A stretch of DNA of 64,000 nucleotides from the human T2T-CHM13v2.0 reference genome, Homo sapiens. The position numbers and the translations under genes were made by a program. A model generated the notes under the pieces. It was not told the origin of the DNA. It ran no database searches and saw only the letters and a list, made by a program, of their open reading frames with translations. Shown here in pieces: positions 1 to 64,000 of this stretch; within the stretch, counting starts at the first letter, position 1, and each line of letters opens with the position of its first letter. Location of the stretch: NCBI RefSeq assembly GCF_009914755.1, contig NC_060927.1; one strand, given 5' to 3'.

Positions 1-392
1 GTTTGTGAGTTGGACTCACAGTCCACTGTGTTCTGCAATTTTTTATCTACTTATGATTCAATTGTATCTACTTATGATTTATATTTACTTGTTTGGCATC
101 TATTCATTCTAGTACCATAATTTCTTAATATTCAAATATAAGGACCAGTCTGACATATAGAACTCTTTTCTCTCTAAGTGTTTCTTTTTTTAATGCCACT
201 GTGTATAAATATCATTGTGTCTTTCGCAAGCAAACACCCTAAAAATGTCCATATGGTGTCAATATTCCTGAGAAGTTTTCAGAGTACATTGAAGGCGAGA
301 AAGGTCTCAGGTCATAATAACCATTAAGTTTTAATTTTGTTACTATCTCTTGAGTCTTTTATGTACCTATTATTTGTTAAGTATATATGGGG

Positions 393-925
393 GAGGGGTC
401 CTCAACCCCTGGGCCACAGATTGGTACTTGTCTGTGGCCTGTTAGAAACAGGCCTACACAGCAGGAGGTGAATGTTGGGCAAGTGAGTGGAGCTTCGTCT
501 GTATTTACAGCTACTCCCCATTGCTTACATTGCTGCCTGAGTGCCACCTCCTGTCAGATCAATAGTGGCATTAGATCCTCAAAGGAGCATGAATCCTATT
601 GCAGAACTGCGCATGTGAGGGATCTAGGTTACATGCTCCTTATGAGAATCTAATGCCCAATGATCTATCACTGTCTCCCATCACTCCCAGATGGGACCAT
701 CTAGTTGCAGGAAACAAGCTCAGGGCTCCCACTAATTCTACATTATGGTGAGTTGCATAATTATTTCATTATATATTACAATGTAATAATAATAGAAATA
801 AAGTGCACAATAAATGTAATGTACTTATATCTTCCCAAAACCATCCACCCCACCCTGGCCCAGACCATGGAAAAATTATCTTCCATAAAACTGGTCCCTG
901 GTACCAAAAAGGTTGGGGACCACCA
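393..925 (+). mobile_element. MER1A (hAT-Charlie) DNA transposon
   Basis: Ends aggggtcctcaacccc ... ggttggggaccac, characteristic internal sequence, ~530 bp. Confidence 0.85.
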
Positions 926-1104
926 CTATATGAAATACTAAAAAAGTTAAGACAACATCTTGCCCTCAAGGAATTCGTGCACAATTTAATGAAAGAAGTT
1001 GTGTAAATCACTTATTTTAATTATATTTTAAAAGATATTGAAATAATAGATGTTTGATAGCAGACTGTTATTAATCCTACCAGAGGGAACACCTAAGGGC
1101 TTTC

Positions 1105-1843
<739 letters not shown>

Positions 1844-2724
1844 CTTTCTTCAAGAGGCAGGATATTATCCAAACCCTAAAGGATGGGTAAAAATTACGAG
1901 AGTGGGCTGGTATAGAGTTCATCCCAGGTAGAGGTACTAGCATGAACAATGGGCTAATGGTGTGAAAAAATATGCACATATAAGATATAAATGGAGTGGT
2001 TTGTATGTGATGGGAAATGAAAATAAAAGGCCTAGAATAAGGGTCAAATGATGAAAAGCCCTGGATGACACATTAAGAGATTTAGGCTTTGTTTTTGATT
2101 TGAAAGTAATGAGAAGGATCTAAGTATTTTTGTGGGATAAATGAATATGAACTCAGTCACATTGTGCAGCACGTCATTGTATCTCTGCTCTGTTCAGCAT
2201 CTCTGTTGATACTTGCTTCTCTGGTTGTGGATAAAGTTCCAGAAAACTCACAAAACTTTTCTAGTCACTCAATTTTTGTTGTATAATTCAATTAAAAATA
2301 TCAAAACTTCAATTTCTAATCAAATATAAAGCTTGTTCCCTTGGCTAGCCAGGCCTATCACAAGCTCAAAAGTGGGGAAGAAAGAAATGATGGACTTCTT
2401 CACTCTGGCCTCATCCGGCTCTTGTCCTCCACCCCTTTCTAGGAACGTCCTCTTCAAGGATAACTTCTGTGGGGCCGCTATCCAACCTGTAGGAAATGTG
2501 CTGTTTTACTTTGCAGGTTGTTGAAGTGTCATTATGTAGTCTCTTATCTTCAGAAGCAGGTCAGATACCAGCTCATGAATCTTCCAGTTTCCAGGAGGCT
2601 CATATTAAGCTCTCAGAGTGATTCTCTCAAAGCCCTCTCCTTTGGTTGAAGGCAAGAGGAAAGTACTGCATGGAGAGGGGAAGAAGAAATCAGCAGTCCT
2701 CTGACAACTCCAAAGGTGCTGTCC

Positions 2725-2960
2725 AGCATGGTAATGAAAATCTGCAGCTGGGGATCAAATCACCTGCCCTCTTCTCCCAGCTTCTTCACTTAGGCTCTCT
2801 GTTAAATTAGATAGGTACTTAACTTGCCTTAGTTTCCTCATCTCTAAAACGGAACTAATAAAGGACTTCTCAGGAGATTTTTATGAGGATTAAATAGCTT
2901 CATATATGTTGTACTCTTTGAAGGGCATTCAGCACATAGTATTACACACTAAGTTATAGG
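2725..2960 (+). mobile_element. MIR remnant
   Basis: agtttcctcatctctaaaa...tgaggattaaat core. Confidence 0.6.
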
Positions 2961-3184
2961 CTAATAAGAAACTCTCTCCTTAATGAAATCCCTACCAATC
3001 TTTTAAAATTAATCCATAGCATTTTTATATACCTTCAAAGTGGCTGAAAAGCTAAGAATCACAAAACTAGACTAACAGTCCTTAGCGAGACCTGAATAAA
3101 TTGTCTGGCACACATTGATTTCAGGTTTCTCTTGGAAATCTGGGGCAACAAAAAACATCCATTCTGTATCCTACTATCTAGTCA

Positions 3185-3380
3185 ATACTAGTTTTATCCT
3201 CATGATCTTATGAGGTATGTACTGTCATTATCCCAATTTCCAGGTCAAGTAAGTGAAGTGAAGCATGGAGAGATAAACTAACTTACTCAAGGCCACATGG
3301 TTAGTGAGGAAATTAGGATTGGAACACACGTGCTTTGATTCCCATAACTGATCTTAAACACTGTGCAATGCTACCTCTCA
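3185..3380 (-). mobile_element. MIR remnant
   Basis: attatcccaattt...taacttactcaaggccacatggttagt core. Confidence 0.6.
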
Positions 3381-4522
3381 AAACAGTGTACACATATGCA
3401 CACATGTTTGAACAGGTTTTAGTGACTAGATGTAGAAGATAAAGGTGACTGGCATTTTAAGCTGTACAAGAAACAGGGTGATGCTATAAACCAAAAATAA
3501 AAGTTATTTGGTAGCATCATTTGAGTTATGCTGAGCAGAACATGCGTGAACAATAATATATTGGAAAATCAGTTCCAAAGAACTCCAAAGAAAGATTAAA
3601 ACTAGGATTGTAGACATGGAAGCTTTGTAATAGATACAGGTTTGTGAGATGACTAAGTAGAAAACTCTAAAAGAGAAAGCCAAGAGCACGTGAGCAGAAA
3701 CTCAATAAGTTCCCTACATTTAGGGGGATATGTAGGAAGAAAGACCAGTGAATGAAACCAAGATTTACGTACAAACTCGCAGCCTTAAAACTAAATTTGA
3801 CTTGCAGATGTGTTTTGAATGACAGGCAAATTCATTTTAAAATAGGTGATTCGATATTTAAAAAGACCAGAAAACGTAGGAACACTGGACCCATGTTCCT
3901 GTGTGGGAACAAATGGCCACATTGAATGAACTCTTACTTCTTTAGGTAGGGCAGGTGCTTTCTGGTCGGTCATGGTCCCTACCACTCCCTCGTGTTTTGC
4001 CTGCTGAGACTTCACCTACTTACTCCTGTGTGTCGCCTGCTTGGTCCTTAGGGACTTGTATTTGTGATTCCTGCTTTAGAAAGGTGGAAAAGAAAAGAGA
4101 ACTCAGATATAAAATTCCTGAGAAGGATGGCTTTCAAGAAGAAAAGATAATCACTCTCTCACCTGCTGCTTAAACAAAGAAAAAAATGGAGGACTCGTGA
4201 AGGAATTTAGATTTAGAACTTGGTAATTTGGGAAAAAAATAGAAAACACATTCAGTGGAAAGAGATTGGAATGTATGTTGGCGGTAAGAAACAAATGGAA
4301 AGTAAGGAAAATTTTTTCAAGTTTTATATTGAAGCAAACAAAATGGCTAATCAATTTTTTTCTCTATCAATGGAATGTTTATAAAGTCTTCTTTGACTCT
4401 GCAAAATACATTATCTCTCCTGGGCATCAACCTGTGTCATTTGCCTATCGATGAATCTTATTCAATCTCAATCTCTCACATTTTAGGTCAGGTCCAATGT
4501 AATCATGGTAGGAAGGATTCTA

Positions 4523-4842
<320 letters not shown>

Positions 4843-6779
4843 ATCGAAATGAAATCAAATACCTGGAAATTTGCTTTCGCATAAAACTTGCAAAGAATAT
4901 TTAAATAATTGTACTGATAGATACTTCTGAAAGTAACTGTTTTAACTCATTGAATTTTTTTTCTATTGTCAAGTCTTAATTTATCTTTCTCCCTCTCAAC
5001 CTCTCTCTCCACCTCTCCCTCACACACACTCTTACTTACACACATAGCATATTTATATTATGCATTCTTTGTTATAATTCTTTGACATTTTAACATCTCT
5101 GAAATTAGGGAGTGTCTTACAACTGGTGACACAGAATTACATAACTATAATATATTTATAGCTTTCTTATGTAGTTCATTTTCTAGAAATATATGGAAGG
5201 AAAGTGTCTGTGACTATATTATGAATAATTTCCATCTCCTGGGCCCAGAGGGAGATCGAATATGAAGGGAAAATCTGATGAAATATGTGTATTTAATCAA
5301 TTTTCAAACAGTTTGAAGTGGCTCAATTTTAAATGGCTGATTGATAATGGTAGTTATTTCCAAGTTGGAATAAATAACTGCCTGTTGGCTTCAGAGACAA
5401 TAGTGATGCTCAGTCTGAGATACTGTATTTGCTTTTTTTCTATTACAAAAATGACAGGCCAGAGAAACTTGGGGGGAAAAATTCTTCTGCTATTTTAAGA
5501 TGCTGTCCCTCTCACTGTTTTTGTGCCATCATTAATCAACTGTCTGCATATGAAGAAGAAAGGAAAAAAAGCCTGTAGACCACTTAATGTGCCTTACTTT
5601 AGCACAGTGCAAAGAACTCAGACTTCCTGTATGTCTACCTTTGTGAGCATATCCACATAATAAATGTGTCTTGGAACCTCAGCCTGATATTTTTCAAATC
5701 TTGAAAAATCATTGAAATTGCCTATGTATTCCCACAAGGATAATGTGTGTTAGCTATTACCAGGAAAATATGTTTTATTACACAATAGAATCTGAAAATA
5801 TCCACTGTATATTTCAAGTGTATGTTACTAAATTTTAATTTAAATTTAGCAGAATGAAAAATGATGGTGGTAGAATGTTCATATATAGTGTACATAGAAG
5901 TTTGCATTTCAAAGACCATGTCTATAATTTAGGCTATATGATCAGTAGTCTGATTTATATCTTTAATAATCATATTATTTAAAAATTATTTAATACTTTA
6001 TTCTTTACAAAATATTTTTACATTTATTATCTTGTTCAAACTTGGAAAATTATGCAGAAATCAATGATGCCCACTTAAATATTACAGTATTGTTGAAATA
6101 GTAAAGAAGCCAATTCCAGTTATATTTAGTCTCTTAAATTATTATTGCCATCAAACTTGAACTATGTGTTCTCTATAATGAGTAATGAGCATTGTATAGT
6201 TGCACTATTTCGGATTTTATGTATTTTTTTCTCCTCTATTCTATATTTTTGAAAATTAAAAGTAAGACAAATCTGGTTGGAAACATGAAAAGATTATGCA
6301 CTGGATGATAAATGGTCTTAAGAGTTTCATGCAAATGTTTGCAAATGCCACCCTTTGCAAAGTGGCACAGTCCTGCAGCCTAGCATGCAAGTACGTTATC
6401 CACCTGACAAGATAGTGAAATATCCCACTCATCTGTTCAGGGCTAATTTTTCAAATTTTAATAATTTTATTAGTCCCTGGCAAGGCCTTTTAAAACTTTG
6501 CAAAGAGTATTAATAACTCATTAAAGATTCATTATTTGTCAGATTTGAGGTCAAAGAGTTTGAGTGGTATTCAGTTATCTGAATTAAAATGCATCTACTC
6601 TGTAAAAGAATGAGTATTGAAAGACTCTACCTTTCCTACTAACACTGAATTCTCTTTTATGAAAACACATACACATAAACATTAACTCGAGCGTCTTTAA
6701 CAATTAAATGAGACAGTGATGACAATATGCATGCAGAGAAAAAGATTTGCTATAGAGGAATGTCAGTAAGGAAAGACTA

Positions 6780-6843
6780 GTTAACTCCTTAACCTTATGT
6801 AAGGTTAACTCCTTAACCATATGTAACTCCTTAACCTTATGTA
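6780..6843. repeat. Short tandem triplication (taactccttaacc(t/a)tatg)
   Basis: Three near-identical ~19-25 bp units. Confidence 0.8.
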
Positions 6844-7855
6844 GTTTGATAACTGGAGGACCAAGCAGAAGCTGTGTCAGTTATGAAGCCTTCCCCCATC
6901 TAAAATCTGTATGTTGTTCTCATTGAATGTAACCACGAAATTTAGCTGGGCAAGAGTTTGAGACTAAGAAGATAAATAAGAAATAGATGTCTAAATAAAG
7001 AATAGAGGAATTTTGAGAATTATGAAGTATTAGAAAAGAGAGATGGGGATGAAAAGCAAGATCTAGAGGAGTCTGTTTTGATTCTTAGATAATTCTGAGA
7101 TGTGTTCACAGAGCCAGTAAAACGACAAATAATAATATATGTGAAAGGAGGCTTAAATGCATTAAAATTCTTTAAGTGAAAACTATTTAAATCATTAACG
7201 TATTTCAAATGTGACCTCTGGTGAATTATGTATTATTTTCCTTTCATTTCCCTCGTCTTTTGAATCAGAATAACAATAATGCTTATGTTGACAAATTGTT
7301 GTGAGGACAAGGGTTACAATATTAAAAAAGTCTTCTCAGGGTGCATCTTCAACAACTAGTAACTTTTATTATGCCAATTAATTTTTAAAGTATCCAGATA
7401 TCATTTTTGAAAAACTTTTAAAAACAGTTAATTTAGTGAACTATACTATATTACTTAGCATGGTTATGCAAATTTTTTTAGTTATTTTTACTACCAATTT
7501 TGGAGAAATGATAATTTCTCTGTCTTTCAAAGGGTATTTTTCTCATTGTACCTGCTTGAAAATCTATCCCCAAAGGTTTACTGGTTTCCTTTCTTTGTAA
7601 TACATGCTTTAGGGGGAAATTATCATTTCTTCTTGGAATTCTGGAATTTGAATTAAAGAGTCTGCCAGTCAGCATTGCCTGTTTTCCCTTGGTCCTGGCA
7701 TACAGAACTTGAATTGGTTTCCAAGGCAAAGCATTCAATAATCTGTATGCAAAGTAGTATTTTTACATAGCTCTGAATGTCATATCCAAATGTAAAGCTG
7801 CCTGTTGCCTCAAGTGTGAAATTCATTCTCATTTAAATTTTATGTTTCTTTGCAA

Positions 7856-7998
7856 CTAGTGATGCTGGTATTTGGGGACTGGGCTGTAGAAACACATGTG
7901 ACAGTGGTTAAAAGTAGTAATAGCTGTGATTGCACCTCCCTGGCTCCTTCCCCACTATTGCCTTTGTCTTCATGGAAATATGGAGAGCGTTTCATGTG
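7856..7998 (+). pseudogene. Decayed EGF-repeat exon, xSDAGIWGLGCRNTCDSG*..SNSCD...CLCLHG
   Basis: ttctttgcaa|ct agt gat parallels the intact ttgcag|ct tgt at 58932-58942. WGLGC, SCD and CLCL motifs occur in order, with frameshifts. Confidence 0.6.
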
Positions 7999-8492
7999 GA
8001 AGCTACCCCTGGGCTAGCAGTAAATCTGCAGAATTTAAAGGTCCTAGTCATTTTTCTGAATGCATTTTACTTTGAGCTTTTGAGGTTGATTTTAGTCCAA
8101 AATGCTGATTGAGGATGAAAAGGTTACTAGAGAATTTGCCTATTCATGATGCAACCCATTTTTCATCCAAATCCCATGTCCGGATCACTTTTAATCTTCC
8201 CACTGCCTTCTGTAATGGCTGCTTGCTGCTCCTTTGAGCTACCATTTTTAATGCAAAGGGTCAATGGCAAGAAACTAGTGTCTCCATGGTTAGAACTAGA
8301 CCTCCCATTTAAGTAAAGTGTTATACCAGAAATATGGATTCCTAAAGCCATTAGTTACAGTAATTGTATGGAGTACTAAGGACTGTACCTCACATGAGAT
8401 AGCAAAAGTGTTAATGGTGGCTATAATCTAACACCCCAAAATATCCTTTTCTTAGGTAGGTAACTTATTCACTATAATGTTGAGCAAAATTG

Positions 8493-8878
8493 TGGAGCTA
8501 TTGCTGTGTATCACACATTGTCCGCAAATTTAATGACATAAAACACAAACTATTATTTTTCATGAATCCTTGAATAAACTGGGCAGCTGTGCTGGTCTAG
8601 GCCAGACTCTGGACTCTCATATGTCTGTGGTCAGCTGGCAGGTCAGCTGGGCCTGGCTGGTCCAAGATGTGGCTGGCTAGTCTTAAGGCCTAGTCTCAGA
8701 ACTGGCACATCATCACTTCTTGCTGCAGTCTTTTGGCCAAAGCAAGTCACACTCCTAGCCCAGATTCAAGAGGTGAGGAAATAAAGTCCGCCACTTCAAG
8801 GCAGGAGTTGAAAGTCACGTTATAAAGAGAAAAGATACATGTCTGGGTACAGAATTGGGGTCAGTTTTACAATCAACC
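8493..8878. mobile_element. MaLR LTR (MLT1 family)
   Basis: Motifs ggtcagctggcaggtcagctgg and ttggccaaagcaagtcaca..gcccagattcaag. Confidence 0.7.
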
Positions 8879-9057
8879 CCAATTGCTTTTCCGGATTAGG
8901 AGGGGCAATACTGAGGTTCCCTCCTATACTAGATCACACCAGCTCACTCATGGTAAGCACCACAGCTCAAAAGCGAGATGTGAGGTTTTGAAGTTTTGAA
9001 TAAGCTCTAACCCTCTGTGAAGTTATCTATTACAACAGCATTTAAGAAAAATAACTA

Positions 9058-9463
<406 letters not shown>

Positions 9464-10479
9464 TTACCTATGCAGTGGAGTCTTGATTTCTTAAACAGCA
9501 TGTTCTCAAAGTGTTTCTTCTTGTTTTCTTTCATGTGTGTGTTTATAAATGTATGTATATGCATGTATATATGGATTTAAATGTATACACATATGTATAT
9601 GTATATATATATGCACATATGTGTGTGCATGCACATTTCCTACTTCACTTCTGCCAGCATGCCAGCATCCCTGTTATTCTTTAGCACTCTGAGGTACCAC
9701 CTTATGGTTGTTTACTGAAGTTGCTGATTATTCCAAAGGTCACTACCCAGAGCAGGAGATGTTACCTGCCTTACTGGAGCCAACTAGTTATACAGTGGAA
9801 GGGAAATCTAGGTGAGGATGTTAACAGGCATATGTATGCATCTTTTTATGTGGTGGTTCTGATAAAAATTCCATAGGCTCAGCAATAGAGGGCTCAAAAT
9901 CTGGCTGATAATTTTACATCTGGGGTAGCTGCATTTATAATCCTCCATCAGTTGTGGTGTTGTCATCTTCATTAAGAATTTAATGAGCACCAACAGGCCT
10001 AGCTAATGTGTGGAAAACAGAGGTGTAGCCACATCCTCTGCCTAGCAAGCTGTTGCATGATTACAGAGCTTCTGGTGTGCATGAAGAGCTGGGCCCTCCC
10101 TATTTTTACTTACTTCATAAATCTAGACACAGACTTCACTTTGGGGCTCATATTATTAAGAGGATACTGCAGAGGAAAAATAAACCCCGTTTGGTAAAGT
10201 AAATGGTATGCCTGCCTCTGTAGCTACCCATGGTTTATTACTGCTGTATGTTATTTCCAGCAGTGCTTATAACAGTGATCATAAGGGACCTTTAAAGACT
10301 TACTGATGCCTCTTGGGCAGTTTCAGAATAATACCGTTTATAAATTATTCTGCCTACATATCTTATGTCTTCAGGATTCCTTTTGCCTTGCTTTGTCTGT
10401 TGTGAGTATATTTGCATGAAAACAGGTGTGTGACAAAATTCAACATTCATTACAATGAAACACACCCACACTTATACAC

Positions 10480-11420
10480 ACTTTATTTTGCAAATGAAGA
10501 AATAAAGAGAACTTCTTAAATCTGATTTTTAAAGACAATCTATAAACATACATATAGCAAAGATTATACTTGGTGGCAAAATGCTGAAAGCATCCTCTGA
10601 GGTCAGGAAAACAAGACAAGGATGCTGCTTTCACCAACTTTCAATATTTCACTGGAGGTCCAGTCTAGCCTAATAAGTTAAGAAAAAGACTTACTGGAAA
10701 TAAACATATTAAACTGCTATTATTCCTAGATGACATGATTATTTGTCTAGGAAATCTAAAAGAAGGTATATACTATTAGAACTAATAAGTAACTTTAGCA
10801 AGGTCACTAGGTACTATGTCAATAAATAGACTAATTGTATTTCTGTACATCAGAAACAAAAATGAATTTTTAAAAGACATTTATAATCATATTAGAGACC
10901 TATAAAATATCAAAAACCAAATTAGATGCAAGATGTATAATGCCTCTAATTAAAACCTCAAAATATTATTGAGAGAAATTACAGAAGACCTAAAAAAATA
11001 GAGGCATATACCATGGCCATGGATTGGGAATGATGTATAGTTCTAACTCAATCATAATTAAGATTTCTACAGCATTTTGAATCAATAAACTTATGCTAAA
11101 AAGTATGAAAAAGAAAAGATCCAAGAAGAGCCAAGAAATCTTGAAGAGTAAGAACAGAGCTGACAACTTTCAATGCTAGATAACGCTATAGTAATTAACA
11201 TAATATATTATTGGTTCAAATGTGAATAAAGAGAACACTGAAACGTAATAAAAAGTCCAGAAAATGACCTACTTATATAGATCAATTGGTTTACGACAGG
11301 GAAAACCCTACAGTACAGTGAGTACATTAAGTGGATATATTCTATAAATGGTGCTGGGTTCATTGAATATTCATAAAGAAAAAATATTAATCTTGACTTC
11401 TACCTCTTACCACATACAAG
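10480..11420 (+). mobile_element. Old L1 (L1M) ORF2 fragment
   Basis: Degenerate RT-region motifs (tcaggaaaacaagacaaggatg, gatgacatgatt, ctattagaactaataa). Confidence 0.8.
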
Positions 11421-12149
11421 TCAAAACATTTTACATTTAACTGTACAAAGATATGTGTCTTTTCTAAAAAAAATAGTATTTTTATTTTAAGGAACTATAT
11501 TTTAATTTGTTCATTTGTTTTTGTTTTGATATCTAGGAACTCACAGCTAAAGCATGCCTGATCACAGTAATTTTCTTTAACCTAAGGTTTCTGGCATAAC
11601 TCTCTTGTCCCTTTTATTGCATGACAATTGTTCTTTCATCCTTGCTTTAACGATTCTATTTTATGGGTCTCTTTTGTGTGTGTGAGAGTTATTTTAAATC
11701 TTTTTTTGAAGTAGACAAGGTATAAATAATGAATAAATCAATCAATGAGGCAAGTTAAACTTCTTTTGAAATTTTGAAGCCTGATTGAATTGTCAAAAAG
11801 AATTATAGCTCGTATAGTAATCCCAGTAATTACACTTTGATAAAGTTGTAACTGTCTAACATCATATTGCTAATATATTAAGCAAATAAATATTACATGG
11901 AATGTTCTTTAAATGTTAACATACGTGTCAGTATTAAAAATAAGTAGCATTTACATGGAGAAAGAACCTACTTTTTGTAGACTGTGTGTTATATATACTG
12001 GGACAAAAAATATAGATTATTTGTTTCTCTTTAGGAAAAGTTGCTTGAATATTGAAATAACTTTTTCATATGGATACAGTATGTAGAAGAAAAAGAATAA
12101 CTGTTTGGAAGGTGGGAAGTGTAGCAACTGAGAAGTGCTTCAAACCCTG

Positions 12150-12315
12150 TTAGTGATTAAGAATGTGAGATTTAAAGTTATTAGACCTATCTACATAGGA
12201 ATCCCAGCCCTGCCACTTAGTGACTGTGTCATCTTGGAAAAGTTACTTGACCTTTCTTAAGACTCAATTTCTTTATATCCAAAATGAGAATAATAATATC
12301 TATCTCATATAGGCT
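12150..12315 (+). mobile_element. MIR remnant
   Basis: aatcccagccctgccactta..ctgtg..cttggaaaagttactt core. Confidence 0.65.
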
Positions 12316-12998
12316 TGAATCTGTATATGGCTGAATGTAGGCATGACATTAATTTTTTGCAGAGTGTAATATTTCCGTATTTTAATATCCATCCTTTAAA
12401 ATATTTAATTTTGAGTTTTGGAAGAGAATGAAATTTGAGCACCTATATGCAACAAGCAGACTGAGTACGGAATAACTAGGAGAGCAGGTGAAAAACGTGA
12501 ATGATGTGGGACAAATAAGAAATTCTGAACACTGTGTGCAGCCCATCAATTGCAATGAGGACCTGGGGAGTTGTAACCTATGAAACTGTAGATGCTGTTG
12601 CTGTACTGTGAAGCACTACTGCTCTGACAGGCTCTCTGAGCTCCCATTCCACCTAGCACACGTGGCAATAAAGTGCAGCACATGGAATCCATATTAGAGC
12701 AATAGCTGCATCTTCAAAAAAACGTTTTAATGACTTTTCTAGTCTGCATTTAGAAGGATGATTTTAGATCTTACATCTTATCTTTTTCTAGGTTAATGTG
12801 CCTTCCCCCTCAGATCCCTGCATTTGGGGAAATTTCTGTGATGGTATACTCCCAGAGAGTATTGTGTCTCATTCAAAATACCCTTAGGAAACCTTTGATC
12901 TAGAATGTAAGTTCAGCAGCCAGAATCAGAATTGAATGCTTGTGGTGGTGTGAGAAGTCTGCATATATTCGGAAAGTTGTATAGGGACATTTTGTGTC

Positions 12999-14269
12999 GC
13001 TCCTTCTTCCACTTCTTCCTCTTCCTCCTCTTCTCCTCCTTCTCTTCCTCTTCCTAGTCTCCTTCTTCTCCTCCTCCTTCTCCATTTCCATCTCCTTCTC
13101 CTCCTCCTTCTCCTCTTCCTCCTCCTCCTTCTCTTCCTCTTCCTACTCTCCTTCTCCTCCTCCTCCTTCTCTTCATCTTCCTACTCTCCTTCTCCTCCTC
13201 CTTCTTCTCCTCCTTCTCTTCCTCTTCCTACTCTCCTCCTCCTTCTCCTCCTACTCCTCCTCCTTCTCGTCCTCTTCCTACTCTCCTCCTCCTTCTCGTC
13301 ATCCTTTTCCTCCTCCTCCTCATTCTCCTCTTCCTTCTCCTCCTCCTTCCCATCCTCCTCCTACTCCTCCTCCTTCTCGTCCTCTTCCTATTCTCCTCCT
13401 CCATCTCCTCGTCCTTTTCCTCCTCCTCCTCATTCTCCTATTCCCTCTTCTTCTCCTTCTCATCCTTTTCCTACTCTCCTCCTCCTCCTTCTCCTCGTCC
13501 TTTTCCTCCTCCTCCTCATTCTCCTCTTCCTTCTCCTCCTCCTTCTTCTCCTCTTCCTCCACCACCTACTTCTATTCTTCTTCCTACTCTCCTTCTCCTT
13601 CTGCTCCTTCTCCTCCTCCTCCTCATCTTCCTTCTCTTCCTCTTGCTACACTCCTCCTCCTCATCTTCCTTCTCTTCCTCTTGCTACACTCCTCCTCCTT
13701 CTCTTCCTCTTCCTACTTTCCTTCTCCTTCTCTTCCTCTTCCTACTTTCCTTCTCCTTCTTCTCTTCCTCTTCCTACTCTCTTCCTTCTCCTCCTCCTTC
13801 TCTTCCTCTTCCTACTCTCCTTCTCCTCCTCCTTCTCCTCTTTCTCCTCCTCCTTCTTCTCCTCCTCCTCTTCTTCCTACTCTCCTCTTTCTCCTTCTCC
13901 TCCTCCTTCTCTTTCTCTTCCTCTTCCTACTCTCCTTCTCCTCCTCTTCCTTCTCCTCCTCCTCCTTCTTCTCTCCCTCTTCCTACTCTCCTTCTCCTCC
14001 TCCTTATCCTCTTCCTCCTCCTCTTTCCTTTTCTCTATATACTCTTCTCCTTCTCTTCCTTCTCCTCTTTCTTCTCTTCCTCCTCCTCCTCTTCTTTCTC
14101 TTCCTTTTCCTACTGTCCTTCTTCTCCTCCTCCTCTTTCTCCTCCACCTTCTCCTCTTCCTTTTTCTCTTCCTCCTCCTCCTCTTTCCCTTCCTACTCTT
14201 CTTCTCATTCTCCTCCTCCTCCTATTCCTCCTTCTCCTCCTCCTCCTCTTCCTCCTTCTCCTCCTCCTT

Positions 14270-14301
<32 letters not shown>

Positions 14302-14474
14302 TCTCCTCCTTCTGTTCTTCTTTCTACTCTCCTTCTCCTCCTTCTCCTCCTCCTGCTCTTCCTCCTCCTTCTCCTCCTTCTGTTCTTCTTTCTACTCTCC
14401 TTCTCCTCCTTCTCCTCTTCCTCCTCCTCCTCCTTCTCCTTCTTCTTCTTCTTTCTTCCTCTTCTTCTTCTTTT
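12999..14474. repeat. ~1.5-kb CT-rich polypyrimidine tract built on TCC/TTC with a recurrent TTCCTACTCTCC unit
   Basis: Almost pure C/T on the + strand. Confidence 0.97.
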
Positions 14475-15799
14475 GAAGTCTGTGTACTGGTGTCTTGAAG
14501 AACCATCACCTTTGGAAAAGGTAGATTTTGTCAGCAAACTGGACCTGAGAAATCTTTTATTGCAAGGGAGGCTTCTGGATTAATTGTTCTCTTCTGTTGA
14601 CATCCATAGCTATTGGCACTTGCAAAGATCTTATTTGATGGTTTCTATTCCTTGGGTGACCAAAAGCACTATATCAAAATGCAAATAAGGGAGAATTTTC
14701 AATGTTTAATATTAAACCAGCCCTCCTACCTACAGGAAACTGCCATTTCTGCAAATGGTGTGGAATGTTTTGTTATATGACAAGGAGTGGAAGAGCTAAA
14801 TATGCCCTGCACTTGAACCGCACTCTGTTCATCTAAGAATTCTGTGTATGTTGTATTACATTGGAACTATCTGGATTACAGCACAGACTAATAGTCAACC
14901 AGCCAAAATAAAATCAGCCAAAGATTCATTGCTGTCGTTAAAAACCTCACTTTAGAAAGGAAGGACCTAAGTAGATACTTTAGTAATCAAATCTGAGGAA
15001 GTTCAATTTTACTTGGTTGTGAGAAACATGGAGCATGCAAATACCTAAAATTAAGCAATACTAAAGAAAAAAATAAATTTACTTATCAAAAATGATTAAA
15101 GTGTAGAAGTGAATCTGCTATCACAGTAATTTAATAAACTGAAGCATGAGTTATTTTGGATTGAATTTGTTACATAGCTCATGCATGAAATGATCTGTTG
15201 CTTGTTCTTGTGACTATGAAACAGCAAAGGGAAAAAATGTATTCTGTCCGAGGCATTGTAAAAATATTGAAAGCTTTGAGCCTTTTGTAGAGGCATATGA
15301 CTACAACTTGTCATTTATACTTTACAGGCCAATAATTTTTACGCCGAAATCGCAGATGCTTAGCTTTCAGAATTATCTCTTAATATATAGTGGGTTCAGA
15401 AACTCAACTCTGGCGCCATGAGACTGTCACTCATGTGATTACACTGCCACCATGTGGTTTCAAAGATCCTTTCCAATTAAAAAAATCAAAGATATGGCCT
15501 CTTACGAAAAAGAAAATGATGATTCAAGTATTTTCTCTATTTTTCTTGGTCGTTTGTTCTGTTACAATATTATACATAGTGTATGGATTCTCATGGGAGG
15601 TATGACTGGGGCAGAAATGTAAGAGGTGGTAGTATAGGCTAATAATTATTTGTAGTTCTTCATGAATTCAGCTTCTGCCAAGTGAATACCATCAAGAGCT
15701 TTGCTAGCAGGTGCTACCTTCATTGACCTTTTCTGAATAAATATAGCATTTACAGTGTCCAGAAGAATCTAAAAAATTCCTTACAGATGTCAATAGGCA

Positions 15800-15983
15800 A
15801 GTGTTTCTCAAACTCGGTTCCTAGACTGGCAGCATGAACATTCTTGAGAAACGTATTAGAAATGCCAGTTATTCAGCTCCACCCCATGCACTGAATAAGA
15901 AATTCTGGAAATGGGGCCCAGTAATCTGTTTTAAAAAGCCCTCCCAGGTGATTCTGATGCTTGTTAAAATTTGAGAACGATTG
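15800..15983. mobile_element. MER5A
   Basis: gtttctcaaact...aagccctcccaggtgattctgatgc...tttgagaac termini. Confidence 0.75.
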
Positions 15984-16350
15984 TTAAAGACAATCACATC
16001 TCTCTTAGGATAGATTAACACACATTTCCCTAGATAGTGTTAAATTTAGCCACCTGCTTCGGGCCCCTAAAAAAAAAAAATCCACAGAGAAGTGAAAGAC
16101 AAAGGTCCCAGGGCTTCCTATCAGTTTCGTTGACCAGCACCCTGAAGCCCTCCCTGGGAAGGAAGAAGCAGGTCATCTGGGGGGGTTCCTGTTCCCATCA
16201 ACTGCCCTATCAGCATTCTTTCTTCCCTATTTAACTGCACCTGAAAGAGTTGCTACAGCCAATTCGGAATAAATCTTTCAACCTTTTGGGATTATTGGAA
16301 CACAGTCAATTATGAATGGATGTTATATATAAGACTACTTTTCGGACATT

Positions 16351-16424
16351 AAAAATATAGTTTTTATATATAAGCTAAATATAAGCTAAAAATATAGTTT
16401 TTATATATACGCTAAATATAAGCT
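16351..16424. repeat. 37-bp tandem duplication
   Basis: aaaaatatagtttttatatataagctaaatataagct x2, 1 mismatch. Confidence 0.85.
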
Positions 16425-19400
16425 ACAAATTGGAAAGCCTCCCAGGCTTTAAGAATGTTAAAGAATGGTGGGATGGTATGAATTGGAGACTCCATGCCCT
16501 GTCATTACAGCCAGACACTAAACTGCTTCCCAACTCAGTTTTCTGTAGTCATGCACAAAGGTTGGCCTCATGCTACTAGGACTTCTGATATTTATAATAT
16601 GAAAAGTCAGAAAGAATAAATTTTATGTAAAATGTCAAAATTTTAAAGTATGAATTCAAGTTTACGTGCATGTATAAATAAATAAATGAAAACATATCTG
16701 CCAGTTTGATTCCATCTACTGACCTCCAGAATCTTGTTTCTGGGGTAAACAGTTAAGGAAAATTGTGGTTATCAACCTCAGCATACATTTATGAACATAT
16801 GTATGTCTGATATTGAAGTGATTTGTGTCCATGCTTTTTCATCTTTGTATGTGTAAATACATATCCTTTCTCTTCCTCTTCCTCCTCCTACTCTCCTCCT
16901 TCTTGTTTGTGCTTCCATAGAAATTTTAGGATTGTTTTCCTGTTTCTTTGAAGAATGTCATTGGTATTTTGGTAGTGATTGCACTGACTATATACACAGC
17001 ATGGAAACCTAGCATCTCAAAACATGGGGGAAATATTTTATTTGGTAACGAAGTAGCTTCAAACTGAGTAAAAGCAAAAAATCTGAAAGGTGCCTGAATT
17101 CAAAAAGCACATCTCTAAAGTGCCATGCTTTATAGAAGAGAATGTATGATATTTTTACTAATATGAAACATGTTTTCAAAGCATTTAAAAATCTTTCAAG
17201 ATCTTACAAATTTCACAGCACATACAGAATAAAAATATTGAGAATATACGACTTACTTGTAGTGTAGGTTATTCTTAGGGACATATAAAATACTTAAAAA
17301 TATCAAGATTAGGAACAAAATTAGGCACTCAATTGGAACAAAAATCAGATTTTAATTGTTTTTATCCCTGGCTATGGAAAGAGTGCTTAATAAATAGCAG
17401 CTGAACTAATAGAAGAATAAGTATTGATCAGGTGTTACTGAGAGAATTTTCTACATAAGGCATGGTCTCTGCAGCTTAACCCTCACTGTCCTCACTGTGT
17501 CCAAGATTCAGAAAGTGCGTCTTATATCATTGCAAGTTGGAGGTTTTCTGAAAGACTTCAAGAACAACTTTAGATAGAACCTTGGTTTTTCTCTGTGGTT
17601 TCTTTCCAAATCTAGTAAAATTTCAGTGGCTGTGCTGCTGATCATATATTTAAGATTGATAGAACTAATTCTGGGTTAAATTACAATGTACACACCAAGC
17701 TGAAGATCATTCTGGTCACTCGGGGCCAATGTCTGGATACATCCCCATCCCTTGGCACAACAGAAGCTAGTTTTTCAGACTGTTTCCAGATTTAATGAAG
17801 ACCTCCTGCCCCAACTATCTTGACCTATAGAATATCATTGTGGTTAGGATTCTGAACATGGGGATCCTTTACTTTCCTTCCTCATGGATTTTAGAGTTTC
17901 AAGAGTATCCCATAAAAAAATGCATATTCAGTAGTCCCCACTTACCCTTAATGTATATGTTTCAATATACCCAGTGGATGCCTGAAACCACAGATAGTAC
18001 CAAACCCTATATATATTATGTTTGTTCTATCCATACATACATATGATAAAGTTTAATTTATAAACAGGCATGGTAAGATATTAACAACAACAAAAATAAA
18101 ATAGAACAATTATAATAATATGCCAGCATAACTACTCTTGTGCATTGGGGTCATTATGAATTAAAACAAGGGTTACTTGAACACAAGCATTGTGATACTG
18201 CCACAGTCAATCTGAAAACTGAGGAGGCTACTAAGTGACTAGCAAGCAGGTAGAGTCTATGGGGTGAGTACTCTGAACAAAGGGATGATTCAAGTTCCAG
18301 GTGGGAGAGAGCAGAAAGATAAGGGAGGGTGTCAGATTTCATCACACTAAGAATGGCATGCAATTAAAAACTTATGAATTGTTTACTTCTAGAATTTTTT
18401 ATTTAACTTTTTTCAATTTAGAATTTTCAAATTTTCTTAAATATTTGATACATAAGAAGTACATATTTTGAGGTTATATGTAATATCTTGATACAGTCAT
18501 ATATATTGATCAGATCAGGGTAAGTGGGATATCTGTCTCCTTAAACATTTGTCTTTCCTTTATACTGGAAATAATTATTATCCTCTAGCTATTTTGAAAT
18601 ATGCAGCAGATCATTGTTTAGTCACCTTACTGATTTATCAAACACCAGGTCTTGTTTCCATAATCTAACCATATTTTTGTTCATATAAATCAACCTCACT
18701 TTATTTCCTCTCCTCCAACCCTGGCCCTTCATGGCCTCTGGTAACCACCAATCTACTCTTTATCTTCATAAGATCACCTTTATTACCTCCAACATATGAG
18801 AGAGAACATGTGATACTTGTCTTTCTGTGCCTGGCTTATTTCACTTAACATTATGACTTCCAGTTCCATCCACTTATATTGCTGCAAATGACAGGATTTC
18901 ATTCTGTTTTATGGCTGAATAATATTCCATTGTGTAAATACACCACATGTTCTGTATCCATCGATGGCCTCATAGGTTGATTCCATATTTTGGCTATTGT
19001 GAATAGCGCTGCAATAAACATGGAACTGTAGCTATCTCTCTAATATATTGATCTCCTTTCTTTTGGATATATACCCAGTATTGGGATTGCTGGATCCTAT
19101 GGTAGTTCTATATTTTGTATTTTTAAGAACTCCCATGTCATTTTCCAGGATAGCTATATTAACCTACCTTCCTAGCAACAGTGTACAAGGGTTCTCCTTT
19201 CTCCACAATCTTGCCAACATCTGCTATTCCTTGTCTTTCAGATAAAACCAATTTAACTGAGGTGAGATGATACCTCATTGTGGTTTCCCTTTGCATTTCC
19301 CTGATTATTAATGTTGTGTAATTTTTATATACCGATGGGCCATTTTTATGTCTTCTTTTGAGAAATTACTATTCAGATCTTTTGTCCATTTTTAATTGGA

Positions 19401-20183
19401 TTATTTATTTCCTGGGGGGGGGGGGTTGTTTGCTTTTTTGAGATTCATATATATTCTGGTTGTTTATCCCTTGTCAAAAGGATAGTTCACAAACATTTTC
19501 TCCCATGCTGTGCATTGTCTCTTCCATTTGTTGGTTGATTCCTTTGCTATACAGAAGCTTTTTGCTTGATACAATCTCCTTTGTCTATTTTTGCTTTTGT
19601 TGTCTACACTGTGGAGGTCCTGCCCCCAAAAACCTTGCTTAGCCCAATGTCCTGTAGCTCCTCTTCAGTGTTTTCTTGTAATAGTTTCATAGTGTCATGT
19701 CTTATTACATTTAAGTCCTTTAATCCACTTTAAGTCGACTTTTGTATATTGTGAAAGATAGAGGTATAGTTCCATTCTTCTGCACATGATTATCTAGTTT
19801 TCCTACCACTATCCATTGAAGAGCCTGTCTTTTCCTCAAAGTGTTTTCTTTGTGTGTTTGGCAAAAATGAGTTGACTGTAAATGCATGGATTTATATCTG
19901 GAGTTTCTATTCTGTTCCATTGGTCTATATGTCTCTTTTTATGCCACTACCATGCTATTTTGATTACTATATCTTTGTAGTATATTTTGAAGTCACGTAG
20001 TGTGATGCCTCCTCCTTTGTTCCTTTTGCTCAGGATTGCTGTAGCAATTCGAGGTATTTTGTGCATCCATAGAAATTTTAGGATTGTTTTCCTATTTCTT
20101 TGAGAATGTCATTGATATTTTGGTAGGAATTACATAGAATCTATAGATTGCTTTGGATAGTATTGACATTTAAACAACATTAA

Positions 20184-20830
<647 letters not shown>

Positions 20831-21571
20831 CATCTTTTACTTCTTTAGTTAAATTTATTTCTATGTATTTTATAATTTTTATAGTCATTGTACATTTCTT
20901 AATTTCTTTTTCATATTGTCCACTGATGTTGTATATAATACTAATGATTTTTGTGTACTGTTTTTGTATCCTGCAAATTTACTGAATTTATTTATCAGTT
21001 CTAAGAGTTTTTTGGTGGAGTCTTTAGGTTTTTCTAAATATGAAATCACATTGTCTGCAAACCAGGATAATCTGATTTCTTCCTTTCCAATCTGAATGCC
21101 TTTTATTTTTTTCTCTTGACTGATTACTCTGGCTAGAATTTCCAGTATTATGTTAAACAAAAATGGTGAAAGTGGGCATCCTTGTCTTGTTTCAGATTTT
21201 AGAGAAAAGGATTTCAATTTCTCCTTATTTAGTATGATGTTACTTTGAGTATGTCATGTGTGGCCTTTATTGTTTTGAGATATATTTCTTCTATCCCCTG
21301 TTTGTTAAGTATTTTTATCACCAAGGAATGTTGAATTTTATGGAATGTTTTCTCAGGATTCATTGAATGATCATATGGTTTTTGTTTTAGGTTCTATTAA
21401 TGTTATGTTTAACATTTATGATTTGCATATGTTAAACCATCCTTGCATCTCTGGAATGAATTCCATTTGATGAAGATGGTGAATAATCTTTTAAATGTGT
21501 TGTTGAATTCGGTTTGCTTATGTTTTTTGAGGATTTTTGCATTTATGTTAATCAGATATATTGGCCTGTAG

Positions 21572-21979
<408 letters not shown>

Positions 21980-24900
21980 GAAGAATTTTAGTAGAATTGG
22001 TATCAGGTCTTTAAATGTCTGGAATAATTCAGCAGTGAAACTATCAGGTCCTGAACTTTTCTTTGATAGGAGACTTTTATTGTGACTTTGATCTCATTAT
22101 TTACTATTGGTTTGTTCAGATTTTCTATTTCTTCATGGTTCAATCTTGGTAGTTTATGTATTTCCAGTAACTTATCCATTTTTCCCAGATTTTCCAATTT
22201 GTTGCCATGTACTTGTTTGTAACAGTCTCTATTCTTTGAATTTCTGTATTATCAATTATGTCTCCTCTTGTATTTCTGATTTTATTTATTTGGGTCTTCT
22301 CTGTTTTTTCTTAGACTAAATAAAGGCTTGTTCATTTTGTTTATCTTTTCAAAAAACCAGCTTTTCATTTTGCTGCTACTTTGTATTTATTTAAGTCTCA
22401 ATTTCATTTATTTCTGGTGTTATCTTTTATTTCTTTCTTACTATTAAATGTGAGTTTAGTTTGTTCTTGCTTTTCTAGTTCCTGAAGGTACGTCATTAGT
22501 TTCTTTATTTGAAGTCTTTCTACTTTCATTTGTTGCTATAAACTTTCCTCTTAGCACTGCTTTTACTTTATCCCATAGATTTTTGTATGTTTTAGTTCTT
22601 TTTCCATTTGTTTCAAAAATTTTAAAATTTTATTCTTAATTTATTCATTGGCCCATTGATCATTCTGGAGTATGTTGTTTAATTAACATGTGTTTGTATA
22701 GTTTCCAAGGTTTCTCTTGTTATTGACTTCTAGTTTTATTTCATTGCAGTCAGAAAAGATAATTAAGATAATTCTACTTTTTTGAAATTTTTTAGATTTT
22801 TTTTGTGTCCTGAGATATGGTCTTTTCTGGAGACTGTTTCATGTGCTCATGAAAAGAATGTATATTCTGCAGCAACTGGGTGAAAGGTTCTGTATATGTC
22901 AGCTAACCCCATTTGGTCTAGTGTGTAGTTTAACTCTTACACTGCTTTGTTGATATTCTGCCTAGATTATCCGTCCATTACTGAGAGTAGTTTGGTAAAG
23001 TCCACTCCTGTTATAGTGCAGCCTTTTTCTTGCTTTAGATCTATTAATGTTTATTTTATATACTTGGGTGCTGCTGTGTTGGGTTCATAGACATTATAAT
23101 TGTTATGTCTTCTTACTGAATTGACTCTTTTGACCTGTGTCTTTTTGTTCAGTCTTTGGCTTGTGATGCATGTTATCTGATATAAATATAGCTACTCCTG
23201 CTCCTTTTTGGTTTCAATTAGCATGAAATGTCTTTTTCTATCCCTTCACGTTCAGTGTATTTGTGTCTTTTTGAGTGAGGCTTGTTTTTTGTAAGCAGTA
23301 TACATTTGAGTCTTATTTTTTTGTGTACTCAGCTACTCTATGTCTTTTCATTGGATAATTGAGTCTATTTGTATTTATGGTTATTATGAATAAGCAATGA
23401 CTTACTACTGTCATTTTGTTATTTGTTTCCTGGTGATTTTGTAGCTCCTCTCTTCCTTTCTTTCCTTTGTGGTGTACTGATTTTCTCTGGTAGTATACTC
23501 TAATTCATTATTTTTTATTTTTAGTGTATTTACTGTAGGTTTTTGCTTTGTGATTACCGTAAGACTTACAACAAACATCCTATGGCTATAGCAACTTATT
23601 TTAAACAGATGACAATGTGTCTTTGATCACAAAGAAAATAATAAAAACAGAGGAAATACTATTGCCCCTTATTTTGACCTTTTGTTGTATCAATTGATAT
23701 ATTTTTATATTACCTATCTCTTAATAGGTTGCTGTAACTATTATTGTTTTGACATATTTGTCTCTTAGTCTCCATACTAGAGTTATGAGTGAATTGCATG
23801 CCACAATTACAGTGTTAGAGTATTCCAAGGTTGTGTACTTACTTTTACCAGTGGGTTTTGTATCTTCAAATGTTTTCTTTTTGCACATTAATATTTTTTC
23901 TTTCATAGTGAAGAGCCCCCTTTAGCATTTCTTGTAAGATGAGTCTGCTGATGATAAATTCCTTCAACTTTTATTTGAAAGACTATCTCTCCTTTTTATT
24001 TGAAGGATAGCTTTGCTGGATACAGTATTCTTGGACAGTGTTTTCTCTCTTTCTTTGAGTATTTCGAATATATCCTCCCACTCCCTCCTAGCCTGTATGG
24101 CTTTCATTGAGAAATCTGTTGCTAGACAAATTGGAGCTTCTTTATATATTATTTGCTTTATTTATCTTGCTGCTTTTAGGATGCTCTCTTTGTCCTTGTC
24201 TTTTGTGAATTTGATTATTATATACCTTGGGGTAGTCTTACCTGGGTCAAGCCTGTTTTATGTTCTCAAACATTCCTATACTTGGATGTTTATATCTTTC
24301 TCAAGTTTTGGAAAATTTCCTGCTATTATTTGAGTAAGCTTTTTACCCCCTTGCTCTTTCTCAGCTCCCTCTTGAACACAAACAATTCCTAAATTTGCTC
24401 TTTTGACGTAATTCTCTACATCTTATAGGCATTCCCCATTTCTTTTTATTGTTTTTTTCCTTTGGCTGTGTTTTTGTATATTTTCAAATAGCCTGTATTT
24501 GAGTGTACTGATTCTTTCCTCAGCTTAATCCATTCTGCTGCCGAGAGCCTCTAATCAGTTTTTCAGTTCGGCAAATATATTTCTCAGTTCCATGATTTCT
24601 ATTTGATTTTTAATAATTATTTCAATCTCTTTATTAAAATTCTCTGAAAACTTCTGAATTATTTTCCTGTGTTATTTTAGATATCACTGAGTTTTCTTAA
24701 AACTGTTATTTTGAAATCTTGAGAGTTCACTTGTTACCATCTTATTAGGAACAGTCACTGACTCCTTGCTTTGGCCATTTGGGAAGGTCATGGTTCCTCC
24801 CCAACAATTTGCTGTTGTTACTTGTGGATGTACATCTGTGTCTTTGTATTAAAGGGGAAGTTATTTATTTCAGTCTTTTCTGTCTGGCCTGTTTGGGTTT

Positions 24901-25494
24901 TTATTGGATATGTTTGCTTAGAGATTTGTTTGCAATTGAATGTGTTTTTTGCTAGGTCACTGCCTCGTTTTCAGCAATAGATGATGTCTTAAAGCCAGAT
25001 TTGCGCTGGCTTTAGGAAACATTTGGAATGCTACCCATTCCAGATTTGGGAGGTCCCAAAGAGGATATGCTAGAAGTATGGGAAGGCTGGCTAGAGTTTT
25101 ATGCCCAGGGGACCCTTGGAATATACCTCCTAAGGTTTGGCGCTGCTGAATAACCACTCTGATTTGTCAACTCTTTTGGTCAAGACACAGAACAGAGTTT
25201 CCAGGGCTGGGGATGGTAGTTGTGCCTCCCACATTTGTCTCTGGCTGTCGTCAGGGATATTTTTCACTTCAGGCCCTGCAAATACTCTCTGTGGGTTGAG
25301 GCAGGAACAGGTCTCCTGCTAGGGAACACAAGATAGTGGGAAAGCTGGTTGTCCACCTCAATCTCGCTTTTTCTAGTACAGTAGCCCTGAGTGGGGAGGG
25401 GGAATTTTCCACAGGCTTGGTGCCTGGCAGATTAGGAAAATGGTGTACCACATATAAAAGTCCAATTCTTTGCCATTTGAACAAAGACTTTTGA

Positions 25495-25822
<328 letters not shown>

Positions 25823-26227
25823 TCCCTAGCACATTTAAATTTTGGGATGTTTCTAGTGATAATCTCAGTATTGTATATTTGTTTTGTTTTTTTGTGGGGA
25901 AAAGGGAAACAGGCTTGCTTCTGCTCCACCACTTTGGTGACATCTCCATTTTGTATTTTCAGATGACAGTTGACCATAGGTAACTGAAACCATAGAAAGC
26001 AAAACTGCAAATAAGGAGAGACTGCTGTACTCTTGGTAGGGATTAAAATGTAATATTTTTCTCATCTACTCAACAAATGTTATTAGGAATTTGGCCTTTT
26101 TAACTGGAGAGAACCAGACAGATACAACGAAGATTTCTGCGTGACTCCTGAGAAGGAAGAGTCCAGGCACCAGGACCCAAAATAAGTAATTGGATGACAA
26201 TGTAATTAAGGTCAGAGTGGAATTTTC

Positions 26228-27285
26228 AGGGCTGGTGATGGTAGTCCTGCCCCTCCCCTTTGTCTCTGGCTGTCCTTAGGGGTATTTCTGTCTTCAGGCA
26301 CTTTTTTTTTTATTATTTTGGTAAATTATTTTATTTCTTGCATGATGATTTGGAGGAACTATCTTCAAACCAGTACAAATATTTCATAAATAGCATGTGG
26401 CCATTTTCTAACCAATTGAGTAATTTGTTGCACAATAAGCCTCTTCACATCTTTCAGCAAGATATACATTGAATTTGAATAGTAAAGACATTACGCAATA
26501 AATTAGGACACAATTAAAATTTGCTTTAAATATTTCTTTGGGGGAGAGGACACCACACTTCCACTCAATGAAAAGAAACACTTTTGCAGTCCAGAGGTCT
26601 TTTACTTTTCTATACCTATTTGCCATGAATCCATAGCGACTGGGTTCCGGCAGCTCAGGCTCCTTCTCACTGGTTCTCCCAAAGTGTGCATCTCTGGGTG
26701 GAGCAGGCTGGCACTTCTCTTGAACCCAGGTGACTTTCTCTTTGGCTTTCTTCTTTTCTGATCATTTTCCTTCACAAGTTTCAGGAAGCTGCCTCAGCCC
26801 TTAAAGTGCTTAATATGCTCAATATGAACAATAATTCTCCTGACAAGAACCTTGCCCATAACTTGTTTGCTTACAACAGTGCCAACAGCATGCTGTGTAA
26901 CATTGTAGACCCTCCCAGTTTTGCCTTCGTAACACTTGTAGGACATTCCTTTTTGATCAGTATTCATTCCCTGGATGTCTACAATATCACCTTTCTTATA
27001 AACTCTCATGTACATGTCCAAAGGAACAGCTCCATGTTTTCTAAAAGGCCTAGAGAACACGTATCAAGTGCCTCTCCTCTTTCCCTTTGTGTTCATTTTG
27101 GTGAATTACTAGAAAATGGCAGTTCTGGCCCAAAGGAAGCCAGGCGCTTTCATTGTTCCCTGTTGGTTGAGACAGAGACAGCATTGAAAGGGAACCCTGC
27201 CAGGGAACACAAGATGGTGGGCTGTCCACCTCGATCTCACTTTTTTCAGTGTAAAATCCCTGACCGAGGGGAAATTTTCCATAGA
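26228..27285 (-). mobile_element. Second L1 5'UTR fragment (26228-26300 plus 27141-27285), split by the RPL21 retrocopy
   Basis: Both pieces align in order to the L1 5'UTR at 25204-25415. Confidence 0.7.
26302..27139 (-). pseudogene. RPL21: Processed pseudogene of ribosomal protein L21
   Basis: Minus-strand translation [29 protein letters not shown] matches RPL21. No introns, pyrimidine-rich 5' start, ATG at 27096, early TGA (27066-27064), poly(A) from 26302, TSD-like CAGGC(A/G)CTTT flanks. Confidence 0.96.
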
Positions 27286-28989
27286 CTCAGTGAAAAAAAA
27301 AACTGCTTACACTGAGGGAAAAATAAACAAGTAATCTGTCCCAACAGATCTAAAATGACTACATAGAGTAGTTAATATTTGAACCGGGTCTCCTAGAACT
27401 AATAGGCACTTATCTGGAGCAGGAAGAGGAGATAAGATGTGAACACATCAAAACCTGTTTTCTTGTGGCTACAGTATCTGCCAACCATTGTATCTTTGAA
27501 GCCTAGCACAGAACCCCTATAATGAATTCAATAACTATTATTTGAATTCAAGAATAAATGAGAGAAATAATGACTTGAATGTATGTAGGGCAGCATGAGC
27601 CATAGAAGAAATAAGATAAGACAAGAAAGATTAGTTAGGAGAAGACACTTTGAAGACCACACTATAAAAATTGAATTTTATTCTGTACATTAGTGGGATC
27701 TCTTGCATCAGGATGTATTGAAGTACTTTTTCAAAATGCGGTTTCCTGAATTTCACCACAGATTAACAGAATCAGATCTCTTGGGGACTGAATCAAGGAA
27801 TCAGCATCTTCTGCACTCTGTGAAAGCTACTTCTGGAAGCAGTGCCCAATTTTTAAAATGTTAGTTTTGAGTTTGGGGGAGGGCTAAATATCTTAAGGGA
27901 TCTGTTGAAAGCTAGGGAAATTCTTCCTATAAAAACGTATATACACATTCATTTTTACTAACAATTTCAGAGAGATCATGAAACCCCTGAGATTAACCTA
28001 TGGACTCAGGTTAATAGCCTCAGAAACCAAGCTGGCTAACATTTGGCTTAGGAAAATCAGGTATGAACAATTGTAACTAAGAGTTATAGTGAAAAGGCCT
28101 TTAGGTGAAGCTGAAGAATATAGACAGTTTCCTCTAAACAACTGGTCTTTTGTAGAGGACCAACCTAATCTCATCCTGTCAATATTTACTATAAAAGAGA
28201 CGTTCACATGTGAAAAGAGAAGAATTTATGCTGGGAGCCAGGAAGCTTCTAGGTCATTTCCGTCTTAAGTAAAGCATTTCATGAAAAATTGGAATGTTTC
28301 AAACTGAAAAAACGTACTTATTGAGCATTTAGAAACTGATTTTTTTTGCTCTGTTTCAAATAACGAAGTTGTTGCAAGTCTAGAAAATGTCCAAGTGAAC
28401 TGTTTATGTAATTAATGCTTCAAAAATTTAGATTATATCTAGAAATCTTGGTCTCTTTCCGATAATCTAGCATTTGGGAACCATGGTGTGGTTCTATTTC
28501 CACAAAAATTAAGACCTCTATCTGCAAATAACAGCTAAATGGTCTATTGCTAGAGATATGTCACATGGAACAAGATAAAGTCTATGAAAACAGCCCTTTG
28601 AAAAAGTCATGGCTGAACTCTAATGACCTAAATTATTTAATGCAAACATTGTGTGTAACTTTGGAAATTTAGGGCAGCTCTCTCCCTGCCATAGTCAACT
28701 AAAACAAGCCTGTTTATGTGAAAGCAATGTGGAAACAGAGTTCGGAGGCACAACGTGCTATTCGTTGTACCTGGGGCGGAATCACTGAACTTCATCTAAA
28801 CTTGGAGCTGACTCAAAAACCGGGTGAGAAGGAAAGAACTTGACACCAAGAGACAGAGACTGTGCTGGAATATGTGGGAGGGCTTCATGAACTGCAGAGC
28901 ATTATATGGAGTTAAGAAGGTAACAGTGTATTCAGTTCACAACTTATAGTCTTGTTCTGTCGGCTTTTAATCACTGATTAATAAACAAC

Positions 28990-30000
28990 ATCATATTATA
29001 ATTCTCAACCCACAACTTGTTTTTTCACTCAACATTGCTTTGGAATTTAGTTTGTATTTATATATGTTGACAATGTCCATTTCTTTTAAATGTGTAAATG
29101 CCCTGTTGTATGAATGAGCCAAAACTTTGCTTTCCATTCTAAAGGGAGATATAGGTTGTTTTTAATTGTCTAGTATGGCCAATAGCTTTTCAACAAACAT
29201 CTCTCTGCATATCCCCTTGTGCACGTGTGGTAGGGTTTATTTAAGGTTTCTACCAGCCATGAATTTGCTGGGTCAAAGGATACTGCATTGTAAACTTTGT
29301 TAAATAACTTCAAATTGTTCTCCAAAGTAGGCAAATCAGTGAACGCTGTAGTTGCATTACTTTATTGTCTACCTTGTGTCAGCCTTCTCTAATTGCTAGT
29401 GAGCTTTTGCGTCTTTTCATACATTGTCTCTTCAAGTGTACTCTTCCATGAATTGCTGGTTAATATTCTGTGCCCATTTTTCTAGGTGCCAAATGCTAAT
29501 CTTGGGATCAATTGGGATATACCTATGAGCAAAATAAAGAGCACTACTCTTAGAGTTTACCTTCTAGCAAGAGGAAATGTATTATGAAGAATAAACATAA
29601 TAAACAAGTGCATTTTATAGCACAATAGAAGGTGATAAATACTACCGGAAAAAAGACAAAGTAGGACAGGGTAATGTGAAGGGGATTGGGGCCACAGAGT
29701 AGGCAAAACATTTTATTGTATTAAATAGGGTGGTCAAGGTGGGCCTCTTTGAGAAGGCAGGATTTGAGTCAAGATGAGGAAGTAAAGAACAGCAAGAGGT
29801 CAGTGAGTCAGAAGTGGAGACACAGAAGAGAAGAGCTATAGAGATGAAGTCAGAAAAGTAGAGGGGAAGGGTTGCTATATAGGGTCTTGGGGGCCATTGT
29901 AAAACTTGGCTTTTAGCTGAATGAAATGGGGGAACCACTGAAGGGCTATGAGCAGAGAAGTAACATGATCTGGCTTATCATGTTATTGGCTTATGTTATA
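28990..30000. mobile_element. Old L1ME fragment followed by an L2 fragment
   Basis: ttttttcactcaaca/ttgctgggtcaaagg motifs, then L2 motifs ggcctctttgagaagg and gagcagagaagtaacatgatctg. Confidence 0.55.
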
Positions 30001-30014
30001 AAAGAACCACTTAC

Positions 30015-30327
<313 letters not shown>

Positions 30328-33229
30328 TGCTCACATTAAATGCTGTTGTGCTATAGTTCTAGCTATAGTTCTATAGTTTCATAGTTTCTACATAATGAGA
30401 AACTTGGCTAAGTAATTTCTTCCTTTTGGAAAATCTATCCATTAATAGAACATCAGTAAAGGCTGGGAAACATTGTGGTTGAATTAAAAATTAAAATTTA
30501 GATCTTGTATAAGAAGGATGAGTTCTAACAGTGACTTTTATACTTTTTCTTCTGGCAGCTCTAGCTTCTTGTCTTTGACCTTTGTGCTTTAATTTACGTG
30601 CTTGTTAGGAATAAAGTTACTTATTGCTATTCTTGCCAGCTTTATGCCAGGGCCTGGGCCAGCTGTTGTTTAAACATTATCTCTAATGCCTGACAGCACA
30701 ATGTGTGGTAAGTATTGTCATCTTTATTTTGCAGAGCTAGGATAGAAGCCAAATCTCACCAAGTCCCTTATTTTTCCATTATACTATGGTACACACTGTG
30801 TATGGTAAGGCTGTCATAGAATGTCTTTAACTAGATGGCACTGAGGTTTAAAATAATATGTTTCAACAAGTTGGTACTGAATAATGCTTAAGACCACCAT
30901 AAAAATTGTTAAAGAGTAACTGTCTTAATATATATGATTCTCTAATCTAGCTTTTATCTTTTTTGAAGCTTGCATCTAACAAAACCTGCTTTACCCCTTT
31001 CTTGTTTTGTTTGATACTAGAAACAAAATTTATGGAATGAATTTTGGGTATCCAAAAATATTTGTCCTACTTCTTTAGAAAAGTGTAAGTTTCAATCCAA
31101 TGGAGTAATCTAATATGTGAACCTGTTATCAAAACCCGGTGTAAGTGACAGGTTTCAAGTGTTTTAATAAACTCAAAAGTTTAAAGAAAAATAAATTTCT
31201 CCCCAATGTATAGTGAATAACAAGCTATGTTTTGTTTTCTTCAACCTGAGTTGAGAATACGCCACATAATGATAGATCTAGTCCCTTCACATATATTTGA
31301 ACACACATAGTTCAAGACCCAAGTGGATTCTATCAGTTTTCAAATTAAGGCAAAAATTTATGTCTCCAAATTCAGGACTGTTCAAAGGCAGTCTTAGCCA
31401 AGAGACACCTCTGTTATTTTTTCCATGACTGTTTAAATTCCAAATAATAAGACTATATTTTTTTCTGAGCCTGGAAGTCTATGATAATTACACATTGTCT
31501 TTTGATACAGTTTATCTTTAAACAAACTTCAGACAGGTCAGAATAAATTGTTTTAATGTTAGATTGTAACAAATTGCTAGGCATATCATCATGTACTGCA
31601 AATAAATGTACACGTCCACGAAATAGGAAAAATTGGGCAGAGGTGAATTCAACCACCCAGCCATTTACATGAAATAGCATTGCTCAATGCCATTTTTAAC
31701 TTCCAGCTTTGTCTAGATGAGCTCATTCAAGTTCACCTCAGTTGGGTGAACTGAGGAATCTGGAGATTAAGATCCCATGCATGTGTGTGACTGGGTTCAG
31801 TTAGAATAACATTTTCTTCCTGCAGATCATTAATTAGAATGTTTTTAAAGGCAAAACAAAGCACACAAAACACAGTTTGCTGAAAATGATGTTAGTTTAT
31901 TTACTTTGAAAAATCTACTTCTATAAATTCATATACTAAAAAATAAATTAAAAGATAAAAATGATGTCCTAATATATTTCCTATTGAGAAAGCAAAATAA
32001 TTAGCAATCTTCATTAGTTGTCTAGAAAAATAATTTCCTCTTCAAGAAAGTTGCCTCTATTTGCTAAGCTGTTCTAACCAAATTTCCCTTTATCACACAT
32101 GAAATTTAACTGGAAATACTAGTGGTCTGTTCTCACTTGATTTTTCTGCATAAGAGTTTAAAAGGCAGGGTTACTATGTAATCTAGTCTGGTAAATTCTT
32201 TTTTGCCTAGGCAAAAACACCAGTTTACTTGTTAAAGATGATGAAGAGTTAAGTCCAGAGTTCATATCACAATCTTATCCCATGACACTCCCTCCCCCTT
32301 TCACTTGATGAAAATATGCTCATGTGAAGTGAATTCTGAAACTGAATCCGCTGAACATGCTCAGCATTTGGTACCAGATTTGTACTGTGACATTCAAACT
32401 TCTGCCATGGCTATTGCAATGTAAATAGGAAATTCTAAATGTGATTTGAATTGCCCTTTGGGGAGTTTTACAATGAGAGACGGTACATTTCCAAGGTAGC
32501 CCATAGTTAATATGGAGCAAGTCACAGTGGTCGGGTTGGAGACTGTTCTGCTTCGGAGCACAGGTTGACAGGAAACTCTGCACGCCTTCAACCGGACCGA
32601 GGGAATTCGGCGGTTGACATAGCCATGTATAGTTCTGAAATATTTTCTCTTGTTAGAAATGTTTTAAATTAGCCCATGAAAATAAGCACCTTTATTATTC
32701 ACATACAGTGATTCAGTTTGGAGGTGACAGCTGTCTACATGGATCGTAGTGTAGAGATTGGCATAAGCAACGACTGTTTTTTAATTAGCAACAAGCTTTT
32801 GTAATTATTAGAGGTCAGCATTTCCTGTAATTGAATCATGTATGCTAGCAAATATACTCTCACAGCAAGCTGGTGTGCTCAGACCTTTCCCACGAAATGC
32901 AACTATTAGGTACCATCGTGTTGCACACAGAAAATGCATGGTAAGTTCGGATTGTACAAAGATATTTCCAAGATTCTGAAAGAACTACATTCAATGGCAT
33001 TGAATTTTATATATGTTGTGATATTAAATGATATAAAATTCTAGTTCTTTCTACCTATAAATTTAGACGTTGAGACTTTTAAGAAAAGTGCATTGCTGAA
33101 GTTCTCCACAAGAGGGCCATAGCTCCCTCATTCTTTTAAATTTGGATTCAAGCTCAAAAAAAAAAGTAAATGCTATTATTTTCTCCTCAAACTTGTTGTT
33201 TCATGTATCTTATATATATCATAAATATG

Positions 33230-33830
33230 TGATAATAAGAATAATTTGAAAAAATGATGGATGCATAAGTGTGTACAGTGAAAGATTCCCTGCTGGTTTC
33301 CCCCTCCCCCCTCAAACTTAACCACCTTTAAAGTGTGCTGGGGTTCTTTCCACATTTAAGCTTATCATGTATTTTTTATTTTACACAATGTGATTGCACT
33401 AAAGATTTATTTTATGTTTTGCTTCTTTGTTTATTCACTAAACCATACATTTAGGCATCTTTCTATTATCAGTCTACACAGACCTGCCTTTTCTTGTATA
33501 TGGTTTCAGAGTATTATTTTGTATGTCTCTAAAATGCATTAATAAATCCCCTACAGATAAATATTTAGACTATTTTTAGTCTTTTGCTATTAAAAACAAT
33601 GCTGCAGTTAAAAATCTTGCATTTATTTCTTTGCACAGGTATAATTTCTCTGCATGTTAAATTCCCTAGCTGCATAATTATAAAGCTTGTTTACTTAAAA
33701 CTGTGTCTATCCCCCTCAGAAAAGATGGTTTCACTGAATTACACTCACACCATATAGGTGTGAGAAGTACTTTTAGCTCTGACTCTGACAAATACTGTGT
33801 ACGTCAAACCTTGTAATCTTTGCCAGTCTA
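33230..33830 (-). mobile_element. Old L1ME 3' fragment
   Basis: ttttgctatt..aacaatgctgcagt motif. Confidence 0.5.
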
Positions 33831-36020
33831 TGAAAGGAAAAAAATAATATCTTGGCAGTAGTTAAAAGTTCTAGGTCTGTGATAACTTTCTCCAATTAAT
33901 TATTTAACTATCCCAATTAAATTTTTTTTACTTTCAAAACTGTGTTTCACAAATTTTATCAAAGATGGAAGCAGAGTGACCAGAAAAGACATCACTGGGC
34001 AAACTGACCTGGCTTCCATAAACTAGTGAGAGTAAAACCAGTGCTATATCTAAGTAAGTGCTTAGTAGTTGCTACAATAATTTTATATCATTTGAAAATT
34101 TTTGTTTATTATAAAAACTGTATAAAATACGGTGGTCAGACATTAGTATTCCTATCATACAAATTAGACTGAATATTTGGACAATGTTCTTTTTACTTCT
34201 TCGTTATTATGATCATCAATTTAAAGAACTTCAATAAAGAAACTTGAAGTTTCTTATCTAAATTTTACTTAACCTTCCAAGCCTGTTTTTTCCTTTCTCC
34301 TTAGAGAATGTCTATCACAATTTGCCCATTCTTTTCTTTTCATTCTAAGCTACAACACCCACCCTTTCCTCTCAGTTTTTAGCAAAGAACAAAATGCCCA
34401 GAATTGAAATGTCAAGTATTTTTTTCCTAACAAAATATTTTTATTACTAGATTAAATATACACCCAAAGTAGCAGATTGAAAATAATTACAACAGAAGCT
34501 GGCTAGTTTACTGAACCAGCTTTGTTCACTTTCCTTGGAGGAAAAACTGGTTATTTCAGTGATAGCCATATATATTATACATGACCTAAAACTATCCCAT
34601 CAAGTGACAAGCCCATTTTGGAAAAGCGCAAAGCAGGCAAGGCATATCTACTGCCATTGCAACCATCCCCATATTTTTCCCATCTGAGTGCTTCTTTCCT
34701 CCTTTCCCCTGCCACCTAACTATGTTTAGTTTTGTCCCAGCAATCTCTACAGGGAGTGAAATATTCTGATTTTTCATATTAGTTGAATATATCTACTGAG
34801 GTGTGGAGGGTGCCTCAAAGGAGAGCTTCTCTTAAGGGAATACTTTAAGGAGTGGTGAGCAGGAGATGTGTTTTCAAGCACTGAATATTTCATAAGTGGT
34901 TTCTGTGCCTGCTTGCATGGACCATCTCTGGCTCTATGTAAATGCAAAATGCCAGATGTAGAAAAATAAGATAGTAAAGAAGTATTAGAGGTACTAGAGT
35001 AACACTGTCTTTTTGTTTGTTTGTTTTTATGTTATGGTTTGTGTTTTCTCTGGGTGTTTCGTTTGATTGTTTTTGTTTTATTTTGTTTTTGTCACTTATA
35101 CTTCAAGCTTTAGAATAGTATGTTCTAAATCCACATTCCAGCTTTTGTGGATATGTGGATTTTGTTAGACTTTGGCTGGTGCTGAGGACACAGCCCCTCC
35201 TTCCTGTCTCCTAACCCAACCAGATAAGAATCAGTGTAACTTACATGCCTCAATCATTTCTTATTTTGAGATCTCTGAATTTTTAGGTTGTCCTATTTCC
35301 ATTTTTTGTTATTAACTAAATTATTTGAGAAAAAGGAGATGAAATGAAGTGGGATTGTTATTATTAGCCGTCAATTTGTGAACTTCAAAATATGGCATTG
35401 CTACAAAAGGAAAATACATATGAACCAGGAAAAATGAGTTAGTTATATATATGGATATGGTTTTTGTTTGTGAGAAATGAGTTATGTATATGGGATGAAT
35501 TCCTGAGTGTGAATGTTGTTATAAAAGTAATAATTTAATAAAAATGCATTTATACAAATCAGAAAGAAAAGAGACTTGTATAGATAAACCAGAATTTATT
35601 TCATCCTTGTGCTGTAGTTTTTGTGTTGAAAAATGTGATTTTGGATTAAAAGCTCCAGCTGTGCAGTAATGTCTTATCAGTTGTGTAGCAATGTCTTATC
35701 AGTTGTGTAAAATAACCTTTGGACTGAATATTTCTTAATCATTCTATATTCTCCATAACATATATTGTGCATAAAATTCTCCATGCTTCATGTTAGAGAT
35801 GTAATGAATAATTTGACAGAGGGTCAAATGCTTTTAAACACGATTGACGAAACTATTTTTAAAAATTAAAGGTTTCCAAGTGGTTGAAAAGTATATGCCC
35901 AGAAGCCTAGAAACAGAGTTGGTTCATTTGCCAGATACTAAAAAAGTACACAGAAACAGGTTCTATATTAAAGGAAAAAGAGAGAGAGAAAGAAGCTGAT
36001 TTGTTATTTTCCATTTTCAA

Positions 36021-36135
36021 CTTGTTCAGGTGGATTTTTGTGGCTGGAATTGTCATCAAGTGTGTGACTGTCGCTCTATCTGAGGGGCTCCTCACTGCCT
36101 CCCTGCCTGGGCTGGAGTCAAAGACAGCAATAGAA
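36021..36135 (+). pseudogene. Disrupted EGF-repeat exon, xCSGGF-fs-CGWNCHQVCDCRSI*GAPHCLPAWAGVK
   Basis: Polypyrimidine tract with acceptor mutated to AA (ttttcaa|ct tgt). GWNCHQVCDC and HCLPAWAG motifs, with an internal deletion. Confidence 0.78.
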
Positions 36136-36566
36136 TAGACAGAGCAGTTCCACCTGATGAACATGGGGGTGTCACACTTGTAGGTTTCAACTCCTCCCAT
36201 ATTATCCAATAAATTCTTTAGTTAAAAATGAATACAATTCTGGTTAATGAACACACATTCAAATAAGAAGTTTCTTACATGCTATTCTAGTGTCAACTTG
36301 CAAAATATCTTCTTTAAAAACATCTTTACATTGATATTTTGGGAAAGAATCTGTATAGTTCCAATCGTTTAAATGACAGCCTCTACCTCATACCATGGAG
36401 TAGCTAATCAGTTCAATGATTCAAAAGAAAAAAATCAGACCAGTTAGGGTGGGCAAAATAATCAGATGAAAAATTGAAATTTTTATGTTTCAACCAGCGC
36501 TTTTGACAGCAGGTTGATAAGGTCACATAAGAGGTACATGAATGTATTGGCATCCTTAGTTGTGTT

Positions 36567-36710
36567 TGTATCCTGCTAGTATCCTTCGGTGCATGTGCAT
36601 GCTGTTAGCATACTCAGGTGTGCTTGAATGCCACGTTCTATTAAGTTGCATTCTCCAGAGGCACAAAGAAATGCCGATGTGCTTCTAAGTAACTAGCTTG
36701 TACAAATGTT
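36567..36710 (+). pseudogene. Decayed EGF-repeat exon candidate, CILLVSFGACACC*HTQVCLNATFY*VAFSRGTKKCRCAS
   Basis: FGA..C*HTxxCLN and KCRCA in one frame, 430 bp after the 36021 exon. Splice sites are not recognisable. Confidence 0.45.
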
Positions 36711-37293
36711 TAAACACTTTAAATTTCACAAGAGCTTACACTTTGGCAAGCTATTAAAAGGGGAAATATCTGTAGTGTTTCTGGGACATATCATCTTCAG
36801 TTGGAAACATTGGATTATAAAGTATTTTGGGAAGAGCTTTCTGAAGGGCTTATTTGCTGTTTGTGTAGAAAAATATTTTTCTAGCATAATTTTCAATAAT
36901 GTTTTACAAAACCATTACTTTTATAGAGACACCAAGAGTAATAATATTGAATCATCATGCACACAGACTCATAACAGAGTCCTACCCTCTCCCAGGTCTG
37001 AAGCAGAAAAGTAAATAACAAATACGACCTTCTAAAATATTGGAATCAGTGTTATCTTTTATCGATCTTAAACTTTTTCAACATTTAATTTCGATTTAGT
37101 TTGGTTTTAAAAACTGGATTTTATTCCAAGGCTGGAAGCTTTATGGTTTCATAATGTGATTTCTAAAGAATTTGGAGCGGGAGTGAATGTCTGGGAGCAC
37201 CTCCAATCTGAATGCTATGATCAAATAGATGCCTATGGAAATAAAGATTCTACTGCAGCATCATGAACTGCATACATTTTGGACAGAGGCTTA

Positions 37294-37992
<699 letters not shown>

Positions 37993-40900
37993 TCACATAT
38001 ACTTCATTTGAGTATATAATGAAGTGAATGCAATAAATATGAACAATTTAACAAACTTTTGCTCATATATTGGAAAAGTAAAAAGAAACCTCAAAACTGA
38101 ATTTTATAAGCATTTCAAAAAATCATAAATGCATTTTAATTTCTACCTCTAGTTTCTAGCTAAAACTCAGTGGAAAAAGTAGAGTTGGTATCTTACACCA
38201 AAAGCAATAATGACCTGTTATTATTGAAACTTCCAAGTCTTTCTTTTCCTCAGTTATGGATCCACACTGCCTCAATTCAGTTCAACCAACATTTAAGGAA
38301 ATTGCAGTCTAACTCATGACATGATGAAATTTAACGTAATTGTAAAATTTTTATTTGAAGATCATGTTTGGCCCGGCCTTAGCTCCTGCCTAACCAACTT
38401 CACTACACCGCTTTCACTTACCAAAATTGCTTGTCTTTTCCAGACCAAATTCTTTCCCCTTGTCTCACTGTTAGCGACCTTTTTGCTCCCACCCCTCTTA
38501 TCTTGATCTAAATCTTGCAAGTAAACCCACTACAAAATATAAATAACTGATTTCATTTGGTTGCAGCAAGGAAGTTGAGACAATATTACTTACATTTCTG
38601 GATAGTTTCCCTTTTGTTGTTTCACTCATAATCAGAAAAACTTTGTTCCCAAGAACTATGCAATTAGCAAGCTCTCAGAATGACCCTATTTATTCATCAA
38701 ACTATTTGAACCTATGGCAAAGTTTGTTCCTTCGTATTTTATTAAACTCAATTAAGTAATGGGGTCTTTTGTCATCAGTTTCAACTTCATCTTCCGAGGA
38801 AAACCCACTGCACTTTGCAGTTTGTAAGATGCCAACCATTCATTGCTTTGTGGTGTTGAAGGTAATTTGATTTATGTCTTGCTCCAGTTAAGATGCCCAG
38901 GTCTTTAAGCATTTTTGACTCAGAGTTAGAGACTAAGGTCAAGTTAACAATGGTAATCTGTCTCTCTGTTTGCAAACAATGAATCATCATTTGGATTTTA
39001 AGATTGTATGGTAAGCTTTGACTTGGCAGCTTGGTTCAAAGGTTGTCAGCAAAATGTATAACAGTGGCCTGTTTCTGGAACCTCTGATCATAGACGGCAA
39101 GGATTTTCTAACAAGGCCACCAATATAGTTGTGAATAATTGGTAAGAAGGGGGTGTGGTTAAAGAAACATTAGTCCCATGCCCAAGTTACACTGGATTGA
39201 TTTGATCCAGACTTAATAATATTAAAAGCTTCTCTAGTCATTCCCGGGACACAAACGATAATGCTTTCAAATTATTAAGAAAGACTATGACTTATTCAGG
39301 ACAATATGTAAAAAGAGACTGATAAAATGAAGTACATAGTTCATTTCAATTTCTTACTTTAGACCAAGTAAACTGCCACTAGGAAGGGAGAGAGCTTCAT
39401 TGAGAGTTATAGTATTTTATTACTAATTGAATTGGAGTTTATTTTGAAGAGTTGGCAGTTAAAGTAGCTGAAGTTGAGATTAACAATTCATAAAAGTTAG
39501 GGGCCAATTTCCTCAAACATCTTGTTCTTATTCGTAAGGAATTCAGACAAAGAAGTGACTGAAATAAAGAAAACCCTGAGATCTGGTCAACTTTGAGCTT
39601 TTCCCACATAACCTTAGTACATATGGCATATTAATTATTGAATTAATATTTGCAAATTGAGTGAATGAATCTTTATAAAATACTTATGTGTGAATCTTTG
39701 TATCTTTCTTTAAAATACCAGTGTCAAGAAAAGGACATATGTTTTCACAAGCCGTGATCTGAAAGCATGATTCTATGATTTGAACTGACAAGAATCTACT
39801 TACTCTCCTGTGGTTATTTGATTGTATTGCATCATGCAAAGTAACATTAACTGGTACTTTTATAGTTCTATTTTTTTCCATTTATTTATCCATAGTGATA
39901 AAGAGGGGATAATACTCAAATGGCCAAACAGAACCTGCGCAGGTCAGAATTTGAGCTGGTCACTGATAAAGAAATTTCATTAGTATATTGGATTATCATT
40001 TGTTGACTTTCACTTGACCTTCATGATGATATAAAGAAATCTTTTTATTAAAGATTTATTTTATATGGATACTCAAAATTAACATTCCAGGACCATAGCA
40101 AAAAAGCAAGTGCCTCTCTCTGGTAGCAGCTCTGAAAAGAGGAGATAGTTACTATTAATTATGCTGCTTTTACCTCCCATATTCTGTAAGTATTCTAAAT
40201 GTATTCTTGCATATACATTTAAGGGAGTATTAAGATTCTTGAGCTGAATCACAAACACTCAGGTATTTTGGATTCAAGGGCTTCTTTCCTACTAAGTAAG
40301 CACCTCCTCTTCCTGGCCCCTTCTTGTCTAATTAACATATTGCTCATTACCTAGTCTGTTTGGGTTCTAAATGGGTATTGCTAACACTTTCATTACATTT
40401 CGAAGGAGAATTCTTGCTTCAAGTATGACTGCTGCAATCTACTAACTCAGGGCATTGAACATGGGTGTTCCTTTTTTGTGTACAACTCCTGTCCTTTAAA
40501 TTCCACATATCTTGAAGAAAGTCGTTCCTGGTGACATAGCATTTCAAACTTAATGCCTAATTGTTTCATAGAAAAGAAAATTATAGGATCTAATCTAACT
40601 TGTTAGTTACTATGGTTTTACATATAGCAGGACCAACTTGTTATATATGCATACGGAGTAGATTGTACCAGATTTCTGTTATTAGTGATGCTTTACTGAT
40701 CATTTTTGTTTCAAAAATATTTTAATTTTAATACTAAATGGAGCCATGGAAATTACAGAAGGCAATATGGTCCTCAGAGATGAGGTAACATTTTTAGGGT
40801 AACACAGGCAAGAATCAATAACTCTCAGCCGTCTTTCTAGACCTCTTCTCACTGAACTATACTGATTCTTTGAAATGAAGTAAGGACATGGGTCATAGAT

Positions 40901-42785
40901 CCTTCTGCAAGTGCCCATAAATCAATATTGTATGTTCATAGTCTCCTGTTAGTGTACTTGTAGTAATTTCTGGGACACAGTATCTTATCATGAGTGAGAA
41001 TGCTGACTCTGATTGTATAAACTTTGGACCAATGACTTCACATTCGTTTCCTTACTTTCCTCTGTAAAATGAAAATAATAATAGTTGTTCCCTCAAGCGG
41101 TTGTTTTGGTCATCAAATGAGATAATACAAGCAGAGAGTTTAGAACAATGCCTGACACATAGTAGATACTCAGAAAATGTCAACTATTTTCATTGTGATC
41201 CTTTCCTCTAGTCTCCATGGCATTCATTTGTTAAACTGATATCTGGTCATTTTTACCTTCTATTTCTGCAAAGTTCTCTTTTACCCCTTCCTCCCTTGAG
41301 TTCATGCATTCTGAAAATTTGCTGAAGGTTAGTATCCTCACCACAGGTATTTTGACCATGCTACTTATTTTTGCCTTTTAGCAACTGGACAAAATACAAG
41401 AAAAAATGGAAAACATGCATGAATAAATTAACCCTTGGTTTTACTGGATGGGTATATATCTTCCAGGAGTATTCATATAATCTATTAGCATTATATTAAA
41501 ATTTTAATATTTCAGAATTTAGATTCATTGTTCAGTTTTTGTCTGGAGCACTGATAGGGGAAACTATTGCTAGGTATTTATGGGCACTATCCACACATTG
41601 GGAGGATGGCAACTACCAAATTTCACAAATGAGACAGCAGCTGTCATCAGTGCCCTTGGGGATGCCATGCTAACAATAGTAAATAAGGTGCCCATTGCAA
41701 AAAGGAACATTATCACTTTGAATTCAGCACTGAAACACTATGAACATTTCCTTAGAGATTGTTCCCTAGATGAGCATATACTCAGAAAACAAGCCTAAAA
41801 GGAATGAACCAGGTAGAGCTTATTTTCAGGACCTGTCCTAGAGCCATGGCCTTAGGACCATCCCTCTTTTCTGATACACATGCTCATGTTGCTTCCCAAC
41901 CTTCAGCCCCCAGAACATCCACAATCTGTATCTCTTACAATGCCTCTGCTCTGTCTTGTGCCTTCCCTATCCAGTGCTCCTACTTAAAAGGCAAGCTGAA
42001 AAAGCTTGTTTTTATAAACATAAGGAAGTCAACATGTTGATTCAGATGTGACTATTTGCTGTAGCCTTCTAAAGTCAATGTCTTAATATTTTTAATCTAT
42101 TCATAACTAGAATGTGAGAATCTTAGGCCATTTTAGAAGAGCAAGGTCATATGGCAAGAATAAACAATGACAACAAACAATGGAATAAATATTTAGGAAC
42201 AGATAGAGCCTCTCCTCTGGTTTCTTACACAATCTGTCATCAGTACTTTCCGTAACACCTCAAAAAGATCTTTTGGCATAGCTTCTGTCCCCATTCTTTT
42301 CAAGATATCTGGTTCTGCTTCATGTTGTCTCTTGCTGGAATGCTGGCAATGGCCCCAATTGGGCTATCATCCTCCAATCCAATATGCACATTGTCATCAG
42401 TCTGATCATGACATTCCTATGGCTACCTACGCACCTAAGATTAAGCCTTCAGCAAGGTGTTAAAAACCCGTCACTTTTAAGGAATCACACAACTCTCCAA
42501 CATCAAACGTGTCCCTAAATCCTGTCCTCTAGCCATGAAGCAAATGTAATTATCACTTTGAATAAAACACTTTACTTATTTACACTGTTTCTTCTGACTG
42601 GTGAATTTCTATTCACTCTTCTAGCCCCAATTCTAATGCTACCATGTAAGGACACCCTGATTCCCTCCTGATGGTGTTGACTATTATTTAGGATGCTTTC
42701 ATCCTTTTTACAAGTCTCTGTTAGTAGCACTTGTCAGATTGTTCTGTGTTAATTTTTCACGTATCTTCCTGAATCAGTCTATTGA

Positions 42786-43066
<281 letters not shown>

Positions 43067-43954
43067 ACAACACTAATTTTATTCAATTTTATGTCATCAG
43101 CGTCAAGCACAGGACCGTGATCCATAGTAAATATTGAATAATTGTTTAATAAGCAAATGAACATGTAAACACACCATACAGGGAGCCAGTGTTCTGTCTT
43201 TTTATAGAGCAAGCTTTTTACACAATTATGTATATTGTACTAGAGAAGTTTGCCTGCTTGCCTGCCTGCCTCCCTTCTTTTCTTTCTTTTTTCTTTCCTT
43301 TCTCTATCCTCCAAGCATTGATTGAGTGCCTTCAGTATTTTAGGTTCTATGTAAGGTGTCAGATGCATTGAGAAAACTAAAACGTTGCCTCCCTCCTAGA
43401 AGTGTTCTCAATTTTAATGTGAAGGAAAACAGTAAAGTAATAATAAACTTTGGGTACCAATAGTTTCACAGGAACCCCCTCCATGGTTGTAATTGAACTG
43501 TTGAGTTGTCCTCTGCTCTCTAAAGGTCAACTTTTGAGATGAGCTTTGAGAGCAAATGGAGACCTCCTTATAGTGCCTTGATACATTAGCATGTGCAAAA
43601 ACCATTGATAGAACCAATGTCTCAGTTGTTTCTGGAGAATAGTATCTGATGTTGAGGATAAAAAGTGCATTGTCCTGAAGGTCCACATGCCTGGGTTCTA
43701 GTTCTAGCTTTGCTACTAATTAGCTATGCCCTTGATTCAGTGATTCAATCTATTGCATATCTTATATCTGTAGATTGAGGGTGCTGGTCTAGACTCCAGA
43801 TCAATGAATCTCAACTAACAGTTAAATTACAGGATTCAAAAACATGTATACATTAAATTTATATTTGACATAAATATACATTTATATTTATAGCTAATAA
43901 AAATAATTATCTATTGGACATTATTTATTGGATGACTAATTAGGAAACATAATT

Positions 43955-44188
43955 TTATATGTATGTGTGTGTATATATATATAAAACTGTTTCCTAATTA
44001 GCCATCTAGTATATATAGTGTATGTGTATATATATATACACACACACACACACACAGTGTGTATGTATCTATAGTGTATAGCATATAGTGTGTATATATG
44101 TAGGTATGTATATATAGTGGATAGTGTATGTGTGTGTATATATATATATACACACACACAGAGACACATATATATGTATATATGTACA
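43955..44188. repeat. TA/TG/CA compound microsatellite
   Basis: Alternating purine-pyrimidine runs. Confidence 0.85.
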
Positions 44189-45068
44189 ATTTCCACCAAA
44201 GAGTCACTAAGTTAGAATCACCCAGGGGAGGCCAGGCCATGCATTTTTAGCAAAAAGCTTGCCAGTGATTCCGAGAGACACTGGCCTGAGCTAAATCTAT
44301 TCTCCATGATATCATGATATATTTGAGGTCTCTGGGCCTCTACTTCTGTCTGTCTGGCAGGCCCCCACCCTCATGGAGCTGTGGAGACTCTCATCCCACT
44401 CCAGTCTTTCTCCTTTAATAGGCTGTGAGAACTAGGAACATTGTTTCAAGAAACAATCAGATCAGTAGCTGACATCATAGGTCTTCCTGAAAGAAAGGAA
44501 AGAGATGCAGAGCAGAGATAAGACCAAAAAAGTCCCCAAATGCACATGGGCTGCTGGTAATCACAGCTAGCACTGAGGCTATCTGCAACTTCTTGAACTT
44601 TAAGAGGGACCCAGTCATTCTGGTGTCCTGACTCCCAAGTATTTATTCTCTGACTGAGGCATAAAGATCCGGGTGAGCTAATGCATCATCCGATGAAAAA
44701 TGAACAATTAAAACAATGAAGTTGTCGGTTCTTTTACCAGATTGCAAATAAATAACCTGCCTGTCAGACTGGCTGCTCTGCTGGACCATTAGTTTAATAC
44801 AAAGACATTCTGAGGAACGGGTGGATGACAGCTGATCTATCACCCCAGTGGTTCCAGGCCTTTGATAAAGACCTGAGCAAAAAATGCTGTCATAAACCAC
44901 AAAAGGTCAATCCCAATTTGTGGGAAGCAAAGTATTAAATGAAATTTGAATACACCCCTCTGCCCATCATGAAAGCCATAGGCTTTTTTTTTTTTTTTTA
45001 ACCGGCAGGGTGTTGGATAGTTCTTTTAACAAACCGAAACACTTTTCTTTCTGCATATGCTTATTTAG

Positions 45069-45197
45069 CTTGTTAGAGACATTGTGCTGGTATATATGGC
45101 CATGGAGTTTGTAATTGCCACAGTGGAGGGAATGTGATCTTAGACTCCACAATGTATCTTCTTGCCAGGCTGAACAGGGTCTTACTACAAGGTGGTA
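45069..45197 (+). pseudogene. Disrupted EGF-repeat exon, xC*RHCAGIYGHGVCNCHSGG-fs-CDLRLH-fs-CIFLPG*TGSYYK
   Basis: tttag|ct tgt acceptor, correct Cys/Gly spacing, LPG*TG motif, and gtaaga at 45198 (span 129 bp). Confidence 0.82.
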
Positions 45198-46814
45198 GTA
45201 AGACATTCCATGCCATGGCAAATACTAAAACAGTCCTAATTTAACAAAAAGTCAATTCATTGCACTTTCTTATATGTGCTATGTCTATATGCCATCGCAT
45301 AAAATATTTGCCAGCTAGAAATATTGTTCATTGGCAATATTAGATAAAGCCATATATAAAATAATTCAATAAGGATATATTATTGAAATTCTCTAGTTAA
45401 TATCTCATTTGTCTTTAAATTTGATGGAAAAGTAATCACCTTTCAGAAGTCACCTTGAAGAAAATAATTGTTATTTCTCAGAAGCATAAAATACAATTAT
45501 AAAATTTACCCTACAGTTTACAACTAGGCAAGGTGCAATATTTATGAAGATTAACTAATTTCTTTCTCTAGTTGACTTTGTCTCAACTTGAATCTTAGCA
45601 AAGCTGATCCTCAATTTTTATCGAAAATCAATGAAATTACTGAGAAGTCAACAAATCAAAACAATAAATTTTCCCCTTCCAATTTTTTGGGGTATTTACC
45701 TATATTTAGGTTATATCTTCATAGTCAAAATGTTTATGTTCTACCTAAGTCAAAACAGTCACTATCTATTTATTCGTATTTTTTAGTACATTAACTGATT
45801 AATTCAGAGTAAAATGTACCTTTAATATGGAGAAATACCTTAAATCTATACAGATGCTATCAGTAGAGGTTTTGTGGTCATTTAGTTGCCCAGAATGATT
45901 TTAACTAGGAAGAAGTATCAGCTACATTACTTCAAACTGGTTTGACCAGTTCTTCCTGTGGCCTGGATGGCTAATTAGGAAACGAGATGAATAAGAAATT
46001 AATGTAAAGCTTTTCAGGCTGATTTTCCTACCCAGCAAGTTAAACCACAGCTTTGCCTGTTATCTGCCTTTGTGATCTCTTCAAGGTTATATAATACTGT
46101 ACCTCTCACTTCCTAAGAAGAAGCCCTGAGAGACTGGAAAAAGCTCAGAGCTCATTTCTGAGAGTAACCTGGTTCTGTTCCTGGTTTTGTCACTTATTGG
46201 CCAAGTCATTCATGCAAGTGATTTAGTGTTTGCTTATCATATTATATGCACAATAGCAACTGCTTAAAGAAAACTTCATGCAAAAGGCACATGCTGTTAT
46301 CTAGATAGTGGGGTGCCCTTAAAGTCTTTTCTTAAAAAAACAGGGCAGTAATGTTATACAGACCACTAAAGGAAGCAAGTAGTTTCTGGTCTACAGACTT
46401 CTACTGTGATCTACAGTTAGTCCTTCGTTTCTCTAAGTTTTACCTTGGGAAGTTTTTCTTTTTAATTCACAGGTCTTCTTTCTGAGTTTCCTTTTTCATA
46501 TCTCTGGAAGTCTCAAGCTGCTTTCAAAATGTTTATTGGCTCCTGACCTTATCCCAAGAATCTTAAGTCCTTTTCAACGTGACATTGTATTAAAACTTTT
46601 CTTTTGCATCCATTAACTAAGTAAAATTTTAAAAATAATTGGTCATAATTTGTCCATGTATTTTTATGTCACATAGTTTTTAAAAATATCATATTTGTAT
46701 TCATGTCTATAAAGAGTTGTACATCAGGCTATTGTTAAGAACACTACCCACATGATAACATGGTCTGTAAGAGATGAGTCAGAAGCTACTTAAAATAGTT
46801 GAGAATACAGAGGT

Positions 46815-47267
46815 CATGGCAGGCTGAATAATGGCCCCTCAAGATGCCCATGTCCTAATTCCTGGAATATGAATACATTACCTTACACAGCAAAAGGGAC
46901 TTTGCAGATGTGATCAATTTAAGCATCGTGAAATGGGGAGATTTTCCTAGATTATTTGAGTAGGCCCAATGTGATTATGAAAGTTTTTATAAGGAGATCA
47001 GAGAAGAGAGAAGCTAAGCTGCTGGCTTCGAAGATGGAGAAAGATGTCACAAGCTAAGGAATGTAGGTGGCTTCTAGACACTGGAAAAAGCAAGAAAATC
47101 TATTCTCCCCTCAAGCCTCCAGAAGGAACATAGTCCTCCCCAATAACCTGATTTACATTTCTGACCTTCAGCATCATGAGATAATACATTTATATTGTTT
47201 AAAGACACTAAATTGTAAATGCATATTAGTGGTAATTTACTGCAGCAGCCATAGGACACTGACACAG
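46815..47267 (+). mobile_element. MaLR LTR (MLT1C/D-like)
   Basis: ggcaggctgaataatggcccc..aaagggactttgcagatgtgat..gcagccataggacactgacaca. Confidence 0.8.
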
Positions 47268-47280
47268 AAATGTTTATAAG

Positions 47281-47371
47281 AAATCACCACTAAAGAAATT
47301 ATTCATGCAACCAAACACCATCTGTTCCCCAAAAACCTATTGAAATAAAAAACAAAATAATAAAAAAAAAA
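47281..47371 (+). mobile_element. Extreme 3' end of an L1 (L1PB/L1MA type) with A tail
   Basis: aaatcaccactaaagaa..tattcatg..accaaacacca.ctgttccccaaaaacctattgaaataaa. Confidence 0.85.
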
Positions 47372-47605
47372 TATTGCCACTAAACATGGGAATTTCTGCA
47401 GGTGTATATCTGATAATATGCCAAAATATTATCATAATTATAATTCATTCTGCTTTTTGATAGAACATCACTATACTTCGTGTATATTCTGTAGAGTTTT
47501 GCTTAATCTGAACCTGCTGAAAAAATGTCGTCATTTGATTAATAAATTTTCTCTAATGTTGAAAGAATAAAAATAATTTAAGAAGACCCAAAAAAATGTT
47601 TATAA

Positions 47606-48059
<454 letters not shown>

Positions 48060-48064
48060 CATCT

Positions 48065-48380
48065 CTATGTGTACTTTTACACTCTATCTAGTGTTTTGGA
48101 TGTCAGTGAAGTAGTGATCTCCTCAGAGAGAATATCTGGAACTAAACACCTCCATCCCACCCCTGCCAGTCTAAATTGGGGTCCCTGATACTATTTTCCT
48201 CACAGCAGCCTGCACCTTTGTCACTTGTTTAAATTAGCTATTAATTTGAATGATTATTTAATCGTGTTTCTTTTCACTATTACAAGTTTCAAGGTACAAG
48301 AATCATGCCTGGTTTTGCTCACTGTTGTGAACCTGGCACACAGTAGGTATTCAGAGAATATTTCTTGGCTGAATGAAAAG
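48065..48380 (-). mobile_element. L2 remnant
   Basis: cctggcacacagtaggtattca..atttcttggctgaatgaa 3'-end motif. Confidence 0.55.
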
Positions 48381-51111
48381 ATTCAGAATTCTTCATTTCT
48401 TGTAAGATTGACTGAAACTGTGTACTACAATGTAGTCCATCTAGAAGCATGAGACAATAAACTAACAAGAGTGATTGTTTTTGTTACTTACCATCTCTTG
48501 CAGAGAACATGAAGCCATCAGGCTTTGATCTCCTCTGAAGTCTCAAAGTCATTAGTATTTAGTTGGGTAATAATTGATGGACAATTTTCATGATGACTAT
48601 CTAATATAAGAAATACTGTATTCTCAAAAATTATTTTTGGGTAACATTCAGAATGTTTTTTCTTGCTTTTATGTCTTTATTTTCATTTTCATTTTATTGC
48701 TTTGCAAAACAAATTGTAAATTCCTTCAGTAAGGTTTGAAAATCCACTTGAGAACTGACTGTAATAACCCTAAGAGGTCAAATTGCTCAAGAGTAAATTA
48801 TTCCTATATTCTACAACTTTGATTCCTCTATATTTCAACTCAAAGCTAAAGATGTGCCTGGGCTCCTTTTGGTATGGAGAAGTGATTAACATGTGTGACT
48901 AGTTTCATAAAGCCCCAGACATTGGGAATTAATGAGAATATGGATAAATTTTATTTACATGTGTTTCTGAAACTTTACATCAAATAATTTCAATGTTCGT
49001 TTTTAAGAAATAATTTTCTCTGAATAGCAGATACATGTAAAGATGTTCTTCAAATGTTAAACAATTTTTCTCAATAATTTTGCTGATGTTTTCTATGTTG
49101 CTTGTCCAGCACCTTTGTTGAACAGTTGATTCTGATTTTTAATTATAAAGGTTTTCATGGAAAGGAAATAAATTTTGCTGAGGCACTATGAGATTCCTAT
49201 ACGTTACTATTTCAACTGTGTTACTCCTCATAAAAATCTGTAAGATAGATTCTATTAATCTCACTTTATAGAATAGAAAACTGAGGGTCTTAGAGCTCAA
49301 ATAACTTTAATACCAGAGATCAGGTCAATGGCAGTGTTGGGCCTGCCTAACCCAAAGTTCCTGTAATTTCCTTTGGACCACACTATCTTTACTGGATACT
49401 TTCAGACCAGCACAATTTACATGACATCCCTCTCTCTCTCAAAGCACACCAGCCCAAACGTCCCTTCCTTCAAAGCCCTATGCCACTGGGCTCCATACCT
49501 CAAGTTGGGGAATGGCTAAATAGATTGGAATACTAGCATTTATTACACAAACCCTATTGTGTTCAGCACAGCCACTTTCACTTTTCAGTATAATTAGTCT
49601 CCTCAGAGCTCAGTGTTTTGTGGGCATATTTGCTATGGGAAGATCAAGTTTTATGCTCATGTATCCTGTGGCAAAAACAGATCTTCCCAATGATGGGATG
49701 AATTTGTAATAACTTTAGCTCTTGGTTTCTAAAGCTTTCAGAAGCCTCTAATGAAACATATTTCTATTTTTTTAATTATTGTTTACTGGCCTTTCATGTT
49801 AGAAACCTCCCATGAGGTAGTTCCTTTCATCAAGTCACAGTGGAATGTAGCTGATGCCCTCATGTGTTTAATGACAATGAGACAGAGGAAGTAAGAACAT
49901 CACGTGCATCCACTCCCAGCTACCTCGGAAATAGCATGGTCAGTTCTCTTGTTAGCCACTTATCAACCAAACTTTCCAGACAGTAAAGCCACGTGGTGTA
50001 CTTTTTGGTGTATCTGGCAAGTTCAGGATGAATACTTTATTGATAAATATTTGAACAATTAGTGACTCTTAGATAAAAAGATGTCTAGACTTAACAGCAG
50101 ACTATAAAAATAACTGTTCAGATACTGAGTCAGAGTCCACCTAATGCTCTTATATTTGTGCATGTTCCAATCAAGTATTGGAGAAAAAAAGAGAATTTTT
50201 TTTTCCTTAATCACCCTGTGTTTCATCTATCACTTTGTTTTTAATGCTAAGCAAGCAACCGATGGAGTTTCTACACCACTGTTACTTTTACTTAAAGCTG
50301 TGAGATTAAATATCATTAAGGATAGTGGATGCTAAGAATACAAGAGACACCATAGGCATACAAGATCAGTAAACAAAAACATGGATGCAGTGAACAAAAC
50401 AATAACGTTAATTCTTTCATGTACTCCTGATGCTAAGCGCCAAGGTAATAAGATGGTTGGTCTAATGATTATTATTCAATTTTAGGTCTGTGGGACCTAA
50501 ATACCAACTTGGCTGATTTGTTTCACTGATTTTGTTTGAATTCTCATGAAGACACAACCATGAAACTCAAAATGTCTACTTAACTTCATTTTATTGCTGA
50601 AAAATACCCAGAAACCCTTTTTTTTTGTCATGACGTTATTTAAAAACTGGAGGGAAGCTTTCATTGCACAGTCTGTAAAAAGAAAACAGCAGAACCCAGC
50701 AGAGTGGCTGACAGGTGACACAAATACAATGCATGCTAATGTGCAAAGAGAAACAACCTTGCGAGTTTAAACTGGCTGCACTAGAAAAAAAAAAACTTTA
50801 TCCAGATATGTGGTCCCTCATGAATTATACTATTATTTTAGTTGATTTTACCTGACATTACCGTATGATTTTTTTCTGTGACAAGAAAATTGCAACCGGC
50901 CCTTGACGGTCGGTCACAAATTGACTGAACAAAACAAAATCAAACAGTGAAGTAATCCCCAAATAAATTTAATGAAACCTAAATCCCAAAGGGCAGCACA
51001 CTTCTGTAGGCAATGGTCTTATTTAATAAATTTTTCTCTGCTTTCACTTTTAGAGCTATATTTACGCAGACAAATTTAATTCATTGGGCTTACATTTCCT
51101 CTTCCCCTTAG

Positions 51112-51243
51112 TTTGTCCACCAGGCACATATAGAAAGGACTGTAACCAGGTATGTCAGTGTTCAGCCAAGAATGAGGACTGTCACCCAGTCACAGGGAGA
51201 TGCACCTGTCTGCCTGGCTACCATGTAAACCACTGTCTTCTCC
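51112..51243 (+). pseudogene. EGF-repeat exon remnant (132 bp), xCPPGTYRKDCNQVCQCSAKNEDCHPVTGRCTCLPGYHVNHCLL
   Basis: Polypyrimidine tract plus AG at 51110-51111, open frame, all 8 Cys kept. The expected donor reads c|atgtgt (GT>AT). Confidence 0.93.
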
Positions 51244-53957
51244 ATGTGTGTGTTCTGTGCTCAGCTATAATTTATTGAGGAGGCACTGGTAGGGTGGGTC
51301 ATCACTCAGAATACCAAAGGGCAAATGTTAATTCAAGCTTCTAATTCACAGCAAATTCTGTTAGAATTTATATTTGAATAATTGAAAACATATACTTTTT
51401 TTGTAACTCATTCTTCTATTTTGCCTTTTCTATTCAAAATATCCCCAAGTTCTTCACAAATATCCAACATGAAAAGAGATAAAAAAGAGAAAGAAAAAAT
51501 GAGAAAACATAGACTTATTATTATAAATCAACATACAACAAACTACTATATATTTCAAGTAATTCGCAAAGTAAGTTAATTCCAGGGTCTGCTTAGGAAC
51601 AATTAAATTAAGCAAATTGTTATTCTGGAATGAAAATGATGACTAGCTTAAATGACCAAATGCCAGTTGGCTCCTTATTGTGTAATAAAAAAGAATAGTC
51701 CCTAGACCAAACACCTTACATTGATTTTTTAAAGGATATTTTAACATTGAAAATGGTTATAGAAGAATGCACAAAAAAAGTCCCAAGGAGCTTGTTAAAA
51801 TGTTCAGCCAGCTACTTATTTTTTAAGCTTGTAATTATTTATAATGTACTTTTTATAGATTTAATTTTTCCCCCAACTTGGCAACTGCTGCTCTCTTTCC
51901 TCCCTAGTCATTCCTATAGCAGATTCCTTTTACTTTCCTAATTCTACAAGGATATGAATAATTTGGGGATTTTTCTCCTCGAACCAAAAATATAGACTCC
52001 TGGTCAAGCTATTGATTTTAGTTTTTTATAAGCCGTTGAATATATATTTTGAATATTACTTCCCTATTTTTTCCTAATGTTAAACATTACCAGCTAAAAA
52101 CACAATTAAACATGTATGAAAATGGTTTCAATTACTGATTGCTTGGGATCTATAACCACTGAAGTTATTCAAACTTAAAATGAAGAACTAAAATATAAAA
52201 TTAATCAATTTCTGTTCGTTTTTGGTTATGGCAAATTTCAAGCATCCTTGTATTGCAAGAAGGAAAGTTATTTCCTACATTTGATTCAAATGTCTCAGAA
52301 AGAATTTCTTCTTTATATCAAGGATGTTTTGTCTTAATAAAATAATATCAAGTTACATGTAACTGGGTTGCACTTTTATTTCAGAAGGCAAGCTACCTTT
52401 AGTTGAAAGAGGTAGCTTTACCTCATAAAAAGTGAGGCTGGCTGAGTCAGGGAACTGCTCTCTGACTAGTCAAATTGGCTTATTTCCAGGCAACACGTGG
52501 TTGGATGTGGCTGCAAGGATTCCTTGGCAACATCCACTATAATTACAGGACTATGAAAAAAGATTCAAGAAAATATCCATAAAAGGTGTAGCTGGCTTAA
52601 AAACAAAACTTTCAGCAGCCAAGAACAACTGGGCTTTCATGTTCTCAACTTCAGAATGGAGAATCAAAATTTTCTCTCAGCAGAGGTCAGAGGAAGCAGA
52701 CAAACTTACAGTAGAATCTCATCACTTTTCATAATTCAGAGGATAGATGGGTCAGTCCTAACTTGTGGATAGCATGTAGGAAAAACAACAATTCCTGTTA
52801 GATGTAAACTCATAGTGCTATGTATTTTATGACCAATAAGAGGTTTTAAAGTGACCACAGACCCTGGAAACCTTTTATTTCTCCAACCCGTATGCAATAC
52901 ATGTTATTTACAGTCACTCTCTTTGAGGATATTTAAGGCATTAGAGTCCTCTATAACTATGGTCACTTCTTTTAACAGTATTCATAAGAACACCCCCACA
53001 CTTGGTATAGAATGCTTTGAGAAGCATGGGCCACACAGTAGTCACCAGTGCCAAGAGAAAGATATCAAGACACTCACAGAAGTTGAGTTTTAATGCTATT
53101 GCTCATAGCAATAAAAATTCAGACAGACCAAATGTCAGTATCTCCTTTTAAGAATAAAGCCAAACAGCATAACAATGGCTGGTGTATCTGAGTAACCTGA
53201 TCAAATACTAAGAAAACAGACTCTGTGGAAAACAGATTCATGCTTTTCATTTCTTGAGAGCTACGTGTGTCAGGATGCAGTCATAGCCTTGTTTAAGTTT
53301 CTAATGATAGTACCAAAGGCCGCTCACATAATAATAGTATACAGTAGCAGAGGGGCTTGGCATTTAACCTTTAATATTTAAATAAATCAGAACTGTAAAT
53401 TCCCATCCAAGCTTCTTCTTGGAATGAGAATTCAAGAGAAGGGGATGTGCAAGGATGGGAAAAGATAGTCACCTTATAATGGAAAATAACTAAACACAAC
53501 TTGCCAGAAATACAAAATTTCCAGGGAGAAATAATTGTAAAGGATAGAGGAAAGGCCAAGTAAAGATCAAAATGGATTTAGGAAATGAGGGAAGGGACGA
53601 GCCAAATAAAATCATTGTGTCCTGGGTGTGCGTTTTCTTGTTAAATTTAGCGAACATTTGAGCAAGTGCTGTGTGCATGATTCCAGAATCCAAACTTCAC
53701 TTAGCACAGAATTGGATAGGGAAGTGAAATTGTCAATAAAATAATTTACTCTTGGAAAAAAAATGTCATTGGCACATCTATAAACACATATCATACTCTT
53801 GATACAAATTTAATGAGTTTTGGGACTAAGAGGTTAGCACAGATACTGTTTTTCAAACAGATGGCTCACTCATTAGTAGGTTAATTTCATCAAGTTCAGT
53901 TTCCCAATTTCAAAAGTATAATTAAGTTGAAGGCTAAAAATCAGATGATGTTCAAGT

Positions 53958-54482
53958 ATATACACATATATATACATATATATACACACACACACATATA
54001 TATACATATATATACACACACACATATATACATATATACACACACACATATATATACATATATACACACACACATATATATACATATATATACACACACA
54101 TATATACATATATACACACACACATATATACATATATACACACACACATATATATACATATATATACACACACACATATATATACATATACACACACACA
54201 TATATACATATATACACACACACATATATATACATATATATACACACACACATATATACATATATACACACACACATATATACATATATATACACACACA
54301 TATATATACATATATACACACACATATATATACATATATATACACACACACATACATATACATATATACACACACGTATATATACATATATATATACACA
54401 CACGTATATATACATATATATACACACACACATATATATATACATATATACACACACACACGTATATATACATATATATATG
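53958..54482. repeat. ~520-bp (TA)n(CA)n minisatellite, unit ~22-28 bp
   Basis: About 20 copies of TATATACACACACACATATATACATA-type units. Confidence 0.95.
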
Positions 54483-56084
54483 AAGAAAGAACAACAAAGG
54501 GTGATTCTATCAAATATAAAACCATCATTAAGAAAGTTTGGAAAATAGGTTCATATCAGAGGAAAATTATGTTTTCTAAGTAACTGATTCACATGAAAAT
54601 TATCTCAAAATCTAGACCTTCACCTATATCAGTTATTTAAATTCCTCAATTACACAAGCTGTTTTTTCCTTTCAACTGAGATACTGATTCTTTGATACTT
54701 GTAATTATATCTACAGCGTAACATTTCCCTCCATTACAACACAAGTTTCACTCTTTGTTGTGTTGCTCCTTTCCTTACTTGCATAGAAATTCATGTTATC
54801 TTTCCTTTCACAGTAATATCACTGCAGAGTTTTCTATACCAGCCAACTCTTACTAATTTTACCTCCTTTTTTGAAAGCAACATGCCAGCAGTGCACATCA
54901 GACCTTAAAGTTTCAATTGCCATATTTTCAGCTTGTTTCATGCATTTTTCTCTAATCTCAAGCAACCAAATGTTCTTTTTCAGCATCACATTTATTTTAC
55001 TATATTAGTAACTTAATAAAAACTGTAAATACTTACATTCTCAAAACTGACCCAAATGGATGTGAAAGAAGCATTTTATATATTGGTGAATGGTAGAAGA
55101 GAAGGTGATGGAGACTTTTTTAAAAAATCACTAATTTTGTTTTTAGGTACACTCACTGACTTTGTTTTTAGTACACTCAAATTGTTATAAGTGAGAGAGA
55201 AAAAGAACTACTTGGGAGGACTAAAAAAAATGCTGTGCACAAAAAAAAAAGGGCAATTAGCTATGAAAACTGACATCCCTTGATGGGAGGAAATGACAGG
55301 AGAGAATATGAAGTAAACCCATTGTTTTTCACAGAAAGCAATAAAGAAATACAACAGCTGTACAGATGAATAACCTTTGGTATGAACAGTTTTAAAGTGT
55401 TTGCTTCCCATCTCCATAATGGAGAATTTCATTTTTAACTGGAATGAAAAGGGAGGAAAGAAGCAGCCACTCTTTGAGTCTATAAGCAAATCTGAGACTC
55501 AAGATGCGAATTTTGAATTTGGAGATAGGATATACATGGGGATTGTAAAATTTTGAATCTCAACAAAAACCATTCCTTGGCCATTATTTATCTCTTACAC
55601 AGTATCATCACAGTAGGCTGTACCTCCCTGGATATGAAAGTAAAAAATTGAAAAACTGACATAAAATGAAGAGGCATCCTCTATATCTGGTTTCTTTTTG
55701 AATTCTTACATGTATTAAACCCAGATAATTCCAGACAAGACAAGCTATAGCACTTAAATATTTAAAATAATGAACTTTTCTAGGTTGAAATTAGATAGCC
55801 TTGTTCAGTGAATTGTCTCCTAAGCACTTTTAAAAAGTAGGTAGATTCCCAAGGAAGCACAAAGTTAAGTCATACCTTATTAATGGGCAGCATCAAATAC
55901 TAACAATTATCTGTATCGTCTCATATCCTCAGATAACTCCATGCCTTGAATCAACAGCTTGAAAGTGATTGAAAATACCAGTAGAAATTGGAATGTTGAG
56001 TTAACCACATGTCTACTGGTGTGAATTTAAACATTGGTTGCTGTAAGTTACAATACCACATATGGTTTTGTTCTCCTTTAACAG

Positions 56085-56212
56085 GATACCCGAAAGGCAC
56101 GTATAGTCCATATTGCCAAAAGATGTGTAAGTGACTAACTGTGGCATCTGTGACGCCATGATTGGCACCTGTATCTTCTCTCCTGGCTTCACTGGGGCTG
56201 ACTGAAGTCAAA
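56085..56212 (+). pseudogene. Disrupted EGF-repeat exon (128 bp), xYPKGTYSPYCQKMCK*L-fs-CGICDAMIGTCIFSPGFTGAD*SQ
   Basis: AG at 56083-56084, TGA at two Cys positions (56132, 56203), a 1-bp deletion (128 = 129-1), and a donor reading ttaagt instead of gtaagt. Confidence 0.9.
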
Positions 56213-57152
56213 TTAAGTTATTCTTACCTTTTATGGAGTGGATATGCTGATCATTCCAAGGCCCAATACTGTTAGCAAAAGTACTAAAGCTGAGAGCTGG
56301 CATTTTTAAGAACTGTAATTAAAGAGTAAATGTTGTTGCAATTATTTTACTTCCTAATTTACAGTACTAACAGCAAACACAAACTGACCTAAACTCTAGG
56401 TTGAAGAATATTTATGTAGGAGTTTGGTTGAGAGCTACAGTCAGTGAAAGTAGCCAAAGAGATCTTTTTGGTGATAACCCCCCTTGCCCCAGGAACGCTA
56501 GACTCAAGTCAGTATTAGAAATTATGTTTGCCAAGATCAGAGCAGACTTAAGATTCCTGTGTTCACAATGTCAAACTCATTGTCTAAAGTTCCACAATTT
56601 CATTTATGCTCAGCAATTTCCTAGCTCAAAAGTAAGTGGTTTCCCTGCTCATCAAAAAGTAAACAGTTTCCTGAAAGCCAAAGACCTTAAATTAACTACT
56701 TATCACAAAAACAACTATTGACATAAAGTTTAAGGCACTGGATTGAAGAGCCCTTACAAATGCACAGGCTTAGACACTCTGAGGATATGACTACCAAGTA
56801 TATTTTGTTTTTGTTTTTTTTTTCAGATCTGCCATTTTAAAAATATTTATATAGTTTTGCTTAACCCAAATAACTCAACCCATAGTCATACACTCTGACT
56901 CCTCTGACCCTTCAGGTGACAGTCAGAATGAAACACTCACATATGAAGCCACGATTATGATAATTTCTAGGGAGGATAAAAGAGGCAATGAGCAGGAGAG
57001 TGCATTGTGGGGAAGTCAGTTCTGGCAATACTGTATTTTTGACATGGGTGTTACGAATGAGGATGTTCACTTTGTCATCATCCATTGAACTGCACATTTG
57101 TGTTTTTGTGCTTTATTCTGTAATCTTATTAATTAAAAAAGTACCTCCAATA

Positions 57153-57464
<312 letters not shown>

Positions 57465-58359
57465 TTAAAATAAAGATGGAAGTACTGCCTTAACACACAC
57501 CTCAACATAAGTAAACTAGATTGTGAAATACCTTCATTTGAGATTCCTTCATTTGGATGAAGGATAGCTAAATTTGTCACTAGACAGGGTACTACACTGT
57601 TATGTGTTAAAGACACCCAAAATGCTTATGTTTCCTGGTCAGTCAGTTGCTTTGTCTGCTTTGGAGGAGGGTAATTTTTCTGTTAAAGTGCCCTGCAGGC
57701 CTCAGTGCTCTGCTGTATTGAGAATAAAAGACAAGACAAAACCTGGCTCCAGGTAGCAGACAACTGACACCTAGTGGATAGTGCCTCCTGAGGCCTCAAT
57801 TGGCAAGTTATCTTTCAATTAAGGCCAACCTATAAAGGCCAACCTATAAACAGTTCTTAAGCAAGGTTCTGTCTGGTTCCTTTGTATTTATTCTTCAAAG
57901 AGAGTAAGTGGAAGAAATGTCCTTCTGCCAAAGCATTTTCAAAGCTGTGGTTTCTCTGAACATTGCGGGTACTTTGGTCTTAAGAAAGTTGTGATCTTGT
58001 ACCTGAGCACTTTCCATTTGCTTTGACAGCTTAGTAGGGTAGAGCCAAATTTGCAACCCACCTCTTAAATGTTCCAAAAAATATGATATTTATTTTATAT
58101 TATTACCACATTTTCCCTTTATGTGATTCTCAACAGATATTTATTTTGTCTTTGTGTATTTATATATATTTTGGTAAGCATCTGAATGAATTTGTGGAAT
58201 GAAGTTGCAAAAAACCACCAAACAAATTAATAAATACAAATATATAAATGAATATTTGAAGATATGAGCATAATGAATCTTATATTTATATATAGGAACT
58301 TTAGCTAAAATTCTAGAATGGGCTTTAAGAGAACATACTCAAGAATATTATAAATATAT

Positions 58360-58565
58360 ATTTGTTGTATATATTATACATACATATATAACATAATATA
58401 TGTACACATAATATTCCTACATGTGTTATATAACATATATGTACACATGATATACCTACATATACTATATAACATAATATATGTAATATACATACACATG
58501 CATATGTGTGTAATATATACATATGCATACATATATAGAGAGACACACACACACGCACACACACT
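58360..58565. repeat. TA/CA-rich low-complexity repeat
   Basis: Repeated tataacata(a)tatatgta units, then (GA)(CA). Confidence 0.75.
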
Positions 58566-58937
58566 CTTACACTTGCTAAGACAGAGACACATGGCAAAGC
58601 AAAACAATCCAAATTGGGAACAGTTGAGGTCCTTAATTTGTAAGAGACATTTATATTATATGTAAGTTTTTGACACTAGATATTTAGTTGAAAATTCCTA
58701 ACGCCAACTAAAATGGCTCTATGTAAGCAACAATTTAAACAGTCCCTTGTTTTTCTTTGTTTATTTCTAAGTAACTTTTCACATTGAAAATCAAACTAAA
58801 AGCAAGTCAGTAAAACCTATTTGATTAAATGAAAATGTCATGTATTTCACAAGTTTTAAAAAATCTTGTCTGGCAAAATGTTTAATAAGAAAAATCTGGT
58901 TTTGTTTTGCTCTGTTTTATTTTGCTCTTACTTGCAG

Positions 58938-59063
58938 CTTGTCCTGAAGATCACTATGGGCAGAACTGTGTTCAATGGCGTTCCTGTGGCTCAGGACAGT
59001 GTGACCCAGTGACTGGAGTGTGTCAGTGTCCACCTGGCCGAATGGGAACCAGGTGTCAGGAAG
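58938..59063 (+). pseudogene. EGF-repeat exon remnant (126 bp), xCPEDHYGQNCVQWRSCGSGQCDPVTGVCQCPPGRMGTRCQE
   Basis: Intact ttgcag acceptor and g|gtaaca donor, open frame, 7 of 8 Cys (one TGT>CGT). Confidence 0.93.
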
Positions 59064-59220
59064 GTAACAATGGGCAGGGTCACCTTCTCTGTCCAAGCAC
59101 TAAATTAGCTATGCTGCGAAAGCAGATTTGGTGCCAACGAAGATAATTATATGGACAATATTTACAAGAATGTTTTCTGTTAGTGTGGCTTTCAAATAAC
59201 ATGAAAGTACATGCTCCCGA

Positions 59221-59525
59221 GCCGGGCGCGGTGACTCACGCCTGTAATCCCAGCACTTTGGGAGGCCGAGGAGGGCGGATCACGAGGTCAGGAGATCGAG
59301 ACCATCCTGGCTAAGACAGTGAAACCCCGCCTCTACTAAAAATATAAAAAATTATTGGGGCGTGGTGGCGGGTGCCAGTAGTCCCAACTACTCAGTAGGC
59401 TGAGGCAGGAGAATGGCGTGAACCCGGGAGACGGAGCTTGCAGTGAGCTGGGATCGCCCCACTGCACTGCAGCCTGGGCGACAGAGCAAGACTCAATCAC
59501 AAAAAAAAAAAAAAAAAAAAAAAAA
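59221..59525 (+). mobile_element. AluY
   Basis: CpG-rich Y-type Alu with long A tail, flanked by ACATGCTC. Confidence 0.95.
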
Positions 59526-60196
59526 GGACATGCTCTCATAGCACTATATAGAAAATAGTGCTGGAAGATAAGCACAAATTGGAAACAAAAGTAAAGAATA
59601 ACTTATGCATGCTCTTGACTGGGAAGAAATTTTCAGATAACATTTGTTAACTTTTATAAAACTGCCAAAAATTGTGTGTTGGAGAAGTCTAATTATAAGA
59701 ACTACAGAATTTTATATCCCCTTCAATCAGAAGGTTGAACCTGAAGAGGCCCCCTGAAATCTATAAGAAAAATGGGAGACAAGGAGAAAAACATAATCTT
59801 TGTTGAAAACTGCAAAATTTTCTTATCCTAATTGTAGTATTTATTATTACTATCATAAGGAGAGAAGAGCTGTCAAGTTTCAGAAAACAGGGATTTTTCG
59901 GGAGAATACTGGGCCCCTATAGATCTTAAGTAGGGCCAGCAGAGCAGCCACTTCTCCATGGCACACACACAGAGCAAAACTAAGGACACTTTCCTGAAAA
60001 ATAAAGATTGGGTGAATAGGAGGGCTATTGAAACTTCTCTGAATCCCACTGAACATCTTAGAGTGGAGGAAAACTGGGCAAAAACAAAACAAAACAAAAC
60101 AAGAATTATACAGACATACCATGTTTTTAACTCTGCACTAGGACAGAAGGGAATCTGTGGGGTAGTTTAGCAGCCTTGCAACTGAAGAGAAGCTCA

Positions 60197-60250
60197 ACAC
60201 ACACAAATATCTCACACACACACACACACACACACATACACATACATACA
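60197..60250. repeat. (CA)n/(CATA)n microsatellite
   Basis: Direct reading. Confidence 0.85.
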
Positions 60251-61819
60251 TCCCACACCTTGTGTTATATGGAGCTGCACTCTGGACGAAGAAGGCTTTC
60301 TTCTAGCTGAGATCATTTTTCTAACCCTAAATAGACACTATCCTTCCAGAAATATGTGGTGCATTAAAAAATGAAGCTTGTACAAAAAAATACTTCTCTC
60401 ATTTTACAAACAAAAAATGAAACTGTTCAAAGCTTCCCTTGCTGTTTTAGTGCAAATTCTGTAAGAAGGAAAAAGGAATAAAGGAATATGAAAAAGAAAA
60501 GGCAGATGAAACAACAGCAGAAAAGTTTTGCTATGGAGCACATGAAGATATTAACCAGAATCTCTTCCAAGAATTCAAAGGATGTAATGAAAAAGTGTTC
60601 TCTATAAAATGTGAGTGCAATGCAGAGATACAGGGGTTCATGGAATAAATGAAAAGACAACAAAAGGAAATGAAAAAGTAAGCTGGCAGAGCTCAAAAAA
60701 GAAGTGGAAATGAAAATTGAACCTCACATCATATAAATGAAGGCCACATTGGGAGCAGGTAAAGGAAGGACAGAATCTGCTGATAGTACAGCCAGGATAA
60801 AAAAAAAAAAAAAAAACGAGGAAAATAAAAATAATGAAATGGAAAAGAAATGAGAAAGAAATGTATACTTGGAAGAGGAAAATGTTCAGATATAATATTC
60901 AAGATTTTTCCTTTGAAATAAAAGATCTGATGCTACATATTGAATGAATATATTTTATCTCGGGAAATAATAGTTACAGTGGCTCAAAAGCAAGGGGAAA
61001 CTCCATTGAGGATATAAGGAAAAAATATGAGCTTACTTAAGAGTGAGAAAAATCAGTCTGACTTTTTACCTCACAGCAATATTCATTGCCAACATATGGC
61101 TAATCAATGCTTATTAAGTTTGTGAGGAAAAAATGTGACATGTATTTTATACACCATTAGCTGTTATCCAAATATAACATGGTGGCAAATTAACCACTTT
61201 TTAAAAAGTTGCTGGAAATATAGTAGCCTTAAAATATTTTAAAGAAACAATTGCGAGATAAATTGAAGCAGCCAAATAATAAATGGGAAATATCTGATAA
61301 AAAGACTATTAGTAAACATTGCATTCATCTTAATTAAGGCTAAGTTTAAAACAATTGTGGGAATTATGGCTACATGATAGAAGATAAATATTATAAATTA
61401 TAACAATTGTAGAGATTTTAACATAGTGCTAACAAGGCATAAACTGGAAAGACAGAGAAGGCAAAGGAGTATAGGTATACTGGTCTTATTTCCTCATTCA
61501 AGTTTGTGGGGTACATGGGAGAGATCTGTGTCAAAACATATTATTTAAATATAACAATTCAATAAGTGTGTTTAAGTGTATAAAGGTACATTCTAGAATT
61601 TAGAATGCTTCAATTGAGATGTTAAGAATAAAAATACACCCAACTAAAATCAGATGGAGGAGCGAAATGAAAAAAAAAAAGAGAAAGCAGAATCATATTA
61701 ATTTCATTACCATTTATACTGAGTTACCATGTACTAAATAAAGAAGTTTACTATATTATATAATGTCTGCACTATCTAAACAAAGTTCCCTAAATTATGT
61801 AAGAGTATATTTATAAGGC

Positions 61820-64000
61820 CCATGTAGAGAACGATGGAGTGCACATACCTTTTCCTATTGCTCTCTTTCAACATAGTAAACATTCCACACAATGTAGAAA
61901 ACAAACATAAGTCTCTGAAATATGAAGAAAAGAAGGCAGATTGGATAAGAAACTTAGAAATCTAGGAAACAACATGATGGTGAGTTCCCTGGTTTTGTTT
62001 TGTTTTGTTTTTTGTCTCATATATCCCAGACTGAGTGCTGGAGAAACCTGCAACCCAGGTAGGCCAATGGGTGCAGACAAAGGTCTAAGATACAATTGAT
62101 TTCTCTAGTCAAAGGACAGGAAAGGGGGCAGTCTAGCGATACAGAAAACTTTTAGAAAATAACTGGTCTTCTTCAGGCAAACACTACAAAATGAAACTGT
62201 GTCCTCAATCCCAATCCCATGAGCAAGGGCCAAATGAGGAGTGTGCACTTCAAACCCCATCCTGATATGAGAAGGTACCCCTCTCTACCCCACACACCAG
62301 GATTGTGTAAGAGAAGGCATTGTGGGGAGTTTGGACTTCATCTCTACCAGATAGTAACAAGCCCTCTAACTATGCAGTGTCCATGGTGACCATGTGATGT
62401 GAAGAGTGTGGACTTTCACCTCCACCAGATAGCAAGGAGACATCGCTCCTCCCTTCTGGGTGGTATCAGAGGAGGTCTAGTAGAGAGTCAGAATTCCCAC
62501 AACCACCAAGCAGTAATGAATGTAGTGTCAGTGGAGATCAGGTGGGAGCCATAGGATGCACCTCTAATCCTATCAGTGACATTGGTATTAGCAGAGGCCT
62601 AGTGATGAGCTGAATTCCCATCCTGCCCCAGCAGGAAACAGCCCCATTTATCCAGTCTCCTACTTGGTGACCATGTAGGGAACTTGAACTTCTACCTGGT
62701 GAACCCTTATTCTCACCAGTGTAATATAGGAGGAGGAGACTGCTAAAATGGAAAATTTAAATGAGATCCATGTTCTGGTATCATAATATTCAAAATTTCC
62801 AGGTTTCAATTTTTAAAAATTCATCAACCAACAACTTGGAGAATTTCAACTTAAGGAAAAGGAGACAATCAACAGATGCCAACACAGAGAGGACACTAAT
62901 GTTAAATTTATCTGACAAGAATTTTAAAGCATTTATCATAAAAATACCTCAATGAGTAACTACAGATATAATTAAGACAAATAAAAAATTAAAAGGCTCA
63001 GCAAAGAATAAAAGACCTTAAGAAGAACCAAATGGAAATTTTAGAACTGGAAAATAAAATTACCAAAATAAAAAGCTCAATGGATGAGTTCAACAGCAGA
63101 ATGAAGTGGACAGAGGAACAAACCAATGAACTTGAAGGAATGATGGAAATTACCCAACCTGAACAACAAAGAGAGAAAAAAATAGCAACCAACAAACACA
63201 CACACACAGCCTCAGAGACCTGTAGTACTATAAGAAAATATCTACCATTATGTCATCTGAGTCCCAGAAGAGGAAAAAGAGGGTGGAAATGAAAAAATAT
63301 TTAAAGGAATAATGGCTGAAAATTTTCTGAATGTGACAATAAACATAAACCTACATATTGAAGAAGCTGTGTTAATGCCAAACAAGATAAACTCAAAGAA
63401 ATTTACAAAAGTCATATCAACATCAAACTTCTGAAAATTATATACTGATTTAACTAATATATAAATATATGTTAAATAATGTATTCAATCAATTGATATA
63501 TTAAATATAATCTATATTTTAATTCAATTAATAAATATTGAATAAACTATATTCATTTTAATATGAATAATTAATACATATTTTATATATCAAATACATT
63601 AATATATATTTCATTTTCAGAAGCTTGATATTGATATTTCTTTTGTAGATAGGTGTTGAGAGAGAAACAACAACACCTTAGCTATAGAAGAAATACTAAT
63701 AGAATGATAGAATGACAGCAGCGTTCTCATCAAAAGTCATGGAAGGGGTGTAACATATCTGAAGTGCTAAAAAAAAAACAAAACCCTATCAAACCAGAAT
63801 CATATTTCCAGGAAAAGAATCCTTCAAGAATGGAAAGGAGATTTTAAAAAATTCTCAGATGAAGGAAAACAGAGCATTTGTTGCTAGCAGACTTAACCTA
63901 AAGGAATGGCTAAAGAAACTTCTGGAAACCAAAAGAAAATGACAAAGAATCTTGGAACAGCAGGAAAATTAGAATGCATAAAGCAAAGAGTAAAAATATA
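61820..64000 (+). mobile_element. Old L1 (L1M) 5'UTR plus ORF1, running off the window end
   Basis: ORF 63032-63292 MEILELENKITKIKSSMDEFNSRM is L1 ORF1 coiled coil. Later aaataatggctgaaaatt and ttctcagatgaaggaaaac motifs. Confidence 0.85.

What the first reader, a model, noticed from the sequence alone, without database searches (positions are those of the whole stretch)
51112..59063. Three consecutive exons splice in phase and rebuild MEGF6-like junction residues
Joining 51112-51243, 56085-56212 and 58938-59063 gives junction codons C|GA (Arg) and A|CT (Thr), then G|. This reads ..GYHxxxC-xx-R(C)PKG..CDAxxG..T-CPE..CDPVTGxCxCPPGRxGxRC. It matches three consecutive MEGF6 repeats as recalled from memory (unverified), implying no exon is missing here.
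Basis: partly seen in the sequence, partly recalled or inferred. Interest (0 to 1): 0.7.

Follow-up and report, generated by a model that had tools for sequence, protein, structure and literature searches.

The report
Unannotated tail of dead EGFEM1 gene
These are three broken exons of EGFEM1P, a known dead human gene related to MEGF6; they lie past the gene's annotated end, and its last exons sit inside the separately named lncRNA LINC02082, so the two names likely cover one old gene.

Summary
The three exons are real. They match MEGF6 repeat exons 16, 17 and 18 in order, with the same junction residues, so no exon is missing between them. They cannot splice in phase today. The donors of exons A and B read AT and TT instead of GT. 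Exon B is 128 nt (1-nt deletion) with two stops. The gene is EGFEM1, a MEGF6 paralogue, not MEGF6. A vole protein named EGFEM1 maps as one ordered chain from the annotated EGFEM1P through exons A and C. Pooled repeats are 70-79% identical to mammalian EGFEM1-type proteins and 52% to human MEGF6. The annotated end of EGFEM1P falls on an Alu poly(A) run, likely a priming artefact. Four further exons, including the likely old stop codon, lie inside LINC02082, and a published LINC02082 primer sits in one of them. Both RNAs are reported raised in papillary thyroid cancer. The middle repeats are far more decayed, which suggests the gene shrank first and died later. This is an ordinary unitary pseudogene with an annotation gap. 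One shared transcript is plausible but untested.

The parts
51112..51243 (+). Exon A: EGFEM1 laminin-type EGF repeat matching MEGF6 repeat 16; open, 8 of 8 Cys; acceptor AG intact
   Evidence: 86% identical to bat model P0010
51244..51245 (+). Dead donor of exon A (AT in place of GT); nearest GT is 2 nt on and out of frame
56085..56212 (+). Exon B: repeat 17; 128 nt (1-nt deletion near 56135), TGA at 56132 and 56203, 4 of 8 Cys lost
56213..56214 (+). Dead donor of exon B (TT in place of GT; rest of the donor consensus kept)
58938..59063 (+). Exon C: repeat 18; open, AG and GT intact, one Cys is Arg (58979); 126 nt, and its 41-residue repeat is as long as the bat's
36020..36120 (+). Older, heavily decayed remnant of a middle repeat exon (repeat 11)
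   Evidence: frameshift-aware score 69-70 with owl and quail repeats against 45-51 on the opposite strand
45068..45195 (+). Decayed repeat-exon remnant (repeat 13/14-like), stops and frameshifts; assignment weak
   Evidence: match to bat model residues 886-924, E=1e-9; profile score within the null range; read by eye
7858..7950 (+). Possible remnant of repeat 9; weak
   Evidence: score 60 against 47 opposite strand with one fish query, 53 against 57 with owl

Best explanation
The three exons are broken coding exons of the EGFEM1 gene lying beyond the annotated end of the pseudogene EGFEM1P, likely decaying without selection since the gene died in an early primate ancestor. Shown: the order and phase match MEGF6, the exons map in one chain with the 5' part of EGFEM1P, and the lesions are as listed. 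Inferred: EGFEM1 was a secreted EMI + EGF + 23-repeat protein like MEGF6. Every repeat exon is phase 1-1, so whole repeats could drop out without breaking the frame. Repeats 5, 6 and 8-15 likely dropped out early in placental mammals, and the remaining exons died later on the human line. The RefSeq end likely comes from oligo-dT priming on an Alu A-run, which leaves this stretch unannotated.
For: Vole EGFEM1 (P0015) maps in order on chr3+ at 14 places from 171093196 to 171687078, including A (82%) and C (68%). Proteins named EGFEM1 in vole, bison and flying fox match the cheetah A-B-C region at 72-83% identity over 66-100% of it; a second vole isoform that skips A gives 50%. The gorilla protein named EGFEM1 is 98% identical to C. 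Tree of 11 repeats, 17 rows: the human locus falls in the mammalian EGFEM1 group (bootstrap 99), and human MEGF6 is on the other side of a split with support 95. In 12 recognisable exons, 15 of 96 bat cysteines are lost and 6 of 23 splice sites are non-canonical; 4 exons lost no Cys against 3.1 expected under even decay. None of 8 longer placental models has an intact repeat 5, 6 or 8-15 (the bat and vole 'R8' rows are repeat 7 by eye; one bat 'R13' row scores only 72), while owl and fish have most of them. The annotated end is the last A of a 15-A Alu run with no poly(A) hexamer in 60 nt upstream.
Against: Exon A is open with 8 of 8 Cys and C is open with both splice sites, so residual use is not excluded. 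B's assignment margin is thin (90 against 82). The orthologue proteins are automatic gene models and a sparse sample, with no marsupial or non-ape primate seen. Several are named MEGF6 (cats, owl, bat). B is not listed, which used a stricter first look. No RNA data were available. The tree is unrooted. Repeat 20 was not found in human DNA above the null. The date rests on a recalled substitution rate.
Confidence: 0.92

Rival explanations
1. A short protein is still made: repeats 1, 4, 7 (inner acceptor) and exon C are spliced, skipping the dead exons A and B, giving a 181-residue Cys-rich protein as in the gorilla model.
For: That exon chain uses only canonical sites and is open in human DNA, 178 of 181 residues identical to gorilla P0004; the cluster has 4 members.
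Against: It starts at an internal Met, so it has no signal peptide. It ends by reading into the intron. Repeat 7 has lost 2 Cys and C has lost 1. Decay across the exons looks even. The model is automatic, and human-gorilla identity is expected without selection.
Confidence: 0.05
2. The exons are a separate, unprocessed duplicate pseudogene of MEGF6 that happens to lie next to EGFEM1P.
For: Junction codons and order match MEGF6. Several orthologues are named MEGF6. The stretch lies outside the annotated EGFEM1P.
Against: 52% identity to human MEGF6 against 70-79% to mammalian EGFEM1-type proteins; tree position; one colinear chain with the 5' exons.
Confidence: 0.02

Closest known systems
EGFEM1P (human transcribed pseudogene; protein-coding Egfem1 models in vole, bison, bats, killifish)
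   Same: Same locus, same strand, one ordered exon chain; orthologous proteins contain these repeats.
   Different: The RefSeq human span stops 52 kb before exon A; these exons and four more in LINC02082 are not part of the annotated gene in the table given.
MEGF6 (chr1, 23 laminin-type EGF repeat exons reconstructed)
   Same: Repeat order, phase 1-1 exons, lengths 132/129, junction residues Arg and Thr.
   Different: A paralogue, about 52% identical and intact; its repeat-18 exon is 129 nt against 126; its repeat 16-18 exons span about 1.2 kb against 8 kb here.
Unitary pseudogenes (Zhang et al. 2010, PMC2864566)
   Same: A dead gene with working-looking orthologues elsewhere and no working copy in human.
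   Different: Egfem1, 6130401L20Rik, C3orf50 and Megf6 were not found in that paper's main text or its one held supplement; here the gene seems to have shrunk internally before it died.

Membership tests
EGFEM1 orthologue | Closer to proteins named EGFEM1 than to MEGF6 | tested here: met
   70-79% against 52.5%; tree support 99 and 95
EGFEM1 orthologue | Colinear with the EMI and EGF exons of EGFEM1P on the same strand | tested here: met
EGFEM1 orthologue | Conserved neighbours (MECOM) in other species | not testable with these tools
   No genomic context for the vertebrate proteins; the MECOM/PRDM16 pairing is recalled, and one search found 0 papers with all four terms
Unitary pseudogene | Disabling lesions in the human copy | tested here: met
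   2 stops, 2-3 frameshifts, 6 of 23 non-canonical splice sites
Unitary pseudogene | No intact duplicate elsewhere in the genome | tested here: met
   Genome searches return only this locus at high identity; hits elsewhere are 30-66% identical; only the best candidates are scored
Unitary pseudogene | Functional orthologue in other species | tested here: inconclusive
   Bat and vole models keep 8 of 8 Cys in repeats 16-18, but they are predictions and no functional test was seen
MEGF6 gene or direct duplicate | Groups with MEGF6 orthologues | tested here: not met
Laminin-type EGF repeat (PF00053) | Score at or above the curated cut-off of 21 bits | tested here: inconclusive
   C 22.6 (met), A 20.6 (just under); the open half of B gave only a weak EGF_Teneurin match

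The most novel reading that the evidence does not exclude
EGFEM1P and LINC02082, studied as two separate thyroid-cancer lncRNA markers, are the 5' and 3' parts of one ~660-kb transcription unit of the dead EGFEM1 gene, with exon C as an unannotated bridge; and EGFEM1 is a gene that lost ten middle repeats in early placental mammals and has since been dying separately in primates, cats, bears and whales.
Probability: 0.45. Interest if true: 0.45.

Novelty: already known. Interest (0 to 1): 0.27.

Why it matters
Mainly an annotation fix. The dead gene runs about 80 kb past its RefSeq end and takes in part of LINC02082. If both RNAs come from one promoter, papers that treat them as independent thyroid-cancer markers, or that assign microRNA-sponge roles to an intron-derived end, are measuring one locus. 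The gene is also a tidy case of in-frame exons being lost as modules before the gene died.

Tried and rejected
Remnant scan: hits at window ~9320, 20408, 37846, 47875 and chr3:171615630 fall in masked repeats or Alu sequence, and ~9614 is a TA-rich simple repeat; all rejected. Window 12533 and 34898 look Cys-rich but score within or near the null. Repeats 6, 8, 10, 12, 15 and 20 were not found above the null outside such repeats. The pooled scan is barely above the opposite strand (36 against 34), so only the repeat-11 and repeat-5 remnants are called with some confidence. Nearby alternative GT donors for A and B do not give the old frame. Rfam: 0 matches at gathering score in the 64 kb. PDB: nearest is SCARF1 (E=5.9e-9); no MEGF6 or EGFEM1 chain among 10 hits. 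Literature searches with no paper: 'unitary pseudogene'+EGFEM1P, EGFEM1+MEGF6, four-term gene-loss search, Megf6+paralog+Mecom+Prdm16. LINC02082+EGFEM1P gave 1 paper that only lists both among altered genes. Most of the 580 kb upstream and the DNA beyond chr3:171695700 were not read, so the 5' lesions and the true 3' end are open. No fold was run: the fold class is clear and the exons are dead.

Full report
1. Observation. The three segments exist at the stated coordinates, each after a pyrimidine tract and AG. Exon A (132 nt) and exon C (126 nt) are open Cys-rich repeats that Pfam scores as laminin-type EGF (20.6 and 22.6 bits, cut-off 21). Exon B is 128 nt, reads in two frames, and has TGA at 56132 and 56203. 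The bases after A are AT and after B are TT; only C has GT. Joined as they stand, the frame stops 16 codons into B, and the nearest other GT sites are out of frame. The phase match is a record of the ancestral gene, not of present splicing.

2. Test against MEGF6. I read 160 kb of chr1 and cut out 23 repeat exons, all AG..GT and phase 1-1; the name MEGF6 for this locus is from its position and content as I recall them. A, B and C score best against repeats 16, 17 and 18 (148 v 102, 90 v 82, 142 v 128). MEGF6 has CGA and ACC at those junctions; the window has CGA and ACT. The margin for B is thin, but orthologues settle it: the cheetah, one cat, one bat and one vole model run A-B-C without a gap.

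3. Which gene. A search with exon C gave 9 proteins among 10 candidates, 76-98% identical, from cats, panda, whales and a gorilla protein named EGFEM1 (one entry bears only a code). A search with the cheetah A-B-C region gave 18 of 55, led by a bat model (79%), with vole, bison and flying-fox proteins named EGFEM1 at 72-83%. The vole protein maps on chr3+ as one ordered chain of 14 matches from 171093196, inside annotated EGFEM1P, through A and C to 171687078 (B not listed, stricter first look). In an unrooted tree of 11 repeats (475 columns, 17 rows) the human locus sits among mammalian EGFEM1 proteins (99), and human MEGF6 sits with a second bat, flycatcher and turbot megf6b across a split with support 95. 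Identity is 70-79% against 52.5%. Left out of the tree: P0001, P0002, P0004, P0005, P0009, P0014, P0024 (short or redundant), the invertebrates and MEGF10/11/PEAR1. The owl and cat proteins named MEGF6 fall on the EGFEM1 side, so those names look wrong.

4. The rest of the gene. Repeats 1-4 and 7 lie inside annotated EGFEM1P. Repeats 19 (chr3:171686927-171687055, GC donor), 21 (171690324-171690453, 1-nt insertion), 22 (171692209-171692337, acceptor damaged) and 23 (171694991-171695175, running on to a stop) lie beyond the window, inside the LINC02082 span. In these 12 exons with A-C, 15 of 96 bat cysteines are lost (16%, interval 9-24%) and 6 of 23 splice sites are non-canonical, one being GC, which may still work. 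Four exons lost no Cys, against 3.1 expected under even decay, so exon A's good state needs no selection. This is roughly 0.07-0.13 changes per site. With a substitution rate recalled from memory, that puts the death tens of millions of years back, likely early in primates; this date is weak. The gorilla model also skips repeats 2, 3, 16 and 17, which fits shared lesions.

5. Two stages. Owl and fish models have most of repeats 5, 6 and 8-15 intact. None of 8 longer placental models (two bat Myotis, two vole, bison, flying fox, sheep, cat) does, apart from rows that labels R8 and that I read by eye as repeat 7, and one low-scoring bat row. In human DNA these repeats survive only as faint traces: repeat 5 at chr3:171606500-630 (57 v 34 opposite strand; nearly all Cys gone), repeat 11 at window ~36020 (69-70 v 45-51), and weaker ones at ~7860 and ~45070. 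I infer that these in-frame exons were shed early in placental mammals. Cat, panda, whale and sheep models also lack cysteines in the remaining repeats, which hints at repeated decay. All of this rests on few automatic models.

6. Why it is unannotated. The RefSeq end of EGFEM1P (chr3:171614565) is the last A of a 15-A run ending a sense Alu, with no AATAAA or ATTAAA in the 60 nt before it (Alu recognised by eye). That is the usual sign of oligo-dT priming on genomic A-runs (established knowledge). A published EGFEM1P primer (PMC6246933, passages) maps 1.1 kb before that end, where I found no repeat exon. The annotated LINC02082 start lies inside an antisense Alu just past its T-run and AG, which looks more like a cut-short internal exon than a promoter (inference).

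7. LINC02082. The forward primer in PMC9483125 (passages) lies in the repeat-22 exon. The reverse site is 2.36 kb on, in a non-homologous stretch behind an AG; splicing from the repeat-22 donor would give about 100 bp. So LINC02082 likely uses an EGFEM1 exon. EGFEM1P is reported up about 6.8-fold in papillary thyroid cancer (PMC6246933; also PMC9650597, passages) and LINC02082 about 40-fold. Against a simple link: the fold changes differ and come from different analyses, PMC10627595 (passages) found weak diagnostic value (AUC 0.58), and I saw no RNA reads or exon list for LINC02082.

8. What is known. EGFEM1P is a named pseudogene, and these exons are annotated as EGFEM1 in other mammals. Searches for a paper tying it to MEGF6, to gene loss or to LINC02082 found none; some searches were seen as listings only, and PMC6931392 showed no match in its main text. 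PMC2864566 does not name it in its main text or one held supplement. Large supplements of gene-loss screens, subscription papers and GENCODE were not seen and may already hold this.

9. Verdict. A real but ordinary feature: the unannotated 3' part of a known unitary pseudogene (0.92). A residual 181-residue product that skips A and B is not excluded (0.05). The one-transcript reading with LINC02082 is the part worth testing (0.45).

Noticed in passing
L022:1327-1455, L023:424-553, L023:2309-2437, L023:5091-5275 (chr3:171686927-171695175, beyond the window): The last four recognisable EGFEM1 exons (repeats 19, 21, 22, 23 and the likely old stop codon) lie inside the annotated span of LINC02082.
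   Followed up: yes
chr3:171614551-171614565 (L025; window about -1435): The annotated 3' end of EGFEM1P is the last base of a genomic Alu A-run with no poly(A) signal: likely internal priming.
   Followed up: partly
L023:2309-2437 and L023:4696-4722 (chr3:171692209 and 171694596): Published LINC02082 primers span the repeat-22 exon and a cryptic exon 2.3 kb downstream.
   Followed up: partly
L022:200-400 (chr3:171685800-171686000): The annotated LINC02082 start lies in an antisense Alu that carries a short internal tandem duplication.
   Followed up: no
window 58979-58981: One cysteine of exon C is Arg in human, the whale models and panda but Cys in gorilla, cats, bats and vole; a CpG site that has likely changed more than once, direction unknown.
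   Followed up: no
proteins P0002, P0006-P0008, P0014, P0035: Database entries named MEGF6 in cats, Myotis lucifugus and owl look like EGFEM1 orthologues; owl and one cat were placed in the tree.
   Followed up: partly
window 12882-12932, 30650-30718, 35878-35904, 38235-38291, 41667-41738: Short matches to non-repeat stretches of the bat and panda models; likely orthologous intron DNA that those automatic models took in, though one or two may be very old exon remnants.
   Followed up: no
PMC9650597 Table II: The forward and reverse primers listed for EGFEM1P are exact reverse complements of each other, which cannot give a PCR product; that paper's expression data deserve caution.
   Followed up: no
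window 26588-27138: The annotated RPL21P43 pseudogene sits on the minus strand inside the old EGFEM1 intron region.
   Followed up: no
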